NCBI GenBank assembly: GCA_951406725.2
Contig: OX597822.1
Coordinates: 868,001-932,000, forward strand
Source: Octopus vulgaris
Taxonomy: Eukaryota
DNA length: 64,000 bases
Direction of reading: 5' to 3'
Shown here one piece after another: positions 1 through 64,000 of the stretch; position 1 is the stretch's first letter, and every line of letters starts with the position of its first letter. The notes below the pieces were generated by a model, which was given only the letters and a program-made list of their open reading frames with translations, was not told the origin of the DNA and did no database searches. Made by a program: the position numbers and the translations under genes.

Positions 1-100
1 ATTATTATTATTATTATTATCATTACTATTATTATTATTATTATTATTATTATTGTCATTATTGTCATTATTATTATTATTTTTATTATTATTATTATTG

Positions 101-141
<41 letters not shown>

Positions 142-217
142 GTCATTACTATTATTATTATTATTATTATTATCATTACTATTATTAATATTATTATTAT
201 TATTATTATTATTATTG

Positions 218-277
<60 letters not shown>
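1..277. repeat. (ATT)n microsatellite
   Basis: Near-pure ATT tract with occasional GTC/ATC; explains the poly-Leu ORF 53..355. Confidence 0.97.
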
Positions 278-867
278 GCAAGCTGGTTGCCTAGTTACAA
301 TGTCGGAAATTATGTTTTGTTGTATAATTTGCGGTTCCTTACTTTCTGTGTTTAACTCACGCCCAGGTCAGCTTTATCTTTCATCCTTTCGAGATCGATG
401 AATAAAGTACCAGTCAAGCACTGGTGTAGATGTTTTCCCTTCCAAATTTGCTGGTTTTGTGCTTTCATCAGAAATCAGTCTTATCTTTTCCACTACTTTG
501 TAACAGCAAAATGACTCATCGAATCACTCGCGCGTTTTGTTTGTTCTAAGCATGTTTTAAAAGTTTGCTTTAAAAGATTTTCTGTTTTGCTGTTAAACTA
601 ACCAGGATGCTAAGAAACTAGTCAAGTCTCTTGGTTTTGGTCCTTCGAGGAATAAAGTAAAAATGTTTTTCCTGAAATTTAATCATTCTTTTAATACAAA
701 GAGGAATCAGACACCCAAATGATGGTATGGAAGCTTTTGCAACTGTGACCAAAAAAAAAAGGGGGTTTCCTTGCAGCTTCATAGTCTCCTCACTGTGAAT
801 CCGACATGTAACCGTGACGGCTGCAAAGAAAGAAAAAGCAACAACCTGCTAAAAAAACAAAAACAAA

Positions 868-1100
868 GACACGGCACTCAGTCGGTTACGTCGATGAGGG
901 TTCCAGTTGATCAAACCAACGGAACAGCCTACTCGTGAAATTAACGTGCAAATGTCTGAGCGCTCTACTGACGCGTGACACTTAGCGTGAGATTCAGAGA
1001 GATTCAGCAGAATACGATAAGGCTGGCCTTTTGAAATACAGGTAGGACTCATTTTTGCCAGCTGAGTGGACTGAGGCAACCTGAAATAAAGCGTCTTGTT
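868..1100 (-). mobile_element. SINE body fragment (family D)
   Basis: Reverse complement reads CAGTCCACTCAGCTGGCAAAAATGAG...CCTGTATTTCAAAAGGCCAGCC; the same body occurs at about 49805-49960. Confidence 0.7.
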
Positions 1101-1190
1101 CTAAACAACATGCTAACACCAACCACTAGAACAACAGGTGATGGTAACAGCGACAGCAAAACCGGCAGGAGTGACAACAGTATCAGCAGT

Positions 1191-1390
1191 GGAGGTGAAA
1201 TGGCCCAGTGGATAGGGCAGCGGACTCGCGGTCGTAAGAACGCGGTTTCGACTCCCAAACCGGGCATTGTGAGTGTTTATTGAGCAAAAGCACCTAAGCT
1301 CCACGAAGCTCCTGCGGGGTGGTGGTGGTGAACCCTGCTGTACTCTTTCACCATAACTTTCGCTCACTCTTTCTTCATACTTCTGCCACA
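1191..1390 (+). mobile_element. tRNA-derived SINE head (family C), truncated
   Basis: A-box TGGCCCAGTGG and B-box-like GTTTCGACTCC; homologous to 3894, 49633 and 2680-2930(-). Confidence 0.8.
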
Positions 1391-1512
1391 AAGCAGAGAA
1401 ACCATGGTGTAACCCCACTATGGTGTGGTAAACTTTCAGACCCTAGTCTAGATTGCGAATCCTCAGTACCCTAAGATTCTGCCTGATCGCCTCACCCTTA
1501 ATAATATAATAA

Positions 1513-1978
1513 TCCTTTCTACTATAGCCACAAGGCCTGAATCTCGGGGGAGGGATCTAGTCGATTACGTCAACCTCAGTGTTTCGCTGGTACTTAGTTT
1601 ATGGACCACGAAAAGAAGAAAGGCAAAGTCGACCTCGGCGGAATTTGATCTCAGAACGCAGCGGCGGACGAAATACTTATTTCTTTGCTACCCACAAGGG
1701 GCTAAACACAGAGAGGACAAACAAGGACAGACAAACGGATTAAGTCGATTACATCGACCACAGTGTGCAACTGGTACTTAATTTATCGACCCCGAAAGGA
1801 TGAAAGGCAAAGTCGACCTCGGCAGAATTTGATCTCAGAACGTAGCGGTAGACGAAATACCTATCTCTTTACTACCCACAAGAGACTAGACACAGAGAGG
1901 ACAAACAACGTAACGGCAGACGAAATACGGCTACGCATTTCGCCCGTCGTGCTAACGTTTCTGCCAGCTCGCCGCCTT
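1513..1978 (-). mobile_element. tRNA-derived SINE, family A (multimeric)
   Basis: Head GGCGGCGAGCTGGCAGAAACGTTAGC; core GCCTTTCATCCTTTCGGGGTCGATAAATTAAGTACC (resembles the MetaSINE domain, from memory); many copies in window. Confidence 0.88.
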
Positions 1979-2679
1979 CCCCTTAATAACATAATAATAA
2001 TAGTATTAATAATAACTAAAGAAGAGTAACCCGATCGCTACCCAGTCACGTTATCAAAGAAACCAGGGGACGTAAGATGAGTTACTGCTGTATCGGCCTT
2101 AAGAGTCGGCGTGAAAAAAAGCTTCGTTTTCGTTACGCGAAGGAAACAATTTGGCAAAATTTATGAAAGATTTTGGTCTCAATTCGAAGCGATGAACCAT
2201 TCCACAGCCCTAATTAAAAATGAGGAATTCATCTTTATCCCATCATGTATAGGTAAAAGATTTGCGAAAGCGAGATTGGTTGATGTACCACCAGAAATGG
2301 GTATGAGGTGCCTGGTTGCATTCATTTTGCCTGGTGACGAAGATAAGGCAATCTTGCAGGATTCATTAGATGCGCCAAGAAAACTGGTCCGGTATATGGT
2401 TGAAACTAACAATGCAAATAAATCGAAGAAATCAAAAACTTTTCCCAAACTAATCTAAAAGCCAAATGGCCCCACTTTGATAATAACGGTTAAAAGCTCA
2501 AGTTATCACATTTGTGGCGCGTCCATCAGCCTAAGGGTTTTCTGCCCACAACAGCGAGCAAATGAAAGTAAGTGCCAACTGCTGCCAACAGCACAACAAA
2601 ATACACAAGAAAAACAACAGCGTGCAGCTACAACATTAATAGCAAACACAGCTACTACACGTCAATTTCTTTTTTGTTC

Positions 2680-2930
2680 GCCCTTTTCAAGCCTAGCCAG
2701 GCTCATGGACCCGGTTTCCCGGTTTCTATGGCATATATGTTCACCCAGCTGGACGGGACGCCAGTCCATCGCAGCGTTACTCAAGAAACAGGAAGAGAGA
2801 GTGAGAGAAAGTTGGGGCGAAAGAGTACAACAAGGGTTTTCTGCCCACACAAAACGCCCGGTCTGGGAATCGAAACCGTGATCCTCCGACCGCGAGTGCA
2901 CTGCCCTAACCACTGGGCCATTGCGCCTCC
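2680..2930 (-). mobile_element. SINE, family C head with V-domain-like body
   Basis: Minus strand: GGAGGCGCAATGGCCCAGTGGTTAGGGCAG ... GCTGCGATGGACTGGCGTCCCGTCCAG. Confidence 0.8.
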
Positions 2931-3286
2931 TCTACAGTACAATTAGTAGTGGTAAAAGGATAAACAATAGTAATAAGAAGAAGAACGCCAACATTAACCG
3001 CAGAATCACCGATCCTAGAACAACACCACAAGGCATACTCTTCCACTTCAGATCACTAAGACGTATCTTGTAATGTGGGCGACAAAGATGAAAAATGGAA
3101 AGCTGTTCCTATAAGAAGGGCGGGCAAGAGCCAAGAGGACAAAAGAAATCGATCGGAAGACTTGATCGGAAGTTAGTACAATACTAACAACAACACCATT
3201 AATATGCTCACCACCAGCAGCAGAAGCAGCAGTAGCAGAACCACCACTACCACCACCACCTCATTACACAGGTATATATTATAAAA

Positions 3287-3520
3287 GGCGGCGAGCTGGC
3301 AGAAACGTTAGCACGCCGGGAGAAATGCGTAGCCGTATTTCGTCTGCCGTTACGTTTTGAGTTCAAATTCCGCCGAGGTCGACTTTGCCTTCCATCCTTT
3401 CGGGTTCGATAAATTTCATTACCGGTTTCATTACTGGGGTCGATCTAATCGATTTAATCCGTTTGTCTGTCCTTGTTTGTCCTCTCTGTGTTTAGCCCAT
3501 TGTCGGTGGTAAAGAAATAG
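3287..3520 (+). mobile_element. SINE family A
   Basis: GGCGGCGAGCTGGCAGAAACGTTAGC head, B box GAGTTCAAATTCC, shared core. Confidence 0.88.
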
Positions 3521-3747
3521 GTATATATTATAAAAAAGAATTATTATTCACTACAAACTTTCGATCATGCACAGAAAAAAAGCTCAATTCAGTGGTGATT
3601 TAAGGAAGCCAGTTTCAAACTTTTCAATCACTTTGTGAAATACATTTTTCACGTGCACAGACGTATGCAAACATTGCAGTAAATACATCTGCAGTCACCG
3701 AAGCAGAGACACAAAGATATACGAAGGTACGCCTGCCGCTACACAAA

Positions 3748-3778
<31 letters not shown>

Positions 3779-3893
3779 TATATATACCCGGATATATAAT
3801 ATATCTTTGTGTGTGTTTATATATATATGTATATGTGTGTGTGAGTATTTATGAAAACAGAAATGTATTATACATTGGATAATATAGAGCTGT

Positions 3894-4203
3894 GGAGGCG
3901 CAATGGCCCAGTGGTTAGGGCAGTGGTCTCGTGGTCGTAGGATCGTGGTTTCGATTCCCAAACCGGGCATTGTGAGTGTTTATTGAGCGAAAATATCTAA
4001 AGCTCCACGAGGCTGCGGCAGAGGGTGGTGGCGATCCCTGCTGTACTCTTTCGCCGCAACTTTCTCTCACTCTTTCTTTTGTTGGCCTGCTCGCTTAGGC
4101 AGTGGGGTGTCGTCATTTGAAGGCTAAAACAATGCCAAGACGCATTGTGACCAGCGATGTGTAGCAACATATGATAGCCTGGTCGGTCATGTGATCACGT
4201 GAA
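3894..4203 (+). mobile_element. SINE, family C head with a third body type
   Basis: GGAGGCGCAATGGCCCAGTGG head; 3' part ...CGCATTGTGACCAGCGATGTGTAG. Confidence 0.82.
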
Positions 4204-4604
4204 TATAGTGATAGTTAGAGAGTCTGAATAAAGTGGGATTTTTACGATTGGGTCACCTTTTCACAAATTTGTATTCGACCAGACATGACCTGGAGTTAAC
4301 CAACAAACTAACTAACCAACCAGCTACGAAAGTAACCGACCAAGTAACCATCAAGCCAACCAGCCAGCCAAACAACCAACTAAAATTCTCAGTTATTCCA
4401 TAGTTAATACAGTAATGCCTCGATATACGAGTTAATTCCTTCCCGGTGATCGCTCGTAATACTCGTAAGCAGAAAATAAAACTCGCAAAATCTCGTAAAC
4501 TCGGGGTCTCGTAGCTCCTCATACGGTGAGATATTACTGTATATGTAATACGTAAAGCAAGTGCATTTGGAATTACTTAGAGAATATTTACATACATACA
4601 TGCA

Positions 4605-4605
<1 letters not shown>

Positions 4606-4671
<66 letters not shown>

Positions 4672-4868
4672 GTGTTTATGTGTGTGTGTGTGTGTTTGTA
4701 TGTGTGTATCCGTACGTGTAAATAAGAAGATATTTTTATACTCAAAAAGCATGAACTACATAATCTCAACGAATTTCGTGTACATGGTCGACAGTTTGTA
4801 TCGGCCTCGCTGCAGAAAGTGATGGGTGAATGTTCTGTGTCTGAGCTGATATCTATCTATCTATCTAA

Positions 4869-4944
<76 letters not shown>

Positions 4945-4984
4945 ATATCTGTCGCTATCTATCTATGCGTGTGTTTGTTTATGT

Positions 4985-5035
<51 letters not shown>

Positions 5036-5140
5036 TATACACACACACGCACAAATGCATAACAAACATATATACATATACATAGATATATATGCATGCG
5101 CGCGCACACACGGACACACACACACAGACATATATATATA
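4606..5140. repeat. Compound microsatellites (TG)n, (ATCT)n, (TA)n
   Basis: Direct reading. Confidence 0.93.
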
Positions 5141-5539
5141 TACCACCGTCATATTTTGCCGACAAAGAAGTACTTTATGAATTAACAATTAATCACGGGT
5201 AATTTAGTTCCATAAACACTTCACTTGATTCAATACAACTGACGCTGATGTAAACTTATAGACTATAAAATGGAGCTGAAGTTACGCCTTCCGCAAACTA
5301 ATTCATACGAAACTTTCTTTGACATGCGATATGGACCGAACAAATATAGAGTAAAATCAATACAAATAATATTAACATTCTATTGTTGCTCTTTCAGTGG
5401 AAAAGAGCTGATATATCAACAGCAAATATAAGGACTAAATTGTTAAATATATGTGAATGAGCAGTGCATTTTCCTCTAGGATAACGATGAACATTCGCTA
5501 TATGACAACGTTGATGCCCTTCGGAATTGAGAACTTCAA

Positions 5540-5985
5540 CACTCTAGGCACAAGGCCCGAAATTTTTGGGGCGGGGGACAGTCAATTAGATCAACCCCAG
5601 TATGCAACTGGTACTTAATCTATCGACCCCAAAAGGATGAAAGGTAAAGTCGACCTCGGCGGAATGTGAACTCTGAACGTATCTATTTCTTTACTACCCA
5701 CAAGGGGTTAAACACATAGAGGACAAACAAGGACGGACAAACGGATTAAGTCGATTATATCGACTCCAGTGCGTAACTGGTACTTAATGTATCGACCCCG
5801 AAAGGATGAAGGGCAAAGTCGACCTCGGCGGAATTTGAACCCAGCACGTAACGACAGACGAAATAGCTACGCATTTCATCCGGCGTGCTAACGATTCTGC
5901 CAGCTCGCCGCATTTTCCAGCTCGCCAGCAGACGAAATATCGCTAAGCATTTCGCCTGGCATGCGAACGGTTCTGCCAGCTGACG
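5540..5985 (-). mobile_element. SINE family A (dimeric)
   Basis: Two cores joined by the CTACCCACAAGGGG...GGACAAACAAGGAC linker. Confidence 0.88.
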
Positions 5986-6480
5986 AAGAACTTTGTTTCA
6001 CAAAACATCAGCTGAATACATTCAGAAGCCAACGAAAGAAGTCATCTATAACTTAAAGATGGTGTCCTTTCGCAAGATAACCATGGAACTCTTTTATAAC
6101 AGGAGGTGCGGATCTCTTTCATATGGCGACACAGAACTACTTCCATAAGGTGGTCTCTGACTGGCCCTTATTACCGTGGCACTGATAGGATGTGTGCGTG
6201 CTCATATGTTTGTACTGAAGCACATCGGTCCAGTGCATGACAAGTGTTGTAATCAGGAGTAACGGAACTACATTAAGTTGTGCACCTTGTCACATTTGTA
6301 GTAAAATGTAGGCGAGGTGATGAGAGTTAGCAAACACTTACAACACCTTGTCATATTTGAAAAACATAGAACTGTATTTTCGAGCTTTCTTCTGAGGTTG
6401 GTGCGGAAAGAAAAGCCACGAGACTGGCGGTGTGGGGTAAACAGACGAATTATTATAGTTGTAGCAGTAAAAACTACGTC

Positions 6481-6674
6481 AGAGAAAGACAGATAGATAG
6501 ATATATATATAGAGAGAGAGAGAGAGAGGGGGGAGAGAGGGGGGGAGAGAGAGGGAGAGAGAAAGAAAGATAAAAAGAGAGGGAGAAAGAAAGAAAGAAA
6601 GAAAGAGAGAAAGAAAGATAAAAAGAGAGGGAGAAAGAAAGAAAGAAAGAAAGAGAGAAAGAAAGATAAAAAGA

Positions 6675-6705
<31 letters not shown>

Positions 6706-6725
6706 AGAGAAAGAAAGAAAGCAAG
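6481..6725. repeat. (GA)n/(GAAA)n purine tract with roughly 36-bp higher-order repeat
   Basis: GAGAAAGAAAGATAAAAAGAGAGGGAGAAAGAAAG unit repeated three times. Confidence 0.9.
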
Positions 6726-8562
6726 AGACAAGGAGAGCGGAGAACAAAAATGAGAACACACTAACATCAGATTCTGAGGACTGTTGTTCCGAGGGCACCA
6801 ACGGTGGAAGCTTCGCAAATGGCAGAGGATGTACCTTCATCCTCACTCCAAGAAACTGAAGGGATCGAAATCTCACCTCTCAGGAGCGCCAACCCAGCGT
6901 TTGTTATGATATGAAAAAGATGGAGGTAGAAAGGAATGGCTGACTGCTACGAGGAAAAAGAAAAAAAGAAAAAAAGAAAAAAAGAGAAAGAGTAATTGAA
7001 GTCAAAGATAGAAAGCAAGATGGGCCTTAAGCAGAAGAGGACCTCATTGCGTCGGACGACATGCAGTTCCCAATTCTGCGCATGAGCAGCAGTTTTTACT
7101 TTTTTTCTTTTCTTAATTTTTTTTTCTTTTTAGAAAAAACTGCATGTTTGCACGTTTGAAATAGAGAAGGATGTGATTTATGAAAAAGAAGATTTAGAAT
7201 CGATTAACAAAGCACTTGCGAATTATTATGAAGACAACTGTTCTAGTGTCTGATAGTCCTGATAGTTCTCTTGCCCTCCAGCAAACCCTGTGTTTAAACT
7301 AGTTTCCAGTTGCTTGCATTTAGTCGTCTGACGAGCGCAGCAGAAACGAGAAACTTCGAGCAGCAACTCACGCAGTCACAGCTTTCAATAAATATAATCG
7401 CGCTAGATTTAATAGCATTCAGGATTTTTTCCCGATAATTGCAATTCACACCAGCGCATGTAATGTAAGGTGTGTTTGTGTGTATGTTTGTGCGTGTATA
7501 TATATATGCATGTATAAATACGTTATATAAACGTGTATATACCATGTTATATACATATGTATATATATGTATATAAAATGTGTGTATATATAAATTGCGT
7601 ATATATATATATGGATGTATGAAAATATATGTGTATGAATATGTACATGCATACATTTATTCATACGTATACTGCATATATTCAGATATTTCTCTGAAAA
7701 TCGAAATGTGTGTATATCTTCAATAGTCTAAATAGACACATACACACGTAATGTATATATATATATCTGTATGCACGTATGTAAATGTATGCATGTGTAT
7801 GTTTGTGTGTGTGTATGCGTGTGTAATCCTACGTAGTAGACATACAAAGATGCCGAATTTATATGTATACACAAACATGTATGTATCTATACATATATAT
7901 AGATATGCGTGTGTGCGCGTGTGTTTGTGCGTGCACATATATATGTATATGCACACACACACATATATCTATGTATACATATAACTGTGTGTGTGTTTTA
8001 TATTTGTTTGTATGCAAACTTGTAAGTGTAACGTTGCACGTTGAAGCAAGTATATGTCAATGCATCTAAATACACAATTTGCCAATTTTTTACATGAAAA
8101 TAAGTACATTGAAGTCGTTTAGTTTTTCCTTAGAAAGAATCCTTAATATATACATTATCAGATACAATTGGTTCTTTATACAACACTACGGGATATTAAA
8201 CACGATAACTGCCATTAAGAATCCACTCCTATAGTACATATACAATAAAAATCACAAACATTTGATTCTTATATGTTATATAATAACATAATATCCTTAA
8301 TGAAAGTATACGCTGCTTCTTCAATATATGACGCCATCAACTGTCTGCACTATGAGAAATACAGTAAGAGATGTAAAAGAAAAATGAGGAAATGTGCTGG
8401 GTTTGGGGTTTGTTAGACGAAGTAATTGGTGTGTGTTTAAATAACTTTATGACATGACTTGGATAATTGCAGAAAATATGAAATACTTTGGATCTGTAAG
8501 CAATAAAGTAATTATAAAGTTGCAGTTTTGTTTAACATTGTTGTAATTTTTAACACACCCGG

Positions 8563-8563
<1 letters not shown>

Positions 8564-8631
<68 letters not shown>

Positions 8632-8650
8632 ATATATATTTATATCTCTA

Positions 8651-8699
<49 letters not shown>

Positions 8700-8783
8700 C
8701 TATATATATATGTGTGTGTGTGCGTATATATATATATATGTATATATGTATATGTATATATGTATATGTATATATATATATAC

Positions 8784-8828
<45 letters not shown>

Positions 8829-9171
8829 TACATATATATATATATATATGTATGTATATATATGTATATATATACATACACACACATATATATGTGTATA
8901 TATATATGTATATATATACATATATATATGTATATATATATATATATATATACATACATAACACACACACATATATATATATATGTATATATATATATAT
9001 GTGTATATATATATATACATATAACATACATAATATATTTATGTATATATAACTATATATATATGTATATATATAAATATATATATGTATATATAGATCT
9101 ACATCTATATCTATAAAATATGTATATGACTCGTCCTTGTGTCTGTGTGTAGATGAGTTCGCATGCATGCC

Positions 9172-9212
<41 letters not shown>

Positions 9213-9260
9213 ACACACATACACACACACACACACGCGCGCGCGCACACACACACACAT
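8564..9260. repeat. Long compound (TA)n/(ATCT)n/(CA)n microsatellite
   Basis: Direct reading. Confidence 0.95.
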
Positions 9261-9480
9261 AAGTGCTTAGTCATGTCATGAGCTTCCGAGACTGGAGGAA
9301 GGGACGTAAGAGATAGGGGGAGGGTGTGATGCAGTCCTAACACAGACACTTAAACTTGCAAAAGGATGGGCTCTGCAAAATGCACCCAAGAACACCAGTG
9401 GGTGGTCTTAAATAAAAAAGGGCCATGTATGCATAAACATACACATATGTATGTTTATGTATGCGTGCATGTATGTATCG

Positions 9481-9535
<55 letters not shown>

Positions 9536-9591
9536 TACTAACATACACGTACACTCATGCACACACACAGACAAACACACATATGTATATT

Positions 9592-9982
9592 CCTTTCTAC
9601 TCTAGGCACAAGGCTCGAAATTTGGGGGGAGGGGGCTAGTCAATTAGATCGACCTAAATACGCAACTGGTACTTAATTTATCAACCCCGAAAGGATGAAA
9701 GGCAAAGTAGATCTCGGTGGAATTTGAACTCAGAACGTAAGACGAAATACCTGTTTCTTTACTACCCACAGGGGCTAAACACAGAGGAGACAAACAAGGA
9801 CAGACAAACGGATTAAGTCGATTATATCGACCCCAGTGCGTCACTGGTACTTATTTAATCGACCCCGAAAGGATGAAAGGCAAAGTCGACCTCGGCGAAA
9901 TTTGAACTCAGAACGTAGCGGCAGACGAAATACTGCTAAGCATTTCGCCCGGCGTGCTAACGTTTCTGCCAGCTCGCCGCCT
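9592..9982 (-). mobile_element. SINE family A (dimeric, near-intact)
   Basis: Tail CTTTCTACTCTAGGCACAAGG through head CCAGCTCGCCGCC on the + strand. Confidence 0.9.
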
Positions 9983-10672
9983 GAAACACACGTATGTATA
10001 TACAAGTTGTTCGGGCTAAATTTGACAGTTTGCATAAAAGGAAAAGACAGCACAATACCCTATTCAAAAATAAAGCATTCTAAAATTTCAAGAAATATCA
10101 ACTAGATTATGGCCAAGAGATAACAGTTTCTTCAAAGTAATTGCCCGGAATCAGGCCCATGCGTTCCTCACTGTGACCCTGGGAAGATCTTCCCAACAAC
10201 TTCCTTATCTTCGTCACCAACTCGCAGAAAGGTTAGTGCCTTTCTTAAACACGTCACACACATACCGATTCATGGGATTACAATTGAGGGAATTAGGAGA
10301 CCAAAAATGTGGGTGATGTCCTCGAAATTCTATGACAACCACGTCTAACTCTTTCCAGAGGCATGACAAAGAACCGATTCCTGCTGCCACACGCATATGG
10401 GTTTCCAGCAGCAAAGCCCTCCAACTAAGGTTCGATCCCAGCCTCCAGCAGCATCTGAATTGAGCTTAAGGCACTACACAAAGATGTGGAGATAAAATCC
10501 GGCGTGCGGTTCAGTCCGAACACCTGCTATGTCCCTTCCTGCTGGTTTCAGCTTCATATTCTCCGTCGCAGCTGTCTATGTCACGTATTATAGCCTTTAC
10601 GGAGTTCACAAAGCATTGGGTAGCAGTCATGATGTCGGCATTTTGACAACCGGCACTAACTATAGGTAACTG

Positions 10673-11199
10673 TTGGGTTGTCCGGAAAGTTCGTGCCGAT
10701 TTATAAGCAGCTTACCTTTCGTCTCATTTTAGAACATGGTTGAGTTCATAAAATAGGATTTGACTACACCTTCATTTAGAGAACAGTTTAAGCTATCTTT
10801 TCGTGGAAGAAGGCTCATGTTCCTATAGCCTGTGTTAATTTTGTAACCCTTTAAAATGGAAGATAAGAAAGTTCATTTTCGGCACTTGATGCTTTGGGAA
10901 TCAGATAAAAATTGCTGCAGCTCGGTTGCGATGCATTTCCCCTTATTCAGATCTCTGCAGAATAGTCTTAATGGTAAAAATTTCAGTTCCTTGGATGACG
11001 TAAAAAGATTTTCTTGATGAATTCATTGCTATGAAACCACCTCAATTCTGGGAAGAGGGTATTTTCAAGTAAAAGGAAAGATGGAGACGCATTGTGCAAC
11101 AAAATGGTTGATATTTGGTTGATTAAGAATGTAATGGCAAGTATTTATTGACCTTTTCCTTTCCTTTAAAAATCGGCACGAACTTTCCGGACAGCCCAA
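10673..11199 (+). mobile_element. Internally deleted mariner (MITE-like), 527 bp
   Basis: TIRs TTGGGTTGTCCGGAAAGTTCGTGCCGATTT / AAATCGGCACGAACTTTCCGGACAGCCCAA; right TA intact, left TG; transposase remnants MEDKKVHFRHLMLWE, LFRSLQNSLNGK, ERWRRIVQQNG. Confidence 0.9.
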
Positions 11200-11324
11200 T
11201 ATTAAGAATGCTTCAAGTTCTCCATGTCATCTAACATTTTCCCAAAACTCAACGTCAGTCATTATCCTCTTCAGTGCCGCTGACCCTTCATTAATACATC
11301 AAACAGTTACTGAAAAAAAAAGCG

Positions 11325-11757
11325 TAAGCCTAGCTGTGAGGTTAGCAAGTTCGCTCCAGTCCACAACGCAACACCTTGGGCAAGTGTCTTCTCTTATAAT
11401 CTCGGATTGACTAATGGCTTGTGGGCTAATTTCGTACACTAAAGGTATGTGGAAGGTCGTCGTATGTATGTATGTATGTATGTATGTATGTATGTATGTA
11501 TGTATGTATGTATGTATGTATGTATGTATGTATGTATACGTGTGTGAGTTTGTGTATGAATATATGGGATTATTTGTGTTTGAGTCATGGTGATTTTCCC
11601 TCTCCCTACTTTCTAAACGGTGTTGGTTTGTTTTCGTCTCAGTATATTACAAGAATTAAAATAAGTACTGGATTCGATTTGCTCGACTAATTCTACAGAG
11701 TGTTGCTTGAGTATTTCGGTTGTTGAATGAGGGAAACAAGTAAAAGAGTGAAAGTGC
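11325..11757 (+). mobile_element. Degenerate SINE family B
   Basis: CACCTTGGGCAAGTGTCTT ... GAAACAAGTAAAAGAGT tail; internal (TATG)n. Confidence 0.7.
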
Positions 11758-11831
<74 letters not shown>

Positions 11832-11832
<1 letters not shown>

Positions 11833-12290
11833 GGCTACAGCAAATATTTCTGCTCAATACCACAGATTTGCTTGTCAGTTGCTTAACCTTAACCAGTTGA
11901 ACATGTCCCCCGGTGGCTGATGATATGTGCATCTCTGATCACGAGCAGAAGTAGTGGAGGAGCATCATAGTCATGTGTTGAGAGGGATTCTTTGGGGTTT
12001 GAATGATTCACCTCTGGAAACATGGGTGGTTCGTTCATCATCCTTAAACAAACCTTATTCAGGGACCTTTTGAGTGGGATGGGCTACTCGACCAGAAGAA
12101 AATTCTAACTGGGCACCACCTGAAAGGTCATGCGCTGTTTATCTTGGTATGAGATCACCATGTCGCACACATATGGTTGTGATGCATGTGCCTGGTGTAC
12201 CTTTATCAGACGGGTAGTCATGATGGGTATACTGGGCTTCGTATATTTTACCCTAGTGTCACTTTGATGGCATGCACAGCTCTCTCACTC
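11832..12290 (+). mobile_element. Non-coding (TAA)n-embedded element, copy 1
   Basis: Flanked on both sides by (AAT)n; the 3' ~240 bp closely matches 44337-44580; orientation assumed from the adjacent LINE. Confidence 0.8.
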
Positions 12291-12291
12291 G

Positions 12292-12394
<103 letters not shown>

Positions 12395-12412
12395 CGATGA
12401 TGATGATGATGA

Positions 12413-13360
12413 TTTCATTTATTTGTCACAAGGGCGAATGATGAGGGAGACAATACAAAGACAGATATAAAGTGTGGGGGTTTACATATAATGAATTAAA
12501 AGTAATTAAAAAAGAAAGAAATTAAATATACAGGGTTATACACTTAAAAAGAAGGGCCACATTTGCATAGCATACAAAGGTTAAAAAAAGTGGCGGGGGA
12601 GAATGACAGAGATGCGGACCTCCTGATACAGGAAGGCATCTAGGGATAATCGAGGAACCCCACTGTCCAAGATTTCCCTGGAGCCCCAAGAGCAAATGCC
12701 CTCCCCTCCCCTATTCCTTCTCTCCAACTAAAAGGTCTACACTTAGAGAGGCACCATCCACTCTTGCCATTTTCGCAACTTTCACCTACCTTTCAATAAA
12801 CTCACTCGAAGACAGCACTTCCCTCTCCACTCTCGTTCTCACGCCTTTCAGCCTTGTCCACTAAACAACTTCTTTGCCACAGCCATCCGGCAAAGGAAAA
12901 CTGCCTTCCCCGCCCGATTGAAGGAGGGAGATAGTGCGATCACTAATACAGACACGGCTGACTGACGGATTCGTCTCACGCGTGACGGCAGCTGTTCGGC
13001 ATAATCCGACAAGTCAACGATGCCCGGACATTGCCTGAACGCGGGCGTGCAGAACGGTTTCATCACACTACACGCATCTCGGACAAGCCCGTCTGACAAC
13101 ACGTCTGTACGTGTAGAGATTATCTCGAACCGGTTGCGCCCACCAGTAGCACTGCCAGGCCAAGGACACCTGGAAATTATCCGTGATATATCCCGACCAG
13201 AAAGTCCTCCGAAACAGACTAGCCAGTTCGTTCTCGTCGGCACCCAGAGTCCCTCCGAGGACGTCGTCGCATTTCCCACCACTAATCTTTAATAAATTTC
13301 TAAAGCGGAACATCTACCGATCCTATTGCCCGACAGGTAGAGGCCTGTGAGCACCAGACG
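12413..13360 (-). mobile_element. L1/Tx1-clade LINE 3' fragment (zf-RVT region and 3' UTR)
   Basis: Minus-strand SLAWQCYWWAQPVRDNL...CPRC..ETVLHA..QCP pattern, with frameshifts and stops. Confidence 0.7.
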
Positions 13361-13382
13361 CAATTCTAATAATAAAAATATG

Positions 13383-13442
<60 letters not shown>

Positions 13443-13445
<3 letters not shown>

Positions 13446-13936
13446 GGCTCTCACTAAACAAATTGAAGGCATGGCTGCTCTCGATTATTGGGATCGCCTT
13501 AAAGCCTTGAAACTTTACTCCCTCCAGCGTCGCCGTGAGCGGTACATCATTTGTACGATGTGGAGAATATACCGCCAACATTGCCCAAACGACCTAAACA
13601 TTAGCTTCAAGGTTCATCCAAGACTTGGACCACGGGCTATACGTCCCCTGCCCAATTCAAGATCACAACATACATGTACACTGCAACATAATTTCTTTTC
13701 CTCAACAGGGAGATCAAAGAGGAAAAGGATCCCATCAACTTTAAACGGAGTCTGGATAGATTCCTTCAAAGAATACCAGATAAGCCACCCATAATTGGAT
13801 ACAACTCACCCAACAAGAACTCACTACTTGAACAAAACTTGACTTAAACAGGATTCGAATAATCCTATCAGGTGGTGCTATTAAGTTAGACATGGCCTGG
13901 ACCAATCTTTGGTCGAAACATATCTAAGTTTATCTA

Positions 13937-13941
<5 letters not shown>
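13443..13941 (+). mobile_element. CR1/L2-group LINE 3' fragment
   Basis: LDYWDRLKALKLYSLQRRRERY motif; 3' tandem ATCTAAGTTT; flanked by (TA)n. Confidence 0.85.
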
Positions 13942-13988
<47 letters not shown>

Positions 13989-14042
13989 TCTATACATACC
14001 AATATATATATATCTAAACACAAACACATATCTATTTATCTG

Positions 14043-14092
<50 letters not shown>

Positions 14093-14332
14093 AATATATA
14101 ATATAATACACACACACACACATATATATAAATATATATATAAAGAGAGAGAGAGAGATTGAGAGAGAAAGAGAGAGAAGGAGAGAGAGAGAGAAAGTGG
14201 TTTGTGTATGTATGTGTGCATGCGTGTGTGTGTATGTGTGTATATACATGCAAGTTGTAATTTATATCAGGAAATGCATCCATTGTGCAAGACTTTTCTG
14301 GGTTAAAACACTTAAAAATGTTGGATACATAA

Positions 14333-14414
<82 letters not shown>

Positions 14415-15559
14415 CCGGTTTGTAGGGTTTCCTAAGGGTTCGCATCCATAAGGCGCTTGTCTTTACATGCTTCTCGTTGCCGGGGGGTGGGTGGGTGTCT
14501 AGTGCTTGTTGTTCGTTGCTGGGTCGCAGTAAACATTTCTCACTAAATCAAGAGCTAAGTTTCTTATCACATTTCAGCCTGGGTCAGTTTTGTTGTTTAT
14601 GAGCCAAGTTGGAGCTTTTTATGAGAGTAATTAATATTCATTGGACTTGGGTTTTCACACCTGGAACGGCATAATCATGGAAAATCAGCGGGACTGTGCA
14701 CATGCCATTAGTCGGACAAAAAAGAAGGCAGTAAAAAGCGAAAAACTCGAATTTGGCCGTAAATAGCATGATTTTGAAAATACACATAATTTTCGTTTGT
14801 TGAGTTTTGATTTCACACCCAACCCAGTTCTGCGCAATCAGTGTCGCGACGGGAACGCATGGGTTGAGAGTTTGACTGGTAGAGGTGACCAAGTTGCACA
14901 TGCCAGCTCTTTTGACACCCCCCTCACCTAACGCCTTCGTCCTTTGAGTGAATAGCAATGGTGGGAAGAAAAGTGCTGATTCCGGCGAACAGGCAGAGCA
15001 ATTAGAGCACAAAAAACAGCATTCAAAGTGATTTTATGAGTATGACGCATTGAAGCAAGTAACGCAATAAGGTTAATAGTTATAAGTTCATGACGCATAG
15101 AAGCACGTAAGACATCAAGGTTAACTAAGGTATAAATAATAGGTATACCTTTTCGCTGGAAGGCTAATTTGGGCTTCCGATCCACTGAAACGGAGGAGGT
15201 TAGGTTCAGAACACAACTACACCTACAACTAAAACCTAGACTACCCTTATGGAAGGGGGCTCGGGAGCCTCTAATAGGCAGCTTCTAATCCCGATCTATC
15301 ACTAACCCATCCTAGGGGTTCTAAATGACATGGCTGTAGAGGAAATTGGCCGGGGAGATGTGCATGGTGGGTTTGTTTCGGAGGAGGACGACTGCATTGG
15401 ATTAAAGGACCATTGAAGAATGTAGCTTTGGAGTTTCCTAACTTGTTAATTATTCCCTGCATTTCTCAAATAAAAAAAGCGTTCACGTTTGAAAGCCAAA
15501 ACACATGATAACGCGTCTTCGCAAAACACAAAAATGCGCTGAGTCATACAGACTGTCTG

Positions 15560-15825
15560 CAAATGCGCATGCGCATTCAATTGTCAAGGGTAAATTTTTA
15601 TGTTTTAGCGATTTTGAATGGATATGCGCAGAAATTATGGGCATAAGGGGTCTGTTTATCGAATTTTTTAATGGCTTTCTGGGGTGACTGGGGAAATGAA
15701 AAGGTCTTTATGACCCCGCTCAGACAGCTTTGAAAACCGATAGGAAATGCGAGCTTTTAACGTGAAAAACTGTGGAATTGTATAAAGGACACACAGACAC
15801 ACAGGTACAGAGACATTTTGCCGTT

Positions 15826-15830
<5 letters not shown>
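15560..15830 (-). mobile_element. Helitron-like non-autonomous element, end segment (other boundary unresolved)
   Basis: Homologous to 52240-52475 (GGGGTGACTGGGGAAATG ... TGTATAAAGGACAC ... CATTTTGCCGTTTATA). Confidence 0.6.
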
Positions 15831-15909
<79 letters not shown>

Positions 15910-15911
15910 TG

Positions 15912-15956
<45 letters not shown>

Positions 15957-16009
15957 GTTTAAATATTTGTTGTGCTATATTTGGCTAAACTGGCAATATG
16001 ACCATTCCG

Positions 16010-16054
<45 letters not shown>

Positions 16055-16732
16055 TATTTATAATTTTTCCTTGGATGCAGCGTATGCATTGTTGAAAAAA
16101 TACCTTGCCAACTCATATTTCTTATTAAGTTATGTTTCCTGGAGAAGGAGGAACAGAAATGTGCCCCGAGATGGATTCCCTATTCCATGTCAGGACGTAT
16201 GGACACACACACACACATGCTGACATATCTATCCTCCAAACTTAATTACTGACTTATTGCTCAAACGAAATATATTGAAATTTTTCCATGAATTTCTGTA
16301 CCTGAAATACTTTAACTGAAGAAGGTTTAACTAGAGGATGCGTTTCGATTTATATTATGTAAAACAGAAACGTTCGTATAAAATGATTTCAAAATATCAC
16401 TATTTGGTTTGACTTCATTATATCTGCTAATGCGACTCTATGCCTTCACACTCGTATGTATACGTATATGTGGCGGAGAACATTACTTTTAAGTGTAACT
16501 ATATCACTGAAGTAACGTACAATCTTATACCTTCAGCCTATATTTTGTTCATTCTTTATATGAAATAGAAAATTAAGTCAACGAAAGAACGGATTGCAGG
16601 CTTTCTCGATCTCATAGATTTAGCAAGCAAGTTTCTCTCAAATATAACGCTGCTTTCTTAAACCACCAAGAAAGTACAGCCATGTATATATTATTTCCTC
16701 ACATGGAAGAAATAATATATACATACACGTGC

Positions 16733-16842
<110 letters not shown>

Positions 16843-16964
16843 ACACATTTAAATTTTTTTCTTATTTGTTTCAGTTATTAGACCGCAACTGTAGCATCAC
16901 CTTGGAAGGTTTAATGGATCAAATGAACTCCAGTACTTCCTTCGTTTTTTTCTTCTTTCTTTAT

Positions 16965-17205
16965 AATAGACCATAAAAGACAGTTCAAAGCAGATGAGAC
17001 CAAATCTGATAAAACCAGAACTGACTGCAACAGACTAAAAGAGACTAGACTAGATCAGATAAGACCAAGCCAGAGTTAAGCATACGAGGTAAGACCATGT
17101 TAGACCATGTCAGAATAAGCCAGTCCAGATGTGAACAAAGCAGATCAGACCAGATTAGACTAGATCAGGCCAGACAAGGTAGACCGGGCAAGACCAAGCC
17201 AGACT
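16965..17205. repeat. Degenerate pentamer repeat (AGACC/AGACT)n
   Basis: 5-bp periodic AGACY units. Confidence 0.75.
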
Positions 17206-17814
17206 TGTCATTCACTCTAACAAGTGAAAATGCTATGGAGCAGTTATAATAGCTAAATGTTTAGTTGTTGAGTGAAATGGTGAAAAAAAAAAATGTGTTT
17301 TTATGCATGATATGTTCTCGACAAGAAAATGTTGCTTAATTTTGCTGCCAAACGGAGTAATTCATCCATTTTGTTGCCGTCAGAAAGAGACGTGTTGCAG
17401 TATTTTAAAAATTGTTCTGTAAATAGCTGACATTGGCAACACATCAATGGAGGTGTTTGGAAATTAGATGGGATGAGAGACGGGGAGTCCAGTTGAAGAT
17501 ATGTTTAGTATATGGGAGCGTATAGCGCCTGAGTATCTATTGACAACAATTCGTGCATCTGTATCTTTGTCATAGGCATTTGTGCATTTATGCATAAAGT
17601 GATGTAGACAAACAAATCAAGCACAAATACATAAGCGTACAATCTCCCTTTTGTGTTTAAAATATATGTATGTGTGTGTGTGTGTGTGTGTGTGTGGATG
17701 TGTATGTGTATGTGTATGTGTGTATGAGGTTGTATGTGTGTGTGTGAGTGTGCATTTATGCATACATATACATATTCATATATTTTTGTATATGTGAGTA
17801 TTAATGCGTGTGTG

Positions 17815-17892
<78 letters not shown>

Positions 17893-17894
<2 letters not shown>

Positions 17895-18057
17895 CGCATG
17901 GGCGGCTGTGTGGTAAATAGGTTGCTTACCAACCACATGGTTCCAGGTTCAGTCCCACTGCGTGGCACCATGGGCAAGTGTCTTCTGCTATAGCCTCGGG
18001 TCGACCAATGCCTTGTGAGTGGATTTGGTAGACGGAAACTGCAAAAAGCCCATCGTA

Positions 18058-18100
<43 letters not shown>

Positions 18101-18353
18101 TTGTGTGTGTGTTTGTCCTCACAACATCGCGGTGAGCTGGCAGAAACGTTAGCACGCCGGGCGAAATGCTTAGAGGTATTTCGTCTGCCGTTACGTTATG
18201 AGTTCAAACTCCGCTGAAGTCGACTTTGCCTTTCATCTTTTTGGGGTCGATAAATCAAGTACCAGTTAAACACTGGGGTCAATGTGCTCGACTAAAGGCG
18301 GTGCTCCAGCATGGCCGCAGTCAAATGACTGAAACAAGTCAAAGAGTAAAAAG
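17893..18353 (+). mobile_element. SINE family B with a family A segment inside
   Basis: B head GGCGCATGGGCGGCTGTGTGGTAA; A segment 18130-18281; B tail GCTCGACTAAAGGCGGTGCTCCAGC. Confidence 0.82.
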
Positions 18354-18566
18354 ATATATATATACATATATGTGTGTGTGTATATATATATATATATATA
18401 GGGTCAGGCTGTGTAGAAAGAAGTTTGCTTCCCATCCACATAGTTCCAGGTTCAGTCGTACTGTGTGGCACCTTGGGCAAGTCTCTCTTACTCTAGCCTC
18501 GTGTTGAACAAAGCCTAGTGTGTGTATTAGTGATACAGAAACTGAAACAAGCCCGTCGTATATATA

Positions 18567-19330
18567 AAACTTAGATATGTTTCGACCAAAGTTTGGTCCA
18601 GGCCATGTCTAACTTAATAGCACCACCTGATAGGATTATCTAAATCCTGTTAAGTCAAGTTTTGTTTATGGTCCATTCAAGTAGTGAGTTTTTGTTGGAT
18701 GAGTTGTATCCAATTATGGGTGGCTTATCTGGTATTCTTTGAAGGAATCTATCCAGACTCCGTTTAAAGTTGATGGGATCCTTTTCCTCTTTGATCTCAT
18801 TCGGGACAATGTTAAATAGGGCAGGGCCTGTTGAGGAAAAGAAATTATGTTGCAGTGTACATGTATGTCGTGATCTTGAATTGGGCAGGGGATGTATGGC
18901 CCGTGGTCCCAGTCTTGGATGAACCTTGAAGCTAATGTTCAGGTCGTTTGGGCAAATTTGGCGGTATATTCTCCACATCGTACAAATGATGTACCGCTCA
19001 CGGGGACGCTGGAGAGAGTAGACTTTCAAGGCTTTAAGGCGGTCCCAATAATCGAGAGCAGCCATGCCTTCAATTCGTTTAGTGAGTGCCCTATGGGGAG
19101 ACCACAGTGGGCAGCAGTATTCGAGGTGTGGCCGTACAAAGGAGGAGAAAAGTGGTATGATGACACCTTGTTCTCTGGACCTGGAAAGTTCTTAAGATCC
19201 AGGAACTCATCCGACGAGCTATATCGACCTTATTGTTGATGTGTGCGCTCCAACTGAGATCGTCATCAACAATTACATCCAGGTCTCTGATATTGTTAGA
19301 GGCTGTGAGCGGTTCCCCTGAAGGAAGAGA
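18567..19330 (-). mobile_element. CR1/L2-group LINE 3' fragment
   Basis: ORFs 18655..19065 and 19091..19372 (IRDLDVIVDDDLSWSAHI; LDYWDRLKALK); same family as 13443; sits in the (TA) region of a SINE B copy. Confidence 0.88.
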
Positions 19331-19551
19331 TATATATAAATATATATTATCAATAATTAAGGGTAAAATCAATTAGTTATTAATTAATTTCACCAAGTAG
19401 TGTTCAGTATGTAAAAGGACCATTCAAGGCATATTCAAAATAAATTACTTTGCCACATACTGAAATTTTTAGAAATAGCAGCCAAAAAGTTTTTTAGCTA
19501 TTTCCACTACTTTAAGAAAAAGTCCCCCAGATAGTGTTTACTCAAAAATAA

Positions 19552-19598
<47 letters not shown>

Positions 19599-19971
19599 GT
19601 GTGTGTATGCGTGTTCTGTGTGTTTGTGCGTGTGTGTGTGTGTCTTTGCATATGTGTTTGTCCCTCACTACTTCTTGACAACTAGTGTTGGTGTGGTTAC
19701 GTCCATGTAACTTAGCGGTCCGGGAAAGTGACCGATAGGGTAAGTACTAGGATTTACTAAAGAATATTGCGATCTAGGGTCGATAATTTCGACTAAAGTT
19801 CCTCAACGCAGTGCCCCAGCATGGCTGCAGTCTAATCACTGAAACAACTAACAGTTAAAAGAACAGATAAACGAATATATATATATATGTATGTATATAT
19901 ATATAAATTAACGGCGGTGCATCAGCATGGCCGCAGCTCTGAGCTGAAACAAAAAAAAATATATGTATGTG

Positions 19972-20003
<32 letters not shown>

Positions 20004-20008
<5 letters not shown>

Positions 20009-20568
20009 TTTAACAATTAAGGATAATCTCTTAATAAGGGATCTTACTTTGTCCCTCCTAGTGTGAGGCATTTATGTGTAATAATGCCCTCTATAAATAT
20101 AGATATAATTAATTTGTTCAAAAGAAAAAATTATTTTCGGATTCTTTTCTTTATGAGGTTTTCACGCTAGCTACCCGATAATTTCTTGTTAAGATCCCTT
20201 ATTAAGAGATTATCCTTAATTGTTAAACTTATTCCGAAATACTTTTCATTACCCGACATGCAGTTCGTAAAAAGCCCGCCATTTACCGGATATATGATTT
20301 ATAAACATTCCATGTGCTTGGCCGGAGTGAGCAGTTGTCTGTTCGTCTTCGCTACGTAAGGTTGGTAGTTTATTTATGATGTGTTCAGAATCAGTTCTGC
20401 TGACGATCATTAGACGCAAGTTGTATGTGAAATCACGGTGATACAGAATAAATTCATTTTTTAAATGTCTTGCTTTGAAAAACTGCATTTGGGTGTGATT
20501 AGTATAATTTTGGTAGTAATGACTTTGTCCCTCTAGTGTGAGGCATTTATATATATATGCCCTCTATA
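20004..20568 (+). mobile_element. Non-coding hammerhead-bearing element (retrozyme/Penelope-type) with terminal direct repeat and 5' inversion
   Basis: Direct repeat 20046-20095 / 20522-20568; inverted repeat 20004-20046 / 20190-20232; HHR at 20394; (TA)n flanks; homologous to 62474-62830. Confidence 0.75.
20394..20449 (+). ncRNA. Type I hammerhead ribozyme (stem II closing pair mismatched)
   Basis: GTTCTG-CTGACGA-tCAT..ATGt-GAAA-TCAC g GTGA-TA-CAGAAT. Confidence 0.7.
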
Positions 20569-20592
20569 CAATATATATATATATATATATAC

Positions 20593-20676
<84 letters not shown>

Positions 20677-20806
20677 ATAAATATTAGGGAATAAATCCAA
20701 ATTTACAGGGAAAAATCAGATTTAGGATTGAATCCAATTTTATAGTAAAATATTATATTATATTAATTAGAGACAAAACCACTATTATGCATGTTTTGTC
20801 TCTAAT

Positions 20807-20903
<97 letters not shown>

Positions 20904-21042
20904 TATATATATATAATTTACAAGATAGGGGCAAAAAAAAATTCTAATGCCAAATATGCCGAAAAAAAGACAATAATTGTCAATAACCATTATATTTTAT
21001 GCGCCTCGAAACAAACCGATAGAAATCTCTAAAAATTCGTTA

Positions 21043-21103
21043 TTACCGTATTGGAACAATTTCGGGGTTAATTCGTAAGAAATGTTCCCCTGTGCAGCGG
21101 CAA
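21043..21103 (-). ncRNA. Degenerate type I hammerhead ribozyme
   Basis: Minus strand: TTGCCG-CTGcAcA-GGGG..CCCC-GAAA-TTG ttc CAA-TA-CGGTAA; three stems pair, two core substitutions. Confidence 0.6.
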
Positions 21104-22039
21104 ATACGCAAGATATAAGTGAAATACTTACTCACACCCATGGAAAAAGCAAGCACTAAGTCCTGAGCAGAACTAAGTACCCCAAATATATCCAAAATAG
21201 AAAAATCTTCGGCACATCTCGAGACACATGTGATTCGAACTAGAAACTTTCACAGAGTGATAGAATCCGGAACTGAACACTATTTAATTTATAACTAATG
21301 TAGGATAAATTTTTTTTCGGGAATGTTTGTGTCTTTGTTTGTCCCCCTAGTATTGCTTGACAACCGATTCTAGTGTGTTTATGTCCCCGTCACTTAGTGG
21401 TTCGGCAAAAGACCCGATAGAACAGGTACTGGGCTTACAAAAAATAAATCCCGGGGTCGATTTGCTCGACTAAAGGTGGTGCTCAAATGACTGAAACAAG
21501 TAAAAGAGATATATATATGTATATATACCAACATTTCTCAATCTATCTCAACAGAATAAATAGGCCATTGTGTGTGTGTGTGTGTATGTATATACTTTTA
21601 ACTTTTATTTCTTTCAGGGACTGGACCTCGGTCATACTAGAGCACTGTTTAGTGTTTTCATCGATCTAACTTACCTTGATCCTTCGTTCAGTCTGGAATT
21701 TATCTTATGTTTCTGTATGTAACCGAGTGGCTGTTTCTTATAGCTTTTGACATCAACGTCTGTCTTATTTTAACCGCGTTGCTGTGACGAACGTAAATGA
21801 AGCACGCCTGTACAGACGGTATTATATCCTGACTCTTTATATTCTGTGTTCAACTCTCATCAACGATAATTTCGCCTATCAATTTTCTGAGGTCGATAAA
21901 ATGAACTGTTGCTTTTCTAAAAATGTCTTGTCTTGTGTCTGATTTGAAACAGTTATTATTCATGAAGTTTATTTCAATTCAGTATTACCAAAATATTTTT
22001 TTCAGTAAATTGAAAAGCAGTAAACAGTCCGTAGATTTT

Positions 22040-22700
22040 AGTTTCAAAATTTGGCACAGGACTAGAAAGTTAGTGGGATAAGTCGATTACATTGACCCCA
22101 GTACTCAACTGGTACTTATCGACTCTGAAAGGCTGAAAGCCAAAAATTGACGCAGGCGGAATTTGAACTCTACCTAATGACGGACGAAATGCCGCCTAGC
22201 ATTTTGCCCGGCGTACTAACGATTCTGCCATTTTACCGCCTTAAGCTGTCAATAGATATTCTTTTCTACTCTAGGCTCGAAATTTTTCGGGAAGGGGGCC
22301 AGTCGATAAGATCGACCCCTGTACGCAACTGGTACTTAATTTATCAACCCCAAAAGGATGAATGGCTAAGTCGACTTCCGCGGAATTTGAACACAGAACG
22401 TAAATACAGACGAAATACCTATTTCTTTACTACCCACAAGGGGCTAAACACAGATGGAACAAACAAGGACAGACAAACGGATTAAGTCGATTACATTGAC
22501 CCCAGTGCGGAACTGGTACTTATTTAATCGACCCTGAAAGGATGAAAGGCAAAGTCGACCTCGGCGGAATTAGAACTTAGAACGTAACGGCAGACGAAAT
22601 ACGGCTACGCATTTCGCCCGGCGTGCTAACGTTTCTGCCAGCTCTCCGCCTTTTTTAAAATTTTAGCACAAGGCCAGCAATTTCTGGGGAGGGGATAAAG
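22040..22700 (-). mobile_element. Cluster of SINE family A units
   Basis: Three cores in the same orientation. Confidence 0.85.
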
Positions 22701-23123
22701 CTGTCAGTAGATATTGAAAGGCCTCCCTGTAAACATTACGATACACACTTTACGATATAAGCATTGTCTTTCAGACACGAATTATTGCTTCCGTGTTCCT
22801 GCTAAACCGGAACAGGTGAAACAACGTAAATTAATGATGTGAAAGCGTGATATCTGACAAACTAATTAACAGAAACAATTAAGATATTGTATTCAGTAAT
22901 CATAATTTTTAATTATTACATTATTTAGGAAATAGAACTGTTGTGCGTACATTAAATTCTCTTGCGGGTAGCTTCTGTGCATAAGTACACAGTTTAGTGT
23001 TGGGATTCCCATCCGTGTTTTCCGAACTCCACCGGAAATGCGAGATAGTATTTCATTGTTTGCAATATAGGAAGAAAATATATACTTTATTAAATTCGCT
23101 TTTCAAAAAACAACTGTAAACTA

Positions 23124-23375
23124 TGGCGTAGTGGTTAAGAGCGCGGCTACTAGCCCCAAGATTCGGAGTTCGATTCCAGGCAGTGACCTGAATAATAATA
23201 ATAACATCGAAAAATACCTTAGGAATGAGAACTCAGGTTCGAAATTTCCCCAAGACACCTGATGAAGGCTGGAGGGTATATCAGCCGAAACGTTATGTTA
23301 ACAACAAACAAGATGAGGACAAATATCCGTCAATTGTAAATAATATATATAATTCCTCATCTCTTAAATATAGAG
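23124..23375 (+). mobile_element. tRNA-headed SINE containing a hammerhead ribozyme
   Basis: A box TGGCGTAGTGG, B box GAGTTCGATTCC; HHR 23254-23299; flanking direct repeat CTGTAAACTA (23114-23123 / 23376-23385). Confidence 0.8.
23254..23299 (+). ncRNA. Minimal type I hammerhead ribozyme
   Basis: GACAC-CTGATGA-a-GGCTG..CAGCC-GAAA-CG-TT-aTGTT; palindromic AACGTT stem III; one stem I mismatch. Confidence 0.75.
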
Positions 23376-24539
23376 CTGTAAACTAACTCTTAAAAACAAT
23401 TTTCATCTATCAAATACACTGAGGACAATTATTATTCAACATGTATAGCTTTTTAACCTTCGTAGGTAGAAAAATTGCTATTGATTTCTATGTTTACAGA
23501 TTTTTTACTAAGCGCGTAATTGACATTTGCAGTGAGATAATGGAGTGAAATCAAAAGTTTAATTTTCAAGTTCAACTTGTTGGCCAACGGCAATGTATGC
23601 AGATCGATTAAAAAGACAAATTGTTATTGGAAAATATACTTTTCATTTAAAATGTGATATTACATCCAAAGGGGATGCGAACATTAATCAATCTTTTCTT
23701 GTGTGGTGCATAGAAAAGTTTGAGAATCGCTGGCTTGGAGAAGACAGTGTGTCTTACTGAGTGGAACTGATGTTTATAAACTACTGCATCTCCTATAGCA
23801 AACAAATGGACAGAGAAAGTACAACAGTTTAGGTAAATCTGAAGGATAGATACCAAGAAAAATATACTTTTCTGAAGAGTTTCTGCTTGTCTGAACTGAC
23901 ATCTCCATCAGGTTTTCTTTTATGCCAGCTCTACTCCAGCCCCAAATGCACACCTTCCACGTATAAAACATGTTGCATTTTACCCGACATCTGCTAACAT
24001 AAATGAAATGGATGAATTAGGAAATCTTTCAAATACATATCAAAGCAATGCTCCTTTAAAGAATCGTCTATTCAAGCAAAACAACATCCGATTTACGCTT
24101 TTCTTCCTTCAAATTAAATTTCGTGTTTTCTATATTTTTTTGTTTTGTTTCTACTCTTTTTATTTCTCCTTACAATGTGTCTTTCTCTTTTTTTTAGTTG
24201 TATTTATTTTGTTTTGCGTATTATCATTTATTTAGACGATCGGATCATCTTGGTACGTTCCGTCAGTTTTTGGCCCGTTCTCTTCTAGTAGTCTTTTTAT
24301 AGCGCGTTAATCACCCTTCATTGGCTATGTCAGTTAGTTGTCAGTAGGAGATGATTTTCCATCAATCCCCTCTCACGCCAGTCTTTTCTACAACACAGGT
24401 ATTTTTCGCCAGGCAGTGGATATTTATATTACGATACATTGAGATACAGACAATAATTAACAAAACAAAACCATTATTACTAACATGTGTATACATCCAT
24501 ATATATATATATATATATATTTCCAAACGCATATACATA

Positions 24540-24543
24540 TCTG

Positions 24544-24617
<74 letters not shown>

Positions 24618-24721
24618 ATCCATCCATCCATCCATCCATCCATCCATCCATCCATCCATCCATCCATCCATCCATCCATCCATCCATCCATCCATCCATC
24701 CATCCATCCATCCATCCATCC

Positions 24722-24772
<51 letters not shown>

Positions 24773-24785
24773 CATCCATCCATCC

Positions 24786-24844
<59 letters not shown>

Positions 24845-24845
24845 C

Positions 24846-24879
<34 letters not shown>

Positions 24880-24880
24880 T
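24540..24880. repeat. (ATCT)n/(ATCC)n microsatellite
   Basis: Direct reading. Confidence 0.97.
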
Positions 24881-26705
24881 TCTTTGAGCATTTATCAGCT
24901 AAGCTTTTTTTACGGTAATTCTCCCATAAGATCTTATCTTATGTAAGTGGCAAGTACCAAACTGTTACCAAACATTTGATCCTTAGTTTCATGTGTACCA
25001 CATTCCTAGGAATGTACTGCGAGTGGGGAACCTTAAAAATGTGATAATTAAGCACGAAAAAAATGATTAGGAGAATGTCACGATACTTGAAACCAGAACT
25101 ACTATTATAGTAGTCTGAGAGGTTTTCCCGACTCTACATAGTTGATTCAAGATTGTAAGCGCCGAATTGGGTTAGTTGGTAGATCGTCGGATAGAATACC
25201 TCGCGGTATTTGTTCTCACGGTATTTTTGCAAAATTTGAAGGCCACCGAGACCAACTTTGTCTTTTCATCCTGTCGGCGCTGATAAAAATGTACCAGTCC
25301 AAATTGGATGATTGTCGGATCTGTAAAAAAAAAAATAAAAAAAAAAATTGGGGATCGAATGCCTTGTGATATTTGTTTCGATTCCTTGTGTCCTAAGTCT
25401 AACTATTGCCATGGCCAATTTGTGTAGTAGACGTAGTCCATAATCCGGTTTAACACCACAATCTAGTACCTTGGATAATTTTAGGGACCCCATCCCGTTA
25501 AGACCCTTTGTTTGAGAATAAGTTCCTCTCTTATTCCAATTACGCAGGCATTGTTAGAGGACCATGAGTACTACATTCCCTCCAAGCTAAAAGATATAAA
25601 ATGTTTTTTTAAATCAAATAGCAATGTATTAAAAACAGACTATAATATAAATGTGTTTACGATTGACACAGCACTGTAATATGTAAAAAGGTGTGCATTG
25701 AATTATATAAACCTCTTTACTGGAGAAAGCTTAATTTTATTGACTCAAGAAAGCTAAAAGGCATAAAGAATTTTGTCCCACAGCGGGCAAGTTTCTTTTA
25801 CTTTAGACTCGGGCCGACGTAACCCTAGTGAGAGAATTTCGTAGACGGAAACCCAAAGAAGCTTGTCTTATATATGAGTGTGTGTGTGTGTGTGTGTGTG
25901 TGTGCGGCGAGATATATTAAGACATTAATACATTACATTACTATTCCTGATACTCTATACACTCTATCATTTCTGATATTCTACACGCTCTAGACAGTGG
26001 CAGCGATGGGAGTATGCGACGTTGAAACTCTGATACTCCACATATGTCACTACCTGCGTTACTCCCTACACTACCAGATCTAATATATATATATATTCTA
26101 CCATCGATTCTACCCACCCCCACACTAACGTCTCTGAAATTCTACACGCTTCCACCTCTACTAGTCTTGGTACATCACATCTCTGGTATTTCATGCCAAT
26201 CTTCGCTCTGTCCTCTCTGATATCCCTTACACTCTAACATCCCCGTTTTACCAAGCAGTCTGTCAAAGTATTAGCTGAAGACGTTCTATCTTAGTTGTCT
26301 ACTGAATAAGCACAATGAAGAATTATGTGTTGAGAGATGTTCTTAAAAGTTTACGACTAATTCCAAGAACGGGGTCATGTTCCAATCTGAAACATCCCAA
26401 TAGGTGAACAAGTGATTTGAACTTCAAATAAATATATTAAAATTATGTTCCCAGCTGACGTCCCTCTTTCCAAACCAAAACAGACAGAACGCTATTGATT
26501 CTAATGATAAATAACGCCAGCTGCAAGCGAAAGACATCTAATATCAAATATTAGTTATGATGAATATTTAGTAGCACATCTATCATCTAAAGTATTGCGT
26601 AAGTTTTTCATATCTCAGCTCTATCTACATACATAAACACGTATAGATATGCAATTACCTACATGTGTGTACATTCGCAAATACCTACTCAGATACATGC
26701 ATGCA

Positions 26706-26998
26706 TACCTACCTACTACCTACCTACCTACCTACCTACTTACCTACCTACCTACCTACCTACCTACCTACCTACCTACCTACCTACCTACCTACTTATC
26801 TACCTACCTACCTACCTACCTACCTACCTACCTACCTACCTACCTACCTACCTACCTACCCTACCTACCTACCTACCTACCTACTTACCTACCTACCTAC
26901 CTACCTACCTACCTACCTACCTACTACCTACTACCTACCTACCTACCTACCTACCTACCTACCTACCTACCTACCTACTTATCTACCTACCTACCTAC
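26706..26998. repeat. (CCTA)n microsatellite
   Basis: Direct reading. Confidence 0.97.
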
Positions 26999-27257
26999 AT
27001 GCATATATGCAAGCGTATATATACGTAACAGGTGGTCGATTGGCAGAGTTGTTAAAGACTCGGATAGGATGTCTTGCGATGTTCATTTTGGCTCTCTTGG
27101 TTCAAATCCCGCTGAGGGCAACGTTGCACTTCCTTCTTTCAAGATCTATCATTATAGAATTCGTTAAGTATTAGGATCAATTTATCTCTCTGTATTTTTC
27201 TCACCCACTGGAAGAAATCCGATGTCTGTAGGCCAGCAGAGGGATGACTTGCACCGT

Positions 27258-27338
27258 ACAGTTCTATATTTAAGAGATGAGGAATTATGTACATTATTTA
27301 CATTATTTACATTGTAAATAATGTAAATAATGTAAATA
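27258..27338 (-). mobile_element. Truncated 3' end of the 23124 SINE family, with fold-back and 11-bp TSD
   Basis: Reverse complement matches the 23336-23379 tail; TSD ACTTGCACCGT at 27247-27257 / 27339-27349. Confidence 0.8.
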
Positions 27339-27458
27339 ACTTGCACCGTGATTAAAATGCTTGAGGTACGCTGTATGTCAGGGCGGTGCCTCTACAATTC
27401 TATCAGTTTAGAGACGCTTTACCACCGACATCATATGCTTGCATGCAGTACATACTTA

Positions 27459-28372
27459 CGAGGTGGTATCAAAAAATTCTAGGACTAGTTTCGTATCACG
27501 CCAGCAGATGGCAGCACACAGTTGCGTGCGTAATGAGAGCTAGCAATGACATTCAGGAGGCAGTGTGCCAAGTGATATCGCTGTATTTACTTTTCAAGTT
27601 GTGAAATTTGTGTTTTTGTGATTACGTGTTTGCTGTCGTCTGCAATTTTGTCATGGACAGGAACAAAGAGCCAAGGTGAAATTTTGCATTAAACTTGAGA
27701 AGTCTGCTACAGAGACATTGACCATGCTTTTACGAACTTACGGCGACAAGGCAATGGGTCGTACGGAATGTTTCGGGTGGCAACGGCGCTTCAAAGGTGG
27801 AAGAAAGTTCCCTGAAAACGATGAGCGATATGGAGTCCTGACACGAGCGTTACCCCTGGGAATGTGGTATTGTACATGAAAAACTCATTCTCCAGGGCCA
27901 GGCTGTCAATCGAGAGTTCGACTGCGACGTTTTTGAAACGTCTGATGGAGGATATTCGGCAAAAGCGACCGGATCTGTGGAGTGTGAAGAATTGGATTCT
28001 TCCCAACGACAACGTACCCTGTCACCGAACTCTCATCATTTTGAGTTTCTCGCTAAAAGCAACATGGTATCGCTTCCTTCCACCCCATTTGCTAGATCTA
28101 GCACCTGCAGACTTCCACCTCTTTCTTTCCCAAGATGATAATGCAGCTCAAAGGTCACCGTTTTAACACCGCCGTCAAGATCCAGAGCGTATCGCAGAAG
28201 GTCCCCGACTTACGGAAAACAACTTCCAGGCCGGATTCAAAAAGTGTCAGGAACGCTAAGGCCATTGTATTACTGTGCAAGGTATTTCGAAGGAGATGAA
28301 GTTAAACCATAAGTAAATAAGTTAGATTTTCATTAAACATAACTAGTTCGGGGACCTTTTGATACAACCTCG
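27459..28372 (+). mobile_element. Internally deleted mariner, 914 bp
   Basis: TA-CGAGGTGGTATCAAAA...TTTTGATACAACCTCG-TA; KFCIKLEKSATET HTH remnant and DLAPADFHLF motif. Confidence 0.9.
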
Positions 28373-28809
28373 TACGTACAGACACACACACACACACACA
28401 CACATGTATGTATATACACATATGTTGTACATACGCACTTATAAAGTTATTTAAATGTATCTCTTATATCGCACTTCTCTGGAAGATATTACTCGCGTTC
28501 AGCCCTTGCCCTCAAAATGTCATCAGAATTATTACCTTACAACGTAGTATAAAGCAGTCGCTACTAAATCAATAGACGATGCTATCGGTCGGAAGGATTG
28601 CTGTGGAACAGATATAAATGATGTTTCTTACGTTAAGGACACTGGGGCGTTTCAATAGAAGAAATATTAGTGGAACATTCAAATCTTCAACCAAATGCAA
28701 ACGTAACCGGTCAGATGTTTAGGTGAGAAAAGAGAAATTATATTCTGTTAGAGAGGTCAGCTGACTTGCTGACGTGAACATTTCTTTCAAAATCAGTGAG
28801 AGAGAGAGA

Positions 28810-28865
<56 letters not shown>

Positions 28866-29335
28866 TAATGGTCAACACTTTCGAAACATAGAGTTTATCT
28901 CTATCATATATATTTACATTTGTACCAATAACCATTGGTAGTCTTGGATACGTTAGTAATTGTTTAAGTGCTAATCACAAAATGCAGGGAATTTCAGGCA
29001 AAGAAAAGTAACAACTCACCTGATCTTGGCAAATGCAGTTTGTATGCATTTACCTGAAGTTCAATATGCTCTTCTTTACCGTAATTGTTAACTAAAATGC
29101 ATTACATCGTACATAAGCAAATATACACACAGGAAAACACATGCGTGTGTTTTGTGTGCGAATATCTATGTCCTCATTCAGTTTTATTTCAAGTTTTCAT
29201 GACAATGAAGAAAGAGTCGGTTTCTAACCTAGATCCAAGGCTCCTTCATTGGAATTCCAACAACGTCAACAGGGTATTTTTGTTTGTTTGTATGTATGTA
29301 TGTATGTATGTATGTATGCATGCATGCATGCATGC

Positions 29336-29425
<90 letters not shown>

Positions 29426-29524
29426 TTATCTATCTATCTAGCTTATAAGTTCCTAAATGCAGAAATAACGACCAAATTTCCCTCATATCCCTCCATGCTA
29501 ATAGATAAAAAAAAAACACACACA

Positions 29525-29937
29525 GGCGCAGGAGTGGCTGTGTGATAAGTAGCTTCCTTACCAACCACATGGTTCCGGGTCAGTCCCACTGCGTGGCACC
29601 TTGAGCGAGTGTCTTCTACTATAGCCTCGGGCCGACTAAAGCCTTGTGAGTAGATTTGGTAGACGAAAACTGGAAGAAGCCTGCCGTATATGTATATATA
29701 TGTATATGTATGTGTGTGTATGTGTTTGCGTGTCTGTGTTTGTCCCCCCGACATCGCTTGACAACCGATGCTGGTGTGTTTACGTTCCCGTAACCTAGCG
29801 GTTCGGCAAAAAGAGACCGATATAATAAGTACTAGACTTACAAAGAATAAGTCCTGGGGTTGATTTGCTCGACTAAAGGCGGTGCTCCAGTATGGCCACA
29901 GTCAAATGACTGAAACAAGTACAAGAGTAAAAAGAGT
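29525..29937 (+). mobile_element. SINE family B, full length
   Basis: GGCGCAGGAGTGGCTGTGTG head, GGTTCAGTCCC B-box-like, internal (TA/TG)n, AAGAGT tail. Confidence 0.9.
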
Positions 29938-30096
29938 ACACACAATAAATGTTGGTACTCTATTCCGTTATGTTTGACGGTATAGTCGTGACTTAAACGG
30001 CCTTTGTTAATAGGTTTGCCTGCTTAAATGTATACATATTCAAACGCACAATTCTATAAGCAAACACATACTTCTTTAGGTGATATTAAATAACTA

Positions 30097-30525
30097 GGAT
30101 CTTTTCGGTTTGAACGGCAGTCTTTTCTAGCGGTGTCGTATGAAATTGTCACAATAATTATGACCCTAGAATCGATCTATTGCATTTCCATCTGTTTTAG
30201 GTTTTAGGGTTAGATAGGGTTAGTTAGGGTTATAGTTAGTTATCTTTTTTTCTTCACAAATGTAAATAAACCCATTCTTTTTCTTAAACGAGGAACATAT
30301 TCATACGGCACAGAATGTTTTTTAACTCAATGGATGTCATCGATTGGTTGAAATTGCAGAAATTGAAGAAAAAAAACAGCAAATATCTTACAAACTATAG
30401 AATTTTCTCAATAAAGCCAAGAGAAAAAGATGTTTTATAAACACATTCTACCAGTATACGAAGTTTAAAATTTTTTAGTTACCTAGAAATTATGTTAAAA
30501 ACTGCCGTTCAAACCGAAAAGATCC
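30097..30525. mobile_element. MITE with 25-bp TIRs and 8-bp TSD (Mutator/Merlin-like), containing TTAGGG-like repeats
   Basis: GGATCTTTTCGGTTTGAACGGCAGT / ACTGCCGTTCAAACCGAAAAGATCC; TSD AATAACTA on both sides. Confidence 0.88.
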
Positions 30526-31206
30526 AATAACTATTATGCTGTTTAGAGTATTCCTCAATTTTCTTCAAGCACCAGATTTCCAATCTGCTTATCGGGGCCG
30601 TTCTAATCGACTCCAAAGTTTCAGGAAACCAAAATTTCGGTACTCCAAAATTTCGGGCCCTTCCCCCAAAATTTCGTGCCTTGTGTCAAGAGTAGAAAAA
30701 TATCTGGAACCATGTGGTTGAAAAGCTAACTTTTTACCACACTGCTAGATATTAATAAATAATTCTTTATTTTATCTATTCGTATGTCACAGTCTTTCAT
30801 TTCATATTACCTTCGCATCACAATGTTTCGTTACAGCTACAACTCTTTCGTACACACAGACACAGACGCACACACATACACACATACACACACACAGATG
30901 CGTACATACATGTATACGTACATACACACACACACACACATATATATATGTATATATATACATAAATACATACACACACACACAAACACATACATACATA
31001 CATACATGCATACACACACACACATATATATATATATATACACAGACACACTTAAATACACATACATATATACATACAGTACACATGTACAGTTTACACA
31101 AGACTGTCTGGGGTAACGGAAGCTGAACAATCACCTGGGCCGCCTCTAGCTCGTGGGCTATTATTTAGGCATAAACATAATCTATCTATCTATCTATCAA
31201 TCTAAT

Positions 31207-31237
<31 letters not shown>

Positions 31238-31794
31238 ATATATGTGTGTGTATATGTTTGTATATATGTCTTTATGTATGCACGTGCGAAGAATTAATTT
31301 GGCAGGTGTCATAACCCACATTCAAATCTCTTTTATAATATATGTCATGCTTGCATCAATTGTCATTGATTTTTCGTTATTGCAATTATGTGCGTACATA
31401 ACTTTTGGTTTCAGTGTTTACTTAAATACTACCAAAAATTATTCTAATTTTCGAAGTGCAAAGCAGCGTTTATTTCGTCAGAACCAACCCTTAAAAAATT
31501 ATGCATTTTCGAAATTTCCCCTAGGCGTAAATCCTGTATATATAAGAATAAAGTGTTTATTACAATTTATGAAATATAGGAGTAAGATGTTCTTTATTTT
31601 TTTTTCAGTGTACCTTTCATGACACGGGATCCCAAACACAAGAAGTGGCATCCCCACATACATGAGGACACAGACAGTTACGCAAGTTGCCGGTATTTTC
31701 GCTTCAAACTAAATATAAGTCTGACCTCGAATCGAAATCGTAGCGCATAGTTTTGCATACAGTTTGTATATATGCGTAAGGTACAATATGCTAG

Positions 31795-31829
<35 letters not shown>

Positions 31830-32085
31830 TCACGAGTCGATACGCACGCAAGCCATACATTATTTAAGTATGTATATACATGTATATGTGTATATTATGT
31901 AAAATCTGATAGCCAGTGGTGTCATGTGCGAACATTCATACATATATTATAGTCAGACTTCAAATAGATTTATAAGGAAAGCAAATAAAGGAAAAAGAGG
32001 AAAAAAGAGGAAAGCACCCGTTAATCACTTTAACAATCTGTCAAATTATCAATATATGTATGCATGTGTGTGTATGTGTATTTAG

Positions 32086-32139
<54 letters not shown>

Positions 32140-32914
32140 GTATATGTATGTATGTATATATAAATTATATTATACTATATATATGATATATATGTGTGTG
32201 TGCGTGTGTGTGTATACATATATACATACACACACATCCATACATACATACATGCATACATATATACGTACATACATACATGTATGCATACACATATATA
32301 AACACATTCACACACGTATACTCTATGTACTTGTATGTGTCCGTAGACCGTAGACGTATGTATTGAGTTACGGACCCGCCGCCCGTCAAAGTTGAATGTT
32401 GAATCAAACATTTGAATTATTTGATTATGTCGACGGGTTAGGTCAGTGTCTTTCATAAAATGGAGCCTGTTTTGGCAAACAATGGCGGTAGAGTGGACAT
32501 CGTTAACATATCTATTATTATTGGCCTATTGTTAGCTATTGTAACGATGTATATAATCAGTGGCAAAATGAGAACGTTTGCAATAGTTATATAGTGATAA
32601 AGCAGATATGCTCTCATCACCATTTTGTTTGTATTCTCTTTTCGTTTCCTCTTCCTCTTTTTTTTCTTCATTTCTTATTTGTCATTTATTTTCTCCCTTT
32701 TCGCCTCAGCGCTTTCTCAGTGTAGTCACTAATGAAGTCACTTCCGGTTGCTTTAGTTGCCATATTTTTTTTTCTTTTTGTATCAAATACAGAAAACAGA
32801 CGATCGCAAGGAAATTAACCTTCTGAACCGTGTAGCACTTTTGAACATTTGTTTGTTTTTCTTACATTTGTTTCATTTTCCTTCTTTTTCTTTTTCTCCA
32901 TGTCCGTCTTCATC

Positions 32915-33143
32915 TACTTCCATCATCACCATCATAATGATGATCAACATGATGATGAACATCATCATCATCGCCGCCGCCGCCGTCGTTGTCATCATCG
33001 TCATCATCATTATCATCATCATCATCGACATCATCATCGTAAACGTTTTCTGTTTGCCTCCTTTGTCAGCTTTGTTGATATATTTATTAAATGTTTATTA
33101 AATATATATTTGATCTGAATAAAAAGTAGTAGTAGTAGTAGTA

Positions 33144-33192
<49 letters not shown>

Positions 33193-33320
33193 TAATAATA
33201 CTGAGGACAATAAAGGGTGCGCCGACGTTGGACGTCTATATCGAACAGTGTGTATGTATGACTACACACTCGCACACGCATAGTTGTGGTGAGATGGAAC
33301 CCTAAGTTCCATCTCACCAC

Positions 33321-33357
<37 letters not shown>

Positions 33358-33836
33358 TACACACACATATATATATACACACATACACACATATATACAC
33401 ATGCATATATGAGGTTGTTTGTGTGTAAGCATTTTATTATTTTTTTCTTTGAATTTAGTAATTGGTGACAGCACGTGAACTGTAAAACATTTATTTTGTT
33501 TTTTACAAGTGTCATTACTATTTCACCCACCACCACCACCACCGCCGCCGCCACCACCAGCACCACTATCACAACCACTACCGCTACCGCCGACGCATCC
33601 GCCGCTGCGTCCACCACCGCCACCACCACCACTACCATCATCATCATCATCATCATAGTTCACATCGTCGTCATTATCATCAGCACTACCTCCAACCCTA
33701 CGACCACGAGAATGATGATGGTGATGATGATAATGATAATAATGATCATCATCATCATCGTCATTATCATCCTCGTTGTCTCCTGCGTCATCGTCTTCAT
33801 CATCATCATCACTATCCTCCTCCTCTTCCTCCTCCT

Positions 33837-33867
<31 letters not shown>

Positions 33868-33890
33868 ATCATCATCACCATCATCGTTAC
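32915..33890. repeat. Mixed trinucleotide low-complexity tracts (CAT, CAC, CCT, TAA) plus (CA)n
   Basis: Direct reading; explains the homopolymer ORFs. Confidence 0.9.
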
Positions 33891-33999
33891 CGTTAGATTC
33901 ACCTTCAATATGCATGACTTGCAAGAATGACCAAAGACATCGACAACAAGAAAAGTAAAACAAAGATTAATATGGATAAATTCACACACAGTAACTCAA

Positions 34000-34031
<32 letters not shown>

Positions 34032-35053
34032 ACACATACAAATATAGTCACACATATACACGCGCAAATACATCAAAATAATATTTCAAATCTCAAAAAA
34101 AAGTTAAAGATTGCGAGAACGACAGGGAATAGAAACGAGGTTAAAAGAAGAACATCAAATAGAAATAAATCAGCTTCAACGACAATTAAGATATAAAGAG
34201 AACAACAATAAAAACAAACAAACTAAACAACTAACAATTAAAATGTAAATACTAGATCAACAACACCGGGAAGTTTAAACAAACACAAACGCCATTAACA
34301 AACATCTGTTTATTTCATTTTGATAAATCTAAATAACCGCCATATTAATTTTTTAAAAAATATGATTTTTTTCAATGGCCGCTTTTCGTATTCTTTTCTA
34401 AATTTCCGACTGCTTCGATTTTTATCAACTTTTGTCATCTATCAACCTTTAATTAACACATCTTTCTTTCATCATTTCTCGCTTTTATCTTTTACACATT
34501 TACATATATTTTTGCTTTTTATTATTATTGTGATATCTATATATTTACATATTTATATAGTCTCTAATACTCTAAATTCTCATTCATTCTTGTCATTTAT
34601 TTATATCATTGGCAGAAATGGTGGATTATCGTGTAAAATATCTCTATAATAGTTAGTTGTATTCCTTTATGTTTGAGTTCAAACTCCAGTGGGTCGAACT
34701 ATGTCCTTTATCCTCATATATGGCTGAGTGCAACAGAAAGACCTCTCATAATTTACACAGCCACTTGTGTGTGCGTGTGAAGTTAGGCAGCTGATAATGG
34801 CACCTTCGTGTAGCAAACATTTGACCATTTTCCCTGCTTTTATTGTTATTATTCTTTAACGTTATAATTTGAACCAGTCTATAATGAAAGTTTTCTATCA
34901 TAACGTTTGTCAAGCTGTAAAGTGCGGGAGGATATCAATGAAATTCCAGGATCAATTTAATTAATACTCCTTTCTACAAAAAATATGATACTATTTTAGA
35001 AAGTATTTTTTAGAAAATGTCTTTGTTATTAGGCAGTATGAATTCATGCAAAG

Positions 35054-35180
35054 ATGCGTGGCCTAGTGGACAGGGTATTGGGCCCACGATCACAAAATTG
35101 TGTGTTCGATTACTGGACCGGTTGGTGTGTTATGTCTTTGAGCAAGGCATTTCATTTTATGTTGTATCAATCTACTCAAA
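35054..35180 (+). mobile_element. Degenerate tRNA-SINE head
   Basis: TGGCCTAGTGG, GTTCGATTAC, TTGAGCAAGGCATTTCAT; similar to 59920-60060. Confidence 0.55.
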
Positions 35181-36189
35181 TCGGAGTAGCAACCGAATAC
35201 TGGTGCCTCGCTTCCCCCTTCTCTCTCTATGTTCCACCAGATCAAAAGTGGAATAGTCGAAAGAGTGTCTGCATCTACGTCAATTCGTGACTACATAACA
35301 GCTAAAAGATTTGGTGAAAGTATCGTTCAAGCTACCACACCATGCTTGCATGTGAGTGATAGCTACAGTTTTGAATTCATCGCCCTTTATAAAGAATCTA
35401 CGCTCAAACTTGAGTTTAAGTCGGCCTAATTCAACATGGAGGCAATAAAGCATGTGGCTGCTAAGTACCAGGCGGCCCTCTACTCCAAAAATATCAAAAC
35501 TTCTGCCAGGTTTTGAAATTGTTACGATCATTGAATTAGCAGAACTGTTAAGGTGACGGACAAAATTCATTGCGATATTTAGTTACCGCTCTTCAAGTTC
35601 TGAGATCAGATCCTGTGTAGGTCCCGAGACCAATGAAGTTTGTACCAGGCAAAATACTCGAGATCATTGTACGTACTTTTTCCTCTTTGAACCGAAGTTA
35701 TAACTATATTAGATGGCAATTTGGACAACAAAGTGATATTTAGCCACACCTCTTTGTTCAAACCCTGCTAATGTCGACTTTGTTTTGATGTTTTCGGAAT
35801 TGAGAAATAATGTAATAGTTAGGAAATGAATGCTAATTAGAGCAATGGTTATAGAAATTTTATGGAAATACTTATGTAATACTGAATAATTTAAATTCAA
35901 ATAAGTACAATTCAAATATGTATAATTTTCTTTATCTATCTTGTAAGGTGTACTTATTACAAGTTGAATATCTGATTTATAGAAAAGTAGAGGGGAGCCA
36001 TCTTAATGAATCTCTTTGTGTAAGGTTTATTGTAATGTATAGATTAAATTTTATGTTAGCTTCAAAATGTAGGCAATAAGGGAAAAGAATTTGATCATTT
36101 AAAAATTAGGTTGGTAGATAGCTCTGGAACAAACAGTTGGCACATGTGATGCATTCTAAGGCAATTTGTGGAAATTTGCCTATTCAAAA

Positions 36190-36257
<68 letters not shown>

Positions 36258-36258
<1 letters not shown>

Positions 36259-38711
36259 TATGTTTGACTTTTGCTTTATGTCTGTACAAGTTGGCTCCAA
36301 GTCTCACCCAGAGACCTCAAGAGACGACAGGTTGTAAGTTCACGTTGTTGTTATGCCTAGTGTGCCATATATTTGGGGGATTTTTTTGTGTTGTACTAGT
36401 GAATGTCTAATACATAAAAAAAAACCCTTTTGTTTTAAACCTTGGGATTACATAGAGAGTATTTTGCGTAGGATATGAGCAGTTCCCATGAGCACTATCT
36501 TTTGAATTTCTGCCATTTTGGGGTTTCCTGGTATCTGAGTTAGGTAGCAATCAGTCCCTTTCGCTATCATTCCCAGGGCACCTATGACAACAGGTATTGT
36601 TTTAGTCTTCAGCTTCCACATTCTGCTGATTTCTATTTCAAGATCTTTATATTTGCTCAGTTTTTGGTAGGTCTTGACAGATACGTTTATATCGATTGGG
36701 ACAGTCATATCAATGAGGAGGCATGATCTTTGTCTGAAGTTTTTCACTATGATGTCTGGCCTATTTGCATCTATCTTTCTGTCAGTTTGAATGGTGAAGT
36801 TCCAGAGGAGTGAGATGTGGTCATTTTCAAGTACTGGAGGTGGATTGTGTTCCCACCATTTTTTTTCATGGGGCAAATCCATATATATATACATATATAT
36901 ATTGTGCAGCTCTATCATGCCTGTTGAGGTACTCTGTAGGCGCTAGAAGACTGCATTTGGAGACAACATGATCAATGGTTTCATTTTGTTGTCGGCATAC
37001 ACGACATGTTGGGATACTGCCGTTCTTTAATATGTTGGCCTGGTAGTTTCTTATTGGTAGGCATTGATCTTGAGCTGCTATGATAAACCCCTCTGTTTCA
37101 GATTTTAAGCCAGAGGCCATTAGCCATTAATGAGTCAGGACTTTGTCAATATCTGTATTATTCGCTCTCTTTGGGTATTTGCCATAGAGAGGTTGTTCTT
37201 GCCATTTATTATTCAGAATATCTAAGGCCGAGATTTAGCACAGGTTTTCATGCGCTTAGCTTTTTCTGTGCTTGTTTCTTGTATGTCAATCTCTAATTCC
37301 GAAATTTGTTGTATTCGGAATTCACTTAGATATTCCTTTGCCTGTTTTGTTACTGAGTATGATGCTTTCTTGTTTTCATGTTTTGAGACAAGTTTTAACA
37401 TCTAGTGCTCAGACTTTTCAGGTAGGTGTCTAGGCCAATTGTAGCAATCTTCATTGTTATTGCCAGTTGCAAAAGACCACGGCCTCCCTTTTTCTTGGCA
37501 GATAAAGTCGTTCTGTATCTGCCTTAGGGTGGTGCATTCTATGCATTGTCAACAATTTTCTTATTTTTCTGTTGAGCTGACATATTTCAGTAATTGACCA
37601 GTTAACGATATTGAAACTGTAAGTCACGACTGGTATGGCTAATGCATTGATCGCTTCGATCCTGTTTCTTGCATTCAGCTCTGTCTTGAGTATTGCTCTC
37701 ACTCTTCGATAGCATTCTCTCCTGATCCTTTCCTTCATCTCTGAATGCCTTATTCCGTTCCCTTCAATTACCCCTAGGTACTTGTAGCTCTCCGTTGGGT
37801 CTAGTTCTTTTATGACATTCTGCTGGTCAAGGTTAACGTTAGATGTTTCTGTCATTTTTCCTTTGATAAAGGTAGCTTCTGCACATTTATCGAGGCCGAA
37901 TTGCATTCTGATGTCGTCACTGAATTGTTTGACTATCGCTAGTAAGCCCTTGAGTTGTTGATCATTTTTTGCAAAAAGCTTTAAATCATCCATGTAAACG
38001 AGATGATTTATATTTTTATCAAACATTTTATACGCGTACTGCGCGTCATTGAGCAGTTTTGAGAGAGGTATTAAGGATAAACAAAAGAGGAGTGGTGACA
38101 GTAAGTCACCCTGGAAAATGCCACACGAAATTTTTACATCACCAGCATTTAGGAATTCACTGTCACTGTTCAGAGTTAATGTGGTTCTCCATGATCTCAT
38201 ACTTACAGTCAAGAAGTTTCGCAGAGTTAGGTGCTATCTTATACATTTCAAGGCATTTCCTAATTCAGCTATGTGGTAGGCTATCAAAAGCCTTTTTATA
38301 GTCTATCCAGGCTATTGATACGTTTTTGTGTCGTTTGTGACAATCTTCTAAGATCATCTTATTGACGATTAGTTGGTCTTTACAACCGTAGGATCCACGT
38401 TTACATCCTTTCTGTTCATTAGGGAATATGCTGCTGTCTGTTAAAAAACTATAAGTATATTCCGTCAGGACAGATGTTAGCGTTTTGTACATAGTTGTTA
38501 AGCAAGTTATGGGTCTATAGTTTTTTGGTTCATTTGTTTCTTCACTTTTTGGAAGCAGGAATGTTAACCCATTAACTAGCCAACGAGGCATCCTACTAGG
38601 GTGTTGCAAAACATCATTGTACAGTTCTCTTAGCAGTTCATGGCTCTCTGGGAAGGCATTTAGCCAGAAGTTAGGAATTTTATCCTTTCCTGGAGACTTC
38701 CATTTCCTTGA

Positions 38712-38712
<1 letters not shown>
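36258..38712 (-). mobile_element. 5'-truncated R4/Dong-like non-LTR retrotransposon (RT, CCHC finger, REL endonuclease), decayed
   Basis: NYRPITCL, GIFQGD, YMDDLKL, CRVC..ETIDHVVSKC, RPDII..LIDM..P..KLSKYKDL; flanked by (TAT)n on both sides. Confidence 0.92.
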
Positions 38713-38881
<169 letters not shown>

Positions 38882-38911
38882 GCCAAGTTAAGAAGACGGT
38901 AAACTGGAAGA

Positions 38912-40170
38912 ATCGTTAGCACGCCGGGGGAAATGCTTAGGGGGTATTTAGCCGGGCTTTAGGTTCTGAGTTCAAATTCCTCCGAGGTCGACTTTGTCCT
39001 TTCGGGGTCGATAGAAATAAGTACCAGCCGTGCACCAGAGTCGACTTAATCGACTAGTTTCCTCCCTCCAAATTTCGGGCTTTGTACCTATAGTAGAAAG
39101 GATTATTACTATGTTATACTGGTATGGGTATAAAAAGAAATAAAGCTCCTTCTGGTGTCATATAGACTCATAGGGATGGATTTCCGGTTTCTGTGGCATA
39201 TATATTTGAATATATATATACATATTCACCCAGAATGAGAGCAAACTACACCAAGGAGTCTCAGTTCTCAAAGACTTTTCTTATGATCTAAGCAACGTAG
39301 ATTTGTGTAGCATTTCCATGCAACTTTTGAATTGCAACTTATGTAACCAGGATTTGAGACAAGTATAATCATTTAGCACGCCGGACAAAATATGGTTCGC
39401 ATGCCGGACAAAATGTCGCTAGCATGCTGGACAAAAGGCTTATTATTATTATTGTTATTGTTATTATTTCGTCCTTGTTTCATTCGGGTTGTTAAAAGTA
39501 CCAGTCAGGTAATGGAGTCAATGGTTTCAACTAATTTTGGACTCCTTAAAATCGTTTACTCAGTGTCCAGCTTTACAAGCAGTTGTTATCATAAAAGCGG
39601 GCGCGCTGTTGGAATCATTCGAATGGAACATCGGAATATATACGTTTCATTATTTATTCCAGCTTTTTGCATTCTGAGTTCAAATTGCGCCGAAGTCGCC
39701 GTTACTTTTCATCGGTAACATAAAGTACTATCATCAATAATTTGAGGACCCTCACTTCAAAAACTACTGGCCTTGTGTCTATATTAGAAATCATTGAAGG
39801 TGGTGAGCTGGCAGAATCGTTAGGACGCCGGGCGAAGTGCTTAGCAGTATTTCATCTGTCGTTACGTTCTGAATTCTAATTCCGCCGAAGTTGACTTTGC
39901 CTTTCGTCCTTTCGGGGTCGATTAAATAAGTACCAGTTATGCACTGGGGTCGATGTAATCGATTGAATCCCTTTGTCTGTCCTTGTTTGTCCTCTCTGTG
40001 TTTAGCCCCTTGAAATTTATATCAGAAATCACCATTATTGCTTCTGCGAAGAGGGTATATGGCAGATTCTTCAGAGTGTTAGACAAAATTCATTGCAGTA
40101 TTTCTTTTAGCTCATTGCATTCTGAGTTCAAATCTCACCGAGGTCATCATTGACTTTTATCTCGCCGGGG
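38912..40170 (+). mobile_element. Several SINE family A copies and fragments
   Basis: Heads and cores at about 38912, 39590, 39799 and 40060. Confidence 0.75.
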
Positions 40171-41273
40171 TCCTTTTATCTTTCGCTATTTCTTTCATTC
40201 TTATTTTCTCTTTATCTGATTTCCTTTCTTAAATATTATTTTCGTTCTTTCTTTTTATCTTTAAGCCTCACTTCTTCCCATCTTTTTCCTTTCTTAAGAT
40301 CCACTTGTTTCACTTCCGCCGTTTCTGCTCTTTACACATCAATTTCTTTTGCTCTTTCTTTCAATCGTTCTTCGGGATTCATTTCCATTCTCTTCGTCTC
40401 ATTTTATTTTATGTTCTCGCTTTAGTACTTCCATACTTTCTACTGTCACATTTCTTCTCTTTCGGGATACATTCTCCCTCCCGCCTTTCTTTCCAAACTA
40501 AGTTTAAATTAAATCATGGCTTATTACGCTTACTTTTACATTATTCATTCTTTATACTTTCTTTCCACCATCCTTTCTTCGTCTGCCATTCACCAGAGGT
40601 TTCTTTCCTCGTTTACCTTTCAAACCTGCACTGACATCACTAGGAAGATAAATAGCTTATGATTTAGCAACATTTCCTTCAGCAAGATATTTCATCGGGG
40701 CTGTCAGTATTTTCAAAAGAATGGCGGGCAATTTGTAAAAAGAAACGACAGACCGGATATTGTTGTTCCGACTAATTTCTCTGACCCATTGCGCAGGCGT
40801 GTCGTTAATTCTCTGAAGCTCTCACACGTCTTGGATCACATGGTTTCATAAACAAACACTGACAATTCCACTTTACGTATTTTTGTGAAACCGGAAACTT
40901 TCGAAAAGTAAACAAAAAAGTGATATCCCTGCCAATGCATCCATCACCATATCACCATATACTAATTGACTAATATACGTACACACACACAAACACACAT
41001 ATATATAAGTTCATGTATACAACACAAATATACACCTATATAACACATTAAGCTATACATGTATACACAACACCGGTACATATTCGACATATATCTGTTC
41101 TACTATAGGCACAGAGCTTGAAATTTGAGGGATGGTGCCAGTCGATTTGACTGGTACTTACCTATCTTATCTACCCCGAAAGAATGACAGACAAAACGGC
41201 ATAATTTGAACTGAGAATGTAAAGACGTGAAAAATGCCGGCAAGAATTTTGTAAGGTGCCAGTTCGCCACATT

Positions 41274-41322
<49 letters not shown>

Positions 41323-41325
41323 GTA

Positions 41326-42572
41326 TTGGGTTGGCAACTAAGTTCCCACCGTTTTTTAAATTTTGGAATCTATTCTTTTCGAGAGTTCTATTTTTGAATC
41401 AGTCTGGAATCTATTTTGTTTTTTACTGGTTAATTTTAGTTAAGTTTCGTTTATTTTGAGATCATTAAAATAGAATGTGAAGTTAAAAAAACGAGGATTT
41501 TCGACACCTTCTTTTTGCTTTTGATCAGGGTTCTAAGGCTACAAAAGCTGCTCGCGACATTTGTGCTGTGTATGGAGAGGTTACCATAGATGAAAGCACC
41601 GCTCGTCATTGGTATGCCAAGTTCAAAAATGGAAATTTTGATCTCAAAGACGTACCTCGTTCTGACCGTCCAGTTGAGTTCGATGAAGAGCGATTAAACC
41701 AACTTTTGCACGAAAATTCTCGTCAAACAACGAGGGAACTGGCAGAGAAAATGGAATGCTCCCACACTGCTATAGAGAAGCATCTTCACTCGATGGGAAA
41801 GGTTCAGAAGTATGGAGCATGGGTTCCGCATGCTTTAAGTGATAACAACAATCTCCACTGGTTTGCTTGCTCGTCACTGCTCAGGTCATAGACATAAGCA
41901 ACGATTTCTTTACCGAATCGTTACTGGCGACGAAAAATGGTGCTTGTACATCAATATGAAGCAGCGTAAGGAATGGCATAGCCCCGGTAAACAAGCGACA
42001 CCGTGCGTGGAACAAGATCTTCATCCGCGTAAAACGATGTTGTGCGTTTGGTGGGACTGGGAAGGAATTATCCATTACGAATTGCCTGAACGGAACCAAA
42101 CGGTGAGTGCGGAAATCTATGTTTAACAGATGGACCGACTGAACGCGGCTATTCAACAGAAAAGACCTAATCGGCAGCAAGGAGTTCTTCTGCTGCACGA
42201 CAACGTCCGCCCTCCTATCGCCAATATGACCAAGGAAGCCATTCAAACGCATGGCTGGGAAGTGCTGCCACACCCGCCGTACTCTCCTGATTTAGCAGCA
42301 ACGCATTTCCACCTCTTTCGATCTCTTTCAAATGCTATGCGCAGAGTTTTGTTCAATATTGATGCAGAAATGAGCGCTTGGTTGGATCAATTTTTCGAGT
42401 CGAAATCGGGTGATTTCTACCAACGAGGTAAAGAAAATCTTGTGGAACGTTGGGAAGAAGTTGTAAACAACAACGGTGAATACATTATTGATTAATTAAT
42501 TTTAATTTTTTATTAAACATTAAAAAAAAATTTAAATAAAAAAAAACGGCGGGAACTTAGTTGCCAACCCAA
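41326..42572 (+). mobile_element. Near full-length mariner (D,D34D family), 1247 bp, transposase pseudogenised
   Basis: TA TSDs; TIR TTGGGTTGGCAACTAAGTTCCC.CCGTTTTTT; WVPHAL, TGDEKW, HDN, YSPDLA motifs; frameshift near 41850 and stop near 42124. Confidence 0.96.
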
Positions 42573-42770
42573 TATATATGAATATATGTATGTATATATC
42601 TATCTATATATATATCCATTCATCGACCGATCGATCGATCGATCCATCCATCCATATATTATGTTATGTTAATATTATATTCATAGTATTTAATGTAATA
42701 TTGTAATATAAATAAATTATTGGATTGTCAATAGAATATCTCTAAATTAAATTTATCTTTATATATTTTT

Positions 42771-42810
<40 letters not shown>

Positions 42811-42812
42811 GA

Positions 42813-42852
<40 letters not shown>

Positions 42853-42964
42853 CGGAGATGTACTCGCATAGCAAGTAATTTGATCTGAGATCGTGTGCTG
42901 AAACGAAAACAATTGCAGCGTGGAAGGTGTTTATAAGCCATTTAAGAAACACACATATATATAT

Positions 42965-43481
42965 AAAGGAAATGAAGAAAATGCTGACAAAATAATTTAA
43001 GTAAGGGAGAGTGTATTTAATTAGATGAAAGTTCTTTTTTTAAACAAAAAAAGAGAAAAATTGGGTTAGAATACAATGTTCATTTTTTGTGAATGATTTC
43101 AGTGTATAAGAAAAAAAGTAAGAGTCAGATAAGAGAAAAAAATCAATCAGAAAGGAACTCTATCTCACTCAAAATATCTTTTGATAAGCATAACAAATGC
43201 GCAACCGGTAAACTCTTATTTCTTTTATTCTACACTGAAATCTGACATTGAACTTTTCCACAAAAAACTGTATATTACACGCTTTTACTAAAATATTCTG
43301 AAACAGAACACTGTAAAAGACTCTTACTTTTTTTCTTATACACTGAAATCATTCACAAAAAATGAACATTGTATTCTAACCCAATTTTTCTCTTTTTTTG
43401 TTTAAAAAAAGAACTTTCACCTAATTAAATACACTCTCCCTTACTTAAATTATTTTGTCAGCATTTTCTTCATTTCCTTTT
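42965..43481. repeat. Near-perfect ~163-bp inverted repeat with ~190-bp spacer, between (TA)n tracts
   Basis: 42965-43127 is the reverse complement of 43319-43481. Confidence 0.92.
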
Positions 43482-43514
43482 TTATATATCACCAATCGTG
43501 TTCCACATCTCCTT

Positions 43515-43577
<63 letters not shown>

Positions 43578-43700
43578 TGTATGTATGTATGTATGAATGT
43601 ATATAAATTTATATAAATAAGGATAAGATCGTTGTTTAAAATACCGATCATATCAAGTGGCTTGCATGGGAATAAAATCCTCACAGGTAATAATTACTAT

Positions 43701-43869
43701 TAAAATTATAATTAAAGATATCTAAAGAATACCACCATGCTAGATATAACAGCCAAAACTTGAATCTAAAACACATTGAATGTTCATTTAATGTGGTTTT
43801 TTAGTCTAGTTTTGGCTGCTATATCTAGCATGGTTGTATCTTTTAGATACCCTTAATTATAATTTATAT
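43701..43869. repeat. Imperfect ~170-bp palindrome
   Basis: ACCATGCTAGATATAACAGCCAAAAC pairs with GTTTTGGCTGCTATATCTAGCATGGT. Confidence 0.85.
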
Positions 43870-44177
43870 ATATGTATATATACGTATGAATGTATATCTA
43901 TCTATATATATAATACATAAATACATACTCACATACATGCATTCTTAATATCTACATACGATTCTGGTGACAGAATCGTTAGCATATCGGGCAAAATGCT
44001 CAGCGGCATTTCGTCCGTCTTTACGTTCAGAGTTCAAATTCCGCTGGTGTCGACTTCGCTCTTCATCCTTGCAGGGTAGATAAAATTAGCATCAGTTGAA
44101 TACTGGGATTGATATAATCGACTCACCTACTAACCCCGAACTTGGTGGACATATGCCAAAATTTGAAATTTGAAATC

Positions 44178-44237
<60 letters not shown>

Positions 44238-44238
<1 letters not shown>

Positions 44239-44580
44239 CCCTGATGCATTACCAGACAGTGGCTCTCATGGCTTCTGATCTTAACTGATTGGAAGTGTTA
44301 TCATGTACATTGTTTTGTCTTGGTATAAAAGATGGGAACAACCCTTATTCAGGGACCTTTTGAGCGGGATGGGCTACTCAACCTGAAGAAAATTCTAACT
44401 GGGCCCCACCTGCAAGGTCATGTGCTGTTTATCTTGATATGAGACCACCAAGACGCGCACATATGGTTGTGATGCATGTGCCTGGTGTACCCTTATCAGA
44501 CGGGTAGTCATGATGGGTATATTGGGCTTCGTATATTTTACCCCAGTGTCACTTTGATGGCATGCACTGCTCTCTCACTC
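44238..44580 (+). mobile_element. Non-coding (TAA)n-embedded element, copy 2
   Basis: Homologous to 11832-12290; (AAT)n on both sides; lies just upstream of the Dong-like LINE. Confidence 0.8.
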
Positions 44581-44608
44581 AATAATAATAATAATAATAA
44601 TAATAATC

Positions 44609-44668
<60 letters not shown>

Positions 44669-44700
44669 GAGAAGAAGAAGAAGAAGAAGGAGAAGAAGAA

Positions 44701-47700
44701 CACTGGGGACGTTTAACGAACACCGGGGACGTTTAACATGTGAGAGCGATAAAACATTGCTCCGAAATCTATCCACAAACATCGGAAACAAAGACATCGC
44801 ATGAAGCCAAAAAATAACTGACAAAGATTGAACTATATCCGAGTAAGTAATACTCATTGAAATTTTCCAAACGAAATGATGTATTTTAACTCGATATCAT
44901 CTCCACCTCTAACACAACACATGTAAACATGCGTGGAATATTACGATCCATCAACACCAGATCATCTCCGGTCCCAAACACCATGTACAAAAAAAACTAC
45001 GAATAAATTAAATAACACCGATATTATTCAACCCAAGAATAACAATCAGGAAGCGCGCACTTTGAACCTGTTACACAGAAAGTACGAAAAAGTAAACGTG
45101 CAAAACAATGTGACAACAGAAATGAACGGACCGGTACCCTACGAAAATGACGACCGTCAAAATAATGGGCCGGACGTTGTTCCTCATGTCCCGCAAATAA
45201 AACCAAAAAGCATAAATGGACACGTGAGGAATACATTTCAATCCTACACGCATACTTTACAGCAGTGCTCTACCTAAAGAACGAAAACACAACAACATAT
45301 ACATATAAAATATGGAAGAAAAATAACATAAATAAAGACTTGGATAAAGCAATGAACCCTAATAAACTAGCTAACGTACGAAGATATATTCTCAACGCAA
45401 AAAAATATCAGAAATAGAAATAGAACATTTAAAAGAAAATATACATCAGGAAAATGTAGATAGAAGCCACACAACAATGCCAAATAATATGAACACTGAG
45501 ATAGTAAGTTTTACTATCCCAACAAAAACGATGTAAACTAAAAACAACAAAACCAGACCGTAAGGATGCAAAATAATGCACAACAAGCAGCAAGTCAAAA
45601 CATGACAGACAAACATACGAATGAGAAAGAAAGCGACACAAATCTAAAACCTGGAAACGACGAAGGGGAGCCTAATGATTATGACACTATAAAAAGTAGA
45701 ATAATCAAAGAACTGAAAACCACAGAGCTCAAAATGGACCACCGACCATACCTCCCAAGAATCAAAATAGACAAAAAAACTACATCAATTATAAATAGTA
45801 TAAACCTAGCCGTCACAGAACTAATAGCCACTGAAACAAAAAAATAGCAATATCACTGAGCTAAATGACTTGTATATACAGCAGCCACAAAAGAAGCTGG
45901 ATACTCACCCAAACCCGCCCAAAGAGGAGTACCACCACCCAAACAAACCCTGTGGATAAATAACATCCAAAACAAAATAAAAAAATGTGAAAAGATCTGT
46001 CTATTCGTAATGAAATCAGTAGACAAGTCAACGCTATTAAGCAACAAAAAGAAAACAAAAATGCTGCGCAAATATAACTATCACAGAAAAAGATTTACCT
46101 GAGATAAAAGAAAAGCTGAAGCAAGATATCCTTGCCAAAGCTCAAAGGATCCGCCGGTACGAGAAACGCCAACGTTTCTTTGAACAAAACAAACAGTTCA
46201 ACTCCAACCCCTCTACCAAGAACTTGGCAAATATAAAATAGACATCACTGCAGCACCAACGGCAGAAGAATTGGAAGAATTCTGGAGAGAAATATGGTCG
46301 GCGAACGAACAGCCAAAAAAAAGGAGTATGAAAATAACAAACTCGGCATCTGAACAACTTTGGAACCCCATAACAACTGAAGAGGTCACCCAGGCACTGC
46401 AAAGACTAAGTGACTAGAAGGCACCTGGGCATGACAAGATCCTCAACTTCTGGCTGAAATATCTAACAGGAATGCACAAAAAGCTGGCTGAAAACTTTAA
46501 CAACATACTAGCAGAGTCAGAGACAATGCCTGAATGGCTCACGAAGGGGAAAACCATCTTAATTCCCAAATCCAATGAGACAGCAAAACCAGAAAACTAC
46601 AGACCTATAACCTGTCTCCCTACTGTGTACAAAGCATTTACTGCAGCAATATCACAAAGATTAAACAAGCACCTGGACGAAAACAACCTGTTTCCAGAAG
46701 AGCAGAAAGGATGCCGCAAAGGCTCATATGGCTGTAAAGATCAACTAATGATCAATAAAGCCATAACTGAAGACAGCCACAGAAAGAAGAAAGGCCTCAG
46801 TATGGCCTGGATTGACTACAGAAAGGCGTTTGATAGCATCCCCCACACATGGATCCTCGAAACACTAGCCATGAACAAAGTAGCACCAACAATTATAAAA
46901 TACATTGGACACTCTATGAATAAATGGCAAACAGTGCTACAGCTCCAAACAAAATAGGGACTCATGAAAACCAAAGCCATCCCCATTAGAAGAGGAATAT
47001 TCCAGGGAGACACGCTCTCTCCACTCCTTTTCTGCTTGGCACTGTCACCTCTATCTGATATGCTAATTAGAACTGGATGCGGATTTAAATGTTACGGCAA
47101 AACGATCAGCCACCTTTTATAGATGGATGACCTAAAACTATACGCTGCAAATGACAAACAGCTGGAAACACTACTAAAGACAGTTCATGGATTTACCAAA
47201 GAAATAGATATGAAATTTGGATTAGAAAAATGCGCCAAAGTAACCTTGAAAAGAGGAACACTAGTTAAGAGTAGCAACATCACACTAGATAAAACCAATG
47301 AAATAAAAGAATTAGACCAAAGCCAAACTTACAAATACTTAGGAATCCATGAACTAGATAAGACACAACACACACAAATGAAAGAGAAAATTAAAAAAAG
47401 AATATTATAGACGAGTTAAATCAATACTAAAAACAGAGCTCAATGCTAAAAACAAGATAATAGGTATTAATACTTTAGCTGTTCCAGTTATAAGTTACAG
47501 CTACAATATCCTTAACTGGACACTAAATGAACTGACCAAAATAGATAGGAAAACAAGAAAAATAATGACAGGATCTAGGATGCATCACCCAAAATCTGAT
47601 ATAGAAAGGCTATATATACAACGTATAGATGGTGGTAGAGGCCTTATACAGCTGGAACACTACTATAAAATAACTACCATAGGACTGCAAAAATATCTAC

Positions 47701-48829
47701 TTCAGAAGGAAGGAAAACTGATACAAATAGTGGCAAAACACGAGCAAAACAAAAAACTGTTCTCAGTATTTAAAGAAGCTGACAAATACAAACAAGAAAT
47801 CATCTTCTCCTAACAAATATGTAGAAGAAGAAGAAGAAGAAGAAGAAGAAGAAGAAGAAGAAGAAGAAGAAGAAGAAGAAGAAGAAGAAGAAGAAGAAGA
47901 AACAACAACAAAAGCTATAAAACAAATGAAATCCAAACTAAAAATAGAACAGCAACGAACCATGATAAAACGATGGCAAGAAAAGCCCCTTCATGGTAAA
48001 TACTGGACTAAACTAAACGCAAAAGAAATAGACAAAGAAAAATCCCAGCAATGGTTGAGAAGCTCAGGACTCAAAGCAGAACAGAGGGATTTTTAATTGC
48101 AGCACAAGACCAAAGCCTCCCCACCAGAAATTACCAAAAACATGTAATGAAAAGAAATATTACAAGTAACTGCAGAATATGTGGAGATGGACAAGAAACA
48201 ATAAATCATATCTCTAGCTGCCCAGTCCTGGCTAAGAAGGAATATATTCACAGACACGACAGAGTTGGGACCTACATACACTGGAAGCTATGTCAACATT
48301 ATGGAATAACAACAGAAAAAAGATGGTATAAGGCACCACCAGAAAAGGTCACAGAAAACGAGAAAAAACCATACTCTGGAATATGCCAATACACACAGAT
48401 AGAGAAATTAAGGCCAACAGACCAGATATAGTTGTCAGAGACCATGAAGAAAAAAATGCTTTCTAATTGATGTATCAATACCAGCAGAGGACAACGTGTC
48501 TCTAAAAGAAATGGAGAAACTTTCAAAATACAAAGACCTGGAAATAGAGGTAACTAGAATGTGGAATCTGAAAACAGAAACAATTCCTATCATAGTAGGT
48601 GCATTAGGCATGATAAAAAAATATTCAGACAAATGCATAACAAAAACACCAGGACTTACAAACACATATAACATACAGAAAATTGCACTACTAGGCACTG
48701 CACACATCCTACGCAGAACACTTTCCATGCAATAACCATCAGAGCATCACAACAAATCACAGCACATACCCAAGGCACACAGAGCTGCTCTCGGTAGTGA
48801 AGTGAAAGCACGCTATAAAAATAAAACTA

Positions 48830-48832
<3 letters not shown>
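44701..48832 (+). mobile_element. Near full-length R4/Dong-like non-LTR retrotransposon, decayed
   Basis: ENYRPITCL, AWIDYRKAFDS, MDDLKL, GGRGL, CRIC..ETINH, KLSKYKDL; many frameshifts; followed by (AAT)n; 20-bp tandem repeat in the 5' region. Confidence 0.93.
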
Positions 48833-48863
<31 letters not shown>

Positions 48864-48882
48864 TTAATAATAATGAAAATTT

Positions 48883-48939
<57 letters not shown>

Positions 48940-49386
48940 AAGTTCGTACAAAAGGAGTCAGCTTCTCATTGCAAACTCTAGATTAATGTAGAGCGGCCAT
49001 TAGAAATTTAAGATCTCCAAAAGTCACAGCTGATTCTTAGCTTAAAATATAAATTCTGTAAGATGATGTGGATGAGAAAAGAATTTTGGTTTGAATAGAA
49101 CATCTGTCATTGATTGCCTGCATTGCAAGAAGAAGTTATCCCTATTTACCATATCAAAATGAAGGGCATATATGTAGAGTTATTAAGTACTTCTCCCAGT
49201 AATGGTAGAAATACCATGCCTGCAGTGGTGAGAAAATTAACATATAAATCTCTTGTATTATCATATAATCTGATGTATTATGTGTTACGTAGAAACCACA
49301 CTTCTCACCTTTCGCAAGAGTGATAAACATTATCATCAAGAGAAATAACAAGGCAAGTGTTGTTTTGAACTGAAACGTCCTCCGTG

Positions 49387-49436
49387 AACACGTGATAACA
49401 CGTGACAGCACGAGACAGCACGTGCCGGCACGTGCT
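49387..49436. repeat. 10-bp tandem array of E-box motifs
   Basis: CACGTG at 49389, 49399, 49419 and 49429; CACGAG at 49409. Confidence 0.8.
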
Positions 49437-49632
49437 GATGAGTGCTGAAATCATCGGCGGTTGTCTGCGGTCACCATGCAGTGGCAATATTTAACGGGAG
49501 TTGAAAACAATCATGGCTGTTGAAGGAGAGAAGTGGGAAGCCAAGCCGAACGCTGTTGAAAATACAAGTTGTAGTATTTCAACGTAACCTTGTATGCTCT
49601 AATATCACATTATTACTAGTGTTATATTGTGG

Positions 49633-49965
49633 GGAGGCGCAATGGCCCAGAGGTTAGGGCTGCGGACTCAGGGTCGTAGGATCGCGGTTTCGATTCCCAA
49701 ACCGGGCGTTGTGAGTGTTTATTGAGCGAAAACACCTAAAGCTCTACGAGGTTCCGGCAGAGGGTGGTGGTGAACCCTCTCACTCTTTCTTCCTGCTTTT
49801 GTTGTACCTGTATTTCAAAAGGGCCAGCCTTGTCATATTCTGTGTCACGCTGAGTCTCCCCGAGAATTACGTTAAGGGTACACGTGTCTGTGGAGTGCTT
49901 AGCCACTTGCACGTTAATTTCACGAGCAGCTTGTTCCGCCGATCGGATCAAATGGTAATCGACGG
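49633..49965 (+). mobile_element. Chimeric SINE: family C head with family D body
   Basis: Head matches 3894; body matches 868-1045(-). Confidence 0.8.
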
Positions 49966-50186
49966 AGTACCACGAGTATTGTATTGGGGCTAATGCAGTC
50001 TTACATCCATCTTGTTGGTGAATAAAAATATTAGGTGCTATCCATGAACAAAGATCGATGTGATCAATTGTATCTTAGTAATCGATCTTAGTAATCGATA
50101 ATTTTTGGTATCTGTTGCTAACAACCTTCTCTCCCTTTCTGACTTTCTGTCTCTCTCTCTCTCGCTCCCTTTCTGCCTGTCTCTCC

Positions 50187-50218
<32 letters not shown>

Positions 50219-50514
50219 TTCTATCTATCTCTCTTTCTATGTATCTCTCTTTCCATATGCATGTGTGTGCTTGTGTGTGTGTGTGTACGAGTATGTATTT
50301 GTGTGTATGTGTGTGTGTGTGTGCACTTATGAGTGTGTGAGTGTATGTTTATTTAGGTATGGATGCATATGCGTACACAGATGCCCCAGGGAGGACGAGA
50401 GAGAGAAAGAAAGAACGCGAGCGAGAGAGAGCAGGAGACAGGCAGACTGGTATTTGAAAAAGTGTTGTAAATTAAAAGGAGCAAAAACTATTTGAATACA
50501 GAGTTAAAAGTTTT

Positions 50515-50928
50515 ATACATACAAAATTCTTTGATTCTTTTACTTGATTCAGTCATTTGTCTGCGGCCATGCCGGAGCACCACCTCAAAGGACTTTTAGT
50601 CGAAGAAATCGACCCCAGGACATATTCTTTGTAAGCCTAGCACGTATACTATCGGTCCTTTTTGCCGAATTGCTAAGTAACAGGGACGTAAACACACCGA
50701 CATCAGTTGTCAAGCGATGGTGGGGGGCGAACAAAGACACAGAAATACACACACACGTGCATGCGACGCACTTCTTTCAGTTTCCATCTGCCAAATCCAT
50801 TCACAAGGCTTTGGTCGGTCCGCGGCTACTGTAGAAGATATTAGCCCAAGGGGACACACATTGGGACTGAACGCGGATCCGTGTGACTGGTAAGCAAGCT
50901 TCTTACCACACAATCACACCCGTGCCTA
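50515..50928 (-). mobile_element. SINE family B
   Basis: Reverse complement of the 29525-type element. Confidence 0.82.
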
Positions 50929-51494
50929 TATGCCACCATTCGAAACGTTACTTAGATACTTTGAGAAATGTTGGCTTGAATTGGTTCTAGTTAGGATTAA
51001 CTTAATAGCATCACTTCGAAAAGACATTTAATGACGTTTCGTATTGCAGTCCTTCCTCGGGCACCATAGCTCATTCGAGTAAAGAATTAGTGTATTCAGT
51101 GAGATGTCTGTACTCCATTTTAATTATACGCTTCCTCCAAAATGTCAGGCCTTGTGCCTAAAGTAGAAAGGGTTGATGATAGCAATGGTTGTGGTGTGTT
51201 GGTGATGCTGCTGGAGATGTTCGAAGTGGTGGTGGTGGTGAGAAGTGTGGTCGTAGTAATAGTGATGGAGGTGGTGTTGGTGGTGGTGAAGTTCGAAGTT
51301 GTGAGAGGTGATGGTGACGACGAATAAGATGATGGGGTGGTGCAGTGTCTGAGGGTGATAGGTGTTAATGATGGTGGTGGGGGTGGTAAGCGTAATTATG
51401 GGGGTGATTGTAGTTGTGGATGTAATGGTGGATGTGGACGGTGATGGTGGTATAAGGATGGTAAACATGGTGGTGGTAGCGCGGTGGTTGTATT

Positions 51495-51525
<31 letters not shown>

Positions 51526-52120
51526 TTATTATTATTATTATTATTAGTAGTAGTAGTAGTAGTAGTAGTAGCAGAAGCAGCAGTAGTAGTAGCAGTAGTA
51601 GTTGTATTAGCAGCAGCAGCTGTTGTAGTAGTAGTAGTAGTAGCAGCAGTAGTAGCAGTAGTAGCAGCAATCCTATTATTGTGTAGCCTCAGGTTAATTT
51701 TCATCGAGCGTATTTAAGACCAAAGACGTTCCGTATTGACCATCTCAGTTTAAAAACATCGTATATCCATTGTTCTAGATGCTTGTCAAGGTAGCAGGGT
51801 GCGATTGAGGGCCATTTGCCAACAGATCGAACAAAGTCTATGACGTGTATCGGGTCGGGAAAAATTTCACTTGACTTTGGCCGTGGTTGTTCAAGAATAT
51901 TTGTTGGAGAACATCAACAATCATTATACACAAAAGAAACAACAAAAGCAATAGTAACAATAATAACAATGATAACAACAAGAAGAACAACAATGAGAGT
52001 ACATATAGCGACAATGTCAACACTGTTTCACAAAACAACAGTAAAAATATTACTACACTCTGCCGACAAATCGGGATAGAAAGCAATCAAGCATGCGCAC
52101 AAGCACAAATTTATAACACA

Positions 52121-52475
52121 CTAGCACTATGACCCGGCAACGCCGGATCATAGTGCTAATGCATGCATATACATCTGCGGGCATGCGCACATACACGCGA
52201 GTACTGTCCAAATCTCCGACCAATCACATATAGCTAGCTGACATTCAATTGGCGTATCAAGTTTCGGGTATTTTGATTGGGTTTTGGATAGAAAATTCAC
52301 CAAAAATCACTTCTATTGACTTTTTAATCGCTTTGTGGGGTGACTGGGGAAATGTAAAGATATGCATGACCACTCTTGGACGTTAGAAAATGACCATAGA
52401 AAGTGCGAGCCCTCTAACTGAAAAATTGTGGATTTGTATAAAGGACACACACACAGCCATTTTGCCGTTTATACA
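52121..52475 (-). mobile_element. Non-autonomous Helitron-like element
   Basis: Minus-strand 3' end is CTAG|T, preceded by hairpin TAGCACTATGA.CCGGC-aac-GCCGG.TCATAGTGCTA; other end runs into (TA)n; homologous to 15560-15830. Confidence 0.68.
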
Positions 52476-52540
52476 TATATGTGTGTGTGTGTGTGTATTT
52501 GTGTACATATATATATACATATACATATATACATATATAC

Positions 52541-52604
<64 letters not shown>

Positions 52605-53453
52605 TTTGACTGCTTTCTCTCATAAGTAAAGTATTTCGTTATCTTTAGACTTTAAGAAATAACCCCATTACCACGTTATACATACATACATATATACATG
52701 CAAACGTACACACCTACATACATATATACACTAACACACATATAATTACATATTTAATTATATATGTATTTGTGTGCGTGTGTGCGTGTGTGTGTACGCG
52801 AGTGGATACAACACACATATTGGCTATTAGCTTTAAATCTATTTTAAAGAATGACGGCCAAATTCTGAACCAGACAGACAGATAGACAAGTAAAGAGTGG
52901 GTAGGAGGGAGAGAAAGAAGAGACGGGAGGAAGAAAGAGATAGAGAGGGACAGAAAGAGAGAAACAGAGAGAAAATAAGGAAATTAGACAAAAGAAATTA
53001 TGAAAACAAAAAAAAAGCATCAATGGGTCAGCTGGGAAAAGGCAAGGAAATAAAAAAGGCATAAATAAGAGGAATACCACTTCCTCCACCCCCACCGCCA
53101 ACAATAACAACAACAACAACAACGAAAAATGAACTGCAATAAAAAAACATCAACCATCAAAGCCACAAAAACAATTACAAAAAGAAATATAAAAAAGGAA
53201 AAGAAAGAAAGAGGAGAGGAGAGAAGGCGAAATGGTCCTTGTGTAAAATCAAACGACTTTGTTGATTAATACAGTTTTAATTACTCAGGTTTTGCAAAAT
53301 GGAGGAAAACATGCAGCCATTGTTCCCCTTCCTCCCCCCCCCTGCTTCCTCGCAATATGGCCGCATACAACCGAGAAGACAAAACGAAACCGCTTGCACT
53401 GTTTGGAGCTACGTTAAGCGAGTGTGCGGGAGAGGGTGCGTATGCGTGCGAAC

Positions 53454-53485
<32 letters not shown>

Positions 53486-54457
53486 GCGTGTTTGTGTGTA
53501 AGAACATTTTGTGTGTACGCTTGTGAGTATGCGTGCGTACGTGTGTAGGTCCGTGTGTAAGTGTGTGTATGTGTATGTTTATGTGTACATGTATATGTGT
53601 GAGTGTGTGCTTATGTGTATATATATATGTCTGTGTAAGTGTGTGTTTATATATATATGTCTGTGTGAGTGTGTGTTTGTGTGTGTATGAATGTGTGTTT
53701 GTGCGTGTATATCTCATTGTATGTGGCTATTTATGTGTTGCTCTGCATGAGTATATGTGCGTGTATTTGCGTGTTTGTGTATATGCTTGTGTGTATATAT
53801 ATATGTGTGTGTGTTTATGTGTGTATGCATCTGTAAGTGTGTTTGTATGTGCATGTCGTTTGTGCGTGCTTATATTTTTCGGTATGCATGCATTTGTGTG
53901 TGTGTGTGTGTGTGTGTTTGCGTGTCCTTCAACTTATAAATTGACAATCCAATAAAAAACGAGGCGAAGTCCAACGCCAACGGTCGGTTCTTATATTTGT
54001 AGCAAGGGCGTGAAAGAGGGCAACGTTACAATGAACATCAATTCGAGACATTAGAATACAAAAGAAATATAATTACAGATATGAAAATTACAAATGTACT
54101 GTAGAATTCGCTTACTGTGATCAATTTTGGACGGAGCCTTTTAGAAAAAAGAACCGGGTAATAACATTAAGCAGAGAATAAAATCAGTATTACAGTATTG
54201 TGATTCCCAGTGCGTTTGCGACACAGTAATTTCGGTAAGAAAATCCACTGAGTGGCATTAGCCATGATTATGGTAAACGGCTTCGAATGGAAGGTGCTTT
54301 TATAGTTTTGAAACGAAGAATTTGTGATAACAATAATCGACTGTTCATATTGAGCAGAAATTATGAATATATCTTTAAAATGTTTGAGACTCACCAATAT
54401 TGGTAACAGTAACCGTCCGTTTCGTTGCATTTTCTGTGATTATTATAAGCGACTTTA

Positions 54458-54675
54458 AGGCGGTGAGCTGCCAGAATAGTTAGCACGCTGGGCTAAATGC
54501 TTAGCGACATTTCACCCATCTTTACGTTCTGAGTTCAAATTCCGCCGAGGTCGACTTCCCTTTTCATCCTTCTGGGGTCGACAACATAAGTACCAGTTGA
54601 ACACTGGAGTCAATATAATCGACTAATCCCCTCCCCTAAAATTTAAGGCCTTGTGCCTACAATGGATAGGATTAT
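54458..54675 (+). mobile_element. SINE family A monomer
   Basis: Head, core and tail present; flanked by direct repeat GATTATTATAAGCGACTTT. Confidence 0.88.
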
Positions 54676-54834
54676 TATAAGCGACTTTCAATGTGCACAT
54701 ATATTAGCGTGTGTTTGTGGAGGATTATAAATGCTATACACACATATATTAAATTATACTATATCATATTTATATTATATATATATATATATATATATCT
54801 GTGTGTGTGGGTGTGTGTGCGTGTGCGTGTATGT

Positions 54835-55320
54835 ACCGGAGTAAGCGCATAAATGTGAAACAAGGTCTGTATATGTATGTAGTCTGTGTATATCGATCTG
54901 TGTATTTTGATGTATATATCTATATTGATGGTTTAGTATGCGTATATATTGTTGTAAAATATTTATGTTATGCAGCGTGAAAATTTTAATTTTAATTTTC
55001 AATGTATTAATTGTATTAATCGAATTATATTTCATCTATAATTAATGACAATATGTATTTAGAATCCGCTAATCGAGAAATCGAAGGTTTTCCTCGGTTT
55101 TTATAATAGAATGAATTTATATCGAATTCATTTATTTTGTTTATTTTGTTCATTGCATGCTTAAGACCATTAATTGAAAGGACCAATGAAACAAACCCAT
55201 TTTTATCTAGTTTTGATCAAATCGTTATTTCTGTTTTATTTTAACAAAACCGTCCGACGAACGGGAACATGAAATTGAGTAACAGCTTTTGTTATATTTC
55301 TGCTGCTTTTAAATAAAGTA
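54835..55320 (+). mobile_element. Penelope-like terminal fragment with degenerate HHR (55250-55285)
   Basis: Starts CCGGAGTAAGCGCATAAATGTGAAACAA as at 55959; ends TTCTGCTGCTTTTAAATAAA as at 56200. Confidence 0.62.
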
Positions 55321-55377
55321 TATATATATATGAATATATATCTATAAAATAATATGTTACAATTACTCAATAGTCAA

Positions 55378-55438
55378 GATAAAACTCTGAGTTTCAGATG
55401 CCGAAGTGGAAATCCACAACACCATCTCTTCGGTTATC
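55378..55438 (-). ncRNA. Type I hammerhead-like motif, CCGANGA variant
   Basis: GATAA-CCGAAGA-GATG..CATC-t-GAAA-CTC a GAG-TT-TTATC. Confidence 0.62.
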
Positions 55439-55504
55439 TGGCCATTATATATATATATATATATTTTACATTATATATTATATATTACTTATTTATATGC
55501 TTCC

Positions 55505-55535
<31 letters not shown>

Positions 55536-55911
55536 TTGTATATACCTATATATTTATATATTACTTTATACTATATTTTTACGTATTTATTTTCTAGGTG
55601 TTGTAATGTTTTTTAAAAATATATATATTTCTTAATCGCTAAAGTATTAACTTTTAACCGTGATGAACTGTATTCACACATTTTTCTTGCACTTTCTTGT
55701 ATGCTTGTACAGATGAGTTATGTTTCATCTTCCGTGATGTTATAAATGTATATTCTATGATTAAATGTTCGAGATATGAAATGTTATGTAGATGACCTGC
55801 ATTTGTTTGTTCTGCAACCATAGTTTTATATATTTGTCTCTTTCAATTGAGCACTTCTATAGCAGTCCTATTAAACATTTTGTTCCTGATAAGAAACAAT
55901 CACTGTACTAT

Positions 55912-56306
<395 letters not shown>

Positions 56307-56384
56307 GTATATATGCTTGATAAATGTAAGCATCTGTATATACCAGCTAGTAGCATAGGTGAGAGGATATATGTATCAAATGAA

Positions 56385-56535
56385 ATAAATGAAAAACAGG
56401 ACACAAAGGATGTTGCGGTTCATATGTTTCGAGCTTTGTAGAACAACGTATTCTTACATCAATGCATAATCGACATAAGTTGTTCTATAAAGCTGGAAAC
56501 CTATGTACCGCAACATCCTTTGTGTCCTGTTTTTC

Positions 56536-56541
<6 letters not shown>
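56385..56541. repeat. 63-bp fold-back containing the 3' half of a hammerhead
   Basis: Arms 56385-56447 / 56479-56541; consensus of the arms GCTCGAAACATATGTA. Confidence 0.75.
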
Positions 56542-56590
<49 letters not shown>

Positions 56591-56599
56591 CAAAATAAG

Positions 56600-56677
56600 C
56601 TGATGAGTAGTCAGCATCTTAAATCTGTTGTAATACTTATAACATTTAATAAAATGATGTAGTGCGAAACAATTGTA
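56600..56677 (+). ncRNA. Hammerhead core with stem I lost at an inversion junction
   Basis: CTGATGA-GTA..TGC-GAAA-CAATTG-TA; 56585-56600 is inverted relative to 56703-56718. Confidence 0.55.
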
Positions 56678-56907
56678 CCAAATTACCGGAGTCATTCTTG
56701 TTGCTTATTTTGATTATAACCACCCCACAAAATTTTATGGATAACACCATAAAAAATTCTGGTGCATCTAAATTAAGTACTATATTATTCGAATCTAAAT
56801 TTTTGCTGAACTTATATATATATATATTGCCACACGCATTCTTAGTAGCTTAGAGTAGACTCGAATTAGGGATTATTCTTTCTGGCTAATGGCGTGAGTC
56901 CTGATTG

Positions 56908-56983
56908 GAAGAAGAAGAAGAAGAAGAAGAAGAAGAAGAAGAAGAAGAAGAAGAAGAAGAAGAAGAAGAAGAAGAAGAAGAAG
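56908..56983. repeat. (GAA)n microsatellite
   Basis: Direct reading. Confidence 0.97.
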
Positions 56984-57134
56984 ACAGTTGAATTACTAAC
57001 AGCAAACACAAGCTATAGCATCACTGATAGCAACAAACGTAACAGCTCCAGCATTAACAATAAGCGAAATGAAATGGCTTCAGTTGAGAATTGAAACCAA
57101 GACATAAACTTTTACTGTCATTCACCATTGTACA

Positions 57135-58609
57135 CTACAAATTTTGTTACAAGGCCAACAGTTCTGAGGAATGTGTGGAGAATTAATATACATCTACCGC
57201 AGCGCGGAACTGGTACTTATTTTATAGACCGGAATGGATGAATGGCTAAGTCGAGCTTGATGGAATTTGAATTCAGAACGTAAAGAACCAGAATCAATTC
57301 CTATTTCTTTACTACCCACAAGGGGCTAAACAGAGGACAGACAAACGGATTAAGTCGATTATATCGACCCCAGTGCGTAACTGGTACTTATTTAATCGAC
57401 CCAGAAAGATGAAAGGAAAAGTCGACCTCGGCGGAATTTGAACTCAGAACGTAGTTGCAGACGAAATACCTGTTTCTATTTCTTTACTACCCACAAGAGG
57501 CTAAACACAGAGAGGACAAATAAGGACATGTAGTCGACTACATCGAGCCCCGTGTTCAATTGCTACTTATTTTATCTAAATAGAAAGGATAAAGTTAAAG
57601 TCAAACTCAGCGGAATTTGATCTCAGACGTAAAGACGCCGAAATGTCACTAAGCACTTTGCCCGGCGCGGTAACAATTCTGCTTGCTATCTTTGAATATT
57701 GGTTTCAAATCTTGGTACAAGGCCAGCAATTTCGGAGGCGGGGGCTGGTTAATTACATCGATTCTAGAATTCAATTGATACTTATTTTTATCGACTCCGG
57801 AAAGATAAAAGACAAAGTCGACCTCGGCACTATTTGAACTCAGAACCCGAAGACGGACGAAATGCTGCTAAGCATTTTATCGAATACGGTAGCGGTCTTA
57901 CGAACTTGCTACCTATAATTATTGGTTTTAAATTTTGGTACAAGGCCAGCAATTTCGGAGGATAGGATGAGTCGACTACATCAATTCCAGTGTGCAACTG
58001 GTATTTATATTATCGACCACGAAAGGATAAAATCAAAGTCGACCAGAATTTGAACTCGGAACGAAAAAGACGGACGAAATGCTGCTAAACATTTTATCCG
58101 GCGCGGTAACGCTCAACTAGCTCGCCATCTTTAAAATTTCAAATTTTGGCAGAATGGATAGGGTAAGTTGATTATATCGACTTGAGTGTTCAACTTGTAT
58201 CTATTTTATTCTTTTCTACTCTAGGCACAAGGTCCAAAAATTTGGGGGAGGGGCGCCAGTCGATTAGATCGACCCCAGTACACAACTGGTACTTAAATTA
58301 TCGACCCGGAAGGGTGAAAGGCAAAGTCGACCTCAGCGTAATTTGAACTCAGAACGTAAAGACAGACGAAATACCTATTTCTTTACTACCCACAAGGGGC
58401 TAAACACGGAGAGGACAAACAAGGACAGACAAACGGATTGAGTCGATTACATCGACCCCAGTGCATAACTGGTACTTAATTTAATCGACCCCGAAATGAT
58501 GAAAGGCAAAGTCGGCCTCGGTGGAATTTGAACTCAGAACGTAATGGCAGACGAAATACTGCTAAGCATTTCGCCCGACGTGCTAACGTTTCTGCCAGCT
58601 CGCCGCCTT
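57135..58609 (-). mobile_element. Head-to-tail array of about 7-8 SINE family A units
   Basis: Repeated AAAGTCGACCTCGGCGGAATTTGAACTCAGAAC-type cores, all co-oriented. Confidence 0.88.
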
Positions 58610-61220
58610 CAAATACTGCGAATGAGAACGCACTCACCGGCAATTACAGTGACTCTTTAGGTTAGATTGACGATTAATGAAGGACTAGAGGTGATGTCGT
58701 ATAACGTGCGTCACTGATTTAAACTGCATGCTGGGTTTTTGTACGAACATGCATGTGTGCATATATACAAGTGTGTGCATGTGTGTGTTGTACGCACGTG
58801 CTTGAAACATGTGTTGGCGCGTGTATGTGGGCATGCGTGTGCGATGAATATATCACGTGTCAATATTTTCATCAATCTATGTGACTTCGTGCGCAAATAT
58901 ACACACAAAATTATTATTGTCACTATGCATGTGTGTTTAGGCGATCAGTCAAGCAGTGTATGCATTCTGTCTGTCTATATGTGTATGTGCGTGTATGGCT
59001 GTTTGTGTTTGTGCTGTGTCTGTGTATCTGTATGTGTTTTGCGTACGTTCCATGATTGCATGTGTATGTGCCTGTGTGTGTGTCTATGTGTCTGTAAGTG
59101 TGTACGTTTGTGTGTGTGTATGTGTGTTTGTGTGGTGTGTGGTGTGTATGTGGTGTGTGTGTGTTTGTGTGTGTATGAGTAAGTGTATAAAATACACTTA
59201 ACGAACATTGACAATAAATTAGATTATATGACTTCGCGCGTCATCCATCAATCAAGACTGCATAAGAGTGTACGTATTTCCATGTCTATGATCATGTATG
59301 TATGTGTGCGCGCGCATGTGTGTGTGAGTGCATGTGCGTGTGTGTGAGTGTATGAGTTTATGCAAAGACAGACTAAAGGACGTATATGTAAGTTACAGTA
59401 AGACTTATTTATTTATATAAACTCGGGCGCATCGCCACAGCATCTCACCACGCCTTGCTTCCGTACGTACATAAACAACCACAATATCAAATATCAAATA
59501 TGGTGTTATGGTTTTTATGACCGTGAAACCTGATAAGTGGAGAGCATGAGCAGTTCGTCACTTAATTGGTAAGTTAGCCTTCACGAGACAACATTTAAAT
59601 AGCTATGTGTGACATGATGCACGCTAAGGGGTGCCGCGTTATCGACACTGCACGCGTCATCCAAATGGTGAATCTGTGACGTATTCCATGATGCTTTGTG
59701 TCATTAAGGAACTACTGAACACGGAGAATTTATGCAGTATATTTCGGATTAGCTAACGTGCAAGCGCTCACCTTTTCTTTTTACTACAGCTAGAAGAGAT
59801 ATCAAATTTATTCTTACGAGATAACGAGACACCCTTCAGTTCAACAGTGCTAGCTTTGAATACCGCAAGAGCCGTTTTTTTTTTGTTTTTTTTATCTACC
59901 CATGGTATTTATAATGAAGAAGCGTTGCTTGGTGGTTAAGGTTTTGTTGGGCTCAGGGTCACAAAATTCCGTGAGTCCAACGTGGGTTCGATTCCTGGAT
60001 CGAGTGGCAAGCTATGTCCTTGAGCAAGGCATTTCATATCCTTTTACGTTGGTTCAGGCCAATCAGCTAAGGAAGAGTATTGGCGACCGAAGGTTGACGT
60101 AATTTGTACGTAATTCTCGAGTGATTAATCAAAACATTCACCTTCTGATCTATTCTTTTCTGCCACTATTTACTAGACGACTCGTTGTTTTTGCTCCAGG
60201 ACCATACAGGCAAATTCGGGAAATCCAGTCTATATCTGCCCAACAGTTGGAAATGTCTGAGTATGTTTTTGAGGACTTTGCACTCACTTCTAAGGGTTAG
60301 CTCCACAAATCATATTGTACAATTGCAATCTTCTACTAGTACTAAAGAGCGTGACGTTCACTGCAAGGTTTCCGGACGTCTAAAGACGTCTGGCTCTCTT
60401 ACCCTGGTGGATGCATAGATGGACCCCTGTCTGAAGGGACTGTCTTTATTGTCATTTACATCCAGAAAAAAACTCATTTACTTCCAGGATCGAGGAAAAT
60501 CTTCTGTACTTCTAAACCTGATTCTTTCTGAAAAACACTCCCGATAGACCACAAAATGAATATGCTTTGTGGTCGTCAAAAGTCGGAGGCGTTCTAGAAT
60601 TCTGTTTCGGTGGTGGCTACCACATCCATGTCAAGTGATCTGAGATTTTTGAACTAGAGAACATGCTGATCTATGGCACCTACATTTGCACATCTTACTG
60701 AGAGCGACCCATATCTACTGAAGAAGATAAGTGGAGAGGTCGCTCTCCTTTGTCATCAAAGTGGCGGATGGATTGTTCTTTTCCAGGAAAGTGTCCCTTG
60801 AAAGACACTTATAATGTTTTGTTTAAAATTTTCTAAAATTCCAGTACTGCCCGGAAAATTGTCCAAGAGAGCATGATACATGTCACTTGATGTTCTCATT
60901 AATAATCTCTCCGTAGATGTTTTGGAAATGAATTTTCAAATTCTTCTTTAGTCATTATTTTGCCTTTATATTGTTTTTTCTTTCAGACAGGCCCTTAACT
61001 TACAGTTATTTCCGTTTATGAAAATGAAATTGACTGTTTTCTATTTATTTGTTCCATTGAGTTAGTCATTCCTGTGATTGTTGTTTCTTTTAGCAATTTT
61101 GTTGTTGGGCTTGTGTTAACCTTTTGTTGTTGTTCGGGTCAAAACGGCAGGTTTTGGTTCTTATTGCGGTGGTTTTCAGGTGTTCTTTTTGTTGTTCTTG
61201 GGGTTGTTTGGGCGACATTT

Positions 61221-61637
61221 ACTCTCTCTTTACTCTTTTACTTGTTTCAGTCATTTGACTGCGGCCATGCTGGAGCACCGCCTTTAATCGAGCAACTCGA
61301 CCCCGGGACTTATTCTTTGTAAGCCCCTATTTATTCTATCGGTCTCTCTTGCCGAACCGCTAGGTGACGGAGACATAAACACACCAGCATCGGTTGTCAA
61401 GCAATGCTAGGGGGACAAACACAGGCACACAAACATACACGCGCGCACACACACACATACACACATACATATATACGACGGGCTTCTTTCAGTTTCCGTC
61501 TACGAAATCCACTCACAAGGCTTTGGTCGGCCGAGGCTATAGTAGAAGACACTTGTCCAAGGTGCCACGCAGTGGGACTGAACCCGGAACCATGTGGCTG
61601 GTAAACAAGCTACTTACCACACAGCCACTCCTGCGCC
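61221..61637 (-). mobile_element. SINE family B, full length
   Basis: Ends CACACAGCCACTCCTGCGCC on the + strand. Confidence 0.9.
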
Positions 61638-62388
61638 TATGAGTGTTTTTTGATTTTTGTCAACGTTTATGTTTCATTTTGGGGTGAGGCTATGCACTTA
61701 GTCCTATCCCTGTGGACCTTTCTAGTGACCACCTGCACTTCTTTTTCTCAGAGGAGGAGGCTGAAGGCTGGCTTTTGAATTTGTGGGCCTTTGAATAAGA
61801 TTCTCTCTGTTGCCACAAAAAGTTGCATTCATTCTCTCTCTCTCTCTCTCTCTCTCTTATGCTCTCACATACATTATCTATCTATCTACCCATCAATCTC
61901 TTGACCACTCATCGGCCTGACCCACTTGTGTACACGTGGCTAAATATACGTCTGCTTCTCTCTTCTCTTTGACACATACTCTTCTCTCCCTCTCTGTCCC
62001 TCTTTCACTCTTTCACCCTTCCTATATATATATATATAAATCGTTTTCTTTCTTTCTCCCTCACCTAGTCATCTCTCTCTCTCCTCTTTTCTCTGTCTCT
62101 CATCCCATCAACCCGGATCCCTCACTGTCAGTTCTGGTAGATGCAGTTCACACCACACTTCACTGTTCAATGACAATATAAGGTTGACTGACAAGTTATT
62201 AATAAAAAAAAAAAGAATTCGCTCTTTTGGGGAAAATCTTTCTTTCTAACTGTATATGTTATACTGTGTATCAGTGTACGTGTAAGCGTAAAGCTGAGTA
62301 TGAATGTATGTGTATATATGTATGCGTGCATGCATGTATGGATATATGTGTATGCGTATAAATACATACCTCTGTGTATGTGTGTGTG

Positions 62389-62443
<55 letters not shown>

Positions 62444-62473
62444 GTATGTATATATATATATATATATATATAG

Positions 62474-62830
62474 ATATATTATATAGAGGGTACTACTATT
62501 CATAGATACCGCACGCTTGAGTTTGTTGCACTGATGAGCATAGAATGCATATTCTGCATTAAGTGCGAAATCACAGGTGATATGTAACTAAATTCTTTTT
62601 TTAAATGACTTGCTTTGAAGTTTTGCATTCGGTAAAATTTGTTTATTTTAGTAGTTTTGACCGCAAGGGTCCCTCCTAGCGTGCGGTATCTATGAATAGT
62701 AGTACCCTCTATATAATATAAATGAACATTTTCAAAGTGGAAAAATTTACGGATTTTTTCTCTTACGAGGTTTTTCACGCTAACTACTGATGATTTCTTA
62801 TAAAGATTTTAAAAAAGATTTTAAATAAAT
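62474..62830 (+). mobile_element. Hammerhead-bearing element of the 20004 family, with 5' inversion
   Basis: Inverted repeat 62474-62517 / 62678-62720; shared blocks TTTTTTAAATG.CTTGCTTTGAA, GTCCCTCCTAG.GTG, GAGGTTTT(T)CACGCTA.CTAC. Confidence 0.78.
62525..62588 (+). ncRNA. Type I hammerhead ribozyme, intact core
   Basis: GTTGCA-CTGATGA-GCA..TGC-GAAA-TCAC ag GTGA-TA-TGTAAC; predicted cleavage after AUA at 62582. Confidence 0.85.
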
Positions 62831-62853
62831 ATATATAGTTATATATATATAAG

Positions 62854-63066
62854 AGAACTACTCTACATTAAGAGCAAATCCGTTTCCCGCAATTCAGGCA
62901 AATTCTTCGCAGTGAACATATAGAAAATTGGGCAGATAACATCAAACCAAATTTCACAGTCCCCCCCTTCAACCAGTGCAAAGACACAATCTCTCAACTA
63001 GAACGTTTGAATAAAGAAACTTTTTTCATTGAAAAATACAGAACACGCCTTAATATGCTCGCATAA
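62854..63066 (+). pseudogene. Penelope-like element GIY-YIG endonuclease, C-terminal remnant
   Basis: Manual translation RTTLH*EQIRFPQFRQILRSEHIENWADNIKPNFTVPPFNQCKDTISQLERLNKETFFIEKYRTRLN; matches the R...H...H...E..I....LN pattern. Confidence 0.72.
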
Positions 63067-63358
63067 CCAACTTTTATCTTTTTACATATTTCAATTCACG
63101 ATTATATCTCTGTAGATAAATCCCCTCACTAAACAAGGTTTTCGAAACTTGTCTTTGTCTGTACATATATATTCCCCTCCCATTACTGAAAGCTGAACAG
63201 TTATGTCCCTTACCTACAACAATAACAATAATAACGATAACCAATTACCGCCCTTTATTTATCTACTTGTGAAGCCATTCACTCTTGAATTTCATCACAC
63301 ACAACATGGACAAAATTTCTTCTTAGGAGAAAATACATATTCAAATAACTAAAACATA

Positions 63359-63393
63359 ATATCATGAATAGCGATAGCGAAACCGGTCGATAT
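63359..63393 (+). ncRNA. Degenerate minimal hammerhead in the Penelope-like 3' region
   Basis: ATATC-aTGAAtA-GC gata GC-GAAA-CCGG-TC-GATAT. Confidence 0.62.
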
Positions 63394-63678
63394 ATTAAAA
63401 ATTATATTAAAACTATGTAAATGTGCGTATTTTCCTTTTTTAATTTCTTATATACATTACAACTCACCACGTAGGGATAATCGAAATTCCTCTTTTCTGT
63501 TACAACTATATATATATATATGTGTGTGTCGCCATGATTTCCTGCTAACCCCACAAGTTTTATTCTGTCTCTGTTCATTTCCTCGTGTTCCTCTCTGTTG
63601 AAGAGCGTAGGCCCGAGCGTCAAACTAATGCATCTGGTTGTTGTTTATACCCTGTCTTCGTGTTTTATTTTTCTGTAA

Positions 63679-63747
<69 letters not shown>

Positions 63748-63852
63748 GATGTACACCTAGTGGTCATCTCCAGATTCTTTTCTATATGCTAAGCCACTGG
63801 TTCAAATTGATATTAAGCAAATTTATATCAATATTTTTACTCTTATTATTTA

Positions 63853-63907
<55 letters not shown>

Positions 63908-64000
63908 CATATATATGTATGTATATATATATATACATATATGTTATATTAAATTGGAGATAAAACCACTATTAGGCAAATCAAACAGTGAAAATCATAA

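Follow-up and report, generated by a model that had tools for sequence, protein, structure and literature searches.

A type I hammerhead motif in a solo repeat insertion of octopus DNA, likely from a non-autonomous Penelope-like element

The closest described systems are the metazoan non-LTR retrozymes and the hammerheads in the pseudo-LTRs of Penelope-like elements (PLEs), and the accessible text of bioRxiv 10.64898/2026.07.22.740005 argues that the former derive from the latter, with solo monomers as their likely immobile offspring. In the parts of the sources available, PLE insertions are marked by truncation and an inverted copy at the 5' end, by partial tandems, by a tail of 30-40 bp on one side and by a bias towards microsatellites (PMC8557442), and PLEs tend to insert beside existing copies (PMC6765202). 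Both DNA strands are nicked and extended where the DNA is AT-rich, priming takes place at two positions downstream of the hammerhead, and the ribozyme in the same account needed protein and, in the portion available, was not required for insertion in vitro (PMC11167929). Stem III of animal motifs is usually 1-2 bp long (PMC4209133), and animal type I motifs are known to cleave as dimers by way of a palindromic helix III (PMC4209133; PMC6155905). According to the available text of PMC7229834, retrozyme monomers cleave at about 0.8 per min (coral) and 0.1 per min (mussel), a mussel family without most of the loop I-loop II contact bases still cleaves, and axolotl dimers cleave much better than monomers, including Amex2 with a U.U at the base of helix II; among predicted Xenopus retrozyme dimers, only one of nine cleaved in vitro (bioRxiv 10.64898/2026.07.22.740005, in part).

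Two motifs of this kind, here called the 62k and 20k copies, lie in the window, i.e. the whole 64-kb stretch of DNA that was analysed. Like the retrozymes of coral, mussel and axolotl, as described in the accessible parts of PMC7229834 and bioRxiv 10.64898/2026.07.22.740005, the octopus element combines a canonical type I hammerhead with a short, non-coding, low-GC unit and, apparently, thousands of copies, solo monomers being common in those systems as well. Its unit is 476 nt long compared with 170-400 nt (PMC7229834) or 51-972 bp (bioRxiv 10.64898/2026.07.22.740005), and it differs from the metazoan retrozymes in a longer, two-part stem II, in a 12-nt near-palindromic stem III and in showing no two-hammerhead tandem at the two loci. 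With the PLE pseudo-LTR hammerheads, again as far as the available text of PMC4209133, PMC11167929 and PMC8557442 goes, it shares the type I topology, a U-rich upstream and an AU-rich downstream sequence, a palindromic stem III, 5' truncation, an inverted 5' copy, a partial tandem, microsatellite flanks and two 3' termini downstream of the ribozyme. Unlike them, it does not have the minimal build and carries no attached RT-EN ORF, and its termini are spaced by about 130 nt whereas the PLE tail measures 30-40 bp (PMC8557442, in part). Core and type I topology are also those of RF00163 (Hammerhead_1, the Schistosoma Sm-alpha / newt satellite type), although stem I of the 62k copy has a one-base bulge where RF00163 has an internal loop. 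No description of a cephalopod hammerhead or retrozyme was found in the literature searched, with paywalled papers, repeat libraries and some supplements outside the search, and ribozymes go unmentioned in the accessible part of a 2026 Octopus vulgaris repeat annotation (PMC13282606).

The motif and its insertions

The hammerhead motif of the 62k copy (62519-62595, + strand) is real. Its core, CUGAUGA (62531-62537), GAAA (62567-62570) and AUA (62580-62582), follows the type I form CUGANGA/GAAA/UH and is surrounded by three helices with helix I open, as read off the sequence. Stem I joins 62519-62530 to 62583-62595 (two runs of 6 bp around one bulged U), stem II occupies 62538-62566 (4 bp, a 2x2 internal loop, 6 bp and a 5-nt loop) and the near-palindromic stem III covers 62570-62581, with A17 at 62582. 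G10.1-C11.1, all core bases and the 12-bp stem I are intact, and hammerhead numbering places the predicted cleavage site 3' of AUA, at 62582/62583 (+). The full core, three stems and GTTGCA/TGTAAC stem I reported in the initial annotation are thus all present where it placed them; its interval, 62474-62830, spans the whole insertion, of which the ribozyme is 62519-62595.

A second type I hammerhead, the 20k copy, was found at 20388-20455 (+), with the core CUGACGA at 20400-20406, a predicted cut after 20443 and a U.U mismatch at the base of stem II, as in axolotl Amex2. A generic type I descriptor matched two sites in the window, compared with an average of 0.06 over 100 windows shuffled in blocks, not one of which held two. 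In Rfam, RF00163 gave no listed match to the 62k copy at E<=10 and scored 13 bits (E 1.5) on the 20k copy, so that both copies miss the gathering score of 34, and the long stem II is the likely cause of the low score. Across the window, the Rfam matches listed (150 of 195) were microsatellite-driven miRNA matches, all sub-threshold.

The 62k insertion follows a (TCTA)n and then (TA)n microsatellite at 62389-62474, its left flank and likely target site, and reads in the order inverted arm, hammerhead, downstream segment and tail, with about 250 nt of tail after the hammerhead and (TA)n on both flanks. The 43-bp inverted arm (62475-62517, -) is 100% complementary to 62678-62720 and its outer end is terminus 1; the downstream segment (62596-62720, +) runs to the same terminus with 26 mismatches over 124 aligned bases relative to 20450-20575, and an extension (62721-62845, +) passes into AT-rich sequence and (TA)n at a second, fuzzier terminus. 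At 20k, an inverted arm of 43 bp (20004-20046, -), 100% complementary to 20190-20232 and ending outwardly at terminus 2, precedes a 476-nt unit of 34% GC (20046-20521, +) that consists of tail, a 150-nt unique segment, hammerhead and downstream segment. The tail then starts again as a partial direct repeat of 20046-20098 (20522-20575, +, 5 mismatches in 50), making a partial tandem that stops at terminus 1 in (TA)n. Terminus 1 (62720, about 20575) is the end of the 62k inverted arm and the right end of the 20k insertion, and terminus 2 (20232; 62810-62845, fuzzy), about 130 nt further on, is the end of the 20k arm and the right end of the 62k insertion. At these two loci each insertion uses one terminus at each end. 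Both arms measure 43 bp though copied from different parts of the element, with edges uncertain to within several bases because of the (TA)n, and the equal length may reflect chance or a fixed priming geometry.

With 5' truncation, an inverted 5' copy, a partial tandem and a microsatellite target, the two insertions between them show the traits of PLE insertions, and neither contains an ORF for RT and GIY-YIG endonuclease, as an autonomous PLE would. The segment at 20046-20521 is a short non-coding unit with less than 45% GC and a type I hammerhead, as in retrozymes; it has no recognisable coding remnant, its size rests on one locus, and three-frame translation of the 150-nt upstream segment gave no endonuclease remnant. 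Each of the two loci carries one hammerhead (a partial tandem at 20k, solo at 62k), and neither a two-hammerhead tandem array nor an autonomous partner was seen in the 64-kb window. ARAGORN found no tRNA-derived promoter.

Contigs from four of 24 listed sequencing runs (organism labels A, B, D and A) were aligned to 62474-63300, and related sequence is highly abundant under three organism labels. Summed contig depth over 62530-62809 in run X1 was 0.9-5.8e5, with about 1e5 over the motif and 20-60 for single listed contigs, which points to a family of roughly thousands of copies, a summed contig depth not being a copy number. As a sign of expression, cover from run X9 was set aside, its RNA origin being a guess and contigs being unable to show ends, strand or level. 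Past 62809, family cover drops about 50-fold (62810-62865). Among those listed, a few of several hundred, at least three loose ends carry other, varied sequence upstream of 62516, which indicates that the 62k copy is 5'-truncated. Scans further afield yielded no relatives: none of 36 loci from a metagenome pattern scan carried the upstream core or was matched by BLAST, and none of seven from viral contigs had the family flanks by eye, including one (L037) whose 5/6 and 4/4 pairs, counting G.U, were taken as chance.

Immediately downstream lies a separate, 5'-truncated Penelope-like repeat (62860-63300, +), in which 62872-63066 (+) encodes the C-terminal 64 residues of a GIY-YIG endonuclease followed by the stop codon. 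The 64-residue remnant had no Pfam match and no homolog in a word-index search; its first match in the Atlas was a GIY-YIG cluster at 0.94, and a full HMMER search returned 12 proteins, nine of which were scanned, with four reaching the PF01541 cut-off and a fifth falling below it. Several of these relatives have a CX2-5CxxC linker ahead of the C-terminal endonuclease, a mark of Neptune and Nematis elements in the available text of PMC8557442. Many near-fixed differences from its own family suggest that the remnant may be older than the hammerhead copy. A single unit comprising the hammerhead element and the endonuclease remnant, 15 bp apart, was ruled out by the fall in depth. Within the remnant, GAAAC..GTC at 63144-63153 is similar to the 3' portion of a minimal hammerhead, the 5' core not being intact.

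The best-surviving alternative is that the two copies derive from an autonomous PLE as truncated fragments of its pseudo-LTRs, with the 476-nt unit a one-off internal deletion and not a self-propagating retrozyme. This is a real but minority possibility, and it overlaps with the retrozyme reading. The insertion anatomy is typical of autonomous PLEs (PMC8557442, in part), a Neptune-like endonuclease remnant lies only 15 bp away, and upstream sequence varies among family copies; on the other hand, the build is canonical (6-bp helix I, 4-bp helix II and, in the 62k copy, no extra base after A9) and not the minimal one that the accessible text of PMC4209133 gives for PLEs, the 150-nt segment is devoid of endonuclease remnants, and the 50-fold fall in depth between element and neighbour shows that they form no common unit.

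The surroundings are AT-rich, microsatellite-rich animal DNA full of repeats. The commonest dispersed repeat of the window, with more than ten copies that are often partial tandems (1505-1980, 3276-3524, 5541-5984, 9584-9986, 22256-22661, 57189-58610 and others), is SINE-like and presumably resembles octopus SINEs. Two broken elements in opposite orientations (36451-38711, -; 46418-48428, +) have RT and C-terminal restriction-like endonuclease-type motifs and are taken to be non-LTR retrotransposon remnants, 41487-42492 (+) and 27825-28163 (+) are assumed to be remnants of mariner-like transposases, and two fragments in opposite orientation with 88% identity (13445-13931 and 18567-19091) are presumed CR1-type LINE 3' fragments.

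Predicted folding of single and paired copies

The minimum free energy (MFE) fold of the 62k monomer has its core buried in pairs with the 5' strand of stem III, and the stem III pair probability is 0.01. Across five contexts the active monomer fold is 3.3-3.6 kcal/mol less stable than the ensemble, giving a predicted share of 0.3-0.5%, although this gap is not decisive since the folding model takes no account of tertiary contacts or Mg2+. For both copies the homodimer MFE, computed without constraints, is exactly a double hammerhead (-51.0 kcal/mol at 62k, -35.5 kcal/mol at 20k), and the mixed 62k/20k dimer is predicted to form none. The energy gained over two monomers is ordinary, being matched by 133 of 200 shuffles for the 62k copy and 28 of 200 for the 20k copy; it was therefore discarded as evidence and only the shape of the fold counts.

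The initial annotation had suggested dimer cleavage on the grounds of a 1-2-nt stem III loop. Such a hairpin cannot close, and the monomer stem III would instead be one of 4 bp with a 4-nt loop (62k) or a 3-nt loop (20k). The suggestion itself holds up in part: the predicted homodimer is a double hammerhead and the monomer buries its core, although the energy gain is no larger than in shuffles, and on these models cleavage as a dimer is plausible. In one form or another, it is moderately probable that the 62k copy would cleave measurably in vitro. The initial annotation went further in naming it the best candidate for a live ribozyme in the window, whereas it is a solo insertion, truncated at its 5' end, that holds a single hammerhead and lacks a tandem partner.

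That the 62k copy is instead an efficient monomer ribozyme, acting on a + strand host transcript through the locus, is improbable. An intact core, G10.1-C11.1 and 12-bp stem I would allow it, stem III extends 3 bp past the conserved pair compared with the 1-2 bp usual in animals (PMC4209133, in part), coral and mussel monomers do cleave at the rates given above (PMC7229834, in part), and the arms, being perfect, point to a recent insertion (divergence under 6.7%). Against these stand the small predicted share of the active monomer fold in all five contexts, the membership of the 62k copy in a large dispersed family, and the long ORFs of the window, which gave no host gene.

Paired changes between copies

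Proximal stem I of the 20k copy reads GTTCTG/CAGAAT, and it differs from that of the 62k copy at seven of 12 bases with all six pairs kept, through three two-sided changes and one one-sided change. The divergence of this helix (62525-62530/62583-62588 and 20394-20399/20444-20449) compares with 18-21% in the flanks, an excess with a binomial P of about 0.004 at 20%, calculated post hoc and counting paired changes twice. Sliding the stem I partners out of register reduced pairing from 96% to 18-46%, and when seven random substitutions were made in either starting copy, all six pairs survived in about 0.5% of cases (0.55%, 200,000 trials, also post hoc). A pair-shuffle control, with a sample of two sequences, was as high in 61 of 500 shuffles and thus not significant. 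Each copy retains a G.U wobble in stem I, at a different pair, which fits constraint at the RNA level better than DNA template switching. The core is unchanged between copies save for N7, a free core position that is U, C or A among variants.

A third subfamily, known from contig ends, adds changes in stem II. A consensus of loose ends from run X3 (five contigs, ending before 62559) aligns base for base with 62529-62558 and retains the core as well as all six pairs of distal stem II, with two-sided changes at 62546-62558 (U-A to C-G) and 62548-62556 (C-G to U-A) and one further pair altered to G-U. At 62541 it carries an A, which would be able to form a pair with the common variant G62563T (59% of depth in runs X1 and X3) if, as we infer, the two occur on one molecule. 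The corresponding consensus from run X9 (two contigs) has A at N7 and the two innermost distal stem II pairs broken. Among the variants listed (40 of 91), only G62563T falls inside the ribozyme and none in the core.

The initial annotation had read covariation with the copy at 20394 as a sign that the fold was under selection in the active lineages. The retention of pairing despite seven changes fits the covariation, albeit with a two-sequence control that was not significant, and selection on the fold is supported by the compensatory changes in stem I, the retained G.U pairs and the additional pair of two-sided changes in stem II. Such covariation is evidence about the ancestors of the copies and not about the 62k locus. 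DNA-level template switching between stem arms, or chance, could be invoked from the two full copies, the non-significant control and a stem I divergence unusual for a constrained helix, but is extremely unlikely since template copying gives perfect Watson-Crick pairs whereas both copies keep a G.U at different positions, the core is constant save N7, stem II shows independent two-sided changes, and the null gives only about 0.5%.

Likely origin and meaning

The 62k copy is best explained as a type I hammerhead in a solo, 5'-truncated and partly inverted copy in (TA)n, quite likely of a non-autonomous PLE, i.e. a non-LTR retrozyme, with tandem transcripts that would undergo self-cleavage as double hammerheads. 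In the models, pairing of the 5' strand of stem III with the core would hold the monomer off, and two like copies would free both cores by forming a 12-nt stem III duplex and swapping stem I strands. By analogy with the literature, double cleavage of a tandem transcript would release unit-length RNA, which would then be circularised. A Penelope-like RT/GIY-YIG protein, provided in trans, could nick (TA)n, and its priming from each strand, at two positions downstream of the ribozyme, could leave an inverted arm beside a sense arm. Since the 62k copy holds a single hammerhead and has no partner in cis, it would be unable to release unit-length RNA alone, and the loss of its upstream segment makes it, likely, a dead-end passenger with catalytic potential and no role at its locus.

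A further, highly speculative idea is that stem I serves as a lineage barcode, i.e. that rapid, compensated turnover makes subfamilies orthogonal so that each cuts its own kind, and that solo copies, inactive as monomers, are sites at which the plentiful RNA of the matching subfamily cuts host transcripts in trans. It stems from the formation of stem I between two copies in the double hammerhead and from the predicted failure of the mixed 62k/20k dimer, and it is very improbable.

The finding extends a known class of animal element to an apparent cephalopod genome. The family offers a ready test set for switching between an inactive monomer and an active dimer, and for two-site priming by Penelope elements. 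Should it prove true that solo copies are cut in trans in host transcripts, the family would matter much more.
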